Made by a program: the position numbers and the translations under genes. This document shows, in pieces, positions 1 through 64,000 of a stretch of DNA of 64,000 bases; the stretch's first letter is position 1, and each line of letters opens with the position of its first letter. A model generated the notes under the pieces. The model was not told where the DNA came from, did not search any database, and saw only the letters and a list, made by a program, of their open reading frames with translations. Location of the stretch: NCBI GenBank assembly GCA_965221205.1, contig OZ244870.1:1218232-1282231 (forward strand), read 5' to 3'. Source of the stretch: a bacterium (GTDB taxonomy: Bacteria; SM23-31).

Positions 1-458
1 TTGGTATACGTGATATAGGGATCATCCAGATCGATCCAATATCCGATCCGCTCCGTAAGGTTGTCCCATTCTTGCTTATACTTCCAGACCGATTCTCGGC
101 ATTGCTTGTTGAATTTATCAACGCCATAATCAATGATTTTTTCTTTCGAGTCGAGATTCAACGCCTTTTCGACTTCAATTTCAACCGGAAGGCCGTGTGT
201 ATCCCAGCCGGCTTTTCGCTCAACGCGAAATCCCTGCATCGTCTTGTATCTGCAGATCAGGTCTTTGATCGCTCGGGAAATGACATGATGTACCCCCGGA
301 GCTCCGTTTGCGGTCGGTGGCCCTTCGTAAAAAATGAACGGTTTGTCTTTCGGCCGTTCTTGCACGGACCGTTCGAAAATTTTGTTCTCTTTCCAGAAGG
401 CAAGAATTTTAGCTTCCAGGTCGGGATAATGGACATTTGATGGTAATTTTTTAAACAT
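1..458 (-). CDS. ileS: isoleucine--tRNA ligase, N-terminal ~152 codons (gene runs off the left edge)
   Basis: Absent from the ORF track because it has no stop inside the window. My minus-strand translation from the ATG at 458 reads MFKKLPSNVHYPDLEAKILAFWKENKIFERSVQ..FIFYEGPPTANGAPGVHHVISRAIKDLICRYKTMQGFRVERKAGWDTHGLPVEIEVEK. This shows the class-I HIGH-type region and the WDTHGLP block typical of type-2 IleRS. Confidence 0.85.
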   Translation of the reverse strand, partial: MFKKLPSNVHYPDLEAKILAFWKENKIFERSVQERPKDKPFIFYEGPPTANGAPGVHHVISRAIKDLICRYKTMQGFRVERKAGWDTHGLPVEIEVEKALNLDSKEKIIDYGVDKFNKQCRESVWKYKQEWDNLTERIGYWIDLDDPYITYT

Positions 459-528
459 ATTACAGCTTCAACACATTATTGCGAATTATAGTTCTTATAG
501 GGAATAACTAAAATCATTTTTACCGAAA

Positions 529-547
529 TTCCGGTGAGATACCGGAA
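529..547 (-). terminator. perfect 7-bp stem / 5-nt loop hairpin between punA and ileS (possible weak terminator or leader element)
   Basis: TTCCGGT-gagat-ACCGGAA. On the minus strand it is followed only by TTTC, so there is no strong U-tract. Confidence 0.3.
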
Positions 548-601
548 CAGAATGGAAATTCTGAATCACAAAGTCTTAGTTAATCCATATTTTTTTCATA
601 T

Positions 602-1423
602 TCAAAGTTTTTCAATCACCCGCCTAATCAGAGTAGTCAATTTTGGTTCGGCAGTCCCGGCTATTTTGATTATTTCCTGAATATTTACCGGTTCAAGTGC
701 ATCGGGATCGCACAGATCGGTAATGACCGACAGCGCAAGCATCTTCAAACCGAGATGTACACCTGCGATAACCTCGGGAACCGTCGACATGCCGATCGCA
801 TCGGCACCGATAATTTGCAGCATCCGGTATTCCGCGGCTGTTTCGAGGCTCGGTCCCGTCATCGACGCATACACACCCTGCCTAACCGAAATGTTTTCCT
901 GCGCAGCAACATCCTCGGCGAGTGCAATCAACTCGCGGTTATACGGTTGCGACATATCAGGGAACCGCGGTCCGAGTGCATTCTCATTTTTCCCGATGAG
1001 CGGATTTGCACCGAGCAGATTGATATGGTCCTTAAGAATCATGATATCGCCCTTCGAAAAGTCAGGATTCAATCCTCCCGAGACATTCGAAATAATGAGC
1101 TTATCGGTTCCGAGACCTTTCAAAACACGGACAGGAAACGCGATTTCCTGTGTCGTGTATCCCTCGTACATGTGGAACCGCCCCTGCATCACCACGGCTT
1201 TTTTCCTGCCGAGTGTACCGAGTATGAGCTTTCCGGCATGATTTTCTACCGTAGAAATCGGAAATCCCAGTATTGTCTCGTACGGAATTTCGGTCTCTAT
1301 AGAGATGTTTTTGACAAGTCCGCCAAGTCCCGTTCCGAGTATGATTGCAACATCGGGCACGAGATCGGTTTTTGACCGGATGGTCTCAACTGCCTTATTA
1401 ATTGCGTCGAGAACACTGCTCAT
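602..1423 (-). CDS. punA: purine nucleoside phosphorylase (trimeric PNP / inosine-guanosine phosphorylase family)
   Basis: 273-aa ORF with AIILGTGLGGL, GRFHMYEGY and MSTVPEV blocks typical of PNP family I. A GGAG sits 9 nt upstream of the ATG. Confidence 0.85.
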   Translation of the reverse strand: MSSVLDAINKAVETIRSKTDLVPDVAIILGTGLGGLVKNISIETEIPYETILGFPISTVENHAGKLILGTLGRKKAVVMQGRFHMYEGYTTQEIAFPVRVLKGLGTDKLIISNVSGGLNPDFSKGDIMILKDHINLLGANPLIGKNENALGPRFPDMSQPYNRELIALAEDVAAQENISVRQGVYASMTGPSLETAAEYRMLQIIGADAIGMSTVPEVIAGVHLGLKMLALSVITDLCDPDALEPVNIQEIIKIAGTAEPKLTTLIRRVIEKL

Positions 1424-1527
1424 GAACTAGCTCCTCAGTTATCGTTGTCCGAATCGTCATGATCAGATGAATCGTCATCATCCTCGTCGATGATTTTGTC
1501 GATCAGATTAAAACCGTTATGAAATTT

Positions 1528-1734
1528 TTACGGCGGTGATTCATCCTGTTCTTCATGCTGACTCTTTATGCCGATACTTTCACCTTGGTCAGAACCCTTA
1601 TCAGGAGACGGTTTCGCTGGCTCTTCCCGCTGACGCACAGGTTCTTCTGCAGTTCTCGTCGGTTCTTCGACTGTTTTTTCGGGCATTTGAACGACAGGAG
1701 GACGTTTCTTCTGAGGTGGAAGCACTGGTTCCAC
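1528..1734 (-). CDS. Pro/Glu/Lys-rich low-complexity ORF, probably the severed C-terminal tail of DivIVA rather than an independent gene
   Basis: GTG-initiated 68-aa ORF. Its frame is actually open from 1851 down to the TAA at 1528-1530 (107 codons). It joins the divIVA frame if one copy of the 8-bp duplication at 1838-1853 is removed. Confidence 0.35.
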   Translation of the reverse strand: MEPVLPPQKKRPPVVQMPEKTVEEPTRTAEEPVRQREEPAKPSPDKGSDQGESIGIKSQHEEQDESPP

Positions 1735-1837
1735 AGATTTCTGATCTACTGGTTTGGGATTAGGTTTTGATTTTTCCTCGGAAGTTTCGGTTTCCTGTAC
1801 GTTTTCCGATTCATGCCTTTCGGAAAGCCCAGACGGA

Positions 1838-1853
1838 TAATCCTCTAATCCTC
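1838..1853. repeat. perfect 8-bp tandem duplication (TAATCCTC x2 on +, GAGGATTA x2 on -) that creates the divIVA stop codon
   Basis: Read directly: ggaTAATCCTCTAATCCTCaga. The TAG of divIVA (complement of 1845-1847) spans the junction of the two copies. Confidence 0.9.
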
Positions 1854-2342
1854 AGAAAAATTTCCTTTCCTGCGTCGCCGCTCCATATTGCTGAGTTCCG
1901 TAATTTCGTCTTCTTCAAGCTCAAGCACTGCAACCCACTCTTTCAACCGCCGAACGAACGATTCTTTCTGAGTTTTCAAAAATGCGATTTCATCCTGAAG
2001 CTTTCTGAGTTCCCGCCGGGCAGATTCGGTGATCTGTTGAGCGGAAAATTCTGCCTCACGCATTTTAATATCGGCTTCCCTCCGTGACGCTTCTTGCGTT
2101 TCTGCCGTTGACCGTTTTGCTTCGATGAGTGTTTCCTGAAGCGTCTCCTCAACCTGTTTGAAATTTTTTAGTTCCGTCTCGTACTTCAAGACTTTGTCGT
2201 CAAGTTCTTTTTTCTGCCGGAGAAGCAGCTCAAATTCATCGGCAATTATCTCGAGAAACGTGTCGACCTCAACAGAATCGTATCCACGGATAACCTTCTT
2301 GAATTCCTGATTCTGTATATCACGGGGTGTAAATTTTAACAT
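1845..2342 (-). CDS. divIVA: DivIVA domain protein (as it stands, 165 aa)
   Basis: The N-terminus MLKFTPRDIQNQEFKKVIRGYDSVEVDTFLEIIADEFELL is the canonical DivIVA signature, followed by a coiled-coil. Confidence 0.9.
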   Translation of the reverse strand: MLKFTPRDIQNQEFKKVIRGYDSVEVDTFLEIIADEFELLLRQKKELDDKVLKYETELKNFKQVEETLQETLIEAKRSTAETQEASRREADIKMREAEFSAQQITESARRELRKLQDEIAFLKTQKESFVRRLKEWVAVLELEEDEITELSNMERRRRKGNFSED

Positions 2343-2397
2343 AGTTCAATATCGTATGATTGAACAATAATTGTTTGAAATTTCCGGAAAAAAGAAA

Positions 2398-3093
2398 TCA
2401 AAGTTCCGATTCTCTCTGCTTCCTTGCGCCGAAAATCGCTCTTCCGATGCGGACTATCGTCGCTCCCTCTTCAATAGCAATTTCGAAATCATCAGTCATA
2501 CCCATCGACAGGTCATGAAGTGAGTAATCAAAAATACTCTGCCGGTTCACATCCTTCTGTATCCCTGCAAGCTCCCGGAAATAGGGACGGGCATCTTCGC
2601 TTGCTGCCTGTATGGGGGGAATCGCCATCAATCCCCGGCACCGGAGGTTTTCAAATGACTTGAGCTCTTTCAGAAACGGAATTACCTCGTCGGCATGTAC
2701 ACCCGATTTCGCTTCTTCTCCGCCGATATTCACTTCGGCAAAAACATCGATGGTGCGGTCAGCCCGATTATCGATTTCGGCAGCCAGCCGCACACTGTCA
2801 ATAGAGTGGATGATGTCAAAAATAGTTAAAACCTGCTTGACTTTATTACGCTGGAGGTGGCCGATCATGTGCCAGACGGCTTTCTGCTTCACCTCGCTGT
2901 GTTTTGCAAGGGCTTCCTGTACCCGGTTCTCTCCAACATGTTCAATGCCAAGACTAATCGCTTTGTCGACGATTTCAGCAGGATGAGTCTTCGTAACTGC
3001 AATAACTGTAACATCTTCCGGGCTTCGTCCGCTTCGTGCAGCAGCGTTTGCAATCCGCTCCTGTACAACACGAATATTATCATCAATGTCCAT
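2398..3093 (-). CDS. yggS: YggS-family pyridoxal-phosphate homeostasis protein
   Basis: Contains VIAVTKTHP (PLP lysine), [10 protein letters not shown] and a C-terminal [10 protein letters not shown] prefer the ATG at 3093 ([14 protein letters not shown]). The 30 extra hydrophobic codons of the tracked ORF (to 3183) look non-native. Confidence 0.85.
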
Positions 3094-3298
3094 CAATGTC
3101 CATTGTCTTCTTAAAGGTAAAAAAACTAAATATATAAAAAATAAGGCACAAATGCAATATAATAAGAAGAGCTGAATTTGCACAGACGATAGATGTATTC
3201 TGCTTGATTATGTCACCGGACTGTCTTATTTTACGGTTTCTTATAATGATGATTGAAAACAGTGAAATTTAAATTTTACAATTGAGTTAGGGCAGGTA

Positions 3299-4300
3299 AT
3301 GGAAGGTCTCAAAGTCGGTATAGTCGGTGTCGGGCATCTCGGTGAGATGCATCTCAAGAAGCTGTTGAGTATTCCCGAAGCAGAGTTTGTCGGTTTCTGG
3401 GATAATGACGAAAACATCCGGGCTGAAAAGTCGCAAACATACAATGTTCATGCATTTGATTCGCTTGATTTACTTCTCGATGCAGTAGATGTGGTGAGTA
3501 TCGTTGTGCCGACATCCGCACACGCAGCAGTTGCTGTTGCTGCCGCCGAACAGGGTGTCCATATCTTTGTCGAAAAGCCGATAGCTCCTAATCTTGAAGA
3601 AGCGGATATAATAATTGAAGCAGCAGGGAAAAACAATGTTAAGCTCCAGGTAGGCCACATCGAGCGGTTTAATGCGGCATTCAGAAACCTAAAAAAGAAC
3701 CTCGTCAATCCCCGGTTCATTGAATCACACCGCCTTGCTTCGTTCAATCCGCGTGGACTTGACGTGTCGGTCGTCCTCGATCTCATGATCCATGATCTCG
3801 ACATCATTCTCAGCCTCATGAAATCTCCTCTCAGGCAAGTTGATACGAGTGGTGTTGCCGTAGTTTCATCCAATCCGGACAGTTTTGATATTGTTAATTC
3901 CCGGCTGACGTTTGAAGACGGCGCGGTGGCAAACGTGACCGCAAGTCGGATTTCGCAGACGAAGATGCGCAAGATGCGTCTCTTCCAGCAGGACAGCTAC
4001 ATCTCGATGGATTTTCTGACCGGTGAGGCAGAAGTGTTCCGGATGCACGACCCGGATTCTCAGGACAACGAAAACGGCATGCTGTCGGTCATGTCGATCA
4101 ATCACGAAGATTTCAATAAAAATGTCGGTTATAAAAAAATAGCCAATGACGGACGAGACTCTCTCGAACTCGAGCTCCGGTCATTTTTCGAATCGGTCAA
4201 AAACGATACCGAGCCGCTCGTGACAGGCGAACAGGCGCGCGCCGTACTCGCAACTGCCCTCAACATCGCCGCCAAAACCATTTCTCATATCACAAAGTAG
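3299..4300 (+). CDS. Gfo/Idh/MocA-family NAD(P)-dependent oxidoreductase
   Basis: Rossmann N-terminus KVGIVGVGHLGEMH, an EKP motif (IFVEKPIA) and GHIERFN. Substrate unknown. Confidence 0.8.
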   Translation: MEGLKVGIVGVGHLGEMHLKKLLSIPEAEFVGFWDNDENIRAEKSQTYNVHAFDSLDLLLDAVDVVSIVVPTSAHAAVAVAAAEQGVHIFVEKPIAPNLEEADIIIEAAGKNNVKLQVGHIERFNAAFRNLKKNLVNPRFIESHRLASFNPRGLDVSVVLDLMIHDLDIILSLMKSPLRQVDTSGVAVVSSNPDSFDIVNSRLTFEDGAVANVTASRISQTKMRKMRLFQQDSYISMDFLTGEAEVFRMHDPDSQDNENGMLSVMSINHEDFNKNVGYKKIANDGRDSLELELRSFFESVKNDTEPLVTGEQARAVLATALNIAAKTISHITK

Positions 4301-4359
4301 TTCAGTATCTAAAAATCACAATGCTTTTTAAAGATAAATATTGCATAGCTGTAATTAAG

Positions 4360-5128
4360 TTAGGTAATTAGGTCAAAAGCGGACTAACGTGAATTTTGAT
4401 TAAAGGAATGGTATAGATTTCGGTTTCTGTAATTGTATCTCCCTTCCATTTCCTTGCGGTATACCAGGCAATGACTTTTGCTGACACCATGGTACTGTAA
4501 GCGTCTTTCTTGTGCACATGACCAGAAAACCCCTCAAGGCCGTTACTATGACGACGTCCCGTGATGCACTATGTGTTATGATCGACCGTACGCTGTTTAC
4601 CAAAAAACTTCAGCGATGTATACGAACGGAACGTATCAGTGTAGAAGGCGCTCCCTTGCTCAGCGGTGTCCCTGATCTCGTTCATCAAGCGGCAGTCACA
4701 TCGTAGTAAATAGCTTCCCGTGGCGTTCCACCATGCCGAAAACCTTTGGTTCCCGTACGTTTCCCACCAAAGCAGCGTGCATCACATTCTATCTCGCCGG
4801 AAAGTCTTCTCAATCCTGAAATCATAAATCTTCTGTCGATAAAGCATCTATTTGCCTCGCACCGTCGTGGAGCCAAAACCAAGATCCATGGCAGCTTTAT
4901 TGGCAGGTATCTCCAAAGAAACATAATGCAGTAGAGCAAGATCGTCCTTGAACCGCTTCGGGCTCTCTTTACAAGAACATCGAGTACATGTAAAACGATT
5001 ATCACGCAAACGGTATAGACGATCCCCAGAACAAAAGGGATATGATGTACCAACAATAAATCTAGTGACTTTTTCTTCCATTTCAAGTATACTGTAACAC
5101 TTGATCCGAAAATAACCTAAGTACCTAA
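4360..5128 (-). mobile_element. decayed compact IS1595-family element (transposase in at least 3 frames with stops)
   Basis: 14-bp terminal inverted repeats: TTAGGTAATTAGGT (4360-4373) and ACCTAAGTACCTAA (5115-5128), 13/14 complementary. Between them, minus-strand fragments resemble the intact copy at 19.1 kb: a zinc-ribbon-like piece (YPFCSGDRLYRLRDNRFTCTRC), GEIECDARCFGGKRTGTKG (compare VEVDESYFGAKRIKGKRG) and IITHSASRD...TLTVPW. Confidence 0.65.
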
Positions 5129-5248
5129 ATTTATTTACTTGTCACTGCAAAGAACAAAGTGACGCGACAATCTCTGATTCCGTTAAGATTTAAAACAATT
5201 GAATAAAACCCCCGAAGCAGAGGTACTTTATAGACGAAAGGTATCATC

Positions 5249-5650
5249 TTGAAATTGATCGATAAACTCCGTGCACGGCGGGAAGCACAGCAATTCCTCA
5301 GCAGCCTCGAAAAAGCGACAGAGTCGGGACTGCCCGTGGAAATAACCTGTGAAGAGGTTAAAGAACTTCTCGGCAACGGCACCGAATTCATTCTGCTCGA
5401 TGTCCGGGAGAAACGGGAGTGGGACCTCGTAAAGATTGAGGATGCTGTTCTTTGCCCCATGAGCAACTTCATATGCGACATGGAAAAACTCGACAGCTCG
5501 AAACTTATCGTTACCTACTGCCACCACGGTATCCGTAGTTTCCAGGCAATGTGCATCCTCCGCAATAACGGATTTCCTAATGTTCGCAACATGACCGGCG
5601 GCATCGATCTCTACGCGCAAAAGGTGAATACGGATATGAAGCGGTATTAA
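5249..5650 (+). CDS. single-domain rhodanese (sulfurtransferase-like)
   Basis: LLDVREKREW and the active-site loop YCHHGIRS (CxxGxR). TTG start in the track. Confidence 0.8.
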   Translation: MKLIDKLRARREAQQFLSSLEKATESGLPVEITCEEVKELLGNGTEFILLDVREKREWDLVKIEDAVLCPMSNFICDMEKLDSSKLIVTYCHHGIRSFQAMCILRNNGFPNVRNMTGGIDLYAQKVNTDMKRY

Positions 5651-5741
5651 AAAGATAGACTCTAATTTTAATGCATTAGAGTCTATTGCGGCATTTAATA
5701 ATTGCAAATGATTTTAGATATAGAACTTGAAAAATAACTCA

Positions 5742-6259
5742 CTACCTATCCAAACACGTCACAACCTCACCCACATACATTCGGTGCATGGAAAGTTCGG
5801 GGAAGAGAAACATTTCTTTGAGGATTGCCGGGAGGATTGCCGGATAGAGAATGTTTTACCGGGCACGGTACTGCGTATAGATTTTCTACATATAATCACG
5901 AGCTGTGTTTCTGAAAAATAGACTGTTTTCGACGGTCCCGCAACCGGTGTGATCCCTGCCTGTTCGACTTTATTCACATCCCGTCCCAAAATCTTTCCGC
6001 TATACTTGAGCATCTCCCTATGTTTCGGCTCGAAAAATAAAAGGGTATAATAGTCCGATTTTTCCATGAATTCATACGTATACCAGTCGGGACGCACATA
6101 ACAGGTCCGCCATAGATCGCTGAATCCGCCCCAGCTTCTGGTCATTGTATTGAACGAATCCATCGATCCCGCAGTCAGCAGGAACCAGTTTCCGCCAAAC
6201 AGTTTAAACGAATTGTCTTTGAGTTCTTCAGGTTTCAGTTCTTGAAATGCCGTTTCCAT
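5742..6259 (-). pseudogene. flavin reductase-like (FMN-binding split-barrel) gene with a disrupted C-terminus
   Basis: The N-terminal 120 aa (FKLFGGNWFLLTAG..FNTMTRSWGG..YTYEFMEKSDYYTLLFF..GRDVNKVEQAGITP) fit the family. After VIICRK the expected end (KIYTQ...HRMYVGEVV..*) is in another frame: the shift is at the T4 run 5882-5885. That frame holds an in-frame TAA (complement of 5856-5858) and a 12-bp duplication. Confidence 0.6.
5820..5843. repeat. perfect 12-bp tandem duplication GAGGATTGCCGG x2 inside the flavin-reductase-like pseudogene
   Basis: Read directly from the sequence. It adds 4 codons (PAIL PAIL in the reconstructed frame). Confidence 0.9.
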
Positions 6260-6306
6260 AGTAACTTCAATAGTATCATACGTGTTAATCAGTTTGCATC
6301 TATTTT

Positions 6307-7590
6307 TTACGTGATAGATGTAAGCGATTTTTCGTGCGCTTCTATCGTCTTGTCAATATCGTCTTCCGTATGTGCTGATGAGATAAATCCGGCTTCGAAC
6401 TGTGACGGTGCCATATAGATACCCTCTTCGAGCATCGCCTTGAAATATTGTGTGAACCGTTCGGTATCACAGTTCATTGCCGAATCGAGATCGGTCACTG
6501 GTGTCCCGGTAAAGAACCGGCACATCATCCCGCCGATCCGGTTTTGCTGCATGAGGATGCCGTGCTTTTCAGCACCCTGTGCAACACCATCAGCAAGCTG
6601 TGCGGCTAATTTTTCGAAGTGTGGATAGGGATTTTCGTCTTTAAGCGTCTTTACTGTCGCCAGTCCTGCCGCCATGGCAAGCGGATTTCCGGCGAGTGTT
6701 CCCGCCTGATAGACCGGGCCGTCCGGCGCAATGGTGTCCATAATATCTGTCCTTCCGCCATATGCTCCTACTGGCAGTCCTCCGCCGATAATCTTGCCGA
6801 GGCAGGTCAGATCGGGTTTGATACTGTATAGTTCCTGCGCTCCGCCGAGTGCAACTCTGAATCCGGTTATCACTTCGTCAAAAATCAGGACAATTCCAGC
6901 TTTATTGGAAATCATCCGTAGCCCTTCGAGAAATCCATTTACCGGAGGAATAACTCCGGTATTTCCGGCAATCGGCTCGATAATAATCGCCGCAACCTGT
7001 TCCGGATTTGCCGCAACGATTTCTTGAACCGATTCAATATGGTTGAACTGAGCGATTAGTGTGTCGGATGCGGTTCCTTTTGTTATGCCCGGATTGCCGG
7101 GAATACCGAGTGTCAGGGCACCGGAACCCGCCTTGATGAGAAAACTGTCGCTGTGTCCGTGATAGCATCCGTCGAATTTAATAACCCTATCCCGCCCGGT
7201 AAACCCCCGCGCAAGCCGGACCGCGCTCATGGTTGCCTCGGTACCCGAATTGACCATGCGGATTTTGTCAATGGACGGGTATATGTCGATGATAAGCCGT
7301 GCAAGTTCGATCTCCATTTCGGTCGAAGCTCCGTAGCTCGTTCCATTTTTTGCCGCTTCGGAAACAACTTCCACAACATGCGGATGAGCATGACCGAGAA
7401 TGAGTGGCCCCCACGAGGCGACATAATCAATGTATTTGTTTCCGTCGGCATCATAAATATTCGAGCCCTCGGCACGGCTGATAAAAAGCGGATCCATATT
7501 GACCGACTTGAATGCCCGTACTGGCGAATTCACTCCGCCCGGTATATACTTTTTCGCTTCTGCAAAAAGTCTTGATGAATTTTCATACAT
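6307..7590 (-). CDS. hemL: glutamate-1-semialdehyde 2,1-aminomutase
   Basis: YIPGGVNSPVRAF, DEVITGFR and GKIIGGGLPVGAYGG. I prefer the start at the ATG at 7590 (MYENSSRLF) over the tracked 7635. Confidence 0.92.
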   Translation of the reverse strand: MYENSSRLFAEAKKYIPGGVNSPVRAFKSVNMDPLFISRAEGSNIYDADGNKYIDYVASWGPLILGHAHPHVVEVVSEAAKNGTSYGASTEMEIELARLIIDIYPSIDKIRMVNSGTEATMSAVRLARGFTGRDRVIKFDGCYHGHSDSFLIKAGSGALTLGIPGNPGITKGTASDTLIAQFNHIESVQEIVAANPEQVAAIIIEPIAGNTGVIPPVNGFLEGLRMISNKAGIVLIFDEVITGFRVALGGAQELYSIKPDLTCLGKIIGGGLPVGAYGGRTDIMDTIAPDGPVYQAGTLAGNPLAMAAGLATVKTLKDENPYPHFEKLAAQLADGVAQGAEKHGILMQQNRIGGMMCRFFTGTPVTDLDSAMNCDTERFTQYFKAMLEEGIYMAPSQFEAGFISSAHTEDDIDKTIEAHEKSLTSIT

Positions 7591-7641
7591 AATATGCTTC
7601 CCTATACGAAAATAAATGTAGTCATTCTGAAACAACCATAA

Positions 7642-8581
7642 TCAATTAAAAGTGTTGCGCATCCACTCAATTAGCTGAACCAAAACTACCATATAAATAA
7701 AATGAGCAACATAGAGAGCGGTTTTTAGGCTGAGCTGATATTCCTGCTCAGTCCTCTCTATAAAATAATCAAGATTTTTGTCAAATTCACCACTAATTTC
7801 CTGAACATTAAAAAGAGTTGTTAATTCTGCTGAAAAATAAGGATTTTCACTGATAGCTTCGGATACTTTTTCACCTCTTTCAACACGTATCCCGATGGCA
7901 CGAATTCTATCGGCATAGATTTTGTTTTGCACTGCATTGCCAATAAGCTGAAACACGTCGGCAATCGGAATTCCTGACTGGAAGAGGGGAATAAACAATT
8001 CGGCAAATTGTTTGTTGAGTATTTTTTTGTGCATTCCGCCAACATACCACAGTTTCAGTCGGTTGGTGTCCCAGATCATCTTACCGGCGCCTTTGGTGAA
8101 AAATGATTTTGCCAGATCATATAGTAAAATCGCTGATATAAAAACCACAACACCTGTAATTATCATTTGCTCAGTAAGAATAATTACCAAAAAGCGAGAA
8201 AAACACTGCCGGATGCGATTAGTGAAAAAAACAATCTTCGGATACCTTTGAGAATTTTTGATTTGCAACCGGAGTTTTTTCACTTTTCAGATATTTCGAT
8301 AACCGGTTGAGTGTCTCCTGCAGAACGCCTGTAATTTCAGTAGCGTATATATTTTTGATATAATATTCAGGAAAGATTTCAGGGTAGTTTTTGATAGCCT
8401 TTGAAAGCGGGTTGCCTTTTTCAAGATCGAGAGCAATAGGATATGCAGCATTTTTTATTTCTTTGCTTAGGGAAACATTATTTGATTTCCGCTTAAACAG
8501 TGCGTGAAAAAAAGCTTGACTGGTTTTATCGACTTTGAAGAGTATTTGCACATAAGCTGTTTGAGATTTCTCGAGATGCAA
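7642..8581 (-). pseudogene. type II secretion / type IV pilus platform (GspF/PilC, T2SS-F domain) -like protein, split by a frameshift in an A6 run
   Basis: Two ORFs (8219-8581 and 7642-8283) each carry one T2SS-F-like repeat: GNPLSKAIKNYPEIFPEYYIKNIYATEITGVLQETL and GEKVSEAISENPYFSAELTTLFNVQEISGEFDKNL. They overlap at the homopolymer 8275-8280. A one-base change would fuse them to about 320 aa. This could be a sequencing error. Confidence 0.6.
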
Positions 8582-8636
8582 ATCTATTGAGATATGAAAA
8601 CTCTAAATGACAAACGAAAGTTACCGAGGCCTAATC

Positions 8637-8690
8637 ATTCCATTAATGTGCAATAATCAATGTAATTGTTCTGATCTCGATTAATGGAAT
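8637..8690. repeat. perfect 11-bp inverted repeat ATTCCATTAAT / ATTAATGGAAT separated by 32 nt
   Basis: Read directly. It lies in the 240-bp gap between hemB and the T2SS-F-like gene, with no U-tract on the transcribed (minus) strand. Confidence 0.5.
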
Positions 8691-8821
8691 TTTAACTCTG
8701 TTGATGATTGTTCAGTATTCGCAATGATAAAAATAGAAGAAATTATATTAGGACATTCCCAGTAACAGATAAAGAAAAAAATGTATCAGAACGTTTCAGT
8801 TCCGGAATTTTTTGTAACTCA

Positions 8822-9793
8822 CTATTTCAGCATTGCTGCGGCATCTTTCGCAAAATAGGTCAGGATGAGATCTGCACCGGCGCGTTTGATGCCGGTTAAT
8901 GATTCCATTACGACCCGGTCTTCATCGAGCCAACCCTTTGCTGCGGCTGCCTTGATCATCGAATATTCACCGCTCACATTATATGCTGCGACAGGAATAA
9001 AGAATTCCCGTTTGACCCGGCTGATAATATCAAGATAGGGAAGAGCAGGCTTGACCATGACAATATCGGCGCCCTCATCGATATCGAGCGCAGTTTCTCT
9101 GAGCGCTTCTTCTGCGTTCGGGGGGGCAATCTGATAGGATTTCCGGTCTCCGAATTGCGGGATCGAATCCGCTGCATCACGGAACGGGCCGTAAAATGCC
9201 GAAGAATATTTCGCTGCATACGCCATGATCGGGGTGTTGGAAAATTCTTTAACGTCGAGCAAATCACGGATGTAACCGATTCGCCCGTCCATCATATCGG
9301 ATGGAGCTACCATATCTGCCCCGGCACGTACATGGCTCAACGCTATTTTACCGAGCAATTCAAGCGTTTTGTCATTGTCAACTTCACCGTCAACAATTTT
9401 ACCGCAATGGCCGTGGTCTGTATACTCACACATACACACATCGGTAATCAGTACGAGTGACGAAACCGCCTTTTTCACTGCCCGGAGTGCTTCCTGTACG
9501 ATTCCGTTATCTGCATATCCCTCTTTACCGAGCGGATTTTTGTGCTCTGGAATACCAAAAAGGATCACCGCCGGAATACCAAGCTGTTCGACAGCTTTAC
9601 ATTCCTCAACTAGTTCATCGACCGACAACCTGAATTGTCCCGGCATCGACGGAATTTCTTCTTGGACCTTTTTTCCCGAGCATACAAAAAGCGGGTAGAT
9701 CAGATCGTCAACGGACAATTTTGTTTCGCGTACCATTCTCCGCAGGGTTTCACTCGTGCGAAGGCGCCGCAGCCGTGTAATTGGAAATGTCAT
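8822..9793 (-). CDS. hemB: porphobilinogen synthase (delta-aminolevulinate dehydratase)
   Basis: 323 aa with RLRR near the N-terminus, [14 protein letters not shown] (Zn-type cysteine cluster) and [11 protein letters not shown] (active-site Lys). Confidence 0.93.
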
Positions 9794-9803
9794 AGTTTCC
9801 CCA

Positions 9804-10586
9804 TTATATTTTTTGAAAATGCTCTATTGTTGCATTGACCAGGCTGGATACCGACTGAACCGGTGATTCGACAACCGGATCAATTCTATAAGATCTAAGG
9901 GTCTTTGTTGTCACAGGACCGATACTTGCAACATTCATTTTAGAAATTACTGCTGTTCGCTCTGTCTCGGTAATGAAACGCATTATAGCATCTACAGCAG
10001 ATGAACTCATAAACGTTACCATATCGATTCTGCCGCTCCTGAACAACCCAGTTATTTCATCAGCCGGGTAGGCAACTGAAGTTGTTTCGTATACTGTAAT
10101 CCGCGTAATTTCTGCTCCTCTTTTGCTGAGACCATCAGGCAATGTATCGCGGGCAATGTTCCCCATCGGAAGCAAAAACTTCATCCCCGAAATCTCTTGA
10201 ATTTTTTGTGTAAATTCGTGCAGAAATCCAGCCGCTGTTGTTATTCCCGCCTCGAAGTCGGTCTCAAATCCAGCCTCTGAAAGTGCCGTTGTTGTTGCTG
10301 CTCCGATAGTACCGAACCTGACAGTCTTAAATTGATCTGTGTGCATACCAAGCATTTTCAACCTTGAGTCGAAAGCCTGGACACCATTAGCACTCGTAAA
10401 GATGATCCAGTCAAAATCATCAGGTTTACGGAGGTATTTATCAAATTCCGCGTAATCCCTTGCCGGTTGAAGAGCAATCATCGGTTTATGAGTAACCTCG
10501 GCACCAAGCGATTTGAATAGTTCGATCTGCTGCAATGCCTGGTAAGCCGGCTGGGTAACAACAATCCGCTTTCCGGAAAGGGTCAT
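9804..10586 (-). CDS. hemD: uroporphyrinogen-III synthase
   Basis: 260 aa with the two-lobed HemD pattern (IIFTSANGV ... TFMSSSAV). It is positioned directly after hemC, abutting it at 10586/10587. Confidence 0.8.
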
Positions 10587-11531
10587 TTATATTCCTGCAT
10601 CAGTACTGCTGCTCCGAAACGACTCTAAAATAGCATCGCCACCTGCGTCGAGTATAGTTTTAGCAAGCTGTTCACCAACCCGTTCCGGCTCAGCGGGATC
10701 ACCTTGAAATGATTGTCTCACAAGCTTCGAACCGTCCTGTGTGGCAACTGCACCAGTTAATATCAGCTTATTACCGGATAGTTGTCCGATACACCCCGCA
10801 GGGACCTGACAGCCTCCCTGAAGTACTCGTAAATAACTCCGCTCGGCTGCTGTAACGGCTGCAAGAGTCGTATTATTTATTTTGGAACACAATTTTACTA
10901 TATTTTTGTCGTTAGATCGCACCTGAACAGCAAGGGTTCCCTGTCCGATCGCGGGCAGAAGAATTTCTTCGGAAATGAGTGATGAGATATGATTTGAAAG
11001 ACCGAGTCGTTTCAGTCCGGCCACTGCAAGAATCAACGCATTGGCGTCCGAATCATGAAGTTTTTTTATCCTTGTTTCGACATTGCCGCGGACATCTTCG
11101 ATCCGAAAATCAGGTCGGTAATGGAGCAGCTGTGCTTTTCTCCTCGGACTCCCGGTCAGAATTTTTGCTCCTTCCGACAGGTCGTCGAGTGACTCTCCGT
11201 TTTTCGCAATCAAAGCATCATGAAAATCTTCCCGGACGGGAACAGCGCCGATAGTCAGTCTTTTCGGCAGGTCTGTTTCAAGGTCTTTCATACTGTGGAC
11301 TGCTATGTCGATTTTCTTATCTAGGAGCGCTTTTTCAATTTCTTTTGTGAAGACTCCCGTGGCGCCGAGTTTTTCAAGCGGAACCGATGTATCGGCATCT
11401 CCAGTTGTTTTGATCGGCACAACAGTGATCGATAAAGGCGAGTTAATCGCTCTCAGGAGGTCTGACACATAGTCTGTCTGCCAACGGGCCAGTTTACTGT
11501 TCCGTGTTCCTATTCGTATCGTATCTTTCAT
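10587..11531 (-). CDS. hemC: hydroxymethylbilane synthase (porphobilinogen deaminase)
   Basis: IRIGTRNSKLARWQT, HSMKD, RGNVETR and GGCQVP (dipyrromethane Cys). It overlaps hemA by 4 nt. Confidence 0.93.
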   Translation of the reverse strand: MKDTIRIGTRNSKLARWQTDYVSDLLRAINSPLSITVVPIKTTGDADTSVPLEKLGATGVFTKEIEKALLDKKIDIAVHSMKDLETDLPKRLTIGAVPVREDFHDALIAKNGESLDDLSEGAKILTGSPRRKAQLLHYRPDFRIEDVRGNVETRIKKLHDSDANALILAVAGLKRLGLSNHISSLISEEILLPAIGQGTLAVQVRSNDKNIVKLCSKINNTTLAAVTAAERSYLRVLQGGCQVPAGCIGQLSGNKLILTGAVATQDGSKLVRQSFQGDPAEPERVGEQLAKTILDAGGDAILESFRSSSTDAGI

Positions 11532-12808
11532 TGCTTTGTGTCGTCTTGAGGAGTATCACCAAGGTTAAATATTTTTTTGAGAATGTCAGCTTCTTCAAAA
11601 CCACGTGTCGATTTTGCCGAATCTTTTAGACGCAAAATCGGCTCCTTAAGAAGTTTTTTAATAATACTTCTGGTCAGAAGATCTATTTGTTCTTTGTCTG
11701 CTCCGGTTAATTTCGATTCATTATTGGCAACTTCATCATGTCTGATAGCTTCAAACCGTTCCTGCAGCTTCTGTATAACCGGTAGAACTCCTATAGTACT
11801 GTACCAGTCGAAAAATTCTTTATGCTCATGTTCGATGATTGCCAGAGCAGTCTGAACTTCGTGCTGCCGCTGCTCAAAATTTGATTCGACGATTTCCTTC
11901 AAGTCATCAATGTCGTATAGAAACACATTGTAGATGGAATTAACTGAAGGATCAACATCACGCGGTGCGCCGAGGTCAATGAAAAAAAGTGGACGGTTTT
12001 TTCTTTCTTTCATCACTTGTTCAATCTGTTCCGAAGCAATAGTATAGTCCTTTGCACCAATACAAGTCACAACAACGTCGGTATCGAAAAGTGTACCCGT
12101 GATCTCATTAAATCTGATAGCAGTCCCTTGAATTTGCACGGCAAGTTTTTCAGCGCGTTCAAACGTCCTGTTGGTGATATACAGCTTTGCAATGCTCCGT
12201 TCTTTGAAGTGGCGCGCTGTGAGAGTACCTGTCTCTCCGGTGCCGATAACCAACAGATTCTTATTCGAAAGATCGCCGAATATTTTTCGCGCCATCTCGA
12301 CTGCCGCGAATGATACAGAGATACTTCCTTCTCCTATTTTGGTCTCTGTCCGTATCCGCTTTGTGACCGAAAATGTTCGGGTAAATAATCTGTTCAGAAT
12401 TGAATTGGTATTCTTGTTCGCTGTAGCATCTTGATAAGCAGACTTCACCTGACCAAATACTTGCGGTTCTCCGAGTGCTAGTGAATCGAGACCGGAAGAA
12501 ACTTTAAATAGGTGATTGACTGCTTCTTCGTTTGTATAGTAATAGAGAAAATCGTTTAATGGTGTATCGTTTTCGTGGTAGAGTGATGAAAACAGCTCAT
12601 AAGGATTCACCTGTTTTTCCTGTGATACTGCAAGTGTTCCGTACAGTTCTGTCCTGTTGCATGTTGAAACGATACAGCTTTCAAGAAGATAAGGATTATT
12701 CTTGAGCCGATTCAAAGTATCGATTAAATCCTCTGACTTTATTGCCGCCTTGTCACGGACTGAGATCGGTGCGGTATTATGACTCAACCCGACTACAAAT
12801 AATTTCAT
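11528..12808 (-). CDS. hemA: glutamyl-tRNA reductase
   Basis: STCNRTELY (catalytic Cys), GEPQVFGQVK and the NADPH site LVIGTGETG. Confidence 0.93.
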   Translation of the reverse strand: MKLFVVGLSHNTAPISVRDKAAIKSEDLIDTLNRLKNNPYLLESCIVSTCNRTELYGTLAVSQEKQVNPYELFSSLYHENDTPLNDFLYYYTNEEAVNHLFKVSSGLDSLALGEPQVFGQVKSAYQDATANKNTNSILNRLFTRTFSVTKRIRTETKIGEGSISVSFAAVEMARKIFGDLSNKNLLVIGTGETGTLTARHFKERSIAKLYITNRTFERAEKLAVQIQGTAIRFNEITGTLFDTDVVVTCIGAKDYTIASEQIEQVMKERKNRPLFFIDLGAPRDVDPSVNSIYNVFLYDIDDLKEIVESNFEQRQHEVQTALAIIEHEHKEFFDWYSTIGVLPVIQKLQERFEAIRHDEVANNESKLTGADKEQIDLLTRSIIKKLLKEPILRLKDSAKSTRGFEEADILKKIFNLGDTPQDDTKQ

Positions 12809-12876
12809 GCTATCTATTGTGAGGAAATCACTATTCTCCGATTATTCATACGAACATATTCAGATTGGATTTATCA

Positions 12877-13668
12877 TTATAATATCGTAAAAAACAGAAG
12901 AAGTAATATGCCGCTGAACACAGAAATATAGGCAACACGTTTTCCCTGCCATCCGCTTAAATAGCGGAGTTGAATGGACAAACCATAAAGGACCCACGGC
13001 ACAAATCCGGCAATAAGCTTCGGATTGAAACTATCCTGATCTTCCCATGCGCTTGCTGCCCACAGAGAACCGCTCACCACCCCGATTGTCAGCAGCGTAA
13101 AGCCGGTAATAACCGCTTTTGTATTCAGTTTATCTAGCCCATCCAGATCGGGTATCTTTCGAAAAATATTCCCGATCTTTCTTGATTTTATTTGAGAATA
13201 CATCAGGAGATACATCATTCCATATTTCATAGCAATCAGAAATGCTGCATAACCCAGAATCGACGGAACCGTGTGCAGTGCAAAATAGGGACTGGCGAGA
13301 ATTGGATTAAATGATTCAACCGGCTCTAAAAAGAGTGCTGCTACAATTTGCAAAATGAATATAACCGGGTAGAGAAAGAGCCCTGTTCCTGACTCTTTGG
13401 ATGTGTAATGGATAAATACATATGTTGCAGTAAGAACAAAAGCAGTAAATGTCACCGCTTCTAAGGGCGATGCCAGCGGAAGCCTGGGGACACTCCACAC
13501 CATTTGTGCGATATAAAACAAATGAATTGTAGCAGTCACAACAGCAAGTGATCGCACGGGAATCCTGAGGTCTTCCTTCTCCGATCGGAATAATACACCA
13601 CACATGATGGAAACCAGTAGATACAGTCCGGCTATAACAAATCCCAATGTTGAAAACAGAGCATCCAT
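12877..13668 (-). CDS. cytochrome c assembly family membrane protein (CcsA/HemX-like) at the head of the hem operon
   Basis: Polytopic membrane ORF with a Trp-rich segment (GSLWAASAWEDQDSFNPK) resembling the CcsA/CcmC WWD-type region. I prefer the ATG at 13668 over the tracked TTG at 13713. Confidence 0.65.
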   Translation of the reverse strand: MDALFSTLGFVIAGLYLLVSIMCGVLFRSEKEDLRIPVRSLAVVTATIHLFYIAQMVWSVPRLPLASPLEAVTFTAFVLTATYVFIHYTSKESGTGLFLYPVIFILQIVAALFLEPVESFNPILASPYFALHTVPSILGYAAFLIAMKYGMMYLLMYSQIKSRKIGNIFRKIPDLDGLDKLNTKAVITGFTLLTIGVVSGSLWAASAWEDQDSFNPKLIAGFVPWVLYGLSIQLRYLSGWQGKRVAYISVFSGILLLLFFTIL

Positions 13669-13861
13669 ATTATTCACACTTGTGTTAAGGTGATAGTGGT
13701 GAAACAGCAACAAAAAATGTACGCCATTTCATGGAGAAATGCAAGCCTATTGTCCTAGAGCAAGAAGGGAAAATAACACTTGAATAAGTAGGATTATTTT
13801 CGTACAATTTGCCTTTTTATCGAAAGATTGTTGACGGAACTACTAACACTATTATTTGTTC

Positions 13862-14833
13862 ATGAATTTTTTGAAAAATTTTCGCACACGTACCGAAAGC
13901 TCGCACCGGTGGAAATTATATCTGTTTGCAGGTGTAGTATTATATTACGTTATTGTAAACATATTTATCATACTGCGGCCTGATCATGTATTCCTGACGC
14001 TCCTCCTCCTTACGTTTTTGCTCGGCGGTGATAAAGCAAAGTGGTTTCTCATCGATTGGCTCCCGTATATCGGATTCTGGATTGCCTACGATATGATGCG
14101 GGGTGTTGCCGATGGCTGGAAAGGGTATATCAATATTCGGGAGGTGTACGATACCGAAATATTGCTGTTCGGCAGTTTTTTCAATGACACACTTCCCGCA
14201 TTCTGGTTTCAGCAGTTTCAGCAGGCAAATGAGCCCTATTTCTGGAAGCAGATTGTCGATCTCCTTGCTGCTAACTTCTACAGCGCACATTTTTATGGTC
14301 CGCTTATTCTAGGTTGGCTGCTTTGGCACACTTACGATGACCGGAGAACTTACTACCGTTTTGTATGGACGTTGACCGTTTTAAACGCTATGGCACTCGC
14401 TACTTTTTTTGTCTATCCTGCAGCACCGCCGTGGTATGTGCTGCGGCACGGATTTGTGCAGCCCGTTGGTGAAATATTCGGTATGGAGGGAGGACTCATC
14501 AATATTGACAATATGATCGAAATGAAGTTATTCTCGACCGTATGGAGAAATATGAATTCAAACCTTTTCGCAGCAATTCCATCATTGCACGGTGCCTATC
14601 CGATGGCGGTCTCATTCTTTGCCTGGTTTAAGTTCAAAAAATACCCACAACTCCTCATTCTTTATCCGATCCTCGTTTGGTGGTCGACTGTCTATCTGAA
14701 CCACCACTATATTATAGATCTGATTATTGGGGCAGTGTATGTAGGAGTCGCCTACCTGATAAACCAATATATTTTAATGTCCTATGTATTTGATCCGCTG
14801 CTGTTTCGGAAACGGAAACCTGAAAATAAGTGA
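13862..14833 (+). CDS. PAP2-superfamily integral membrane protein (PAP2_3 / inositol-phosphoceramide-synthase-like)
   Basis: About 7 TM segments. C2/C3 phosphatase motifs PSLHGAY and YLNHHYIIDLIIG. ATG at 13862 (the tracked TTG is at 13856). Confidence 0.7.
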   Translation: MNFLKNFRTRTESSHRWKLYLFAGVVLYYVIVNIFIILRPDHVFLTLLLLTFLLGGDKAKWFLIDWLPYIGFWIAYDMMRGVADGWKGYINIREVYDTEILLFGSFFNDTLPAFWFQQFQQANEPYFWKQIVDLLAANFYSAHFYGPLILGWLLWHTYDDRRTYYRFVWTLTVLNAMALATFFVYPAAPPWYVLRHGFVQPVGEIFGMEGGLINIDNMIEMKLFSTVWRNMNSNLFAAIPSLHGAYPMAVSFFAWFKFKKYPQLLILYPILVWWSTVYLNHHYIIDLIIGAVYVGVAYLINQYILMSYVFDPLLFRKRKPENK

Positions 14834-14858
14834 TCTGCTGTTGAAATCTTACCAGAAC

Positions 14859-15812
14859 TTACAAACCTGCCTGCTTGTAGGCATCAAACACAATAGACAA
14901 ATCTCTTTTTGCTCGTGGGAAATTTGAGTAGGGCGTGTGTTCAGGATTGTACAGACACTGCATGAAATCCTGTGTCATAGCGTGATGTCCTCCGATATCT
15001 TTCAGGGATGGAAATGTGAGTTTCCGTTTTCTGTGAGCACGTACTAGAATATAAATTCCGTTACTCTCAAACACAATTTTGCCTTCTGTACCAGCGATTG
15101 TCGAGTGCTGGAAAATCCCCTTTGTCAGGCTCGGAGTTTCCCACGAGTAACGGAGAGTAGCAGAAACATCATTCTGATACCGCAAAGTAAGAACAGAATT
15201 CTTTTCAGGAGATGAGGAACTGATGTTCGAAAATTCAGCTTCGATCGTTTCTGGTGAGTCTTCAAGTATTCCGGATAACAAAGCGACAAAATGAATTCCA
15301 CCTTCATGCAAAGCTCCATACGCTTTTTTCCATCCTGAAGGTGGTGCCATGAATTCTTTCCGAATTAAAATATTGATAATTCGGCCGATTGTATTGTTCC
15401 GAATGAACTTTTTTATTGCCGTTAGCAAAGGTTTATAATAGTAGTTCTCAGCGACCATCAGTCGTTCAGGCTGGCCGTGTGCAGCGGCCTCAATCTCATC
15501 AAGTTCCTGTGCCGAATTACAGAGTGGTTTCTCAACAAGAACGTACTTTTCTGCTTGAAGCGCCTCAATAGTCTGGTCCTTATGATACTCCGGTGGTGAA
15601 GCGATCACAACAGCATCCACCTTGCTAGAGGTAATGACCTCATCGTAATTGGTAAAAATACCGACACCGCTGAATTTTCGGTTAAAATGTTCAGAACTCT
15701 GTGCAGTCCGGCTGTAGAACATCAGATTTGCAGAGCGTGACAGATTCTTCGCATGGAGAGCACCGATTGCTCCGCATCCTACAATACATACGATTTTTTT
15801 ACGAGAAGTCAT
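14859..15812 (-). CDS. Gfo/Idh/MocA-family oxidoreductase
   Basis: IVCIVGCGAIGALHA Rossmann motif and VLVEKPL. It overlaps the upstream GMC gene by 14 nt. Confidence 0.8.
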   Translation of the reverse strand: MTSRKKIVCIVGCGAIGALHAKNLSRSANLMFYSRTAQSSEHFNRKFSGVGIFTNYDEVITSSKVDAVVIASPPEYHKDQTIEALQAEKYVLVEKPLCNSAQELDEIEAAAHGQPERLMVAENYYYKPLLTAIKKFIRNNTIGRIINILIRKEFMAPPSGWKKAYGALHEGGIHFVALLSGILEDSPETIEAEFSNISSSSPEKNSVLTLRYQNDVSATLRYSWETPSLTKGIFQHSTIAGTEGKIVFESNGIYILVRAHRKRKLTFPSLKDIGGHHAMTQDFMQCLYNPEHTPYSNFPRAKRDLSIVFDAYKQAGL

Positions 15813-17325
15813 TCATAGTCCTGATGATATGGTCGGAGACACGCAGTGCGTTTGCTGTAATAGTCAGACTCGGATTCACTCCTGCCGATGTCTGCATAAA
15901 GCTTCCGTCAAGAACAAACAAATTATTGATACCGTGAAAAGTGCAGTTTTTGTCGAGGACACTTGTACGCGGATCGCTCCCGAACCGCACCGAACCGACA
16001 GCATGTGAAAATGTAGGGGGTGTTTTTTCATCAATTTCGTGCACTAACGTAATAAGTGATCCTGATCTTCTGAGAATTTTCCTTGCGTGATGTACTAAGT
16101 AATTCCGCCGCATCAGATCGTTTCCCGTAAAACGGTGTTTGACAGTTATGGTTTCAATACCATACATATCTTTTTGACCCGACAACACTACCTTGTTATC
16201 GAAAACGGGATCGTCTTCAGCTATGCATATTAGGTTTTGGCAGCTGCTTGCTGCTAAAAGGGAAGCTGTTTTGAGACCTGCCGGTATATAATATTTTACA
16301 ATTTCACCTGTCGGCATGTAGATGTCCTGTATCATACCGACAGACGTATTCAGTTTTTCGCGGAAATCTTCGTAAAAATGTGTGATGCCGACCTGCTTCT
16401 GGAATTCGTTCATCGGGTTGGTTTTAAACGGAAATACACCAGTTACTATTGCGCTGCAATGACGCATCAAGTGGGTGCCGATTTTCTTTGAATTTGGATA
16501 ATTTTCCAAACGTGACCGCAATAAAATTCCCGGGCTGTGAAGCGTACCTGCGCTGACTATAACAATTCGTCCAGATATCGAATGCCTCTTTTGGTGTTTT
16601 TTATCTATATATTCTATTCCGGTAATAGTCCCGCTTTTCTCGCAGACCCGGTCGACAATAACGCCTGTAATAATTTCACAATTGTGTTGTTGAGCTTTAG
16701 CGAGGAGCGTGGTCGCAGCATCATTTTTAGCCTCAATCTTACATGGATAACCATCGCAAGTCGTACACTGAATACAGACTTTACGTGAGTTATTATTAAA
16801 ATTGATAGCGAGTGGAAGTTTGAAAGGACGGAATCCGAGCATTTCTGCGGCATTGAAAATTCGCTGAGACGGTTTTGATAAGGGGATCCCTTTATGAAAA
16901 TAGTCGGTGTTCCGGGGAGGGTCGAATGGATCGGCACTGGTTTCCCCGGAGACTTCAAGGATTTGTTCCGCCTCGGTATAGAATGATTCGAATTCATCAT
17001 ATGATACCGGCCAGGAATTGAAATCTTTCTCTCTAAACCGTACTGCGGCACCGCCGAAAAAAACTGAATTTCCCCCGACCACTTCGTTGAGAAAGACCTT
17101 TCGCAGTGAAGCATTGGAATTTTGATTGACAAATACCGGTGAGTCGCTTTTATAACGTCTCTCAATGAGGATTTCACGGGGATTCCAGTCGGTATCGTCG
17201 CGTTTTGCCCAACCGCCTTTTTCGAGCAAGACCGTCTTTAACCCTGCTTTCGACAGAGCATAGGCAGCCGCTGAACCGCCGAATCCTGAACCGATAATTA
17301 TGGCATCATACCGTCTGTAATTCAT
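15799..17325 (-). CDS. GMC-family FAD-dependent oxidoreductase
   Basis: YDAIIIGSGFGGSAAAYALSKAGLKTVLLEKG (FAD ADP-binding fold). The C-terminal HAVGSVRFG...NLFVLDGSFMQTSAGVNPSLTI is typical of the GMC C-domain. Confidence 0.85.
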   Translation of the reverse strand: MNYRRYDAIIIGSGFGGSAAAYALSKAGLKTVLLEKGGWAKRDDTDWNPREILIERRYKSDSPVFVNQNSNASLRKVFLNEVVGGNSVFFGGAAVRFREKDFNSWPVSYDEFESFYTEAEQILEVSGETSADPFDPPRNTDYFHKGIPLSKPSQRIFNAAEMLGFRPFKLPLAINFNNNSRKVCIQCTTCDGYPCKIEAKNDAATTLLAKAQQHNCEIITGVIVDRVCEKSGTITGIEYIDKKHQKRHSISGRIVIVSAGTLHSPGILLRSRLENYPNSKKIGTHLMRHCSAIVTGVFPFKTNPMNEFQKQVGITHFYEDFREKLNTSVGMIQDIYMPTGEIVKYYIPAGLKTASLLAASSCQNLICIAEDDPVFDNKVVLSGQKDMYGIETITVKHRFTGNDLMRRNYLVHHARKILRRSGSLITLVHEIDEKTPPTFSHAVGSVRFGSDPRTSVLDKNCTFHGINNLFVLDGSFMQTSAGVNPSLTITANALRVSDHIIRTMNDFS

Positions 17326-18109
17326 AAAAGAAAAGAATACAAAGACCGAAAATAATGATTAATGCTGTATAATGAAACTTTTCACGAGTGTCTAATTGTT
17401 TCTGAATTCTCTCAAGATCGGGCTTGAATTTGCCCGACATGTTTCTCTGGATATACGTTTTATAATATTCCACAATAAACCGTTCCAGACCAAAATTCAT
17501 ACACGTGAGAATACCGAGCGATGTTGGACCAAACAGATAAAACAGAAAGAAAAAAGGACTGAGCACGACCGGGGATTTTTGAAATTTTAAAATTTTAAAA
17601 CCCTCGAACGGTGCATCTTTATATGCCCCACCTATCGAAACAAGCATTCCCGCAGCATACGAAACAAGAAAAAATTCCAGTGCAGTGGTGATCGTTGTAT
17701 CAACGAGAATAAGCAAAAATGTTCCAAGAATAAGGCAGACTCCCACACTTTTTCTGAGAAGGTCGTTTGTCACATAGGAACCGAAAAATGTTATTCTCGA
17801 AGGAACAAAATATTTTGCCTGATCTTCTGTGCGGAAAAAACCTTTATAGAATTCCGCTATGGCTCGTTCCATACCCATCGTCAAGAAGAAAATCTGGAAG
17901 AAATTGAGCGAAGATATCCGTCCCCAAAAGACCGGACACGTATAAAGCATGAGAAAGATCACCACATTAAAATAGATGCTGCGAGGGAAAGTTTTCTTTT
18001 TGAACTCTTCATAAGGACAGTCTTTAAATGCACCCCAAAGAGATGTATACAATCCAGAAATCGAGCTGACTACAAGCGATAGTAAAATAGATGTCATAAA
18101 GCGTTTCAA
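17306..18109 (-). CDS. uncharacterised polytopic membrane protein with an internal two-fold repeat
   Basis: Repeat 1 is GAFKDCPYEEFKKKTF...GMERAIAEFYK. Repeat 2 is GAYKDAPFEGFKILKF...GLERFIVEYYK. It overlaps the GMC gene start by 20 nt. I recognise no family. Confidence 0.6.
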   Translation of the reverse strand: MKRFMTSILLSLVVSSISGLYTSLWGAFKDCPYEEFKKKTFPRSIYFNVVIFLMLYTCPVFWGRISSLNFFQIFFLTMGMERAIAEFYKGFFRTEDQAKYFVPSRITFFGSYVTNDLLRKSVGVCLILGTFLLILVDTTITTALEFFLVSYAAGMLVSIGGAYKDAPFEGFKILKFQKSPVVLSPFFFLFYLFGPTSLGILTCMNFGLERFIVEYYKTYIQRNMSGKFKPDLERIQKQLDTREKFHYTALIIIFGLCILFFYELQTV

Positions 18110-18274
18110 TCCGTCAATGTGTAAAGTGAACAGAAAAAAGGATGCTCATTCTTGAAAATGTGTACCCTTATATCGATGATTTTTCAGGAACATAGGGACC
18201 TTAATTGAGTAACTGGTTAAACAAAGAGTGTATGCGACAATGTGTTATTCGCTGCTCCTCCTTATATGTGGATG

Positions 18275-18769
18275 CTATTGGATTTTTCTTATTTCCTCAT
18301 ACATGTGACAGATTCTGTTGAGTATGTTTTCGGAAAAATTAGGAAGAAATTTTGTGCATATTGCGGGATAATTATTAAGGATATCCAAAAAATCGGGCCG
18401 GAATAGAGAGAACACTTCCGTATGTTCAGTGGCGATTACCGATGCTGTTCGCTGCCTGGCTTTTAAAAGGGTCAATTCACCGAAAAATGAACCCCCAGAC
18501 ATTTTTGCAAGTTCGATTTGCCTACCCTTGACAGTATTATATACTTTAACCTCTCCAGAATGTACTAAATAGAGTCCGATTGCCGCATCTCCTTTGTTGA
18601 CAATGAGTTCTCCCGCTCTGAAACGTCTTCTGTATACATTACGCTCGATAATAGACGCCCCAAGAGGTGAAAGAGACTTGAATATCTCAAAGTGTAAAAT
18701 ATCATTGGGTTGATTGGTTTCGGTTTGATTTTTCTTTTTGCTATGCAATATGAGTGGATTATGAACCAT
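18275..18769 (-). CDS. stand-alone cyclic-nucleotide-binding (cNMP/Crp effector) domain protein
   Basis: FRAGELIVNKGD..GLYLVHSGEVKV...FFGELTLL..RTASV is the classic cNMP-binding beta-barrel. There is no HTH after it. I prefer the ATG at 18769 over the tracked TTG at 18796. Confidence 0.8.
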   Translation of the reverse strand: MVHNPLILHSKKKNQTETNQPNDILHFEIFKSLSPLGASIIERNVYRRRFRAGELIVNKGDAAIGLYLVHSGEVKVYNTVKGRQIELAKMSGGSFFGELTLLKARQRTASVIATEHTEVFSLFRPDFLDILNNYPAICTKFLPNFSENILNRICHMYEEIRKIQ

Positions 18770-19097
18770 TACTATACTCCGGGATACTCCGGGCAAACGA
18801 TATATATTTAGGTGATCATTCAGCAGGCGATATGCTTGCTTGTAGTGTCCCGTTATTGCCTTATCCTCGATTGTTTCTAAGTCAATTAAGTCAATAAGGT
18901 AAAAAAATAAGTTTCAGAAATGAAATAAATTTTTTCCTCAATGTCAAAAAGAGTTTTCAGAAAAATTCAGAATGGGTTCTCGGTAAAAAATTATGAATAA
19001 CTCTGCACAACAGATGTACTTAGAGATAGAAGGGACAGTAAAATTCTGTTACAAAACTGTTGTAAATGGCTTAACAAATTATTATAATTAAACAATG

Positions 19098-19833
19098 GGT
19101 CCTGACTAGTTTAGAGAAATTTGATATACTCTAAATATAGTTAAGACAATGAGTTACAGGTACAAAAAACGCGCGCACATTTCTGGGCGAAAATTTCGAT
19201 TACTTTTAGAGTATTTTTCATTAGATTTAGATGCACTGACTATATCAAAATTAGCCAGGTTAAATCGCAATACGGTCAACAAGTATCTCCGTCTTTTTAG
19301 GGAACGCATAGTAGAGTTGTGCGATCGTGATTCTCCCTTTAAAGGTATTGTTGAAGTAGATGAATCTTACTTTGGCGCTAAACGAATTAAAGGTAAACGA
19401 GGTCGAGGAGCAAGTGGGAAAACACCGGTTTTTGGAATTCTTCAACGGGGCAGTACAATATATACAGAAGTTGTTCCCGATTGTGCTAAACGTACGCTTC
19501 AAGCTATAATTCGAGGCAGAGTCGATCCCGAGAGCATCATCCATTCCGATCCCTGGAGAGGATATTACGGCCTGGTCGATATGGGTTATAAAAAACATTT
19601 TCGCATTCACCATGGTAACGATGTATTCTCTAATGAGAAAAATCACATTAATGGTATCGAGTCTTTCTGGTCCTTTGCAAAAAGACGATTAGAAAAATTT
19701 CATGGAATTTCCAAATCAACGTTTCATCTACATCTTGAAGAATGTGAATTCCAGATTTAATAACAGAAACAATAACATCTATAAACTATTATTACAAAAT
19801 ATCAACGCTAAACCTCTAAACTAGTCAAGAGCC
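19098..19833 (+). mobile_element. compact (736 bp) IS1595-family insertion sequence
   Basis: Imperfect terminal inverted repeats: GGTCCTGACTAGTTTAGAG (19098-19116) and CTCTAAACTAGTCAAGAGCC (19814-19833), sharing a 14-nt core TGACTAGTTTAGAG. There is a single DDE ORF inside whose end runs into the right repeat. I see no clear target duplication. Confidence 0.8.
19149..19824 (+). pseudogene. IS1595-family (ISXO2-like DDE) transposase with a +1 frameshift 23 codons before its natural end
   Basis: VEVDESYFGAKRIKGKRGRGASGKTPVFGI, HSDPWRGY and NGIESFWSFAKRRL. The track ends at ECEFQI* (19760). Dropping one C at 19751-19752 restores ECEFRFNNRNNNIYKLLLQNINAKPLN* ending at 19824, which is the family's usual E.EFRFN end. 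Confidence 0.7.
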
Positions 19834-19913
19834 TTAAATATATAGTTGAGAACGTACTCTTAGCTATATGTTTTCAAGGTCATTCAATGGATTCGATTAT
19901 TCGAGGATAAATC

Positions 19914-20348
19914 ATGAACAAAAGAACGTTTCTTGTAGCTGATAATGATGACCAGTTTCGGCTTCTTATGGAAGAAATATTGATTAAGATTTTCACCGAT
20001 GAAGCGATAAAAGTGCTTCATGCCAGTAATGGTTCGGAAGCAATCAAAATTTTTGAAAATTGCCTTAATAGCAACAGTCTTATTATGCAATGCCGGAAGC
20101 AACTGGGAGCGATGTCATTATCAATATAATTAATAAACATCCGACTCTCATTGTTGTCATGAGTGCGGTTCCAAAAGCGCACGATCACGATTTTATTCAA
20201 GAAGATGCGATCTATATTTTTGCCGAAACCGTTTGATATAAGCACTGCTAGAAACGTAATGGATGCTGCAATTGTGATGAAAATTGATCAGAGTGATATT
20301 GACAAAGCAATTGATGTAATAGACCGTTTGAAAAGTCTTGACGCATGA
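19914..20348 (+). pseudogene. CheY-like receiver-domain protein broken into three frames
   Basis: The pieces are FLVADNDDQFRLLMEEIL..ASNGSEAIKIFE (frame 1), AMPEATGSDVIINIINKHPTLIVVMSAV (frame 2, from about 20087) and PKPFDISTARNVMDAAI (frame 3, after the T5 run 20217-20221). No Asp codon is recoverable at the expected phospho-acceptor position. Confidence 0.6.
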
Positions 20349-22612
20349 CATTTTTACAATCATTTATTCTTTTTGGTTTATGTTCAGTTATCCTCCCGTT
20401 CCTTATTCACCTCCTCAATATCAGAAAGAAAGAACGGGTCCCATTCAGTTCTCTTTATTTTCTTCGGCTCATTGAGAGCAAAAAAATTAAACGGCTGAAG
20501 CTCAAGCAACTCCTGCTTTTGCTTATCAGAATGGCGATAATTGCATTTCTGGTCACGGCTTTCGCCCGACCTGCAGTTGTGGATGACTTATTTTCCGGTT
20601 ATTCCGAAACCGCACAGATTGCCGCTGTTATTGTTGTAGACAATTCGCTGAGTACATCGTTTGTGCAGGATGATCAACCATTATTCGAGCAAATACGAAG
20701 CAATGCACTCCAAGTTCTTGATACATTTAAGGACGGGGATGAACTTTATCTGCTTTTTTCAACAGATTTTATGAATATTCCTACAGACAATCCCGCATTG
20801 CCGCAGTCATTTGAAAGTACAGTAGAACAATCCGTCACTTCCAGTAATGTTTCCAAAATACATAGCGAAATTCAAGCCGATTATTCGAAAGAATCGGTGC
20901 AGTACCGTATTGAAAACGCCCGGATTGCAAAGAAAGAAGGGAACCTGACTCGCGCAGTTGCTATAGGCAAAACTTTGCTGCAGGAAAGCTCATATCTTAT
21001 CCGAGAAATTTTTGTGGTGTCGGATATGCAGGCCTCAAATTTTTACCATGACGGCAATAAAACAGTACCTGTCGGAGTCCCTATTCAATCCGAATCGGGT
21101 AACCCAGATACTCAAGTACAAAGTATGGCTGGCACACCACCGGTACAGCTAATATTTATCGGAGTAGGAGAAGATGTCCGAGAGAACTTCGGTATCACAC
21201 ACATAGCATTTGAAGAACAGATTGTCGAACAAAACAAAGAATTGCGTGTCAGAATGACAGCAGGCCGTTTCAGCAGTGGATCGGACGTTGAAGTAGACCG
21301 GTTAATCAACCTCTACCTGAATGGCAAAAGGATCGCACAGAAAAGTGTGAAATTTACGGGAGATGAAATTGTAACAAGTGAATTTCGATTCGTACCTGAA
21401 TCCACGGAAATAATTAATGGAATGATTGAGATTGAAGAAGACAAGATGACCAGTGATAACCGCAGACACTTTGTGGTTAATATTCCTCCTGCGGTATCTG
21501 TTCTTCTTGTCAACGGGAATGGCACAATTCCGGACTTTCTAGAATCGGTCTATTCATCGGGTCTCATGCAGGAATTATCACTCCGGTCAGTTTCCGAGTC
21601 ACAGATGTCAAGTGTTGAGTTTCGCGATTACGATAGTGTCATATTGAATGGTGTGTCGCGGTTTACCAATGTCGATATCTACAGAATCAAAAATTTCTGC
21701 GCCGGTGGGGGAGGCGTCATCATATTTCCCGGACGGGAAACCGATCTCGATTCATTCAACGAATATTTGGCGGAACCCTTCTCGTTACCCGCAGCGACCG
21801 GATATTCCGGAGAATTTTTGCAGAGCAGCTTGACCGGTTCGAGTTATTTCACTATAGAGTCGGTTCAATATACACATCCCATTTTTAATAACATGTTTCA
21901 GGAAGAGAATCCGGAACCTGATTTGCCGTTTATTTACAGAGCTATCGACTTGAACATAACAGATCCTGTCCGGACACGTAGTATAATGTCGATGTCAAAT
22001 AATCGTCCGTTCATAGCTGAAACGGACGTAGAAATCGGCACAATCGTTCTCTTTTCGAGTGCTCCATCTTTAGCTTGGAATTCTTTTCCGGTACAGGGGC
22101 TGTTTGCTCCATTGATGTACCGGTTGGTCAATTATGTATCACGTCTCGAATCCGGACAACTTGAATCAAATGAAGTAGGTGAGCAGGTTACATTAATGTT
22201 CAGGGAAAGTCCGGACGATATTGTAATAAAATCACCGATCGGTGAATTATTTAAAGAACAGCCTATGGTGACATCAGAAGCTTACACTGTCAATTTTTCA
22301 GACACGAATGAACAAGGTATATATACACTTCTCAATGGAGAAAGTACCTTGCAGAAGTTTGCTGTCAATGTTTCCCCGAAAGAGTCGATTACCAATCCTT
22401 TGAGTGAATCTGAAATAGAACAATTTTTTGGTAGCAAACCCTATAGAGTTTGGGATGGAGAAGAAGATATTGCTGAAAAGATACGAGAATCCCGGTCAGG
22501 ATTTGAAGTTTCTCATTATGTCATAGCATTGGTTCTACTATTGTTGCTCATGGAAACATTGCTTCAGCATGAACGAAAACGGGGAGAACTTGATGAAATC
22601 CCAAGTGTATAA
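20345..22612 (+). CDS. large membrane-anchored protein with a BatA-type N-terminal double-TM domain (TIGR02226-like)
   Basis: The N-terminus MTFLQSFILFGLCSVILPFLIHLLNIRKKERVPFSSLYFL matches the aerotolerance-regulator N-terminal signature. There is a second TM near the C-terminus (HYVIALVLLLLLMETLL). The middle 650 aa are unassigned. Confidence 0.65.
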   Translation: MTFLQSFILFGLCSVILPFLIHLLNIRKKERVPFSSLYFLRLIESKKIKRLKLKQLLLLLIRMAIIAFLVTAFARPAVVDDLFSGYSETAQIAAVIVVDNSLSTSFVQDDQPLFEQIRSNALQVLDTFKDGDELYLLFSTDFMNIPTDNPALPQSFESTVEQSVTSSNVSKIHSEIQADYSKESVQYRIENARIAKKEGNLTRAVAIGKTLLQESSYLIREIFVVSDMQASNFYHDGNKTVPVGVPIQSESGNPDTQVQSMAGTPPVQLIFIGVGEDVRENFGITHIAFEEQIVEQNKELRVRMTAGRFSSGSDVEVDRLINLYLNGKRIAQKSVKFTGDEIVTSEFRFVPESTEIINGMIEIEEDKMTSDNRRHFVVNIPPAVSVLLVNGNGTIPDFLESVYSSGLMQELSLRSVSESQMSSVEFRDYDSVILNGVSRFTNVDIYRIKNFCAGGGGVIIFPGRETDLDSFNEYLAEPFSLPAATGYSGEFLQSSLTGSSYFTIESVQYTHPIFNNMFQEENPEPDLPFIYRAIDLNITDPVRTRSIMSMSNNRPFIAETDVEIGTIVLFSSAPSLAWNSFPVQGLFAPLMYRLVNYVSRLESGQLESNEVGEQVTLMFRESPDDIVIKSPIGELFKEQPMVTSEAYTVNFSDTNEQGIYTLLNGESTLQKFAVNVSPKESITNPLSESEIEQFFGSKPYRVWDGEEDIAEKIRESRSGFEVSHYVIALVLLLLLMETLLQHERKRGELDEIPSV

Positions 22613-22643
22613 TACTTAGTAGAACGATGTAAGGTAGTTTCCA

Positions 22644-23918
22644 ATTTACGAAACAGAACAGAAAAAAGAATGTGTTGCCCTTGTCGGCACATCCAGACGC
22701 GGACAGACACAGGCCGATACTGAAGAATCGCTGAGAGAATTGGCACTTCTCACTGAGTCAGCTGGGGCAGAAGTCCGAAAACATTACATCCAGAATCTTA
22801 AGGATTTTGATCCTGCATTCTTTGTCGGAAAAGGGAAAGCCAAGCAGATTGCAGAAGACATTAACAGCATTGGGGTCGATTCTGTTATTTTTGATGATGA
22901 TTTATCTCCGGTACAGATGAAAAATCTTGGGAAGATTACCGGTAAAAAAGTCATAGACCGTACGGGTTTGATTATTGAAATATTCGCACAAAATGCCCGG
23001 ACGCGTGAGGCTAAAACTCAGGTAGAACTTGCTCAGCTACAATATCTGTTGCCGCGATTGACACGCCAGTGGCTCCATCTTGAACGTCAGGTGGGAAGTA
23101 TTGGTGTCATGGCCGGAATGGGAGAAACTCAGCTCGAAATCGACCGAAGGCTGGTCAGAAGAAAGATTAAGCAGCTCAAAAAAGAACTGCATAATATCGA
23201 TAATCAAAGAGATGCCCGGAACAAAAAACGTTTGGAGTTTTTTAAGGCAACGCTCGTTGGCTATACCAATGCAGGAAAATCGACTCTGTTTAATGCTCTG
23301 ATTCCCGAACAAAGCAAAGGAGTCATGGTTGCCGACAGACTTTTTGCCACGCTCGATTCAACAATTCGAAGGCTCGATATTGATAATCATCAGGTTATCC
23401 TGCTGGCAGATACTGTCGGATTTATACGAAAACTCCCCCATAATCTTATAGCTTCGTTTAAAAGTACCTTCAGTGTAGTCGGTGACGCCGATATTCTCCT
23501 CAATATTGTCGACATTAATCATCCCCGTTATGAAGAACATATCGAAGCCGTCCTTGGTGTACTCCATGAAATGGACCTTGATGCAAAGCCCGTTATCACC
23601 GTATTTAACAAGATTGATCTTGTGAAAGACGACACCATCATTCGGAATATTCGGAAATTCTATCCAGATGCTCTTTTCATCTCCGCAGCACGTGGCATCG
23701 GTATGAAAAATATTCTAGAGGATTTGTCACAGGTAGTGATGAAAGATTTTTTTATTAAGGAAATTACTCTACCTATACAAGACTCGCAGCGTATTGCGGG
23801 GATTTATGATAAGTACCAGGTCCTTGAACAAACCTATAAAGGAAATTTTACAATCTTGAAGATTCGGTTGTCTCAGGAATATGCTGCTCAACTTGAATCT
23901 ATGATTACCGGAACATAA
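22644..23918 (+). CDS. hflX: GTPase HflX (start codon uncertain; first canonical start is the TTG at 22740)
   Basis: FVGKGKAKQI, IDRTGLIIEIFAQNARTREAKTQVELAQLQYLLPRL and the G-domain VGYTNAGKSTLFN..DTVGF..NKID. Homology clearly extends upstream of 22740 (ECVALVGTSRRG..SLRELALLTESAGAEV) to an ATT at 22644. Confidence 0.85.
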   Translation: MYETEQKKECVALVGTSRRGQTQADTEESLRELALLTESAGAEVRKHYIQNLKDFDPAFFVGKGKAKQIAEDINSIGVDSVIFDDDLSPVQMKNLGKITGKKVIDRTGLIIEIFAQNARTREAKTQVELAQLQYLLPRLTRQWLHLERQVGSIGVMAGMGETQLEIDRRLVRRKIKQLKKELHNIDNQRDARNKKRLEFFKATLVGYTNAGKSTLFNALIPEQSKGVMVADRLFATLDSTIRRLDIDNHQVILLADTVGFIRKLPHNLIASFKSTFSVVGDADILLNIVDINHPRYEEHIEAVLGVLHEMDLDAKPVITVFNKIDLVKDDTIIRNIRKFYPDALFISAARGIGMKNILEDLSQVVMKDFFIKEITLPIQDSQRIAGIYDKYQVLEQTYKGNFTILKIRLSQEYAAQLESMITGT

Positions 23919-24033
23919 TAGAAATGTCGGAACTATACACTATCCGTTATATGGGGCGGAATAGTTAGTTGTAAATGTGTCGTCCACATGTATCTTTGCG
24001 TAAAATAAATAAAAAAATTCATTCGAGTTGAGT

Positions 24034-25332
24034 ATGACTTTCTGTGAGACTGTCCGGCACCTGAACTCCCGCCAAATGTTCGGAGTGAAACTCGGGCTTG
24101 AAAATATTAAAAATCTACTGGCAAGGCTTGGAAATCCCGAAAAAAACTTCGATAGCATACATATTGCAGGTACTAACGGAAAGGGATCAACAGCGGCTAT
24201 AATTGCCTCTGTCTTTGATGCACAAGGGTATGCCACCGGTCTCTATACATCACCTCATATTACTACGGTACGTGAGCGGTTTGCCGTTAACAGCCGGCTT
24301 ATCTCCCCACGTGAATTTGCGAGTCTCTATGAAGAATTAGCACAACACCTCGATGATATTCCGTGCACTTATTTTGAGTGTACAACAGCGCTCGCGTTTC
24401 TCTATTTCAGCAGAAAAAAAGTTGAAAGAGCGGTAGTTGAAGTCGGGCTTGGCGGCAGATTTGATGCAACCAATGTATTGACACCAATCTGCTCGGTAAT
24501 CACAACCATCAGTTTTGATCATGAACAGTATCTCGGTACGACACTCGGAGAAATTACCCGCGAAAAATGCGGAATCATTACAAAGGGTGTTCCGGTTGTT
24601 TCAGGAGTAAAACAGAATGAGTGCCAGAAAATCATCCAACAGGAAACAAAAAAAAAAGAGTCAACGCTTTTTGATTCGGATGTGGTTGTAGATATCCACG
24701 ATGTTAAGTCTACTTCGCAGGGGTCATCATTTCATGCTAAATTATCCGGTACAATTTTTCCTAAATTGAATCTCTCACTACCCGGACTATTTCAGATCGA
24801 AAATGCCCGGACAGCGTTAGCCGCACTTTACGTGATTGAACACTATACAATTAAGAATGCTCATCATGCTATCCGAAAAGGGTTGGAGTCAGTAGTCTGG
24901 AATGAACGGTTTACACAGTATGGGCATGATCCGGCTTTACTTATTGATGTGACGCATAATGAAGCAGGATTTCAGGCAATGGCGGAGAATCTCCGGAATC
25001 TATTTCCGGGTCGGGATGTTATATTGGTAGTAGGGTTAAAAGAGGATAAAAGCTTTCGGAACGTTTTAGCGCCGGTTCTGCCGATCTGTAAGACGGGTAT
25101 CGGAGTACCTGTCACAAACTCCGCCCGAATTGAAACCACACAAAAAAGCGCCTCTGCAAAACAATTGCGGGGACTATTCGAAAACACAAATATTCCATTC
25201 AGGTATTTCCCTACAGTCAGGTCGGGAGTGCGGTTTGCAAAAAGCATTGCAAGCAAAGATGATGTTATTGTATGTACCGGCAGTCATTATACAATAGATA
25301 AATTTAAAAAAGCGATAAAATCGCTTGACTAA
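24034..25332 (+). CDS. folC: bifunctional folylpolyglutamate synthase / dihydrofolate synthase
   Basis: IHIAGTNGKGSTAA (P-loop), the Mur-ligase middle domain (VEVGLGGRFDATN) and ISFDHEQYLG. Confidence 0.88.
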   Translation: MTFCETVRHLNSRQMFGVKLGLENIKNLLARLGNPEKNFDSIHIAGTNGKGSTAAIIASVFDAQGYATGLYTSPHITTVRERFAVNSRLISPREFASLYEELAQHLDDIPCTYFECTTALAFLYFSRKKVERAVVEVGLGGRFDATNVLTPICSVITTISFDHEQYLGTTLGEITREKCGIITKGVPVVSGVKQNECQKIIQQETKKKESTLFDSDVVVDIHDVKSTSQGSSFHAKLSGTIFPKLNLSLPGLFQIENARTALAALYVIEHYTIKNAHHAIRKGLESVVWNERFTQYGHDPALLIDVTHNEAGFQAMAENLRNLFPGRDVILVVGLKEDKSFRNVLAPVLPICKTGIGVPVTNSARIETTQKSASAKQLRGLFENTNIPFRYFPTVRSGVRFAKSIASKDDVIVCTGSHYTIDKFKKAIKSLD

Positions 25333-25580
25333 AATGTTTAATATATGTATCTTTAACATGAAAGCTAAATGTCCTTCCCAATAGATCCTCAATATAGCAA
25401 ATCTATATCGATCAACCTTTAATGAATACAAAGTGCAAAGAAGAGTAAGCAAAGGCATCGGTGCTGTCTTGTGTTTTCAATAAGTTTATAAATAGATTGC
25501 GAAATAAGAGAAACTGAATTTCTCGGTTGTTAAGATTTAAAAATATTATCCGAAGGTAGTCCTTAGAAGTGAGGTGTTGA

Positions 25581-26846
25581 ATGGTTGAACCAAAGAGCTT
25601 GGATATTGCTGAATTAAAGGAAAAGAAAACTTCTCAGCTTGCATCCGTAGCTAAAGAACTCCAAATTTCATCTATTGCAGGAATGAGGAAACAGGAGCTA
25701 ATATTCAAAATTCTTGAGGCACAAGCCAATAAAGATGGTCTTCTGTTTTCTGAAGGAGTCTTGGAGATTCTTCCTGATGGATATGGATTTCTGCGGTCGA
25801 CAAATTATAATTATCTTCCTGGTCCTGATGACATATATATATCGCCGTCTCAGATTAAACGATTCAACCTGAAAACAGGTGATACTGTATCGGGGCAGAT
25901 TCGTCCTCCAAAAGAAAATGAGCGGTTTTTTGCACTGCTTCGTGTCGAAGCAGTCAATTTTGAAAATCCTGAGGAAGCGAAAGATAAGATATTTTTCGAC
26001 AATCTCACTCCGCTTTATCCAAATGAAAAATTGATGCTGGAAAACGATCCGGAAGATTATTCGACACGAATAATGGATCTGTTGACACCTATTGGTAAAG
26101 GACAGCGCGGTCTCATTGTAGCTCAGCCTAAGACCGGTAAAACCATGCTCCTGCAAAAAATTGCCAATAGTATTGCTACAAACCAACCTGAAGTAATCCC
26201 CATTGTGTTGCTGATAGATGAACGCCCCGAAGAAGTTACAGATATGCAGCGGTCGGTAAATGCCGAAGTGGTTAGCTCAACATTCGACGAACCGGCGGAA
26301 CGCCACGTTCAGGTTGCCGATATGGTTCTTGAAAAAGCGAAACGTCTTGTAGAGCACAAACGGGATGTCGTAATATTGCTCGATTCGATTACGAGGCTAG
26401 CACGTGCCCACAACTCGATTATCCCGCACAGTGGAAAGATTCTCTCGGGTGGTGTCGATGCTAATGCACTCCATCGTCCGAAACGGTTTTTTGGTGCGGC
26501 CAGAAATGTGGAAGAAGGAGGTAGTTTGACCATAATTGCTACCGCACTTATCGACACCGGAAGTAGAATGGATGAAGTTATCTTTGAAGAATTCAAGGGT
26601 ACCGGTAACATGGAACTTGCACTGGACAGGCGATTGAGTGACAGAAGAATATATCCATCGATCGACATCAATAAGTCGGGTACTCGAAAAGAAGAATTGC
26701 TGCTTGATGGAAGTGTGCTTGCACGGGTCTGGTTGTTGAGAAAACTCCTTGCCGATATGGGGGAAATCGAATCAATGAATTTCCTTCTCGAAAAAATGGG
26801 GCTGACAAAATCGAATGTAAAATTCCTCGATTCGATGAATGAATAG
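25581..26846 (+). CDS. rho: transcription termination factor Rho
   Basis: [38 protein letters not shown] and DSITRLARA. It is preceded by a 248-nt untranslated gap. Confidence 0.95.
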
Positions 26847-26931
26847 CTCACATTTTCCTTGGAATCTTGTGATTATTAGTGTAAATTACCAAGCTTTGAT
26901 TAAAATGTTCTGATTTAAGGAGTAAAATATT

Positions 26932-27162
26932 GTGAAAAAAGGTATTCATCCGGAATATAAACTGGGTACCGTATCATGTGCATGCGGCAATGCATTTCAA
27001 ATTCGGAGTACAGTGGGGAACTTGAAAGTAGAAATTTGTTCGATGTGCCACCCATTCTTTACAAAAAAGCAGAAGTTGATTGATACAGCTGGCCGTGTTG
27101 AAAAGTATTTAAAAAAGTATGGTAAAGCTGCCGGTCAAGAAGCAACAGCGGAAAAATCATAA
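26932..27162 (+). CDS. rpmE: 50S ribosomal protein L31
   Basis: MKKGIHPEY...[27 protein letters not shown] start. Confidence 0.9.
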
Positions 27163-27237
27163 AATCCTCGGTTTATTTATTAAATCATGTTCTAAAGAAC
27201 GTTTTCCTATCTGATACCTCGGGTAAACGGGCACTGT

Positions 27238-28286
27238 ATGTCAAATAAAGATGTCAACATGGTGGGACAGGCCGTTATCGAAGGTGTGATGATGCGGTCG
27301 GAAAAGTACATTTCTGTAGCTGTTCGTAAACCCGATGGAACAATTGCCATCAAAAGGGAAGAAAACCTGCCTTGGGGAAAACGATCAAAATTACTCCGGT
27401 TCCCTTTTGTTCGTGGTGGAATTGTGCTCATCGAAGCACTCATTCATGGCACAAAAGCCCTTTCATGGTCTGTAGATGTAGCTGTAGAGCATGAAAACGA
27501 CTCGGAAAAATCCCCACTTCAGGAACGGCACCAATTATAGCAAAACTTAGTACATTATTTACATTCCTCATAGGGTTTTCTCTCGGTTTATTCCTTTTTT
27601 TCTGGCTCTCACTTGTTTTTACCCAATGGATCGGATTTGAAACCGGATTCTGATTTAATCTGATAGACGATCTCTTCAGGCTGTTGATGTTTGGCATCTA
27701 TCTGGCGGCTATCTCGATGTGGGAAGAAATAAGAAGAATTTTTCAATATCATGGAACTGAACATATAAAGTATCTATGCCTTCGAAAATGATTGTTCTTT
27801 AACGATCGACGGAGCGCCCCCATTTACCACACTGCATCCGCGCTGCGGTACAAGTTTTCTGCTAATCGTAATTGTTGTTAGCATTTTTGTGTTCATGTTT
27901 TTGGGCAAACCTGAGACCTATGCAGACCGTTTTATCCGGCTCCTTTTTGTGCCGGTTATTGGGGGATATCATATGAATTTATCCGCTTATCCGGTAAGCT
28001 CAGAGATAATAAAATTGCAAAAATATTTATACAACCAGGACTTTGGCTCCAGAAGGTAACAACGCGTGAACCGAGTGATGACCAATTGGAAGTCGGTATT
28101 ATTGCACTCAGAAGCGCAATAAGTGAATCGCTCAATCTTGAGAACATAGTACACTATACGCCAGATGGTCTCAGGTACGACCACCGGACACCTCCGGGCT
28201 TTCTGCCCTTGACGAGGAACTTACCGTTTCTTCCCAATAACAGATTGCTTCTTGCATTATTTTCCATTTTTCCGCTTGGCAGATAA
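27238..28286 (+). pseudogene. DUF1385-family membrane protein, inactivated (at least 3 frameshifts plus an in-frame TGA)
   Basis: Family blocks are all present but scattered over three frames: GQAVIEGVMMRS; QYHGTEH / KSIYAFEN (1-nt insertion near 27766); TLHPRCGTSFLL; PVIGG / ISYEFIRLSGK (shift near 27966); PGLWLQKVTTREPSDDQLEVGIIAL. The first shift is near 27500-27535. The in-frame TGA is at 27651-27653. Confidence 0.75.
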
Positions 28287-28764
28287 TTTCCAAAAATCGG
28301 CACTATATAGTTATGAGGTTTCCGTGTCTTCATATTTTCTTGATGACATTGATAACTTATTACTTTCCTGTCGAATTGAATTGAGAGAAGGATACCAATT
28401 CCAAACCATTTCGGGACGCTTTTCTTGTCTGATCCGGCCGCTTAATAGAAATGATAAATTGAGTAATAATCAACGTATAATCTATCCGAATCTTGTGCAT
28501 GTATAAAAACTCTCATTTGAACTGAACGGAGTGCTAGGTACCAGATTAAGTTTGAATATGAAAACAGTGCTCTATTACGGATTATTTTCTGTCAAAGATA
28601 AGGTACTCGAGAGAAGTACATTATTGAAAAAATGTGAAAGGGGCGGCAGACTGGCTTGATACGTTCATTGAGTGATTCTGACAATGCGTCTTGAATTCAT
28701 ACCAATAAAATGATATATTAATCAGAAGTATTTGTAATTGCAATTATGACAAAAAGGTATAACA

Positions 28765-29814
28765 GTGTTTGGAAAGCTTCAGGAAATTGTAGAACGCTTT
28801 GAGCAATTGACAGTAGAATTGTCATCTCAGGAGATATTTTCTGACCAGAACCGGTACCGGAATGCTAGTAAAGAGCACAGTGATATTTCCCCAACCGTCG
28901 AGGCCTACAATAAATATTTGAAAGTTGTAGAGGAACTCGAAAATGCTGAAACGCTCAGCAAAGAGTCGTCCGATCCCGAAATGAAAGAAATGGCACGTGA
29001 AGAAATAGAAGTGCTCCAACAGCAAAAAGGAGAGCTTGAAGAGTTGCTCCGTACGCTGCTTATTCCGAAGGACCCGAATGACAATAAAAATGCTATTGTC
29101 GAAATTCGTGCAGGGACGGGTGGTGATGAAGCAGCGTTGTTTGCAGCCGATCTCTACAAGATGTACAGCCGTTTTATAGAGCGGCAGCAGTGGAAAACCG
29201 AAGACTTATCGGTCAGTCCAAGCGAAGTCGGCGGTTTCAAAGAGATGATTTTTCTAGTAAAAGGCAGCCATGTGTATGGTGAACTGAAATTCGAAGGTGG
29301 TGTGCACCGTGTACAGCGTGTTCCGGCAACTGAGGCATCGGGTCGGATTCACACGTCGGCAGCATCGGTAGCCGTACTGCCCGAAGCAGGGGATGTTGAA
29401 ATAGAAATCGATCCGAACGACCTGCAGATTGATGTGTTCAGATCGACCGGACCGGGCGGCCAGAGCGTGAATACAACAGATTCAGCAGTTCGTATTACCC
29501 ATATACCGAGTGGTATGGTTGTGACCTGTCAGGATGAAAAATCTCAGCACAAAAATAAAGCAAAAGCGCTAAAAGTGCTCAAATCCCGCCTACTCAATCA
29601 GAAATTGCAGGAAGAAGCGGAAAAAATGGCTGGTGCACGACGAATGCAGGTGAGTACGGGAGATCGGAGTGCAAAAATCAGAACCTATAACTTTCCCGAA
29701 AAACGGGTAACCGATCACCGAATCAACCTGACTCTTTATAAACTCGATGCTATCCTGCAGGGTGATCTTAATGAATTGATCGAGAAATTGCAGATAGCCG
29801 ATCAGACCGATTAG
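28765..29814 (+). CDS. prfA: peptide chain release factor 1
   Basis: The PAT tripeptide ([14 protein letters not shown]) is RF1-specific, and the GGQ motif is present ([24 protein letters not shown]). GTG start. Confidence 0.93.
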
Positions 29815-29985
29815 AAGGCAACACAGACAAAACATTTGAGATAAGTATTCATATGGATTACCATTCCATTCCCGGAAATTCGGACAGAAATAGTGTCAAT
29901 TGATTGATCACGTATTAGAAATTCGTTTAAAGACATTTCTCACAACCAGTCTACATAATAAATAAATTCACACAATGCTCTCACA

Positions 29986-30843
29986 ATGAACATACGAGAA
30001 CTTCTCGCGACAACTGCACACTATTTAAAAGAGAACGGCATCAGCAATCCTAAAACGTCGGGCGAGTTATTACTGGCACATGTACTCTGTGTCACAAGGA
30101 AGGATCTTTATCTCGATTTTGAGAACAATGTTCCCAATGAGAAGAAAAAAGAGTTTCTCCAACTCTGTGACCGTCGGAAAAACGGGGAACCGATTCAGTA
30201 TATTCTGGGTGATACAGAGTTTATTTCACTTCCATTTCAGGTCAATGAGTATGTGCTCATTCCACGACATGAGACCGAACTTCTTGTTGAAAAGGTAATG
30301 TCGTACTGCTCTGCTCGTGGTAATGGTGGAACTGTCCGAATACTTGATATCGGTACCGGTTCCGGTAATATTGCCGTCAGCCTCGCACACTATATGGCTG
30401 GTGCACATATCACTGCTATAGAAGTCAATCGGGAAGCGCTCAAGATTGCTCGGGAAAATGCTGCACGAAATGGGGTGGACAAAAAAATAACGTTTGTCGC
30501 ACAGAATATATTCGATGCGAAAACCGCCGATTTTTCTGATATAGATGTGGTTGTTTCTAATCCGCCCTATATTCATGAGAATGATCACGATTGCCTCGAA
30601 AAAGATGTAGTCGATTATGAACCCCATGAAGCGCTTTTTGCAGGCAGAAACAATCTGATATTTTATGAGACAATTACCAGTCTCGCGGTGACATGGCTAA
30701 AGCAGGGAGGATTGCTCGCATTCGAAATAGGATACGATACCGGCATAGCAGTTAGTGAAATCGTAGAAAATTCAAGCTTTCACACTGTAAAACTTTCGCA
30801 GGATTATGCCGGACATGATCGTATTGTAACCGGTATTCGGTAA
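29986..30843 (+). CDS. prmC: release-factor glutamine N5-methyltransferase
   Basis: SAM-binding ILDIGTGSGNIAV and catalytic VVSNPPYI. It sits downstream of prfA. Confidence 0.9.
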   Translation: MNIRELLATTAHYLKENGISNPKTSGELLLAHVLCVTRKDLYLDFENNVPNEKKKEFLQLCDRRKNGEPIQYILGDTEFISLPFQVNEYVLIPRHETELLVEKVMSYCSARGNGGTVRILDIGTGSGNIAVSLAHYMAGAHITAIEVNREALKIARENAARNGVDKKITFVAQNIFDAKTADFSDIDVVVSNPPYIHENDHDCLEKDVVDYEPHEALFAGRNNLIFYETITSLAVTWLKQGGLLAFEIGYDTGIAVSEIVENSSFHTVKLSQDYAGHDRIVTGIR

Positions 30844-30925
30844 TATTTCTGATAAAATAATCAGGTACAAAACTAGTATAGAACACACTACATTTGAATT
30901 AAATTGAAAGACTAAAGAAATTATA

Positions 30926-33031
30926 ATGAAAGATCTTGAACAAAAACTTCGCAGCTTTTTTCAGAAGCATGCTACTACTTCATATCGTCTCCCGGACATT
31001 ATGTCGGCTCTCCGAATAAATGAAAAGAATAAACAAACAGTTAAAAGAGAATTACACCATCTTGTCAACAACAAAGAAATCAGAAAGGATAAAGGGAAAC
31101 GGTACTTATCGGTTGTCCGGTCTCACATCCGGACAAGCACATTCGAGTCGGGAAAATTCGGTTCCGGATTCGTCAGGGTCGACCATGAAGACCTCTATAT
31201 ACCTCCTGGATATTCCGGCACTGCCCTACCGGGTGATTTAGTCAAAGCCGAAATTTCGGCACGATTAACCAGTAAAAGTCCGGAAGTACGTATTTTGCAG
31301 GTACTGAAACGTGTACGACATGAATTTGTCGGAGAATTTCAAAAAACTCCCGGCGGTGATTTTGTTGTTCCCGATTCCGAATTTCTCAAACGGCAGATTT
31401 TTATTCCGCCTCGTAAAACAAAAAGAGCCCGTGAAGGGCACCGGGTGCTTGTCAAAATATCAGCATGGAACAATGAATATGAAAATCCTGTTGGTGAAAT
31501 TTCCGAGATAATCGGTTTTCCGGGTGAAACGGGTGTTGATGTTCTTTCCATTGCAGTCACCGCAGGTATTTCGATCAAATTTCCTCCAAAGGTACTCAGG
31601 GAAGCAAAAGACTTGAAGCGGCTTGAAGGCAAAGCCTTGGAACATGACAGGAAAGACTTTCGGAACGAGGAGATTTTCACCATCGATCCGGTAAGTGCAA
31701 AAGATTTTGATGATGCCGTATCGCTCACCATTCTGTCCGGTGGTAACTACCGTCTTGGTGTCTATATTGCCGATGTCTCGGTTTATGTTCATGAAGGGTC
31801 TGCACTGGACCGTGAGGCTGCCAAACGGAGCTTGAGTGTCTATTTGATCAACAAAGTTATTCCAATGCTTCCTGAAAAGCTGTCAGAGGACTTTTGCAGT
31901 CTCAGACAGGATGAGGACCGTCCGGTATTCTGCATCAGAATGACCTGTACCCCTGACGGTGATGTCATCGACTATGAAATTTGTGAGGGTATTATCCGGA
32001 GCGCAGCCAGGCTCACGTATGAAGAGGCACAAAATATTATAGACGGCAAACTCAAAAGCCCTCTGAGCGCAACACTCAAGACGATGAATTTATTTGCTAA
32101 AACACTCCGTGAAAAACGGTTCAAAAGAGGAGGACTCGATTTTTATACCCCGGAAGTTGATTTTAAACTCAATGAAAACGGGATACCGAACGCAATTGAT
32201 GTAAAGCAGATTCACGATTCAAACAATTTGATAGAAGAATTCATGCTGCTTGCAAACAAAATCACAGCGCAGCACAAAGTAAAACTTGAACAACCTTATC
32301 GGATGAGTCTTCCCTATGTTTACAGAGTGCATGAAACACCCGATCAGGACAACATTCGGGAGTTTCATACACTTGTCAGGTCACTCGGATGTACAAAAAT
32401 CAAAGGAACACCGGGTTCGTCGTTCTGGTTTCAGTCTATTCTGAATTATTTCAGCGATAAGCCTGAAAAAATATTTATTGAAGAAATAGCGCTCCGCAGC
32501 ATGATGAAAGCGCAGTACCGGACACACAATATGGGGCATTTTGGACTCGGATTTCAGGCATATACTCACTTTACGTCTCCAATCAGGCGATATCCCGATC
32601 TGATTCTCCACAGACTGATTAAACACTACACAAACAAGCTGTGGACAGAAGATATCACGCAGTTTAAACGGAAACTTTCGCATATGTGCAGCCACACAAC
32701 CGAGATGGAAATTCGCGCAGTCAAAGCAGAGCGGGAAGTGGTGAAACTGAAGAAGCTCGAATTTATGCAGGATAAGCGGGGGGATGTATACCACGGTGTT
32801 ATTAGTGGTGTTACTGCGTTCGGTCTCTTTGTTGAGCTTGAAGAAATTCTCGTCGAGGGCCTTGTCCATGTCAGGGATATTGGTGACGATTTCTACCGGT
32901 ATGAAGAAGACAATTACCGCCTTGTAGGTGAACACAAAGGGATTGTGTACAAGCTTGGTGACAAGGTAACCATTCAGATTATTAAAGTAAATATCGATCT
33001 TCGCCACCTCGATTTTGTTATTATCGAATAA
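30926..33031 (+). CDS. rnr: ribonuclease R (RNB-family 3'-5' exoribonuclease)
   Basis: RNB motifs TIDPVSAKDFDDAVS and HFGLGFQAYTHFTSPIRRYPDLILHR, plus a C-terminal S1 domain (GVISGVTAFGLFVEL). Confidence 0.92.
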   Translation: MKDLEQKLRSFFQKHATTSYRLPDIMSALRINEKNKQTVKRELHHLVNNKEIRKDKGKRYLSVVRSHIRTSTFESGKFGSGFVRVDHEDLYIPPGYSGTALPGDLVKAEISARLTSKSPEVRILQVLKRVRHEFVGEFQKTPGGDFVVPDSEFLKRQIFIPPRKTKRAREGHRVLVKISAWNNEYENPVGEISEIIGFPGETGVDVLSIAVTAGISIKFPPKVLREAKDLKRLEGKALEHDRKDFRNEEIFTIDPVSAKDFDDAVSLTILSGGNYRLGVYIADVSVYVHEGSALDREAAKRSLSVYLINKVIPMLPEKLSEDFCSLRQDEDRPVFCIRMTCTPDGDVIDYEICEGIIRSAARLTYEEAQNIIDGKLKSPLSATLKTMNLFAKTLREKRFKRGGLDFYTPEVDFKLNENGIPNAIDVKQIHDSNNLIEEFMLLANKITAQHKVKLEQPYRMSLPYVYRVHETPDQDNIREFHTLVRSLGCTKIKGTPGSSFWFQSILNYFSDKPEKIFIEEIALRSMMKAQYRTHNMGHFGLGFQAYTHFTSPIRRYPDLILHRLIKHYTNKLWTEDITQFKRKLSHMCSHTTEMEIRAVKAEREVVKLKKLEFMQDKRGDVYHGVISGVTAFGLFVELEEILVEGLVHVRDIGDDFYRYEEDNYRLVGEHKGIVYKLGDKVTIQIIKVNIDLRHLDFVIIE

Positions 33032-33344
33032 TAACAGTAGCAAAGAAATTTGCTGACAGTTTCGATTGTCAACCGGCTTTTCCAGTTGTTTTAGAGAAAC
33101 AATTCATGTAACTTTGCGAGAAATAATCAGCATTGGTTGTGGGGTAAATGTGGAGCAATTGGGAAATAAAAAATTATAAAATGAGCTGAGATAATTTTGG
33201 GTTATTACTGTTTTTGTATGATTGTCATTGCTGATACTCTAATCTACAATATTGAGTTTTCCGTCATTTCGACCAGAACTCTGATAATTAAAATTGGAGT
33301 GAAGCCGAGAAACCTCAACCGTAATTAGTAAATTAAAAAATTCA

Positions 33345-34355
33345 ATGTATATATTCGACTTCAGACAAATAAAGGTATTCAACTTCAAGCGACTCTGGAA
33401 TAGCATCAAGCTGCTGACATCGTTCTATGTGTCGAAGTATACAAAGAAATTATGGATAGCAGGTTATCCGCCTGTTCTGTCGATCGAACCAACGAGCATC
33501 TGCAATCTGAAATGCCCCCAGTGTCCGACCGGTATGGGGATTCTCAAACGGCCTGCCGGATATCTCGATATGGATCTCTATCGTTCAATCATCGATGATT
33601 TAGGTAGCACCGCAACGACAGTCCAGCTCTTTTTTCAGGGTGAACCTTTCTTGCACAAGCAGCTTCCCGAAATGATTAGCTATGCAAAGTCGAAAAAACT
33701 GTACACTGTGACGAGCACCAACGGCCATTTCCTTGACCAGGCCACCGTTGATGCTGTTGTACAAGCTGAACTCGATACCCTTGTGATCGGACTTGACGGC
33801 ATATCGCCCGAAGTCTATAAATTTTACCGGCGTAACGGCAATTTCGATACGGCAGTCAAAGGGATCGAACGGCTCATTGCAGAGAGAAATAATGCCGGTA
33901 AGAAACACCCGAAAATATGCTTGCAGTTTATTGTATTCAAGAGTAACGAGGATCAAATTGAAGATGTTAAGCGGTTCGGAAAAGAACTCGGTGTTGATAA
34001 GGTGGTGATCAAAACGGGTCAGATTTATGCCGATACCGATGTTAATGAATACCTGCCTTCAAATCCCCGCTATACACGGTATGTCAATGATAACGGAACC
34101 ATCCGGTTGAAAAATTCCGTACCCAATTTTTGCAAGCGGATCTGGACAAATGCGGTGTTTACGTGGGACGGCACCCTGGCGTCGTGCTGCTTCGACAAGG
34201 ATGCTGAATATGCGTTCGGGACATGGAACGGAAAATCATTTAATGACATGTGGCGAAGCAAGCAGAGCAGGGATTTTCGCAAACAAGTCCTGAAAAACCG
34301 GAGCGCGATTCCGATGTGTAGTAATTGCACTGAAGGGATAAAAGAGTGGTTGTAG
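33345..34355 (+). CDS. radical SAM enzyme with a C-terminal SPASM-like Cys-rich domain
   Basis: CNLKCPQCP (CxxxCxxC) at residues about 53-61, GEPFL, and a C-terminal cysteine cluster (FCKR...SCCFDKD...MCSNCTEG). Substrate unknown. Confidence 0.8.
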   Translation: MYIFDFRQIKVFNFKRLWNSIKLLTSFYVSKYTKKLWIAGYPPVLSIEPTSICNLKCPQCPTGMGILKRPAGYLDMDLYRSIIDDLGSTATTVQLFFQGEPFLHKQLPEMISYAKSKKLYTVTSTNGHFLDQATVDAVVQAELDTLVIGLDGISPEVYKFYRRNGNFDTAVKGIERLIAERNNAGKKHPKICLQFIVFKSNEDQIEDVKRFGKELGVDKVVIKTGQIYADTDVNEYLPSNPRYTRYVNDNGTIRLKNSVPNFCKRIWTNAVFTWDGTLASCCFDKDAEYAFGTWNGKSFNDMWRSKQSRDFRKQVLKNRSAIPMCSNCTEGIKEWL

Positions 34356-34453
34356 TGTAGTCGTTACAAGCAGAACAATTCCATTCGACTTACTTCCAGA
34401 AAGACATACAAGATCATTCAAATAACGAACCTAACCTGAGAAACTGATCAACG

Positions 34454-35572
34454 ATGATACCGTTTGATATTTTTCTTATTATCGCCACAATTTTGTATTG
34501 CGGGATTGGAGTTGCTCTGAACATTGCTCTGTCGAAAAATCCGAATATCAGAGTAAACTACGAACCAAATGTGACGGTTATTGTTCCGGCGCGGAACGAA
34601 GAAACCAACATCGAACGGTGTTTTCGGTCTCTTACAGCCCAAAATTATCCTGCAGAAAAACTACAGATCATCGTCGTCGATGACAACTCCGAAGACAAAA
34701 CTGCACCGATTGTTCAATCGTTGAGCAGAGATTTCCACAACTGTACACTTCTCTCACTATCTGATGATTCACAGCTCGGATTTGGAAAAATTGCAGCGCT
34801 TGCACATGGCTTTCAACACGCAACAGGGGAAATCGTTTTTCAGACAGATGCCGATTGTGTCGTGTCGGAAAAATGGATAAAAAGTGTACTTTCTATCTTT
34901 CACAACGATGTCGGAATTGTCGGAGGGATGACACTGTTAGAACCATTTTCAGAAAAAAGTTCTTGTTTTACCAGAATTCAGATATTAGATTGGATGTACT
35001 TGCTTGGAATTGGTGCGGGCGCTAACGCCTTGGGTATTCCGCTGAGTTGCTTTGGCAACAACCTGGCACTGCGGCGTAAGGCCTATGATGCTACCGGCGG
35101 ATATGAAGCCATTCCTTTTACCTTCACCGAAGATTTTGCTATTTTCCGTGCAGTTGCCCGTGCCGGTTGGAAAACCGAATTTACCCTTACTGAATCTTCA
35201 CTTGTTTACAGCAGGCCTCCACACACATTTAGAGCATTCATCAATCAGCGGCTCAGATGGGCCGCAGGCGGAATTAAACTTGCAGGCAAGGGAGTTGTTC
35301 TGCTCATGGTCGCATTTATTTTCCATTGTGCAGTGATAGGTGCCGCCGGTCTGAAGAGTAATAGTGTGATTCTGTTTTCTTCAATTGTTGCCGCTCTTTG
35401 CGTAGATTTCTTGTTTTTAAGGACACTTGCACAACGTGTCCGGAAATTGTCTGTGCTGCGGATTTTCCCGCTCTTTGAATTGTACTACTTTCTGTATACA
35501 ACATTTTTCGGAATTACTTTACCTTTTGCATTAAAATTAAAGTGGAAAAACAGATCGTATAAAAGTATCTGA
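34454..35572 (+). CDS. membrane-embedded family-2 glycosyltransferase (processive-type, QxxRW present)
   Basis: N-terminal TM, VTVIVPARNEE, VVDDNSEDKT, QTDADC and QRLRWAAGG, followed by 3-4 C-terminal TMs. Confidence 0.8.
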   Translation: MIPFDIFLIIATILYCGIGVALNIALSKNPNIRVNYEPNVTVIVPARNEETNIERCFRSLTAQNYPAEKLQIIVVDDNSEDKTAPIVQSLSRDFHNCTLLSLSDDSQLGFGKIAALAHGFQHATGEIVFQTDADCVVSEKWIKSVLSIFHNDVGIVGGMTLLEPFSEKSSCFTRIQILDWMYLLGIGAGANALGIPLSCFGNNLALRRKAYDATGGYEAIPFTFTEDFAIFRAVARAGWKTEFTLTESSLVYSRPPHTFRAFINQRLRWAAGGIKLAGKGVVLLMVAFIFHCAVIGAAGLKSNSVILFSSIVAALCVDFLFLRTLAQRVRKLSVLRIFPLFELYYFLYTTFFGITLPFALKLKWKNRSYKSI

Positions 35573-35629
35573 CAGAATAAGTATCCGATTTAATTGTTTC
35601 AGATCTGAATTTGTATAACAGAATAGACA

Positions 35630-37186
35630 ATGGTATCACTACTCAAAAATATTGCTGTTAATATCATGAACGCCGGATTTGAAGTCGTCGTCGATGCTCC
35701 ATACCGGATAGAACCGGGCATGTCTATTCCACTTATATGCCTGGTGAAAGAGAAGAGAAACAAATCATTCACGATTGAGTCGATCAAAGTCAATATAATG
35801 CAGAAGGGGCAAACCATCCGTGTCACATCGGTGCTTCGATCACCGGTCGATGTCCACGATTCAAAATGGCATAAAGTGATTCGTGTGCCGCTCCACGACT
35901 CAATGCAGGGAAAGTTTGAATTAGATACGATTGTCACCATCAGCAGAGACGGGAAAAATAAAAAAATCCGCTCACATCCGTATAGCGGAACAAGCAGTGA
36001 AACACTAAAAATATTCCGTGCGGTTGATTCGCTGCCGAAATTTGCAGATTACTATTTTGGGGATATGCATTATCACTGTCTAAGTGAAAGCAAATCTGAA
36101 AGTATCAGTGCTCCGCTGATGTTTTCAACTCAGGTTGCCAAAGCCTTCGGACTTCAATTCTTTGCTGTTACCGATCATTCACATGTTCTGGAAGATAGGG
36201 GCGGTTCGTCTCGCAGCGACAGTTCGGGTAAATGGGACAAATTTCAAGAAAAAGTAAATTCTATTAATAGCAAGAATGAGGATGTGGTGATTCTACCCGG
36301 TGAAGAAATAAAATGCAAAAATCACAGCGGTAGAGATGTTGACCTCATAATTGTAAATTATTCTGAGTTCATTCGGGGATCACAGGGAACTACAGCTCCT
36401 GTAAAGTCCCATGAATCAAACTTAAAAGAGCTGCTGTCGCGCGTTGGATCCGCAGCGGTTACGTTTGCAGTCCATCCGATGAAGCAGACTTCCTTCTACG
36501 AAAAACTCTTTTACCGGAGAGGGCGGTGGGGTAAACTTGATCTGACTCTGGCAGGATTGACGGGGATGCAGGTCTATGATGGCATGAACGAATATTTTCT
36601 CGGCCGGGGACTCAAACACTGGGTCGAACTGCTGCTCAAGGGAGAGAGAAAATTTATTGTAGCGGGCAGTGATTCTTATGCCGATTTCGGAGAACAGATC
36701 AAACCGCAGTCACCGTTCAGAAAATCGAATGCAAAATCCCTTCAGGAATTCGGCAGGGCACGAACGGGACTTTTCTGTACGCCGCCGATTACAAAGGAAA
36801 AAATCGTACAAAGTCTGAAAGAGGGAAAATCGGTCATTTCCACCGGTCCATTAATGGATTTTAGCGTTCATAACCACATTGGAGAACGGGTGCTGGTCGG
36901 TGGTAATATAGAGGGGCGAACCTTTACCGTCAAATTCAGAGGAGTTTCCTCCGCTGAATACGGTCCGATTACCGATATAAAACTTTATCTCGGTGAAATC
37001 CGGCGTGAATGTGAGGAACAAGTTTTTTCTGTTAAGCTGACGAAAAACCGGTATAACTATCAGGGTGAGTTTCACATAGAAGCCAGGGGAAAAATCAATT
37101 ATATCCGTGGTGAACTGATTTCCGGCGATGCCGGACGTTCGCTCTTCTGCGTTACAAATCCCATCTGGATTAAATCACTAACATGA
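35630..37186 (+). CDS. PHP-domain (CehA/McbA-like) metallo-phosphoesterase-fold protein with an N-terminal beta-rich domain
   Basis: YFGDMHYHCLSE...FFAVTDHSHV (PHP His clusters) and a C-terminal ...FCVTNPIWIK, typical of this family. I see no signal peptide. Confidence 0.6.
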   Translation: MVSLLKNIAVNIMNAGFEVVVDAPYRIEPGMSIPLICLVKEKRNKSFTIESIKVNIMQKGQTIRVTSVLRSPVDVHDSKWHKVIRVPLHDSMQGKFELDTIVTISRDGKNKKIRSHPYSGTSSETLKIFRAVDSLPKFADYYFGDMHYHCLSESKSESISAPLMFSTQVAKAFGLQFFAVTDHSHVLEDRGGSSRSDSSGKWDKFQEKVNSINSKNEDVVILPGEEIKCKNHSGRDVDLIIVNYSEFIRGSQGTTAPVKSHESNLKELLSRVGSAAVTFAVHPMKQTSFYEKLFYRRGRWGKLDLTLAGLTGMQVYDGMNEYFLGRGLKHWVELLLKGERKFIVAGSDSYADFGEQIKPQSPFRKSNAKSLQEFGRARTGLFCTPPITKEKIVQSLKEGKSVISTGPLMDFSVHNHIGERVLVGGNIEGRTFTVKFRGVSSAEYGPITDIKLYLGEIRRECEEQVFSVKLTKNRYNYQGEFHIEARGKINYIRGELISGDAGRSLFCVTNPIWIKSLT

Positions 37187-37201
37187 TGAGCCGTCTTCCC
37201 C

Positions 37202-38374
37202 ATGCACCTCTTCTTTGTTTGTTCAATACTTACTATCATCATATTATATAGTTTATTTGTCATCTCCTTGATGATCGGATTGCGCCGCCTCTCATCCGGC
37301 ACTAACACTACACAGTATTCTGTTTCAATCGTTGTTGCTGCACGGAATGAAGAACAATCACTGCCTGCTTGTATCGAGGCGCTATTGGCACAGGACTACC
37401 CGTCTGAAAAGCTGGAAATTATAATTGTTAATGACCGATCTGAAGACAAAACAGGAAAAATTTTAGAGCGATACGCAGAAAAAAACCCCAATCTCAAATA
37501 TCTCACCATTCAGTCAGTTCCTGAGTACTACGCACCAAAAAAGTACGCTCTCTCAAAAGGGGTTGAAGCAACATCGGGAGAAATAATCTGTACAACAGAT
37601 GCAGATTGCGTGCCTCCTGCCACGTGGGTCTCTGAACTTATATCTCACTTTACCAGTCACACCGGGTTTGTCGCAGGTTTCTCGCCAGTGTACCCCACAC
37701 AAAGTAATGAACAAATTGATGATCAGAACAATATACAATTCAGACTTTTCAAACGGTGGTACATAAAATTGGTCGCCGATTTCATGAATATGGACTCGAT
37801 TGGACTTGCGGTAGCGTCTGCCGGGGGGATTGCTCTTGACATGCCGTGGACCTGTGCGGGCCGGAACCTCGCCTACAGAAAAGAAGCTTTCCAAGAGGTT
37901 GGAGGTTTTGATAATGTGAAACATATTCTCTCAGGTGACGATGATCTTCTGATGTTTCTCATTCATTACAAATCAAAATGGAAACTCCGCTATGCGGCGA
38001 ATAAACGTGCCGCCGTTCCCACGTTCGACGATACAAAACCCCGGAAAATAGCACAGCAGCGAGTACGCCACGCGTCGAAATTTTTTGATCACCCGCTCCG
38101 CGTCAAAACCACATCCGTGGTAGTTTTTTTATTTTATTGTCTGTTTATGTTTTCACCTTTGCTGATCTTCATATCATGGCAGGGGACACTCTTATTCGGA
38201 CTGATTGCAGGTGTAAAATTGTTGTTAGAATATTTTTCAGTTCGAAAAGGTGCTCGACTCTTCCAAATGCATTTTTCATATTCTGCATTTTTGAAAGCCT
38301 ACCTCATCCATCCGCCTGTCACCGTCCTTGCTTCACTTTTCGGCTCTACCGGTACATTTTCCTGGAAAAGTTGA
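37202..38374 (+). CDS. second membrane family-2 glycosyltransferase, paralogous to 34454-35572, with a degenerate QxxRW motif
   Basis: VSIVVAARNEE, IVNDRSEDKT and TTDADC. The Q(R/Q)xRW position reads QQRVRHASK (Trp replaced by His). C-terminal TMs present. Confidence 0.78.
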   Translation: MHLFFVCSILTIIILYSLFVISLMIGLRRLSSGTNTTQYSVSIVVAARNEEQSLPACIEALLAQDYPSEKLEIIIVNDRSEDKTGKILERYAEKNPNLKYLTIQSVPEYYAPKKYALSKGVEATSGEIICTTDADCVPPATWVSELISHFTSHTGFVAGFSPVYPTQSNEQIDDQNNIQFRLFKRWYIKLVADFMNMDSIGLAVASAGGIALDMPWTCAGRNLAYRKEAFQEVGGFDNVKHILSGDDDLLMFLIHYKSKWKLRYAANKRAAVPTFDDTKPRKIAQQRVRHASKFFDHPLRVKTTSVVVFLFYCLFMFSPLLIFISWQGTLLFGLIAGVKLLLEYFSVRKGARLFQMHFSYSAFLKAYLIHPPVTVLASLFGSTGTFSWKS

Positions 38375-38411
38375 GATTGAATTTTCTTAAAGTGTTTCTT
38401 TGAAATTGTTT

Positions 38412-39815
38412 CTACAACTTAAATCGTATTGGAAGAGACGTCCAGAATTTTACCGGATCACTATCCTGTGTTGCTGGTGAAAACGAGACACTTTTTATTG
38501 CTTCTATAGCGGCATTGTCCAGTTCAGAATAACCCGATGATTGTGCAATTTTTGTTTCAAGAACACTCCCGTCTTCACCGACTAATGTTCGAACTAGTAC
38601 TAATCCTTCTTTACCTTCTTCCTTAGCTTTCTGCGGGTACACTATTCTATCGGCAATTGCCGATAAAATTGTATTGGATCCTCTTGTATTGGATCCTTCA
38701 ATTATCCGTAGTTGATTCTCGATTGGAAGAAGTTCAAGTTCCGGTATCGTTTCAGTAACAATCAGAGACTGCTCGGAAGTTGATTCATTATCGGAAAGCT
38801 GTTGTGATGAAGAAAGCATGGTTTCCTGTTCACGCTCACAGGCAAAGTAAATACACAAACCTGTCACGAAAGCTACTGTAATTTTTGTATAATACGTCAT
38901 AGCAATACTCTCCTTCCCTACACACTTCATTATAGTATGGATTCTTTTAGTGAGTGAATGTTTTCTTTCAAAAAAACCAATGCCCGCAAATCCTAGATGA
39001 GATTCCCTGGTGATGTCTTCACTAACCTGAAGGATGCAGTCGGCATACTCTTTTCTGCTCAATTGTAATCCTGTTTGAGCGAGACTATCGCATATATCTT
39101 CCCGATATTGTCGAATTTTCCTATTCATAATCCAGACAAGCGGATGAAAGAAAAAGATAATCTGAATGATGATCTGTACAAAGTTGACTATTAAATCAGA
39201 GCGCTTGATGTGGATGAGTTCATGCATGAGAATCGGCTCAACTTTTTTTACCGGCCATGTATCCGCTATCTGTCTGGGAAGATACACTGTGGGATGAAGC
39301 AGCCCTGCTGCTGCCGGGCTTTGAGCATTTCTCATATCAAGATATTTGAGTTCTGTTGAATTCGAAAGTCCAAGTTCATTTTTTAGCTGTTCAAAACGTT
39401 TTGTCAGCACACTCCGTTTAACAGGAGGAGAGGACGAAAGAGCAAAATAGGTCAATAGCAGTTTTCCTAAATAGGCCGCACACAATAATCCTACCACACT
39501 GAGCCATAGTAATGTAATATATTCATTCAGCGAGAAGGAAAAAGCAATTGAACTTTGTGAAGTGGAATCAATAACCGGGAGTTCAATCAGTGAATAGTCT
39601 ATAAATACTGAATTCTCATTTGAGGAGACAGAAATGGTAAATGGGATACAGAGCCGGAACAGACCAATGCACCATAACCAGTAATGAAAGAGCGGAGAGG
39701 AACGTCTGCTGAATTGTGAAATAATGAGGATTACAAAAAAGAGTATTGATATCTGAATACTGATTTCCCAGAAAAAAGGAGTCAATATGCCGGACAAATC
39801 TTTAAGAAGTATCAT
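38412..39815 (-). CDS. BlaR1-family M56 peptidase sensor fused to a C-terminal TonB domain
   Basis: HELIHIKRSD (HExxH), multiple TMs, and a C-terminal YPQKAKEEGKEGLVLVRTLVGEDGSV...NAAIEAIK...PIRFKL (TonB_C). I prefer the ATG at 39815, with AAGGAG 8 nt upstream and a 14-nt overlap with the repressor gene. Confidence 0.82.
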   Translation of the reverse strand: MILLKDLSGILTPFFWEISIQISILFFVILIISQFSRRSSPLFHYWLWCIGLFRLCIPFTISVSSNENSVFIDYSLIELPVIDSTSQSSIAFSFSLNEYITLLWLSVVGLLCAAYLGKLLLTYFALSSSPPVKRSVLTKRFEQLKNELGLSNSTELKYLDMRNAQSPAAAGLLHPTVYLPRQIADTWPVKKVEPILMHELIHIKRSDLIVNFVQIIIQIIFFFHPLVWIMNRKIRQYREDICDSLAQTGLQLSRKEYADCILQVSEDITRESHLGFAGIGFFERKHSLTKRIHTIMKCVGKESIAMTYYTKITVAFVTGLCIYFACEREQETMLSSSQQLSDNESTSEQSLIVTETIPELELLPIENQLRIIEGSNTRGSNTILSAIADRIVYPQKAKEEGKEGLVLVRTLVGEDGSVLETKIAQSSGYSELDNAAIEAIKSVSFSPATQDSDPVKFWTSLPIRFKL

Positions 39816-40200
39816 GAGAATTCTCCTTTTCTTTGTCGCGGATAATCTGCTTGATTTCTTCAATTTCTTCACTGCTGAGCTTTTTATTCTTTACAAAATT
39901 GACAAAAAGCGGCCCCACTGATTCGTCCAAGATAGTTGTAATAAATGTGCTGATTTCGTGTGACAGGGCTTTTGTCTGTGACAGGGCTGGTTTATATATC
40001 CAGATTGGACCGTATTTTTCTTTGGTTAGAAAACCCTTTTTAACAATTCTCTCAAGCAATGTGGAAATTGTCTGGTATGACCGTTTTTTATCATGAAGTG
40101 ATTCATTATAAATCTCACGTGCGGAGGCTTTCCCTTTTTTCCAGCAAATTTTCATGAGTGACCATTCTGCTTTTGATAAATCTTTTTTCAAATCAGACAT
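39802..40200 (-). CDS. BlaI/MecI/CopY-family winged-helix repressor
   Basis: LSKAEWSLMKICWKKGKASAREIYNE....SYQTISTLLERIVKKGFL. It lies directly upstream of the M56 sensor gene. Confidence 0.88.
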   Translation of the reverse strand: MSDLKKDLSKAEWSLMKICWKKGKASAREIYNESLHDKKRSYQTISTLLERIVKKGFLTKEKYGPIWIYKPALSQTKALSHEISTFITTILDESVGPLFVNFVKNKKLSSEEIEEIKQIIRDKEKENSHDTS

Positions 40201-40235
40201 AGTGTTTTCCAGTTATAAAATTATCACAATAATAT

Positions 40236-40265
40236 TACATTTGTAGCATTATAACTACAATTGTA
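40236..40265. promoter_or_regulatory. two BlaI-type operator dyads (TACAnnTGTA) 20 bp apart, 36-65 nt upstream of the repressor gene
   Basis: TACATTTGTA (40236-40245) and TACAATTGTA (40256-40265). The two 13-mers ATTACATTTGTAG and CTACAATTGTAAT are also inverted repeats of each other (12/13). Confidence 0.6.
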
Positions 40266-40330
40266 ATAATAGTCAAGAAAAAAATGGATTTTTTCAATAA
40301 TAATTGAAATAGTACTGAACAAGAAAATCT

Positions 40331-40891
40331 TTAAATTTTCCGACCCCGCCATAATCTGATCTTTTTAGCCCAGGTTTTGACAAGGATTTCGGTGGCTTTT
40401 TGAGTGGGTGTTTCTGAGGTGACAGAGAAGAGCACTGCGGCCCGCGCAGGAAGAAAAACTGTCCAAGTGTCTTCGCTGTATATTTTGATGCCGTGAATTA
40501 ACTCCCGCTTCATTCCGTCTGTTGCTTTCATGAGTGCATTCATGACTTTTCCTTTTTGCTCCCATGAACAGGCAATATCGGCTCTGGCAATAGACGGAAA
40601 CGGAATTGAATCAATAAGCTTCGATAATGGTTCGTTCATTCGTGCTAACGTTTCAAGAATTTTAACCGTAGAAAACATTGCATCTGCACCGGTATTAAAC
40701 TCGGGAAAAATGAAGCCACCGAGTGTGTCGCCGACAAATCCAATGTCCTCATCGAGAGCAACTTCTATCATGGAACGGTGGGTGTTTTTGCACGTTTTGT
40801 AACCAACCCTGCAGTTCCGGGCCATTGACTGAATAAGCCACGGTGCAAGAACGGGAGCAGAGATCTTCTTTGGTTTGAAATTATTCAGAAA
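40331..40891 (-). pseudogene. 5'-truncated remnant of a phosphoglucomutase/phosphomannomutase-family gene (domains III-IV only)
   Basis: FVGDTLGGFIFPEFNTGADAMFSTVKILETLA and IHGIKIYSEDTWTVFLP fit the PGM/PMM C-terminal half. The frame is open only to 40891 and abuts the end of yigZ. The phosphoserine and metal-loop domains are absent. Confidence 0.6.
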
Positions 40892-40946
40892 TTAACTTGT
40901 ATTATCGCGCTTGTTTTTACTATCGAAAAATGAATTGCTGAGCTAT

Positions 40947-41582
40947 TTAATCACTGTGTTTCAGTGTCCCTTTACCGCGTGTTGCTTCACGAAATGCTTC
41001 AATCAAACATTCTTCATGCACCTTTCTGACTGAACACACGAGTCCGCTCTCCTCGCCAAATATCCGGTTGACGATATTTGCTTTGAGGCTACCAAGAAGT
41101 TGCTCTACACCACCGGTCATTTCGTACGGAAACGAAAGACCGTATTGTACAGTCACATAGTGTTCTACTGTCTTTCCTGTTGACAGAGCAGATTCTGCGG
41201 AATCGGCGTATGCACGTGATAGGCAGCCTGTTCCTAGATTAGTACCTCCGTAATACCGGATGACGACACAGACAATATTTGTGAGATTGTGTCGCTGCAA
41301 CGAGGTCAGGATCGGTTTTCCAGCCGTTCCGGACGGCTCTCCATCGTCACTCGACCGGATTGTTTCTCCGTCACTGTCCAGGACAATATAGGCAAAACAG
41401 TGATGCGTGGCATCACGATACGATGTTCTAAGAGATTCAAGAAATTTCTCTGCACCGGCTTGAGAAGTGATAGGTTCACAAAACGATTTAAAACGCGAGC
41501 CCTTAACGGTAATTTCACCCTGAGTGCCACTGAAGAGGGTTCTGTATGCGTCATATGAAGATTCAGTAGTGTTGCGAGGCAT
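40947..41582 (-). CDS. yigZ: YigZ / IMPACT-family (UPF0029) protein
   Basis: ITVKGSRFKSFCEPITS...DATHHCFAYIV..SSDDGEPSGTAGKPIL..VVIRYYGGTNLG. Confidence 0.85.
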   Translation of the reverse strand: MPRNTTESSYDAYRTLFSGTQGEITVKGSRFKSFCEPITSQAGAEKFLESLRTSYRDATHHCFAYIVLDSDGETIRSSDDGEPSGTAGKPILTSLQRHNLTNIVCVVIRYYGGTNLGTGCLSRAYADSAESALSTGKTVEHYVTVQYGLSFPYEMTGGVEQLLGSLKANIVNRIFGEESGLVCSVRKVHEECLIEAFREATRGKGTLKHSD

Positions 41583-41725
41583 CAGAACTGTGAGGGGTTA
41601 TGAATTTATCACCGGCGAATATTGGTGAACGGAATTCCGAATCAGAAGAAATTCTTTGGCAAATTAATTAATAAAAGGCGCAAAATCAAGCGGATATTAT
41701 TCGGATATATTCTCTGCCATATGCC

Positions 41726-41766
41726 ACAAAAGCAGACATAATGGCAACAAAAGCAGACATAATGGC
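41726..41766. repeat. two tandem copies (21-bp period) of ACAAAAGCAGACATAATGGC in the dnaK upstream region
   Basis: Read directly: 41726-41745 and 41747-41766 are identical 20-mers separated by a single A. They lie about 235 nt upstream of the dnaK ATG. Confidence 0.85.
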
Positions 41767-41998
41767 GTTATTGCATTGGTAGCCTTCTTTATCACCTGAA
41801 ATTAAAAATAATCGTAAGTTATTGATATTAAAAGACTAAAATGCTTATTTGTGCGTGGTTTAAATGTTTGGTATACAGATTGCCTATAAACTAGAGTTAA
41901 CAAGCATGAAATACATCCCGGTTAAAAAACGGGAATCCTTTATAATCGAAAATTGATAGAAACATTATAAGAATCTTAAACGATAGGGAGTTAAAACA

Positions 41999-43927
41999 AT
42001 GGGAAAAATAATTGGAATTGATCTGGGAACCACAAACAGCTGTGTTGCAGTCATTGAAGGCGGTAAGCCTGTTGTCATTCCGAATTCCGAAGGAGGGCGG
42101 GTCACACCATCCGTTGTTGCGTTCACGAAAAACGAAGAGCGGCTTATCGGACAGACAGCAAAACGGCAGGCGGTTACCAATCCTGAAAATACGGTCTATT
42201 CTGTTAAACGCTTTATGGGACGTGTTCATGGCGAAGTTTCTGAAGAAATGAAAGAAGTGCCGTATAAAGTTGTCAAGGGGAAAAACAACGTTGCACGTGT
42301 TAAAGTAAAAAACAATGAATATTCACCACCTGAAATTTCCGCTATGGTGTTACAGAAAATGAAGCAGACAGCAGAAGATTATCTTGGCCAGAAAGTTACA
42401 GAAGCAGTTGTTACAGTGCCTGCTTATTTCAATGACAGTCAACGGCAGGCAACAAAGGAGGCAGCCATCATTGCCGGTCTTGATCCCAAACGAATTGTAA
42501 ATGAGCCAACTGCTGCATCGTTGGCATACGGCCTTGATAAAGAAAAAGACGAAAAAATCGCCGTGTTCGACTTTGGCGGTGGAACATTTGATATCTCGAT
42601 TCTGGAAATTGCCGATGGTGTGTTCGAAGTGAAATCGACCAACGGTGATACCCATCTCGGTGGCGACGACATCGACCAGCGGCTTGTTGACTGGATTGCT
42701 GATGAATTCAAAAAGCAGGAAGGGATTGATCTCCGGAACGATGCAATGGCGCTTCAGCGGCTTAAAGAGGCAGGCGAAAAGGCAAAAATGGAGCTCTCAA
42801 CAACGACACAGACAGAGATCAACCTCCCGTTTGTCACGGCAACCGACAGTGGTCCGAAACATCTCAATCTGACCCTGACGCGTTCAAAGTTCGAACAGTT
42901 GTGTGATAAAGAATTCAAGCGTCTTATTGCACCGAGTGAAACTGCACTTAAAGATGCTGGAATGTCAAAAACCGACATCGATGAAGTAGTTCTCGTCGGC
43001 GGTTCGACGCGAATTCCGAAAGTTCAGGAAATCGTAAAAGAAATATTCGGTAAGGAAGGCCATAAGGGTGTTAATCCGGATGAAGTCGTTGCAATGGGAG
43101 CGGCAATTCAAGGTGGAATTCTCGGTGGAGACATTGATGATGAAATTGTGCTACTCGATGTAACACCGTTGACTCTCGGTATTGAAACACTCGGCGGTGT
43201 TATGACAAAACTCATTGAAGCAAACACCACAATTCCAGTTAAAAAGGCGGAAGTGTTCTCGACAGCTGCAGATAACCAGATGACGGTTGAAGTCCATGTG
43301 CTACAGGGTGAACGGGCGATGGCGGTACATAACAAAACTATCGGACGGTTCCATCTTGACGGTATTCCTCCTGCTCCGCGCGGCACGCCGCAGATCGAAG
43401 TCTCGTTTGATCTTGATGCAAATGGTATATTGAATGTCTCTGCCAAGGATAAAGCGACCGAAAAGGAGCAGAAAATTACAATCACAGCATCGAGCGGATT
43501 GACTGATGAAGAAATCAAGAAAATGAAAGAAGATGCGAAAATCCATGCTGATGAAGACAAGCAGCAGCGGGAAAAAGTAGATACGAAAAATCAAGCCGAG
43601 CAGATGATGTGGCAGACCGAAAAGCAAATCGAGGAAATGAAAGACAAACTCGATGACGAAGCCAAGCAGAAACTTGAAACAGGAGTCGATCGACTAAAAG
43701 AGGCTATTAAGGTCGATAATTTGGATGAAATGAAATCATCAATGGAAGTGCTGACACAAGTCTGGAATGAGGCGTCACAAAAAATGTATCAGGATGTTGC
43801 TGCACAGCAGCCGCCTCCCGGTGCGGGTGATGATGAAGCAGCAGGCGCAGATAATACATCGAAAAAGAAAGACAAGAAAGACAATAAAGAAATCAAAGAT
43901 GCAGACTTCGAAGTTGTTGACGATTAG
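41999..43927 (+). CDS. dnaK: molecular chaperone DnaK (Hsp70)
   Basis: [22 protein letters not shown]-type block ([13 protein letters not shown]) and [19 protein letters not shown] sits 8 nt upstream. Confidence 0.97.
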
Positions 43928-44083
43928 GCCACTTAATAAATATGATATTAATGTTCGTTACATGTAGAAACATGAAGCATTCAATGCAGTGATTGCCACG
44001 CCCCCTGTTAAACCGGACAGGCTCACAATCTCTGCCATGAAAATCTCAAGTGGCGCTAAAATTCAATACATATCAAATGAATA

Positions 44084-46699
44084 ATGGACATTGAAAAATG
44101 CACAATTAAAACCCAGAAGGCATTTGCCGTTGCAAAGCGATTAGCATCTGACCGTACACACCAGCAGATCGAACCGGAACATCTGTTCCTCGGTTTACTG
44201 GATGACGGTCGGAGCACCGTTGTTTCGATTTTGAAAAAAATTGGACTGCAGCCGGACGTATCGAAAATGGAAGCGGAAGAACTCCTCAGTAAAATTCCGA
44301 AAGTTTCCGGTTCCGGTGTTGGACAGATATATCTCTCACATCGCTCGGCACAAGTTATGGATAATGCTCTGAAAGAAGCGGAGCATTTAAATGACGAGTT
44401 TATCTCTACCGAGCATTTGTTGCTGGCCCTTGCAGACGAGAGTGAGTTTGCCAGGACTATATTTAGCAGTCAGGACATCAAAAAGGACAATATTATTCAA
44501 GCGTTGCAATCGATACGAGGTTCGCAGCGGATTACTGATCAAAATCCGGAAGAAAAATACCTGCCGCTGGAGAAGTACGCGCAGGATCTGAACGCACTTG
44601 CCCGAAAAGGAAAACTCGATCCTGTTATCGGCAGGGATGATGAAATGCGCCGGATACTTCAAGTCCTGAGTAGACGCACGAAAAACAATCCGATCTTGCT
44701 CGGCGATCCCGGTGTCGGAAAGACCGCAATTGCCGGCGGACTTGCACACCGGATTGTTGCGGGCGATGTTCCCGAAACGCTCCGGACAAAACGGATCATG
44801 GCGCTTGATCTCGGTGCTCTGATTGCTGGATCAAAATTCCGGGGCGAATTCGAAGATCGTCTCAAGGCTGTTCTTAAAGTAATAGAGGAATCGGATGGGG
44901 AGGTGATCCTTTTCATCGATGAGATTCATACGCTGGTCGGTGCGGGGGCTACCGAGGGTTCAATGGATGCGTCGAACATGTTGAAACCCGCTCTTGCGCG
45001 CGGTGAATTGAAGTGTATCGGCGCAACGACACGGGGAGAGTATCAGAAATATATCGAAAAAGACCCCGCGCTCGAACGGCGGTTTCAGCCGGTAACTATT
45101 CAGGAGCCTCGAATAGAAGATACAGTTTCGATACTCAGAGGATTGAAAGAGCGGTACGAAGTTCATCACGGCGTCCGTATTACGGATGGAGCACTCATTC
45201 AGGCTGTAGTATTGTCTGACAGATATATAACCGAAAGGTTTTTACCGGACAAGGCAATTGATCTGATTGATGAAGCAGCATCGAAGCTCAGAATTGAAAT
45301 CGACAGCATACCGGAGGAACTCGATGAAATCGAACGGAAAATCCAGCAGTTTGAAATCGAACGTGAAGCGATAAAAAAGGATAAAAGCGATGCGGCAAAA
45401 ACCCGTCTCGACATCATCAAAAAAGAATTGGCAGACCTGTCTGAACAATCAATTGGGCTCCGGGCACACTGGGGACTCGAAAAAGAGACTATTAAAACGA
45501 TCCGTGGCCTGAAGGAAGCAATCGAAGTCGCAAAACATGAAGAATCGAATGCGGAGCGTGAAGGGAATCTTGCACGCGCAGCCGAATTGAAATACGGCAC
45601 AATAAAAAAACTTGAGAAGCAGCTTGTCGAAGCAAACGAAAAGCTGTTGGAAATCCAGAAAGAGAGAAAGCTCCTGAAGGAAGAGGTTGATGAAGAAGAT
45701 ATAGCTGAAATTGTCTCCCGCTGGACCGGCATACCGGTTTCGAAAATGGTTGAATCCGAGCGGGAAAAGCTTATGCACATGGAGGAAAGGCTTCATACGC
45801 GCATTGTCGGTCAAGACGAAGCGGTGATGGCTGTATCCAATGCAGTACGCCGTTCACGTATTGGCCTGCAGGCACCCGACAGGCCGATCGGGACATTCAT
45901 TTTTCTCGGCAGTACGGGCGTCGGCAAAACCGAAATTGCACGGGCTTTGGCAGAATATTTGTTCGACGACGAACGCGCTGTCATCAGAATTGACATGTCT
46001 GAATACATGGAGCGTCACTCAGTCGCACGGCTCATCGGTGCGCCACCGGGCTATGTCGGATACGAAGAAGGTGGGCAGCTAACAGAAGCGGTCAGAAGGA
46101 ATCCCTATTCTGTAATTCTTCTCGACGAGATTGAAAAAGCTCATACCGACGTATTCAACATCTTTTTGCAGGTGCTCGATGATGGCAGATTGACCGATAA
46201 TAAAGGGCGTACCATCAATTTTAAAAATACGATCATCATCATGACTTCGAACATCGGAGCACCGTACATTATGGAAAAAACAGTTCAGATGACAGATGAG
46301 AATGAGGACCAACTATATGAAGAAGTTCATGCTGAACTCTGGAAGCAGCTCCGGCAGCAGATCAGTCCTGAATTTCTGAACAGGATCGATGAAATCATCA
46401 TATTCAAAGCGCTTCACCGGGAGCAGCTGCGACAAATCGTCGACATTCAGTTCAGCAAATTGGAGCAACTGAGCAAACAGACAGGGCTCCGTCTTGAACT
46501 GACAAGCGCTGCCCGTGACTATCTTGCTGATGCCGGATATGACCCGGCCTTCGGTGCTCGGCCTCTCAAGCGGGTGATCCAAAAGAAAATTGCCGATCCC
46601 TTGGCCACAAAAGTTTTATCCGGGGAGATCAAAAACGGAAACAATGTTCTGATCGGTATACAAAATGGTTCCCTTGCTTTTTCCGTACAACCCGTATGA
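44084..46699 (+). CDS. clpB: ATP-dependent disaggregase ClpB
   Basis: Two AAA+ modules ([10 protein letters not shown]; GSTGVGKTE) separated by a long coiled-coil middle domain, plus a Clp N-domain. Confidence 0.96.
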
Positions 46700-46804
46700 C
46701 AGGTTAAAAAGTCGGAAAATGCTAAAGTTTTGATACAAAATATTTGATATTAAGATTGAGAATTTTTATATTGTATAGTTGAAAGAATTTGAGGTGATGT
46801 TTTT

Positions 46805-47224
46805 ATGCGGTTTTATCTGATATTCGGAACGATGGTTTTGGCAGCATTAGGTTCGCTTTTCTGTTCAAAAACGTTGACCGAAGAAGAACTATTTACAAAA
46901 GCTCAGGAAGAATTAAAAGAGAAAAATCAGGTTGAAGCTGTACGGTCATACGAACGCATTGTTGAAAACTTCCCGGAGAGTGAGAACAGGAGTAAAGCGT
47001 TGTTTATGCTCGGATTTCTCTATGCGAACGAGCTCCAGGATACTGATAAAGCACGATCATACTATTCGCAAATGCTACAGGAATATCCCGACCACGAACT
47101 TGCGGTGTCGGTCGAATTTGAATTGGAGAATCTCGGGAAAGCAATTGAGGAAATGGATTCGATTCTCGTGAAAAAAATTGAGATTCAGGATGCCGCTATG
47201 AGCAATCGAGGGGGTAAGGAATAA
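46805..47224 (+). CDS. small TPR-repeat lipoprotein (YbgF/YfiO-like repeat)
   Basis: Lipobox-like ALGSLFC, then EAVRSYERIVENFPESENRSKALFMLGFLY..KARSYYSQMLQEYPDHE. Confidence 0.6.
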   Translation: MRFYLIFGTMVLAALGSLFCSKTLTEEELFTKAQEELKEKNQVEAVRSYERIVENFPESENRSKALFMLGFLYANELQDTDKARSYYSQMLQEYPDHELAVSVEFELENLGKAIEEMDSILVKKIEIQDAAMSNRGGKE

Positions 47225-47279
47225 GGCGACCGGAGTTTGATATCAACAAGTGATAAGTATTAAGTGATAAATATTAATT

Positions 47280-47310
47280 TGCCGAATATGAAGTTTTTCG
47301 GCATTTTTTA
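47280..47310 (+). terminator. Rho-independent terminator after the TPR lipoprotein gene
   Basis: TGCCGAA-tatgaagttt-TTCGGCA followed by TTTTTTA. Confidence 0.7.
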
Positions 47311-47460
47311 TAATAAGGAACTTTTGAAAATAGAAAATAGTAACAGAAATAGATTTTTTTGCATGGATGCATTAATTATGATTGAGAGTATTAATACTAA
47401 ATTACCTGTCGCAGTCTGAACACTGCGAATGTATTGTGAACGCTAAACCATGGGAGACAG

Positions 47461-48450
47461 ATGAGCACAGATATTCAAGCGATCAATGAAAAGATCGAAA
47501 AAGAATCGCAGTTCATCGATCTGTTAAAAAGTGAAATTTCAAAAGTAATTGTCGGTCAAAATTATATGGTTGAACGGCTCCTGATCGGGCTCTTGGCAGA
47601 CGGCCATGTCCTGCTGGAAGGTGTTCCGGGATTGGCAAAGACGCTTGTAGTAAATACTCTTTCCAAAGCGATTCAGACGAAATTTCAACGGATCCAGTTC
47701 ACTCCCGATCTGCTACCCGCTGACCTGATCGGAACATTAATTTACAATCAGCAGGAAGGGACGTTTCAGACAAAGAAAGGCCCCTTGTTTGCTAATCTGA
47801 TTCTTATCGATGAGGTGAACCGCTCTCCGGCAAAAGTCCAGAGTGCGTTACTCGAAGCGATGCAAGAGCGTCAGATTACCATTGGCGAGGAGACCTTCAA
47901 ACTTGACAAGCCGTTTCTGGTTATGGCGACACAAAACCCGATTGAGCAGGAGGGGACATATCCGCTTCCCGAAGCTCAGGTCGACCGTTTTATGTTGAAA
48001 GTTGTAGTGAATTATCCGAACAAAGAAGAAGAGTTGGAGATCATGCGACGGATGACGGGAGATTCATTCTATGAAGTAAAGCCGGTTATTGAACCAAAGG
48101 ATATTATCAAATCCAGAGAAGTGGTACGAGATGTATATGTCGACGAAAAAATCGACCGTTACATAATTGATATTGTCCTTGCAACGAGAAATCCGTCCGA
48201 CTACGGTCTTAATGATTTAACGGAACTGATCCAGTATGGTGCGTCGCCGCGTGCTTCAATTAATCTCCATCTTGCGGCAAAAGCATATGCTTTTCTCAAA
48301 CACAGAGGATATGTCACGCCCGAAGATGTCAGATCTATCGGTCAGGATGTACTCCGGCATAGAGTCGTTGTTACTTACGAAGCAGAAGCGGAAGAGATGA
48401 CTGGAGAAGATATTGTTAAGAAAATACTCGACCACATTGAAGTCCCGTAA
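47461..48450 (+). CDS. moxR: MoxR-family AAA+ ATPase
   Basis: GHVLLEGVPGLAKT (Walker A), ILIDEVNR (Walker B) and VMATQNPIEQEGTYPLPEAQVDRF. Confidence 0.92.
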   Translation: MSTDIQAINEKIEKESQFIDLLKSEISKVIVGQNYMVERLLIGLLADGHVLLEGVPGLAKTLVVNTLSKAIQTKFQRIQFTPDLLPADLIGTLIYNQQEGTFQTKKGPLFANLILIDEVNRSPAKVQSALLEAMQERQITIGEETFKLDKPFLVMATQNPIEQEGTYPLPEAQVDRFMLKVVVNYPNKEEELEIMRRMTGDSFYEVKPVIEPKDIIKSREVVRDVYVDEKIDRYIIDIVLATRNPSDYGLNDLTELIQYGASPRASINLHLAAKAYAFLKHRGYVTPEDVRSIGQDVLRHRVVVTYEAEAEEMTGEDIVKKILDHIEVP

Positions 48451-48510
48451 GAGGCATGAAATTAGATTGATAATAATTCGAATTAGTACTAACAGCATTA
48501 CACAAAACAG

Positions 48511-49389
48511 ATGATTCCACGAGAGATACTCAAAAAAGTTAAGTACATTGAAATTCAAACGAGAGGACTTGTTAACGAAGTTTTCAGTGGCAGATACCAC
48601 TCGATCTTTAAAGGGCAGGGTCTTGATTTTAATGATATCCGCGAATATCAACCGGGAGACGATATCCGGTCGATCGACTGGAATGTTTCTGCTCGTGCGG
48701 GACATTCCTATATCAAGGTGTTTAAAGAAGAGCGGGAGTTGACCGTAATGCTCATGGTCGATGTAAGCGCTTCATCGCAATTTGGGACGTTTAATCAGAT
48801 GAAAGGAGAACTTGCAGTTGAATTGTGTGCGGTTCTTGCTTTTTCCGCAATCAAAAATAACGATAAAATCGGACTGATCATTTTCAGCGATCGGATCGAA
48901 AAATATATTCCACCCAAAACGGGCAAGTTTCATGTGCTGCGGCTACTCAGGGAGTTGCTCTATTTTAAACCCGAGGGTGAAAAGACCGACCTCTCGGTTC
49001 CGCTCGAATATCTCTATAAAGTTATGCGGAAACGGGCGACAGTGTTTCTCGTGTCAGACTTCCTATCCGGCAGCTATGAGAGCGCCTTGCGGATTGCAAA
49101 TAAAAAACATGATATAGTGGCTATTACAATCAATGATCCGCGTGAACATGACATGCCTGATGTCGGCCTTATTGAGCTTCGGGATGCCGAAACAGACCAG
49201 ATAGTTCTATTGGATACGTCGAACAATGACGTGATGAACCAGTTTACTGTTCAGGCGGAACTGGCAGTGGAAAAGAGAGAATCCTTATTTAAATCTATGA
49301 ATATAGATTTCATTAATTTGTTTACGAATGAGTCTTACGTGAAACCGCTTGTTGCTTTCTTTCGGAAACGTGCAAAACGGTTTCATTAG
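48511..49389 (+). CDS. DUF58 (vWA-fold) protein, the usual MoxR partner
   Basis: DIREYQPGDDIRSIDWNVSAR and MVDVSASSQFG. Confidence 0.88.
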   Translation: MIPREILKKVKYIEIQTRGLVNEVFSGRYHSIFKGQGLDFNDIREYQPGDDIRSIDWNVSARAGHSYIKVFKEERELTVMLMVDVSASSQFGTFNQMKGELAVELCAVLAFSAIKNNDKIGLIIFSDRIEKYIPPKTGKFHVLRLLRELLYFKPEGEKTDLSVPLEYLYKVMRKRATVFLVSDFLSGSYESALRIANKKHDIVAITINDPREHDMPDVGLIELRDAETDQIVLLDTSNNDVMNQFTVQAELAVEKRESLFKSMNIDFINLFTNESYVKPLVAFFRKRAKRFH

Positions 49390-49440
49390 TATAATGAATA
49401 ATTGAGACAGTTATAGTACAAACGAAGAAACGAGTCAACT

Positions 49441-50376
49441 ATGAAAATGCTACCAGTTATATTCTGCACAGCACTGCTATATAGTTGTTCACCAGCCGTT
49501 CCCGGTGCGGATATACCCCTTGAGCGGCAGCGGAGTCTTGCCGATGCCCTTGCAGATCAACTGCTCTATGAGCAAGCTGTGACCGAATATCAGATCATAC
49601 TTGAACGTTATAAACTCGATTTCGATACCCGTTCAGAAATTAATTTTACAATCGGTGAAATTCTTTTTGATCAGTTGAATGACTATTCAAATGCCCTTGC
49701 CTATTATTCGAAGATTCAGCATTTATTTCCGGAGAGTACACTCAACAGCGTGGCACAAGACCGGATCGTGGCCTGTCTCGAGCGGCTTGGCCGCTCGGCT
49801 GAAGCAATGAAGATTGTTCGTGAATCGGAAGCCGCAGCTGACGAAGAATCGCCCTTTATTTCTCAACAGGGAGATACGATTGCAGTTGTCGATGGTAAAG
49901 TGCTGGCTTCCGGTGAGTTTAATTCTATTTTCAACTATTATTACAACCTTCTGCCTGCGGAACAGCGAGGTGATGCACCCACACGGGAGCATAAACTGGT
50001 ATTTCTGCGTGATTATTTGAGAAATGAAGTATTATTCAATTCTGCTAAACGGAGGGGTCTGGCCGATTCACAGGAATTCAAGGAACTCCAGTTTCTCAGA
50101 ATGAAAGATCTGCTTGTCCAGAGTCTGCTGCAAACAGAAGTTTATAATAAAGTAACAATTGAAAATTCCGAGATAGAGGAATACTATAGGACGAGTGGTG
50201 ACATTTTAACGCAGACAAATTCTGACGGCTCAAAAAGTAAACCGACAATTGAGGAAGCCCGTGATTTTATTCGTCAGATTTTGATGAATCAAAAATCTCA
50301 GGGGATACAAGAGCAGTTGACCGACCAATTGATCGAAGCACAAGATGCCCAGATTTACTTAGATAACGTACAGTAG
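49441..50376 (+). CDS. lipoprotein with N-terminal TPR and a SurA-N/PpiD-like chaperone segment
   Basis: Lipobox LLYSCS. TPR-like YSNALAYYSKIQHLFPES. The later segment LRDYLRNEVLFNSAKRRGL...VQSLLQTEVYNKVTIENSEIEEYY resembles SurA N-domain proteins. No PPIase domain is present. Confidence 0.5.
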   Translation: MKMLPVIFCTALLYSCSPAVPGADIPLERQRSLADALADQLLYEQAVTEYQIILERYKLDFDTRSEINFTIGEILFDQLNDYSNALAYYSKIQHLFPESTLNSVAQDRIVACLERLGRSAEAMKIVRESEAAADEESPFISQQGDTIAVVDGKVLASGEFNSIFNYYYNLLPAEQRGDAPTREHKLVFLRDYLRNEVLFNSAKRRGLADSQEFKELQFLRMKDLLVQSLLQTEVYNKVTIENSEIEEYYRTSGDILTQTNSDGSKSKPTIEEARDFIRQILMNQKSQGIQEQLTDQLIEAQDAQIYLDNVQ

Positions 50377-50555
50377 TGTTGAAGTTTACGGTTTTGATTG
50401 AACTTTAAAACTATGACGATGCTATGTCACTGTAGGGATTCACAGATTTCTGGAATGATAGTATAATCTTTGTGAAGCGTGTAGGAAGATCCACTTGATC
50501 ATGCAATTATTAAATGACATGTGGAATTTATTTAGGTACTCATCCTGCTAAACAT

Positions 50556-51608
50556 ATGAAGTTGATTAATAAAAAATATTGCACAATACTGGAAATTACA
50601 GCACTGTTCTTCTTTTTCATCGGTGTTTCTTTTGCTCAGGAAGGTGTCATTGTAGTGGACTCCCGGGCGCAGCCTGACCGTGCAACGCTGGGACAATACA
50701 TTTCGTTCGAAGTTGTGGTCAGGCACACGATGGATATTCAGGTTTCTGTTCCTACTCCCGGGATTGAATACGGAGGACTCGAACTCATTGATTATGCAGT
50801 ACCGGATCCAGTTGATGTAATAGACCCGGTTCTGGGGAACATCATAGAAGAACGAGCGATATATACCGTAGCTGCATATGATACAGGTATGTTCACCATT
50901 CCTCCGGTCGAGGTGCTTTTTCATGCTGGAACCGGGGAAGATCGATCAATCGTTACCAATCCGGTTCAGATTATCATTGAATCAATTTTACCGGCCGATG
51001 CGCAGGATATACTCGATATTAAAGAACCAATTTTGATTGCACAAAATATATTGCTCCTTTTATTGACAGGTATAATGATCGGCTTAATTACAGCGTATCT
51101 AATTTACCGCCGATATCGAAAGAAAAAACAGGAAGAGGAACCGCTCTTTTGGGAGGGAAAACCGCATCTTCCACCGCATGAAGAAGCTATTGCTGCCTTA
51201 CATGAATTAAAAGAATCATCGCTGCTCAAACAAGGTAAAGTGAAAGAATATTACACGACACTTTCTGATATTGAACGTCTCTACATGCAGCGGCGGTATA
51301 AAAAACCGTTCTTGATGATGACGACATCTGAAACGAAAGAGTGTCTTGCTCAGGAATATTTTCCTGAAGAGGAATTCAAGAAAATAGATATACTCCTGAG
51401 CGAATGTGATCTTGTAAAATTTGCAAAATACCGGCCAGCAGGAGAAGCATATGCACTAGCTTGGCAGACAGCCTACGATATAGTAGAGAGCACAAAACCG
51501 GCTGTAGCGTTTACAGATATGCCGGAAAGTGTCTCTGAGTCTATTACCGGGGATGAAATTGGTGGTGATGACTCAAACTCTGAAACAGAGGAACAATCTC
51601 AACAATAG
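50556..51608 (+). CDS. membrane protein of the Bat operon (BatD-like N-terminal beta domain + TM + DUF4381-like tail)
   Basis: Signal peptide ...GVSFAQEG, one TM (LLLLLTGIMIGLITAYLIY RRYRKKK), then PHEEAIAALHEL...CDLVKFAKYRP, typical of the gene preceding batA. I prefer the ATG at 50556. Confidence 0.55.
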   Translation: MKLINKKYCTILEITALFFFFIGVSFAQEGVIVVDSRAQPDRATLGQYISFEVVVRHTMDIQVSVPTPGIEYGGLELIDYAVPDPVDVIDPVLGNIIEERAIYTVAAYDTGMFTIPPVEVLFHAGTGEDRSIVTNPVQIIIESILPADAQDILDIKEPILIAQNILLLLLTGIMIGLITAYLIYRRYRKKKQEEEPLFWEGKPHLPPHEEAIAALHELKESSLLKQGKVKEYYTTLSDIERLYMQRRYKKPFLMMTTSETKECLAQEYFPEEEFKKIDILLSECDLVKFAKYRPAGEAYALAWQTAYDIVESTKPAVAFTDMPESVSESITGDEIGGDDSNSETEEQSQQ

Positions 51609-51619
51609 TGTTATACATT

Positions 51620-52609
51620 ATGATATTCGATGATCCGTATTTCCTTATATTGCTGATTATAGTTCCGATATTGATATTTCTATATATTAAAGAGAGGATC
51701 AGCCGGAGAGGATTTGTGACCTACTCCGATCTGACGGTGGTAAATAAACTTGCACCTTCATGGAAGCAGCGGTTTAAACATCTTCTGTTCAGTATGAGGA
51801 TGATGATGCTCTCCTTTGCTGTTATTGCGCTCGCCAGGCCGCAGTCGCCTTTCACGGAGGAAGAAATTACTACTGAAGGTATCGATATCATACTTGCAAT
51901 TGACGTATCAAGCAGCATGAAAGCTGTCGACTTTCAGCCTTCAAACAGGCTGGAAGCCGCAAAAATTGTCAGCGCAGACTTTGTGAACGGCAGAGTGCAT
52001 GACCGACTCGGGATGGTTGTTTTTGCAGGCAGAAGTTATACCCAATGCCCGCTGACACTCGATTACGGTATTGTTCATTCGTTTCTCGAAAGCATCCATA
52101 TAGGGATGGTTGAAGACGGTACCGCAATCGGCATGGCAATCACGACCGCCGTGAACAGGCTGAGGAATTCCGATGCAGAGAGTAAAGTGGTTATCCTCCT
52201 GACCGACGGACGGAATAATCGGGGAGAACTAGATCCGATTACAGCATCTCAAATTGCAAAGACGATGAATATCAAGATTTACACAATTGGAATGGGAAAA
52301 GAGGGTACGGTTATGTATCCATTGGACGATCCGATCAGGGGACAACGCCTCATACCAATACAATCAGATATCGATGAAGAAATCCTGCAGCAGATTGCGA
52401 ATAATACAGGTGGAAGCTATTTCCGAGCAACTGATGAAAAAAAGCTGGAAGAGATATTTAATCAGATTGATGAGATGGAAAAAACTGAAATTCAGGTAAC
52501 CGAATATACCCAGTATACAGAACTTTTCGAATGGTTTGCGATTCCGGTGTTTGCACTACTTGTACTGGAAATCGTTTTGTCTCAGACAGTGTTTCGAAAG
52601 ATACCATAA
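51620..52609 (+). CDS. batA: vWA-domain membrane protein BatA
   Basis: MIFDDPYFLILLIIVPILIF N-terminal anchor, the MIDAS motif DVSSSM, GTAIG, LLTDGRNN and a C-terminal TM. Confidence 0.85.
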   Translation: MIFDDPYFLILLIIVPILIFLYIKERISRRGFVTYSDLTVVNKLAPSWKQRFKHLLFSMRMMMLSFAVIALARPQSPFTEEEITTEGIDIILAIDVSSSMKAVDFQPSNRLEAAKIVSADFVNGRVHDRLGMVVFAGRSYTQCPLTLDYGIVHSFLESIHIGMVEDGTAIGMAITTAVNRLRNSDAESKVVILLTDGRNNRGELDPITASQIAKTMNIKIYTIGMGKEGTVMYPLDDPIRGQRLIPIQSDIDEEILQQIANNTGGSYFRATDEKKLEEIFNQIDEMEKTEIQVTEYTQYTELFEWFAIPVFALLVLEIVLSQTVFRKIP

Positions 52610-52627
52610 CAGAAGGTTAAAGCAGTT

Positions 52628-53659
52628 ATGATTCGACTGGTAAATGAAAATACATTACAACTATTCTGGCTTGTTCCGGTTCTGATCCTGTTTTTTGTGC
52701 TTGCCTTCAGAAAAAAAACGAAGGTATTGGAGATGTTCGGTGTGTCCGAACTGATGAAAAAATTAACAGAAGATACCAGCCGACGTAGACAAGTTGTAAA
52801 AGTTTGCCTCCTGACGGTATGCTCTACCGTCATGATTGGTGCGTTGGTGCGGCCGCAAATCGGGACCCGCTTGGAAGAAGTGAAACGTGAAGGACGGGAT
52901 ATAATTGTTGCTATTGATGTTTCGAAAAGCATGCTTGCCGAAGACATGACTCCTTCCAGGTTGGAGAAGGCGAAGCACGAAGTGTCTGGTCTTATTGACC
53001 GGTTACAGGGCGACAGAATCGGTTTGATCGTGTTTGCAGGTGAGGCGTTCGTACAGAGCCCTCTGACGCTCGATTATAGCGCGGCAAAATTACTACTCAG
53101 CGTAGTCAATCCTGATCTGATTCCCATGCCAGGTACTAATATTAGCCATGCTATCCGGAAAGCAGTAAAAAGTTTTGAGCAGAATGAACCACAGCACAAA
53201 GTACTCGTTTTAATAACAGATGGGGAAAACCATACAGGTGAAGCAGAGACAGCAGCCGAAGAGGCATCCCAGGCAGGTGTAGTTATCTATTCAGTCGGCA
53301 TAGGATCGGCAGAAGGGGTTCCGATTCCGGAAACGAATGAAGCTGGAATGGTAACCGGATATAAAAAGGACAGTGAAGGCAGAACGATCGTCACAAAACT
53401 CGATGAATTGACATTAGAGAAAATAGCCTTGACTACAAATGGTGTTTATTATCATACCTCTCCGGAAGAATCGGAGCTCGATGCGCTCTACGAAGAAATT
53501 GCAGCAGGAGAGGCACAAGAGCTTGGAGTGATGCAGGTTACCCAATTCGAAGAAAGATTTCAGTTTTTTATAGGACTCTTTATTATCCTTCTCATATGGG
53601 AAACGGTTTACTCTGAACGGAAACGGATTAAATCCGAATGGAAGGGCCGGTTTTTCTAA
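52628..53659 (+). CDS. batB: vWA-domain membrane protein BatB
   Basis: AIDVSKSM, IVFAGEAFVQSPLTLDY, LITDGENH and a C-terminal TM. Confidence 0.85.
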   Translation: MIRLVNENTLQLFWLVPVLILFFVLAFRKKTKVLEMFGVSELMKKLTEDTSRRRQVVKVCLLTVCSTVMIGALVRPQIGTRLEEVKREGRDIIVAIDVSKSMLAEDMTPSRLEKAKHEVSGLIDRLQGDRIGLIVFAGEAFVQSPLTLDYSAAKLLLSVVNPDLIPMPGTNISHAIRKAVKSFEQNEPQHKVLVLITDGENHTGEAETAAEEASQAGVVIYSVGIGSAEGVPIPETNEAGMVTGYKKDSEGRTIVTKLDELTLEKIALTTNGVYYHTSPEESELDALYEEIAAGEAQELGVMQVTQFEERFQFFIGLFIILLIWETVYSERKRIKSEWKGRFF

Positions 53660-53740
53660 AATACGGCATAATTATTGGAGAAAAACAGGTATATGCTGGT
53701 ATAACTGGTATAATCAGTATAACATAACCTTATAAATATT

Positions 53741-54412
53741 ATGATAAAAAAATTGCTCCCGACATTCATTATATCTGTAATGACAGTGTTACGTGTGCAT
53801 CCCCTTTTAGCGCAGGAAGCTCCGCAGCCAGTGCAGGATTACCAGCAGAACAAGTTTTATGAAACAAAACAATATTCTGAGGATAATGTTTCCAGAATTC
53901 AGCTTGCAGATGAACAATACAAGACAGAACAGTTCAATGAAGCCATGAATCTTTATCAGGATGCTGCATCGGATAATCCGGAAGCTGATGAACTTCACTA
54001 CAACATTGGGAATTCTCTGTTTCGCCTGGGAAAATTGCCCGAAGCAATTGAGGAGTATAAGAAAGCACTCAAAATTAATCCTGATGATTATGACAGTAAA
54101 TTTAATCTGGAATTTGCTCTGAACCAGATGAAAAATCAGCAGCAGAACCAGGATCAAGATGAGCAGGAGCAACAGCAGCAAGATCAGCAGCAGGATCAAG
54201 ATGAGCAGGAGCAACAGCAGCAAGATCAGCAGCAGGATCAAGATGAGCAGGAGCAACAGCAGCAACAACAGCAGTCTCAACCAGATGATCGTGAAATGAC
54301 GCAGGAAGAGGCAGAACAGATTCTGAATGCTCTGCTGAACGATGAAAAAGATCTGCAGGAGCAAAGAAAAATGGAGCCACAGGGCAATATTAAAGTGCTC
54401 AAAGATTGGTAA
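53741..54412 (+). CDS. batC: TPR protein BatC with a Gln/Asp/Glu-rich repeat tail
   Basis: Signal peptide, TPR units (EAMNLYQDAASDNPEADELHYNIGNSLFRLGKLPEAIEEYKKALKINPDD), then a low-complexity repeat. Confidence 0.75.
   Translation: MIKKLLPTFIISVMTVLRVHPLLAQEAPQPVQDYQQNKFYETKQYSEDNVSRIQLADEQYKTEQFNEAMNLYQDAASDNPEADELHYNIGNSLFRLGKLPEAIEEYKKALKINPDDYDSKFNLEFALNQMKNQQQNQDQDEQEQQQQDQQQDQDEQEQQQQDQQQDQDEQEQQQQQQQSQPDDREMTQEEAEQILNALLNDEKDLQEQRKMEPQGNIKVLKDW
54152..54265 (+). repeat. 42-nt perfect tandem coding repeat, 2.7 copies (DQDEQEQQQQDQQQ)
   Basis: Units at 54152-54193 and 54194-54235 are identical. A third copy of 30 nt follows (54236-54265). Confidence 0.9.
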
Positions 54413-54481
54413 AAAGTTGCATTGTACAGAATTTATCAGATAAATCTGAATAATGTATGAGCTAAACTATAAGGGGGATTT

Positions 54482-54694
54482 GTGTTTGATGAGATACCAT
54501 TGAGTGAGTTGTTTCTTATCGCAACAGTCCTGTATGGTCTTTACAAGAAAATGAGTTCAAGTACATCATATAATGATACGATGAAAAAAGAAATGGATAA
54601 ACTTGCCGGTACAATAAAAGACACAGCCGCTTCTGAAGAAGCAACCAATAGTGATAATATAGAGGAAAACCCTTTAAAGAATTTAATTCCATGA
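54482..54694 (+). CDS. small single-TM protein (70 aa), unknown
   Basis: GTG start, one hydrophobic helix (LFLIATVLYGLY) and a 4-nt overlap (ATGA) with the next gene. Coding status is supported only by that coupling. Confidence 0.4.
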   Translation: MFDEIPLSELFLIATVLYGLYKKMSSSTSYNDTMKKEMDKLAGTIKDTAASEEATNSDNIEENPLKNLIP

Positions 54695-55137
54695 AACAAC
54701 CAGTTAACCGTACAGCAATTTGTTTGATGTTTTTTGCTGTATTCAGTGCAAGTGTTTTTTTCACTTCATGCGGAAGTCAGAGCAGTGTGTTCAGGGATGT
54801 TGAGCGGCTTCGAACAAAGAATTTTGAAGATCTTTCGCCAACAGAACAGCTTGAACTTGAATTGGCAAACTCTTTCACAGATACGGACAGGTACATTTCA
54901 TACGGCCGTTTCGAAGAGGCATTAGCTATTCTATGGAACATTGTGAGTAATCATTCGAACACCCCATATGCTGACAAAGCCTTCTACGTTCGGGGAACGA
55001 TCTATTCACATATGCTCTATTTTCACCGGGATATCGAAAAAGCCGCTGCTGCATACCGGATGGTTCTTGCATCCGAACCGGTAACCGAATTTGATGTGAA
55101 AGCACAGAATGCTCTCGAATTGATGAAGAATCAATAG
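54691..55137 (+). CDS. lipoprotein, TPR-like, unknown
   Basis: Lipobox VFFTSCGS and a helical-repeat body (GRFEEALAILWNIVSNHSNTPYADKAFYVRGTIY). Confidence 0.5.
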   Translation: MKQPVNRTAICLMFFAVFSASVFFTSCGSQSSVFRDVERLRTKNFEDLSPTEQLELELANSFTDTDRYISYGRFEEALAILWNIVSNHSNTPYADKAFYVRGTIYSHMLYFHRDIEKAAAAYRMVLASEPVTEFDVKAQNALELMKNQ

Positions 55138-55152
55138 AAATAAATTATATAA

Positions 55153-57009
55153 ATGAAAACAAAATTTACGTCAATCAGTTTTTATACAACAATAGCGTTG
55201 ATCTGTCTCTTTGTCATGGTTCATGACACCGTGACAGGGCAGAATACGACCGTCCGGTCATACTTGAAGCAGAATTTCGCTGTAGTCAATCAAGTTGCCG
55301 ATCTGGCAATTGAAGTTTCAGGTAGTGCAATGAACCGGAGTGCCCAGCCAGAACTCCCTGTTTTCGGAGAGTGGTTTTCATTTGCCGGTTCGCGTGGTTC
55401 ATCACAGAGTGTTTCGATCATTAACGGACAGGTTTCTTCATCTGTTACCTATTCTTACGGTATACTCCCACTTAAAGAAGGAACTGCAACAATCCCGCGT
55501 ATCAAAATCAGGATAGGAGGACAGGATTACTACAGCGAGCCTCTCACGGTCGAAATAAAAAATACCGGAGCCGCCCCGCAGCAGCAGGTCCGGCCGGGAC
55601 TGCGTACACCGAGAAATCCTACCCAACAGGAGCAGCCCGTCGATATTCATCTTATCGCGGATGTCGATAAAGAAACAGTTTATCAGAACCAGGGAATCAC
55701 AGTAGAATACAAAGTCTATTTTGGACCGGGCGTGACCATCAGAGAATATTCACCAATCAACACACCGAATACGGCAGGATTCTGGACGGAAGAATATCCC
55801 ATGGATACATCTCCCCGCGCTGTGCCGGAATTTTATAATGGCAAGCAATATAACGCTGCTGTTCTGCAAAAAGTCGAACTCTTTTCGACAAATTCGGGGG
55901 ATTTCGAACTTGATCCGAAAGAGATGAAATTTGTTGTGAGACTGCCGAATAGATCGAGAAACATTTTTGACAATCCATTTAGTAGTTCACAGCGGGATAT
56001 TTCTGTTCGTTCAAATCGTCTCAATATCACCGTTAAGCCGCTTCCGGTAGAAGGGCGCCCTTCATATTTCGCAGGTGCTGTCGGTGATTATACAATCAAT
56101 GCGGATGTCGATATCGCTCGAGTAAAAGTCCATGATTCAATTACCATGACAGTTACGGTGAATGGTACAGGGAATATTAAACTGATTAACGAACCGGAAC
56201 TCAACCTTTCCGGTGATTTTGAGCGATACGATCCGAAAATTTCGGAGAATATTACCCGGAAAGGAAATGAAATCTCCGGCGAAAAAAAATTCGAATATGT
56301 CTTGATTCCCCGGCGTGCGGGTATCTATAAACTTGACACAATTTCATTTGTTTATTTTAATCCTGAACTGGAAACATACGAAATTGTAACAACTACTCCA
56401 ATTTCACTGACCGTCGATCCGGGAGAAACAATTGCCGGCGGATCAATGCGCAACCTGACGCGGGAAGAAATCAGGCTGGTTGGTCAGGATATCAGATTTA
56501 TAAAAGAGTCAGTATCACAATGGTACGAAACGGGGCGGCGGGAATACATGACCTGGACATTTATGACGATACTGTTTTCCCCGATTATTCTGTTTTTTGT
56601 CGGACTGACCTACAGCAGGCATCTTGACAGACTACAAAAGGATACCGGTTATAAGCGGAGTCGACAGGCGAGCACTGTTGCCAATAAGCGGCTGAAACAA
56701 GCTCATACACACCTGCATAAAGATGAACCGGAACAGTTTTATCCTGAAGTTGCCCGTGCACTGCAGGAATATATAGCAGATAAATTAAACATCTCTGCTG
56801 CCGGTATTGTCGCCGATGAGTTGCAATCACTGCTCACCGAGAAAAACATAGATACTGATCTAACTTCCGAGTATATAGCATGCCTGAAACAGTGTGACTT
56901 TTTTAGATTCAGCACGACCGGCTCTTCGCAGAGAGAGATGGAAAAACTTTACGACCGGTCAAAACTGGCAATACTTAGTTTAGAAGAACGGATGAGAAAA
57001 GTTGCCTAA
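55153..57009 (+). CDS. batD: BatD (oxygen-tolerance) protein
   Basis: 618 aa. Signal peptide, repeated beta-sandwich segments, a TM near residue 480 (WTFMTILFSPIILFFVGLTY) and a helical tail. Size, architecture and position match BatD. Confidence 0.7.
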   Translation: MKTKFTSISFYTTIALICLFVMVHDTVTGQNTTVRSYLKQNFAVVNQVADLAIEVSGSAMNRSAQPELPVFGEWFSFAGSRGSSQSVSIINGQVSSSVTYSYGILPLKEGTATIPRIKIRIGGQDYYSEPLTVEIKNTGAAPQQQVRPGLRTPRNPTQQEQPVDIHLIADVDKETVYQNQGITVEYKVYFGPGVTIREYSPINTPNTAGFWTEEYPMDTSPRAVPEFYNGKQYNAAVLQKVELFSTNSGDFELDPKEMKFVVRLPNRSRNIFDNPFSSSQRDISVRSNRLNITVKPLPVEGRPSYFAGAVGDYTINADVDIARVKVHDSITMTVTVNGTGNIKLINEPELNLSGDFERYDPKISENITRKGNEISGEKKFEYVLIPRRAGIYKLDTISFVYFNPELETYEIVTTTPISLTVDPGETIAGGSMRNLTREEIRLVGQDIRFIKESVSQWYETGRREYMTWTFMTILFSPIILFFVGLTYSRHLDRLQKDTGYKRSRQASTVANKRLKQAHTHLHKDEPEQFYPEVARALQEYIADKLNISAAGIVADELQSLLTEKNIDTDLTSEYIACLKQCDFFRFSTTGSSQREMEKLYDRSKLAILSLEERMRKVA

Positions 57010-57043
57010 TAATTGTTAAAGTAATTTCTTGATTGGAACCTGT

Positions 57044-57811
57044 ATGCAATATTGTGCATTGAGAACATTTCTCCTGTTTCTATTACTCATTTGGAGTGCC
57101 TCTGCCGGTGCACAGGACATAGAATCACTTTTCAGGGATGGGAATGGATTCTATCAGGAAGGAGATTACGAAGCTGCGCTGGATCGGTACCAAGTAATTC
57201 TTGATCAAGGTTTTGAGAGCGGTGAACTTTATTACAATATGGGAAACGTGCATTATAAAAATCAGAATGTGGGGAAAGCTGTACTTTATTACGAAAAAGC
57301 ACGGAGCTATTTTCCGGACAATGAAGACTTACTCCATAACCTCGAATTAACCTCTCTCTTGCTGACTGACAGAATTACACCGATTGCCGATGTGTTTTAT
57401 GTCCGGTACTGGAACATCTTCCGGGGAATGTTCGGAATAACTCTATGGAAAATGCTGTTTTTTACAACATGGTTTTTTGCAGCCGGTCAGGCGATCTTGC
57501 TCCTCTTTCTGCAGCAGTCTCAAGTGAGAATAATCCTCAGGACAGGCCTGATATTTTCCGGAGTGCTAATCGCACTCATTTCTACAGTGTTATTCTCCGA
57601 CATATTTATCGACACACCGGGATCGTACGGCATTGTCATGGCCGGGGAGATCACCGCCTATTCAGCACCGACTGATAACGGAATGGAAGTCTTTCTTATT
57701 CATGAAGGTACGAAAGTCAAAATTTCCCGCACACTTGGCGATTGGATAGAAATCCGGCTCGAAGATGGAAACGTCGGCTGGATTTCAAGCAGCTCCGTTG
57801 AAATCATTTGA
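57044..57811 (+). CDS. batE: BatE (TPR + membrane + C-terminal SH3 domain)
   Basis: TPR (GDYEAALDRYQVIL..GELYYNMGNVHYKNQNVGKAVLYYEKA), 3 TMs, and an SH3_3-like end (GDWIEIRLEDGNVGWISSSSVEII). Confidence 0.72.
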   Translation: MQYCALRTFLLFLLLIWSASAGAQDIESLFRDGNGFYQEGDYEAALDRYQVILDQGFESGELYYNMGNVHYKNQNVGKAVLYYEKARSYFPDNEDLLHNLELTSLLLTDRITPIADVFYVRYWNIFRGMFGITLWKMLFFTTWFFAAGQAILLLFLQQSQVRIILRTGLIFSGVLIALISTVLFSDIFIDTPGSYGIVMAGEITAYSAPTDNGMEVFLIHEGTKVKISRTLGDWIEIRLEDGNVGWISSSSVEII

Positions 57812-58044
57812 CAGAAGCTTCTCTAAACTGTATTAGAGAATCCCACAATAATATCCAAAATGATATAAGTTCACTGTTATTTTATTACCACTATGCCGGT
57901 AACATCCACTCTTATTCTGCGCATGTGTTTTCCAGAATTCAATTGACTAAACGAACAGGTATTAGTACATTGCAAAGCTGTAGTGATCAGGCATTGAATA
58001 GTCCGGCGATCACAGCTTCTGACAACCATTGAAAGGCACATACT

Positions 58045-58926
58045 ATGCTGACAAGTATGACAGGTTTCAGTCGAAGTGCACGGAAGAAGAACGGTTTTTC
58101 GGTGTCGGTAGAAATGCGCTCGCTTAATAACCGCTATCTTGAAATCAGTGTAAAGATTCCCCGGCGTTTCAGTGCGCTCGAAGAAGATATCAGAAACTGT
58201 GTCAGGAAAAATGTCTCCCGCGGTAAGGTCGATGTGTTTATTTTATTGGATGGAGTGTCGGAAACGATTGAGAATATCTCTCTGAATCTTAACCTTGCCA
58301 AGAAATATATTGATAGTTTCAAAACACTTGAAACAACATTTAATGTCCCCGTCTCATTCAACACGGAAAGTCTTCTGTCGATTGAGAATCTCTTTGAACA
58401 CAAGATTTCCAGTGAACAGATTGAATTTCTGCACAGTCTCATTCTCAAGACAGTGCAAGATGCTTTGAAAGAACTGATAAAACACAGACGAGAGGAAGGA
58501 AAAAATCTCGGTGAAGATTTTCGGGAGCGGTTAACGGTTGTTGCACAGTCACTACAAGGAATAAAGAGAGTATTCAAGTCACGGCGCAAAGAGGATTTTG
58601 ATAAACTGCGGAAACGGATTGAATCCACGTTAAAAAATGTTGAGAAAATAGATCCGCAGCGGCTCGAGATGGAAGCTGCCGTGATGGCCGATAAATTCGA
58701 TATATCCGAAGAGTGTGTACGGCTCGACAGCCATTTGAAAATGTTTAAGGATTCGCTCTCCGACAGTAGTTCGGTCGGTCGGCGCCTTGAGTTTATTCTA
58801 CAGGAAATAAATCGCGAAACAAACACGATTAGTGCAAAGAGTAATAATATACACATTGCTCAGGAAGTGGTTAAGATTAAAGAAGAGATTGAACGGTTTA
58901 AAGAACAGGTCAGAAATATCGAATGA
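58045..58926 (+). CDS. yicC: YicC-family stress-induced protein
   Basis: MTGFSRS...LNNRYLEI and C-terminal GRRLEFILQEINRETNTISAKS...KEEIERFKEQVRNIE. Confidence 0.9.
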   Translation: MLTSMTGFSRSARKKNGFSVSVEMRSLNNRYLEISVKIPRRFSALEEDIRNCVRKNVSRGKVDVFILLDGVSETIENISLNLNLAKKYIDSFKTLETTFNVPVSFNTESLLSIENLFEHKISSEQIEFLHSLILKTVQDALKELIKHRREEGKNLGEDFRERLTVVAQSLQGIKRVFKSRRKEDFDKLRKRIESTLKNVEKIDPQRLEMEAAVMADKFDISEECVRLDSHLKMFKDSLSDSSSVGRRLEFILQEINRETNTISAKSNNIHIAQEVVKIKEEIERFKEQVRNIE

Positions 58927-59531
58927 GCAAACGGGATCACAACGAATTCCGAGAAACGGACCATTCCATTATCCGGCCAACACTCCTTGTGCTGTCGGGA
59001 TTTTCGGGAACCGGTAAAACAACGATCCGCGATAAAGTCATGACAAGAATCCCCAAAGCACAATTTTCATTATCTGTAACAACTCGGCCCCGTAGAAAAC
59101 ATGAAAGGGAAAGAATAGATTACCACTTCATTAGTAGTGAATCATTTCAGGAAATGATCCGGAATAATGAAATGCTTGAGTGGGAAGAGGTGCATACAAA
59201 TTACTATGGTACACTGCTGCAGCCTGTTGAGCGCGCGTTGAAAAAGCCGAGACTATTCATATTCGATGTTGACGTTCATGGTGGACTATCCATAAAAAGC
59301 CGTTTTCCCGATGCGATTCTTATTTTTCTCAATGCTCCGGATTTTGATATATTGAAGCAGCGTCTTGTAGACAGGCACACCGACAGCCCGGAGCAGATAA
59401 AGCAGCGATTAAACAGGATTCCGAAAGAGCTCGATATGTCGAAACAGTATGATCATATTGTCATTAATGATGACAGCGACAGGGCGGCAGACGAAATATG
59501 CGGATTAATTTTTGATTTTCAGAAGCAGTAA
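58923..59531 (+). CDS. gmk: guanylate kinase
   Basis: LSGFSGTGKTTI (P-loop), TTRPRRKHERERIDYHF and YYGT. It has an ATGA overlap with yicC. Confidence 0.85.
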   Translation: MSKRDHNEFRETDHSIIRPTLLVLSGFSGTGKTTIRDKVMTRIPKAQFSLSVTTRPRRKHERERIDYHFISSESFQEMIRNNEMLEWEEVHTNYYGTLLQPVERALKKPRLFIFDVDVHGGLSIKSRFPDAILIFLNAPDFDILKQRLVDRHTDSPEQIKQRLNRIPKELDMSKQYDHIVINDDSDRAADEICGLIFDFQKQ

Positions 59532-59594
59532 ATCACAAAAAGTGTGAATTGTGAATGAGTACTCAACCAATTTTAATGCAACGTTGATAATGAC

Positions 59595-60797
59595 TTGATT
59601 TTCCGAAATAAAAAAATTCTCATTGGTATTACCGGCGGAATCGCGGCGTATAAAATTCCATATCTTGTCCGGACGATCAAGACAAGGGGTGGGGAAGTAA
59701 AAACAATTTTGACCGGGTCGGGTGAGCAGTTTGTCACAAAAACCACACTGGCAACCCTGTCGGAAGAGCCGGTAGCATACGATGTTTTTGATTCTGAAGT
59801 ACCGGATAAAATTCAGCATATTGATCTTGCTCGCTGGGCGGATTGCTTTGTGATTGCTCCCGCTACAGCCAATATCTTTGCCAAAGCCGCACATGGAATT
59901 GCAGATGATATTCTTTCGACTATAATCGTGTCGTATAAAGGTTCGATACTCTTTGCACCCGCGATGCATGATGAGATGTGGAAAAACTGCGTTACGCAGG
60001 ACAATATCAAAAAACTGCTCAAACAAGGCCATGAAATCGTTCCACCAGAGTTCGGAAGTCTTGCCAGCGATTCGGTCGGAATGGGCCGGCTGGCAGAACT
60101 TGAGACAATTGAGCAGGCAATTATTAAAAAGCTCAATCTTAAACTCGACCTGACTGGGAAAAAAATCCTCATCACTGCCGGGCGGACCGAAGAAGCAATA
60201 GATCCGATCAGATATATCAGTAACCATTCGAGCGGAAAGATGGGAGCTGCACTTGCCGAAGCCGCTGCAGAACGTGGTGCTGCGGTCACTGTCATAGCCG
60301 GAATTCGTACTGTTCCGTTTCCAGGCGAGGCATCCATTATCGAAGCACCGACCACTCATGAAATGGCGAAAGCCGTTAAAAGAGAGCTGAATAACAACGA
60401 TGTATTGCTCATGGCAGCCGCGGTAGCGGATTATCGGCCAAAAAAAAGTTCAAAAGAGAAAATTAAAAAGGGTTCTGCAAACGTACTCTCTCTGGAACTC
60501 GAAACTACCGAAGACATACTTGGCAGTATAAAAGAACGCAAAAAGAACACCTTTGTTGCTGGATTTTCGGTCGAGACACAAAATGAAATTGCAAATTCAC
60601 GCAAAAAGCTGACTGAAAAGAATCTTGATCTTATTATTGTCAATAATCCGTTTGAACCCGGAGCCGGTTTTGATGTCGATACCAATAGAGTAACGCTTCT
60701 TGAGACAGGGAAAAAGGCTCAACACCTTCCGCTGCTGTCAAAACGGGATGTTGCCGACCGCATCTTTGACCGTATTGCCGCACGGTTAAGATTGTAA
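59595..60797 (+). CDS. coaBC: bifunctional phosphopantothenoylcysteine decarboxylase / phosphopantothenate-cysteine ligase
   Basis: ILIGITGGIAAYK, APATANIFAK, ISNHSSGKMG and AAAVADYRP. TTG start. Confidence 0.92.
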   Translation: MIFRNKKILIGITGGIAAYKIPYLVRTIKTRGGEVKTILTGSGEQFVTKTTLATLSEEPVAYDVFDSEVPDKIQHIDLARWADCFVIAPATANIFAKAAHGIADDILSTIIVSYKGSILFAPAMHDEMWKNCVTQDNIKKLLKQGHEIVPPEFGSLASDSVGMGRLAELETIEQAIIKKLNLKLDLTGKKILITAGRTEEAIDPIRYISNHSSGKMGAALAEAAAERGAAVTVIAGIRTVPFPGEASIIEAPTTHEMAKAVKRELNNNDVLLMAAAVADYRPKKSSKEKIKKGSANVLSLELETTEDILGSIKERKKNTFVAGFSVETQNEIANSRKKLTEKNLDLIIVNNPFEPGAGFDVDTNRVTLLETGKKAQHLPLLSKRDVADRIFDRIAARLRL

Positions 60798-60832
60798 TCG
60801 CTTTCCGACCGGTTTCCATAGACGGAAACACA

Positions 60833-61620
60833 ATGTATTACCGAGAAGCTGACTCAGCGTCAAAGTACCCTCTTGTTTTCATACATGGCTTTCCACTGAA
60901 TCATACTATGTGGAATCCCCAATTGGAGACGCTTCCTGAGGGTGTCCGGGCAGTAGCGTACGATGTCCGCGGTCACGGTAATAGCAGTGTTGGTGATGGT
61001 CAATTCTCTCTGGAGTTTTTGTTGACGATCTAATCGGACTGCTTGACCATCTTAAAGCAAAAAAAGTAATTCTTTGTAGTTTATCGATGGGAGGTTACAT
61101 TGCGCTCCGGGCTGTTGAGTGTCATCCGGAACGGTTCATGGGACTAGTCCTGTGCGATACGCAGAGCTATGCTGATGCTAATGAAACAAAGATCAAGCGG
61201 GCTAATGTGATCCGGTTAATCAAAAACGGCGGTATCAAAGAGTTTGCCGACAATTTCATAAATTTGATCCTTGCTAAAAAAACCGTCAGTGAGAACAAAA
61301 AGGTAGTAGAGCAGCTTCGCGATATGATACTGCACAACGATCCACTCGACGTATGTGGTACCTTCATGGCACTTGGAGCACGGACAGACACATCACAGGC
61401 GTTGCCATCTTTTTCTCTTCCTGTCTCGATTATTGTGGGAGAAAACGATGCGTTGACTCCGTCGTCAATGTCTGATTTTAGGCACAAAAAAATCCCCCAT
61501 CCGGAATTGAATAGTATACCAGCGGCTAGTCACATGGGCAACATGGAAAACGTGGAGGCATTTGACGAAGTTTTGTATCGATTTGTTGCTAATGTGATGA
61601 ACGATCTTAGTGATAATTGA
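60833..61620 (+). pseudogene. alpha/beta-fold hydrolase split by a frameshift in a T5 run
   Basis: PLVFIHGFPLNHTMW..YDVRGHGNS (ORF 1) continues as FVDDLIGLLDHLKAKKVILCSLSMGGYIA (GxSxG nucleophile elbow) in the frame of ORF 2 if the T run 61016-61020 is one base longer. This may be a sequencing error. Confidence 0.7.
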
Positions 61621-61663
61621 GAAGCTCTCACACTGCCGTTTCAAATGCAGAAAATACCTGCGT

Positions 61664-61737
61664 TTCTCCACATTTTATCCACTTATTATCCACTTAAAAT
61701 TCTCCACTTTTCCACGCAAATTTACTTTTTATACACA
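61664..61737 (+). promoter_or_regulatory. array of six same-strand DnaA-box-like 9-mers
   Basis: TTCTCCACA (61664), TTATCCACT (61675), TTATCCACT (61686), TTCTCCACT (61700), TTTTCCACG (61708) and TTATACACA (61729), compared with the consensus TTATCCACA / TTATNCACA. Confidence 0.6.
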
Positions 61738-61826
61738 CCTGAGAAATGTCCTTGTATTTCGAGCGATATATGGTTACTATCAACAAACTCAATACTTGTT
61801 TGTGAACATGTAATTTTGAGCATACC

Positions 61827-62606
61827 ATGCCATCTGCCGTAAGCAGAACAGACCTGATTAAAACCTATTTACAGCAGCAAAAGGAATTATTCGGAGATAC
61901 AGTATATCTGGGGCAGTCGAGAGGAGAAGAAATCGGAAAAACAACATATGATGACCCGTCCGAAAGCACGAATAATGATGTGTGGCTAATATCAGATGTG
62001 GGAACTGGGAATGCATGGAAGAATGAATCATGGCGCGCAATTGACGACCTTGAAGAGTTTCATAATGCAATATCAGGCTGCATGCAGTGCTCACTTGGAG
62101 AAACACGGAATAGATTTGTATTTGGAAGCGGAAATCCTCATGCTGATTTGATGTTTATAGGAGAAGCGCCAGGAGCCGATGAAGATAAGAAAGGAATTCC
62201 GTTTGTCGGTCGTGCCGGGCAGCTACTCGATAAAATATTAAGCGCAATTGATCTTGAACGCTCGGATGTCTATATTGCAAATATATTAAAATGCAGACCA
62301 CCTCAAAATCGTGATCCGCAGTCGGGAGAAATTGCCTGCTGTGAACCGTATCTACTGCACCAGATTAAACTGATTAATCCGGTCCTGATGGTAGCGTTGG
62401 GAAGGATTGCCGCCCAGACATTGCTGAGAACGACCGAAACACTCGGTGCAATGCGTGGCAAGATTCATGACTACCACGGAACCGATCTCATGGTCACGTA
62501 TCATCCCGCAGCATTGTTGCGAAATCCCAATTTCAAGCGTCCAGCCTGGGAGGACATGAAAGAGATAAAGCGGCTTTATTTGGATAAACGGAATAATGTT
62601 GAATAG
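61827..62606 (+). CDS. udg: family-4 uracil-DNA glycosylase
   Basis: GCMQCSL..R...[41 protein letters not shown] and HPAALLRNP. Confidence 0.88.
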
Positions 62607-62675
62607 AAAACAAACACTATGTAATATAATCAATGTGCAATAAACTTATTGGAAAAAGAAGTTAGTGACGTATTT

Positions 62676-64000
62676 ATGGATAAAACAGAACTGAAAGAAC
62701 GGATACCACCGCAGGCAGACGATTTTGAAAAAGCGCTTCTTGGGGCAGTTATGCAGTATAAGGATGCGGTTTTTCAGGTGATGGAACTCCTGAAACCGGA
62801 ACAATTTTATAAGACGGCTCACCAGAAGATATTTAGTGCAATATGTGCACTCTTTAATAAGAATGATGCAATCGATGCGTTAACAGTCGGTGAGCAACTA
62901 AAAAAAGATGGTGAATATGATAATATAGGAGGGGGGTATTATCTCACCGAATGCCTGGAGCAAGAAATGACATTTGCTAATGTGGAATATTACGCAAAGG
63001 TCATTCTGGAAAAGGCTATGCTCCGGAGTATGATCGAAATATCTCGCGATATCATGGATTCGGGATATGAAGGTCGGGAAGATGCGCAATCACTGCTTGA
63101 CGAAGCGGAGCGAAAGATCATGAGCATCGGTGAAATCGGTATGAAAACCGGTTTCGAAAATATCAGACCGATCCTCCATAATACAATGGACATTCTCGAT
63201 AAAAACAATAATCGGGACGGACATCTTATCGGTATATCCTCGGGATTTACAAAACTTGATGAATTAACGGCCGGGTTTCAGAATTCAGATTTAATTATTA
63301 TTGCCGGCCGGCCATCAATGGGGAAAACCGCATTCAGTCTCAATCTTGCCCGATATGCTGCTGTCGAACACAAAATTGCAGTTGGGTTTTTCAGTCTCGA
63401 AATGTCAAAATTTCAGCTCGCTTCGCGGCTGCTCAGTTGTGAAGCGCGAATCGATTCGAACAACCTTCGCCGGGGAAGGCTCCAGAAAAAAGAGTGGCCG
63501 GAATTAGCCGCTGCCGCCGGAGCGCTGTCGGATGCTCCGCTCTTTATCGACGACACACCATCTCTGAGTGTGTTTGAATTACGGGCAAAAGCGCGTCGTT
63601 TAAAGATAGAACATAATATGGGACTGATAGTTGTTGACTATCTACAGCTTATGCAGGGGTCGTACGGCAAAGAGAGTAGGCAGCAGGAAATCGCTGAAAT
63701 ATCCCGGTCATTAAAAGCTGTTGCCAAAGAGCTTGAACTCCCGGTTATGGCTCTCTCTCAACTCTCTCGTCAGCCAGAATTGCGCGGCGGCAAGAGAAGA
63801 CCGATGCTCTTCGACCTGCGTGAATCAGGAGCTATTGAACAAGATGCTGATGTGGTTATTTTCATCTATAGGCCTGAGGTTTATGATATTGAGTCTGATG
63901 AAAATGGACGTTCAACCGAAAACGTTGCAGAAATTATTATTGGAAAGCAGCGTAATGGACCGACGGGAACCATTTACCTTACCTTCCTCAAAAACACTGC
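62676..64000 (+). CDS. dnaB: replicative DNA helicase DnaB (3' end beyond the window)
   Basis: Absent from the ORF track because it has no stop in the window. My translation reads MDKTELKERIPPQADDFEKALLGAVMQYKD..FYKTAHQKIFSAI ... IIIAGRPSMGKTAFSLN (Walker A) ... VVDYLQLM ... ALSQLSR. Confidence 0.92.
   Translation, partial: MDKTELKERIPPQADDFEKALLGAVMQYKDAVFQVMELLKPEQFYKTAHQKIFSAICALFNKNDAIDALTVGEQLKKDGEYDNIGGGYYLTECLEQEMTFANVEYYAKVILEKAMLRSMIEISRDIMDSGYEGREDAQSLLDEAERKIMSIGEIGMKTGFENIRPILHNTMDILDKNNNRDGHLIGISSGFTKLDELTAGFQNSDLIIIAGRPSMGKTAFSLNLARYAAVEHKIAVGFFSLEMSKFQLASRLLSCEARIDSNNLRRGRLQKKEWPELAAAAGALSDAPLFIDDTPSLSVFELRAKARRLKIEHNMGLIVVDYLQLMQGSYGKESRQQEIAEISRSLKAVAKELELPVMALSQLSRQPELRGGKRRPMLFDLRESGAIEQDADVVIFIYRPEVYDIESDENGRSTENVAEIIIGKQRNGPTGTIYLTFLKNT

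Follow-up and report, generated by a model that had tools for sequence, protein, structure and literature searches.

What does a dense cluster of DnaA-box-like 9-mers do directly upstream of the genes for a uracil-DNA glycosylase (udg) and the replicative helicase (dnaB)? An earlier note on this DNA had left open three readings, i.e. the core of a replication origin, a site of the datA/DARS type and DnaA-controlled transcription of udg. Here, we examined the window, i.e. the whole stretch of 64,000 nucleotides that contains the cluster, together with the corresponding loci of relatives.

Six head-to-tail 9-mers in the gap upstream of udg

The six DnaA-box-like 9-mers that had been described at 61664-61737, all on the + strand, were confirmed to the base, as were the 206-bp gap between an alpha/beta-hydrolase gene and udg in which they lie (61621-61826), the 11-bp start spacing of the first three boxes (61664, 61675 and 61686) and the one or two mismatches per box (1, 1, 1, 2, 2 and 1 to TTATCCACA for boxes 1-6). 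The features of the region are the following, with slots measured from the first base of the predicted -35 hexamer.

61664..61672, + strand: box 1, TTCTCCACA, a DnaA-type 9-mer; slot -88
61675..61683, + strand: box 2, TTATCCACT; slot -77
61686..61694, + strand: box 3, TTATCCACT; slot -66; tandem pair with box 2, 2-bp gap
61700..61708, + strand: box 4, TTCTCCACT; slot -52; 2 mismatches, out of helical phase
61708..61716, + strand: box 5, TTTTCCACG; slot -44; one base in common with box 4
61729..61737, + strand: box 6, TTATACACA; slot -23; centre about -54 from the predicted transcription start
61752..61757, + strand: predicted -35 hexamer, TTGTAT; hexamers and 17-bp spacing kept across lineages
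61775..61780, + strand: predicted -10 hexamer, TACTAT; part of the same conserved TTGnnn-17-TAnnnT match
61827..62606, + strand: udg, family-4 uracil-DNA glycosylase, 259 aa (Pfam PF03167, E = 3.7e-39)
62676..64000, + strand: dnaB, replicative helicase (Pfam DnaB and DnaB_C, E = 7.7e-106)

The boxes start 11, 11, 14, 8 and 21 bp apart, with 22 bp from box 3 to box 5 and 21 bp from box 5 to box 6. Boxes 1, 2, 3, 5 and 6 (offsets 0, 11, 22, 44 and 65) thus share a helical phase, from which box 4 deviates. Pairs of boxes 2-3 bp apart are formed by boxes 1-2 and 2-3 and also occur in the relatives L002, L005, L007, L008 and L091, and a box on the opposite strand was found in none of the arrays of the window and its relatives.

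The 8-mer TTNTCCAC is not over-represented in the window, in which both strands together hold 11 matches versus 9.7 +/- 3.1 in dinucleotide shuffles; 5 of the 11 matches are concentrated in the 52 bp at 61664-61715. The array has six boxes with at most two mismatches per 100 bp, every other 100-bp segment of the stretch has at most three, and the tandem pair TTNTCCAC-N3-TTNTCCAC is unique to the array in 679 kb of fetched loci. An 8-mer count, which had been proposed as a check on whether the cluster is exceptional, therefore gave, when run within the window, an ordinary total and no comparable box cluster elsewhere there. Chance as the source of the array was rejected: the motif occurs at an ordinary frequency and is clustered to an unusual degree. 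Finally, Rfam and tRNA scans of the window gave no match, i.e. no RNA element that accounts for the repeats.

The start of dnaB lies 69 bp downstream of udg, and the window holds the first 441 of its codons (the full length is 464 aa in the independent Logan assembly L001). Of 84 related loci, 36 have dnaB as the gene immediately after udg, and the string (yicC-gmk-)coaBC-udg-dnaB-relA/spoT(-HU-ruvX-lnt) is widely conserved in FCB-group-like metagenome contigs. The genes for a family-4 uracil-excision enzyme and the replicative helicase have persistently remained neighbours. The window also carries housekeeping genes for heme synthesis as well as hflX, rho, prfA, the RNase R gene, dnaK and clpB, together with a Bat/MoxR aerotolerance cluster, yicC, gmk and coaBC. 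The UDG and BatA-like proteins of the window have their nearest named relatives in candidate division KSB1 and, after it, in Ignavibacteriota, Marinimicrobia and Bacteroidota. The host belongs to an uncultured lineage of the FCB group (Fibrobacterota-Chlorobiota-Bacteroidota), probably to candidate division KSB1.

Two further observations concern the flanks of this region. The alpha/beta-hydrolase gene upstream of the array (60833-61620) is split into ORFs of 66 aa and 177 aa by a 1-bp deletion in a T run, which causes a frameshift near 61018; in the sister species, the gene is intact and encodes 271 aa. Because the same deletion is present in L001, the gene is probably a real pseudogene and not the product of an assembly error. 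Downstream of dnaB, relatives have two relA/spoT paralogues (L005, 12498-16874), whereas the window's genus (L001, 9883-13217; L002, 11488-18979) has - strand genes for a Por_Secre_tail protein, a beta-helix protein and a 1468-aa protein instead. The replacement of the paralogues by these genes points to a rearrangement breakpoint immediately after dnaB in the window's genus.

Register of the boxes with a predicted promoter across lineages

The closest relative is a sister species, represented by the complete circular MAG chromosome OZ252239.1 (L002; 3.78 Mb), which has about 92-94% DNA identity to the window and is collinear with it over the region; its array lies near 1,262,832-1,262,894. 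Of the six boxes, this chromosome retains five, having lost box 1 to a 12-bp deletion. All 5 within-box substitutions between the window and the sister species fall at positions 3, 5 and 9, and none at positions 1, 2, 4, 6, 7 or 8. Positions 3, 5 and 9 are the tolerant positions of DnaA boxes. From this pattern, the box cores (T1, T2, T4, C6, A7 and C8) are under purifying selection.

Four further lineages were reached via UDG homologues with 60-64% identity, i.e. L005 (a 3.62-Mb chromosome), L007/L090, L008 (the KSB1 genome GCA_042563365.1) and L091. They have the gene order yicC-gmk-coaBC-[gap]-udg-dnaB without the hydrolase gene; in L005, L007, L008 and L090, the gap follows coaBC immediately. 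The gap directly upstream of udg contains 3-6 same-strand boxes (TTTTCCACA or TTATCCACA; TTWTCCACA) in each of them and is otherwise unalignable with that of the window. In an unbiased k-mer count over the 95 bp upstream of the -35 hexamer in the five independent lineages, TTTTCCAC was the sole 8-mer found in all (9 copies), followed by TTATCCAC. Position 9 is A in 21 of the 32 boxes of the window and its relatives.

Beyond these lineages, the boxes were not found. Among 80 metagenome UDG loci, 32 have dnaB directly after udg, and a + strand box within 450 bp upstream was present in none of the 32. Similarly, L092 and L093 (UDG identity of 57-58%) have no boxes and no real gap, and in relatives with the order yicC-gmk-(coaBC)-udg-dnaB-relA and a UDG identity below about 58%, boxes are absent and there is almost no gap. 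By this distribution, the array is a conserved, lineage-specific addition to a much older udg-dnaB pair that arose within one sub-clade.

The boxes are followed by a conserved match to TTGnnn-17-TAnnnT. It was picked out after the boxes had been seen and is the single match in the gap of the window; 5 of the 6 relatives also have a single match per gap, and L002 has a second match inside the box array. Across the lineages, the conserved pattern is TTGnnT, 17 bp and TAnnAT, with a spacer whose sequence varies. Hexamers and slots are as follows.

Window: TTGTAT-17-TACTAT; slots -88, -77, -66, -52, -44, -23
L002: TTGCAT-17-TACTAT; slots -77, -66, -52, -44, -23
L005: TTGCAT-17-TATAAT; slots -77, -66, -44, -23
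L007: TTGTAT-17-TATTAT; slots -78, -67, -23 (box at -67 degenerate)
L090: TTGTTT-17-TATTAT; slots -78, -68, -45, -23 (box at -68 degenerate)
L008: TTGATT-17-TATAAT; slots -56, -45, -23
L091: TTGCTT-17-TATTAT; slots -67, -56, -45, -23

Hexamers at a fixed spacing with a free spacer are the signature that a sigma70-type promoter would be expected to leave, and we infer from this signature that the hexamers form a working promoter. The predicted transcription start lies near 61787, which would give a 5' leader of about 40 nt. The window hexamers match the sigma70 consensus at 8 of 12 positions, a consensus that is generic and may not be that of this candidate phylum; with this score, the predicted udg promoter was not listed in a generic sigma70 scan of the window. 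The same scan gave a - strand 'promoter' at 61714-61685, which is a mere reverse complement of the boxes and was discarded. A promoter of the Bacteroidetes type (TTTG ... TAnnTTTG) near the ATG was also dropped; between TTTG at 61799 and TAATTTTG at 61811 there are only 8 bp, too few for the elements of such a promoter.

The boxes and the hexamers are in a fixed register. The proximal box is separated from the -35 hexamer by a constant 14 bp, and in the window both hexamers lie clear of the boxes. A box starts exactly at -23 in all five independent lineages, for which the probability under random placement is about 5e-5. Moreover, the lineages share the slot set -23, -44/45, -56, -66/67, -77/78 and -88, which steps back by 11 or 22 bp. 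Cross-lineage slot coincidences within +/-1 bp number 26 for the five independent lineages versus 5.8 +/- 2.2 for random placement, and 26 coincidences were reached in 0 of 20,000 trials with random placement and in 0 of 20,000 trials with a rigid shift of each array. The slot of box 4 (-52) is filled only in the window and the sister species, and that of box 1 (-88) is the least conserved, being lost in L002.

This register bears on the possibility that the array is a DnaA reservoir or nucleotide-state site of the datA, DARS or B. subtilis cluster type without a role of its own in udg-dnaB transcription. Such a site could be expected to look like a dense same-strand box cluster outside any recognisable origin, and the number of boxes (six in the window, 3-6 in relatives) is of the order of the at least four boxes that define such control sites. 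The core of DARS contains an opposed third box, and datA and DARS2 contain an IHF site; an opposite-orientation box as in the DARS core is absent here. A reservoir also has no reason to keep a single-base register with the -35 hexamer across five lineages, or to stay by udg after the hydrolase gene had separated coaBC from the array, and relatives have as few as 3-4 boxes. In fact, the hydrolase gene is confined to the window's genus, where it separates the array from coaBC, so the array has stayed attached to udg. B. subtilis has six clusters outside oriC, some of which also regulate their neighbours (PMC3245932). Altogether, we regard a reservoir without its own role in transcription as unlikely.

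The repeats could also be the operator of another lineage-specific regulator, e.g. of the OmpR/PhoB type, with a coincidental likeness to DnaA boxes. Proteins of this type bind direct repeats with an 11-bp period next to a -35 hexamer, and 11-bp direct repeats abutting a promoter, as found here, are the architecture of winged-helix response regulators; the confinement of the array to one sub-clade would also fit. Against this reading, TT[A/T]TCCACA is a DnaA box at all nine positions, including the accepted variants TTATNCACA and TTTTCCACA, and the tolerance at positions 3, 5 and 9 mirrors DnaA-box degeneracy. Moreover, the target gene encodes the direct partner of DnaA, which is bound upstream of dnaB in two other phyla. 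We therefore consider a different regulator improbable. Going by the motif alone, the protein that binds the boxes would be DnaA, and the suggestion in the earlier note of a DnaA oligomerisation-type array is supported by the motif, the 11-bp spacing and box cores conserved across five lineages.

The array and the chromosomal origin

In the origin reading, this lineage would use the array as the core of its chromosomal oriC, or as one half of it, and a DnaA oligomer formed there would open the DNA next to it. The box cluster itself speaks for this possibility: with six boxes in 74 bp, it has no counterpart elsewhere in the window and is by far the densest in about 70 kb, and such a box density is typical of oriC in most bacteria. 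The 11-bp head-to-tail phasing is that of the low-affinity arrays R4-C1-I3-C2-C3 and R1-tau-I1-I2 in E. coli oriC. As in those arrays, near-consensus and weaker 9-mers are combined head-to-tail with an 11-bp period, an arrangement suited to a polar DnaA-ATP oligomer. Also, origins can contain promoters. Unlike E. coli oriC, the locus has no opposed second array, no DNA-unwinding element, no DnaA-trios and no switch in skew or strand, and a predicted promoter takes the place of the unwinding element.

In the local sequence, GC skew is positive to the left and to the right of the array, also when the strands are separated. The + strand genes at 20-61 kb have a skew of +0.06 to +0.09 and the - strand genes at 38-41 kb a skew of about 0; on its right-hand side, the values are +0.11 for udg and dnaB and -0.012 for the - strand genes beyond dnaB (L001 and L002). 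Because the strand-wide skew has the same sign on both sides, the + strand appears to be leading-like across the array, with no flip. With an origin at the array, the 42 kb of + strand genes upstream (dnaK, clpB, rho and prfA among them) would meet the forks head-on. Similarly, all genes within 10 kb on either side in L005 are on the + strand.

The DNA next to the boxes also argues against an origin. The layout of the R1 box and the unwinding element in E. coli was the basis for the side on which we looked for trios, i.e. the downstream side of the boxes only. Using the rules from PMC8287927, in which a basal unwinding system consists of a box, a spacer of at most 16 bp and then at least three DnaA-trios (NAN), we detected no run of at least three NAN trios within 16 bp of the last box in six lineages. 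An AT-rich tract between boxes 5 and 6 is present, as had been noted, but comprises merely 12 bp plus the start of box 6 and does not resemble a DNA-unwinding element. The gap as a whole has a GC content of 35%, which is ordinary for intergenic DNA, and contains none of the 15 most AT-rich 200-bp segments of the stretch. The DNA after the last box is the predicted promoter, i.e. hexamer, spacer and hexamer, and neither the window nor L005 has an AT-rich spacer there.

Finally, all boxes have a single orientation, and relatives have as few as 3-4 of them. An origin at this site would have to have been relocated into a co-directional string of housekeeping genes; distant syntenic relatives lack both boxes and gap. 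Linkage of oriC to dnaA/dnaN or another indicator gene is common but not obligatory. In line with the absence of dnaA from the window, which had been noted before, tblastn with an approximate E. coli DnaA sequence as the query gave no hit in the window or in the 93 loci, 679 kb in all. In total, the array lacks an AT-rich unwinding element, a trio system, a switch in skew or gene orientation and a nearby dnaA, and distant relatives are box-free. We conclude that the array is probably not the replication origin of the chromosome, contrary to the proposal of an oriC core; as a core or half of oriC it is very unlikely.

The sole strand and skew switch of the window lies at about 14000-19100, where the skew changes from negative to positive and the genes from the - to the + strand, in the direction expected of an origin. 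The strand-wide skew also appears to change sign here, and the sister chromosome has the same switch (L094, about 4000-9550). At the switch, neither the window nor the sister chromosome has a DnaA-box cluster, a point in favour of the array as the origin. Possible explanations of the switch are the end of an old inversion, a boundary in base composition and an origin whose boxes are not recognised. The divergent intergenic region at the switch contains a small IS1595-family element (19097-19833; 737 bp), which encodes a DDE transposase of 203 aa, is bounded by 20-nt terminal inverted repeats and is missing from the sister chromosome (L094).

A variant of the origin reading is that the origin moved to the udg-dnaB promoter within the KSB1-like sub-clade, as a minimal unidirectional array without trios or an AT-rich element. 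In that case, transcription from the adjoining promoter would help to open the DNA, and the helicase would be made beside its loading site. No other box cluster was present in the approximately 70 kb examined, which is compatible with such a move, but the local skew and gene orientation argue against it, and we consider it highly improbable. A search of the literature on replication origins in KSB1 gave no result. For genomes of this kind, a search for the densest cluster in the style of Ori-Finder might mis-call the array as oriC.

Candidate control of udg-dnaB transcription by DnaA

Altogether, the array is likely a DnaA operator, i.e. a cis-regulatory site that acts on the udg-dnaB promoter. 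Thus, from among the readings offered by the earlier note, the comparative data, with their fixed register between boxes and conserved promoter, favour DnaA-controlled transcription of udg. The control would extend to dnaB because dnaB follows udg without a terminator; no terminator-like site was found between the two genes in the window.

The boxes have the layout of a DnaA-regulated promoter region. They end 14 bp upstream of the predicted -35 hexamer, and their position upstream of the orthologous gene is conserved in five independent lineages. DnaA is known as a transcription factor, with modes of activation and repression that are poorly understood; at the DnaA-regulated promoters nrdAB and dnaAp of E. 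coli, it activates or represses depending on its level and nucleotide state. Binding of DnaA outside the origin of E. coli needs box pairs 2-3 bp apart (Stringer, Fitzgerald and Wade 2024, PMC11317965), and boxes 1-2 and 2-3 form such pairs. As at E. coli double boxes and at nrdAB and dnaAp, tandem same-orientation boxes with a 2-bp gap lie in the promoter region of replication and repair genes; compared with E. coli double-box sites, the array here extends further, keeping strict phase with the -35 hexamer over about 90 bp.

In the mechanism that we propose, five or six boxes, aligned with transcription, would occupy the same face of the helix just upstream of the sigma70-type promoter. DnaA would nucleate on the tandem boxes with 2-bp gaps, probably as a cooperative oligomer of the ATP form, and the oligomer would then extend through the phased slots as far as the box nearest the promoter, which is centred near -54. 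At this box, DnaA would contact RNA polymerase and set the rate of udg-dnaB transcription according to the initiation potential of the cell. Titration of DnaA would be a by-product of this binding.

Activation is slightly favoured over repression, at little better than even. The lean to activation comes from the hexamers being free of boxes, the constant 14-bp gap, the likeness to a class-I activator and the positive DnaA dependence of replisome genes in Caulobacter. Two relatives have boxes that fit repression better than activation: in the 5' leader downstream of the predicted promoter, L091 has the extra boxes CTTTCCACA and TTATCCACA, 22 bp apart (141-171), and L008 has the extra box TTTTTCACA (6017-6025). 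These leader boxes hint that the sign or the strength of the regulation differs between lineages.

Sites outside the origin and upstream of the helicase gene have been described before. In Caulobacter crescentus, dnaB has predicted DnaA boxes upstream and is a member of the DnaA regulon (Hottes et al. 2005, summarised in PMC8203912). Similarly, DnaA of M. tuberculosis binds upstream of dnaB (the Rv0057 site, detected by IDAP-seq, PMC7738170). The array resembles these sites in that non-origin boxes upstream of the helicase gene would link the level of the initiator to the supply of the helicase. It differs from them in having 5-6 phased boxes (3-6 in relatives) versus one or a few, and in lying upstream of a udg-dnaB operon in an uncultured FCB-group lineage, where it is known from sequence. 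In B. subtilis, sda is activated from boxes in its promoter region (PMC3245932, PMC8203912). The array is also like the B. subtilis clusters outside oriC, in which several intergenic boxes bind much DnaA and regulate the adjacent gene; the target genes are different.

DnaA binding upstream of dnaB is thus already known, and what stands out here is the length of the array, its strict phasing and its independent origin. To our knowledge, six boxes exceed the number at most known DnaA-regulated promoters. The array would represent an independently evolved coupling of initiator to helicase in an uncultured FCB-group lineage. Moreover, it offers an evolutionarily replicated case, in which 3-6 boxes are kept in single-base helical register with a promoter while little other intergenic sequence is common to the lineages, and a phase-dependent contact between DnaA and RNA polymerase becomes directly testable at udg-dnaB.

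Two relatives have additional sequence features around the array and the operon. In L008, a 21-bp unit, GAAGCGAAGCCAGATTAAAAT, is present in approximately 2.5 tandem copies directly upstream of the first DnaA box (5860-5912). In L091, a 515-bp insert with an 81-aa ORF lies between udg and dnaB (931-1445) and contains a perfect 24-nt inverted repeat (CCGCAGAGTCGCAAAGACGCAAAG and its complement) around AT-rich DNA. The insert could be a MITE-like element or a terminator, and dnaB may be uncoupled from the udg promoter in this lineage.
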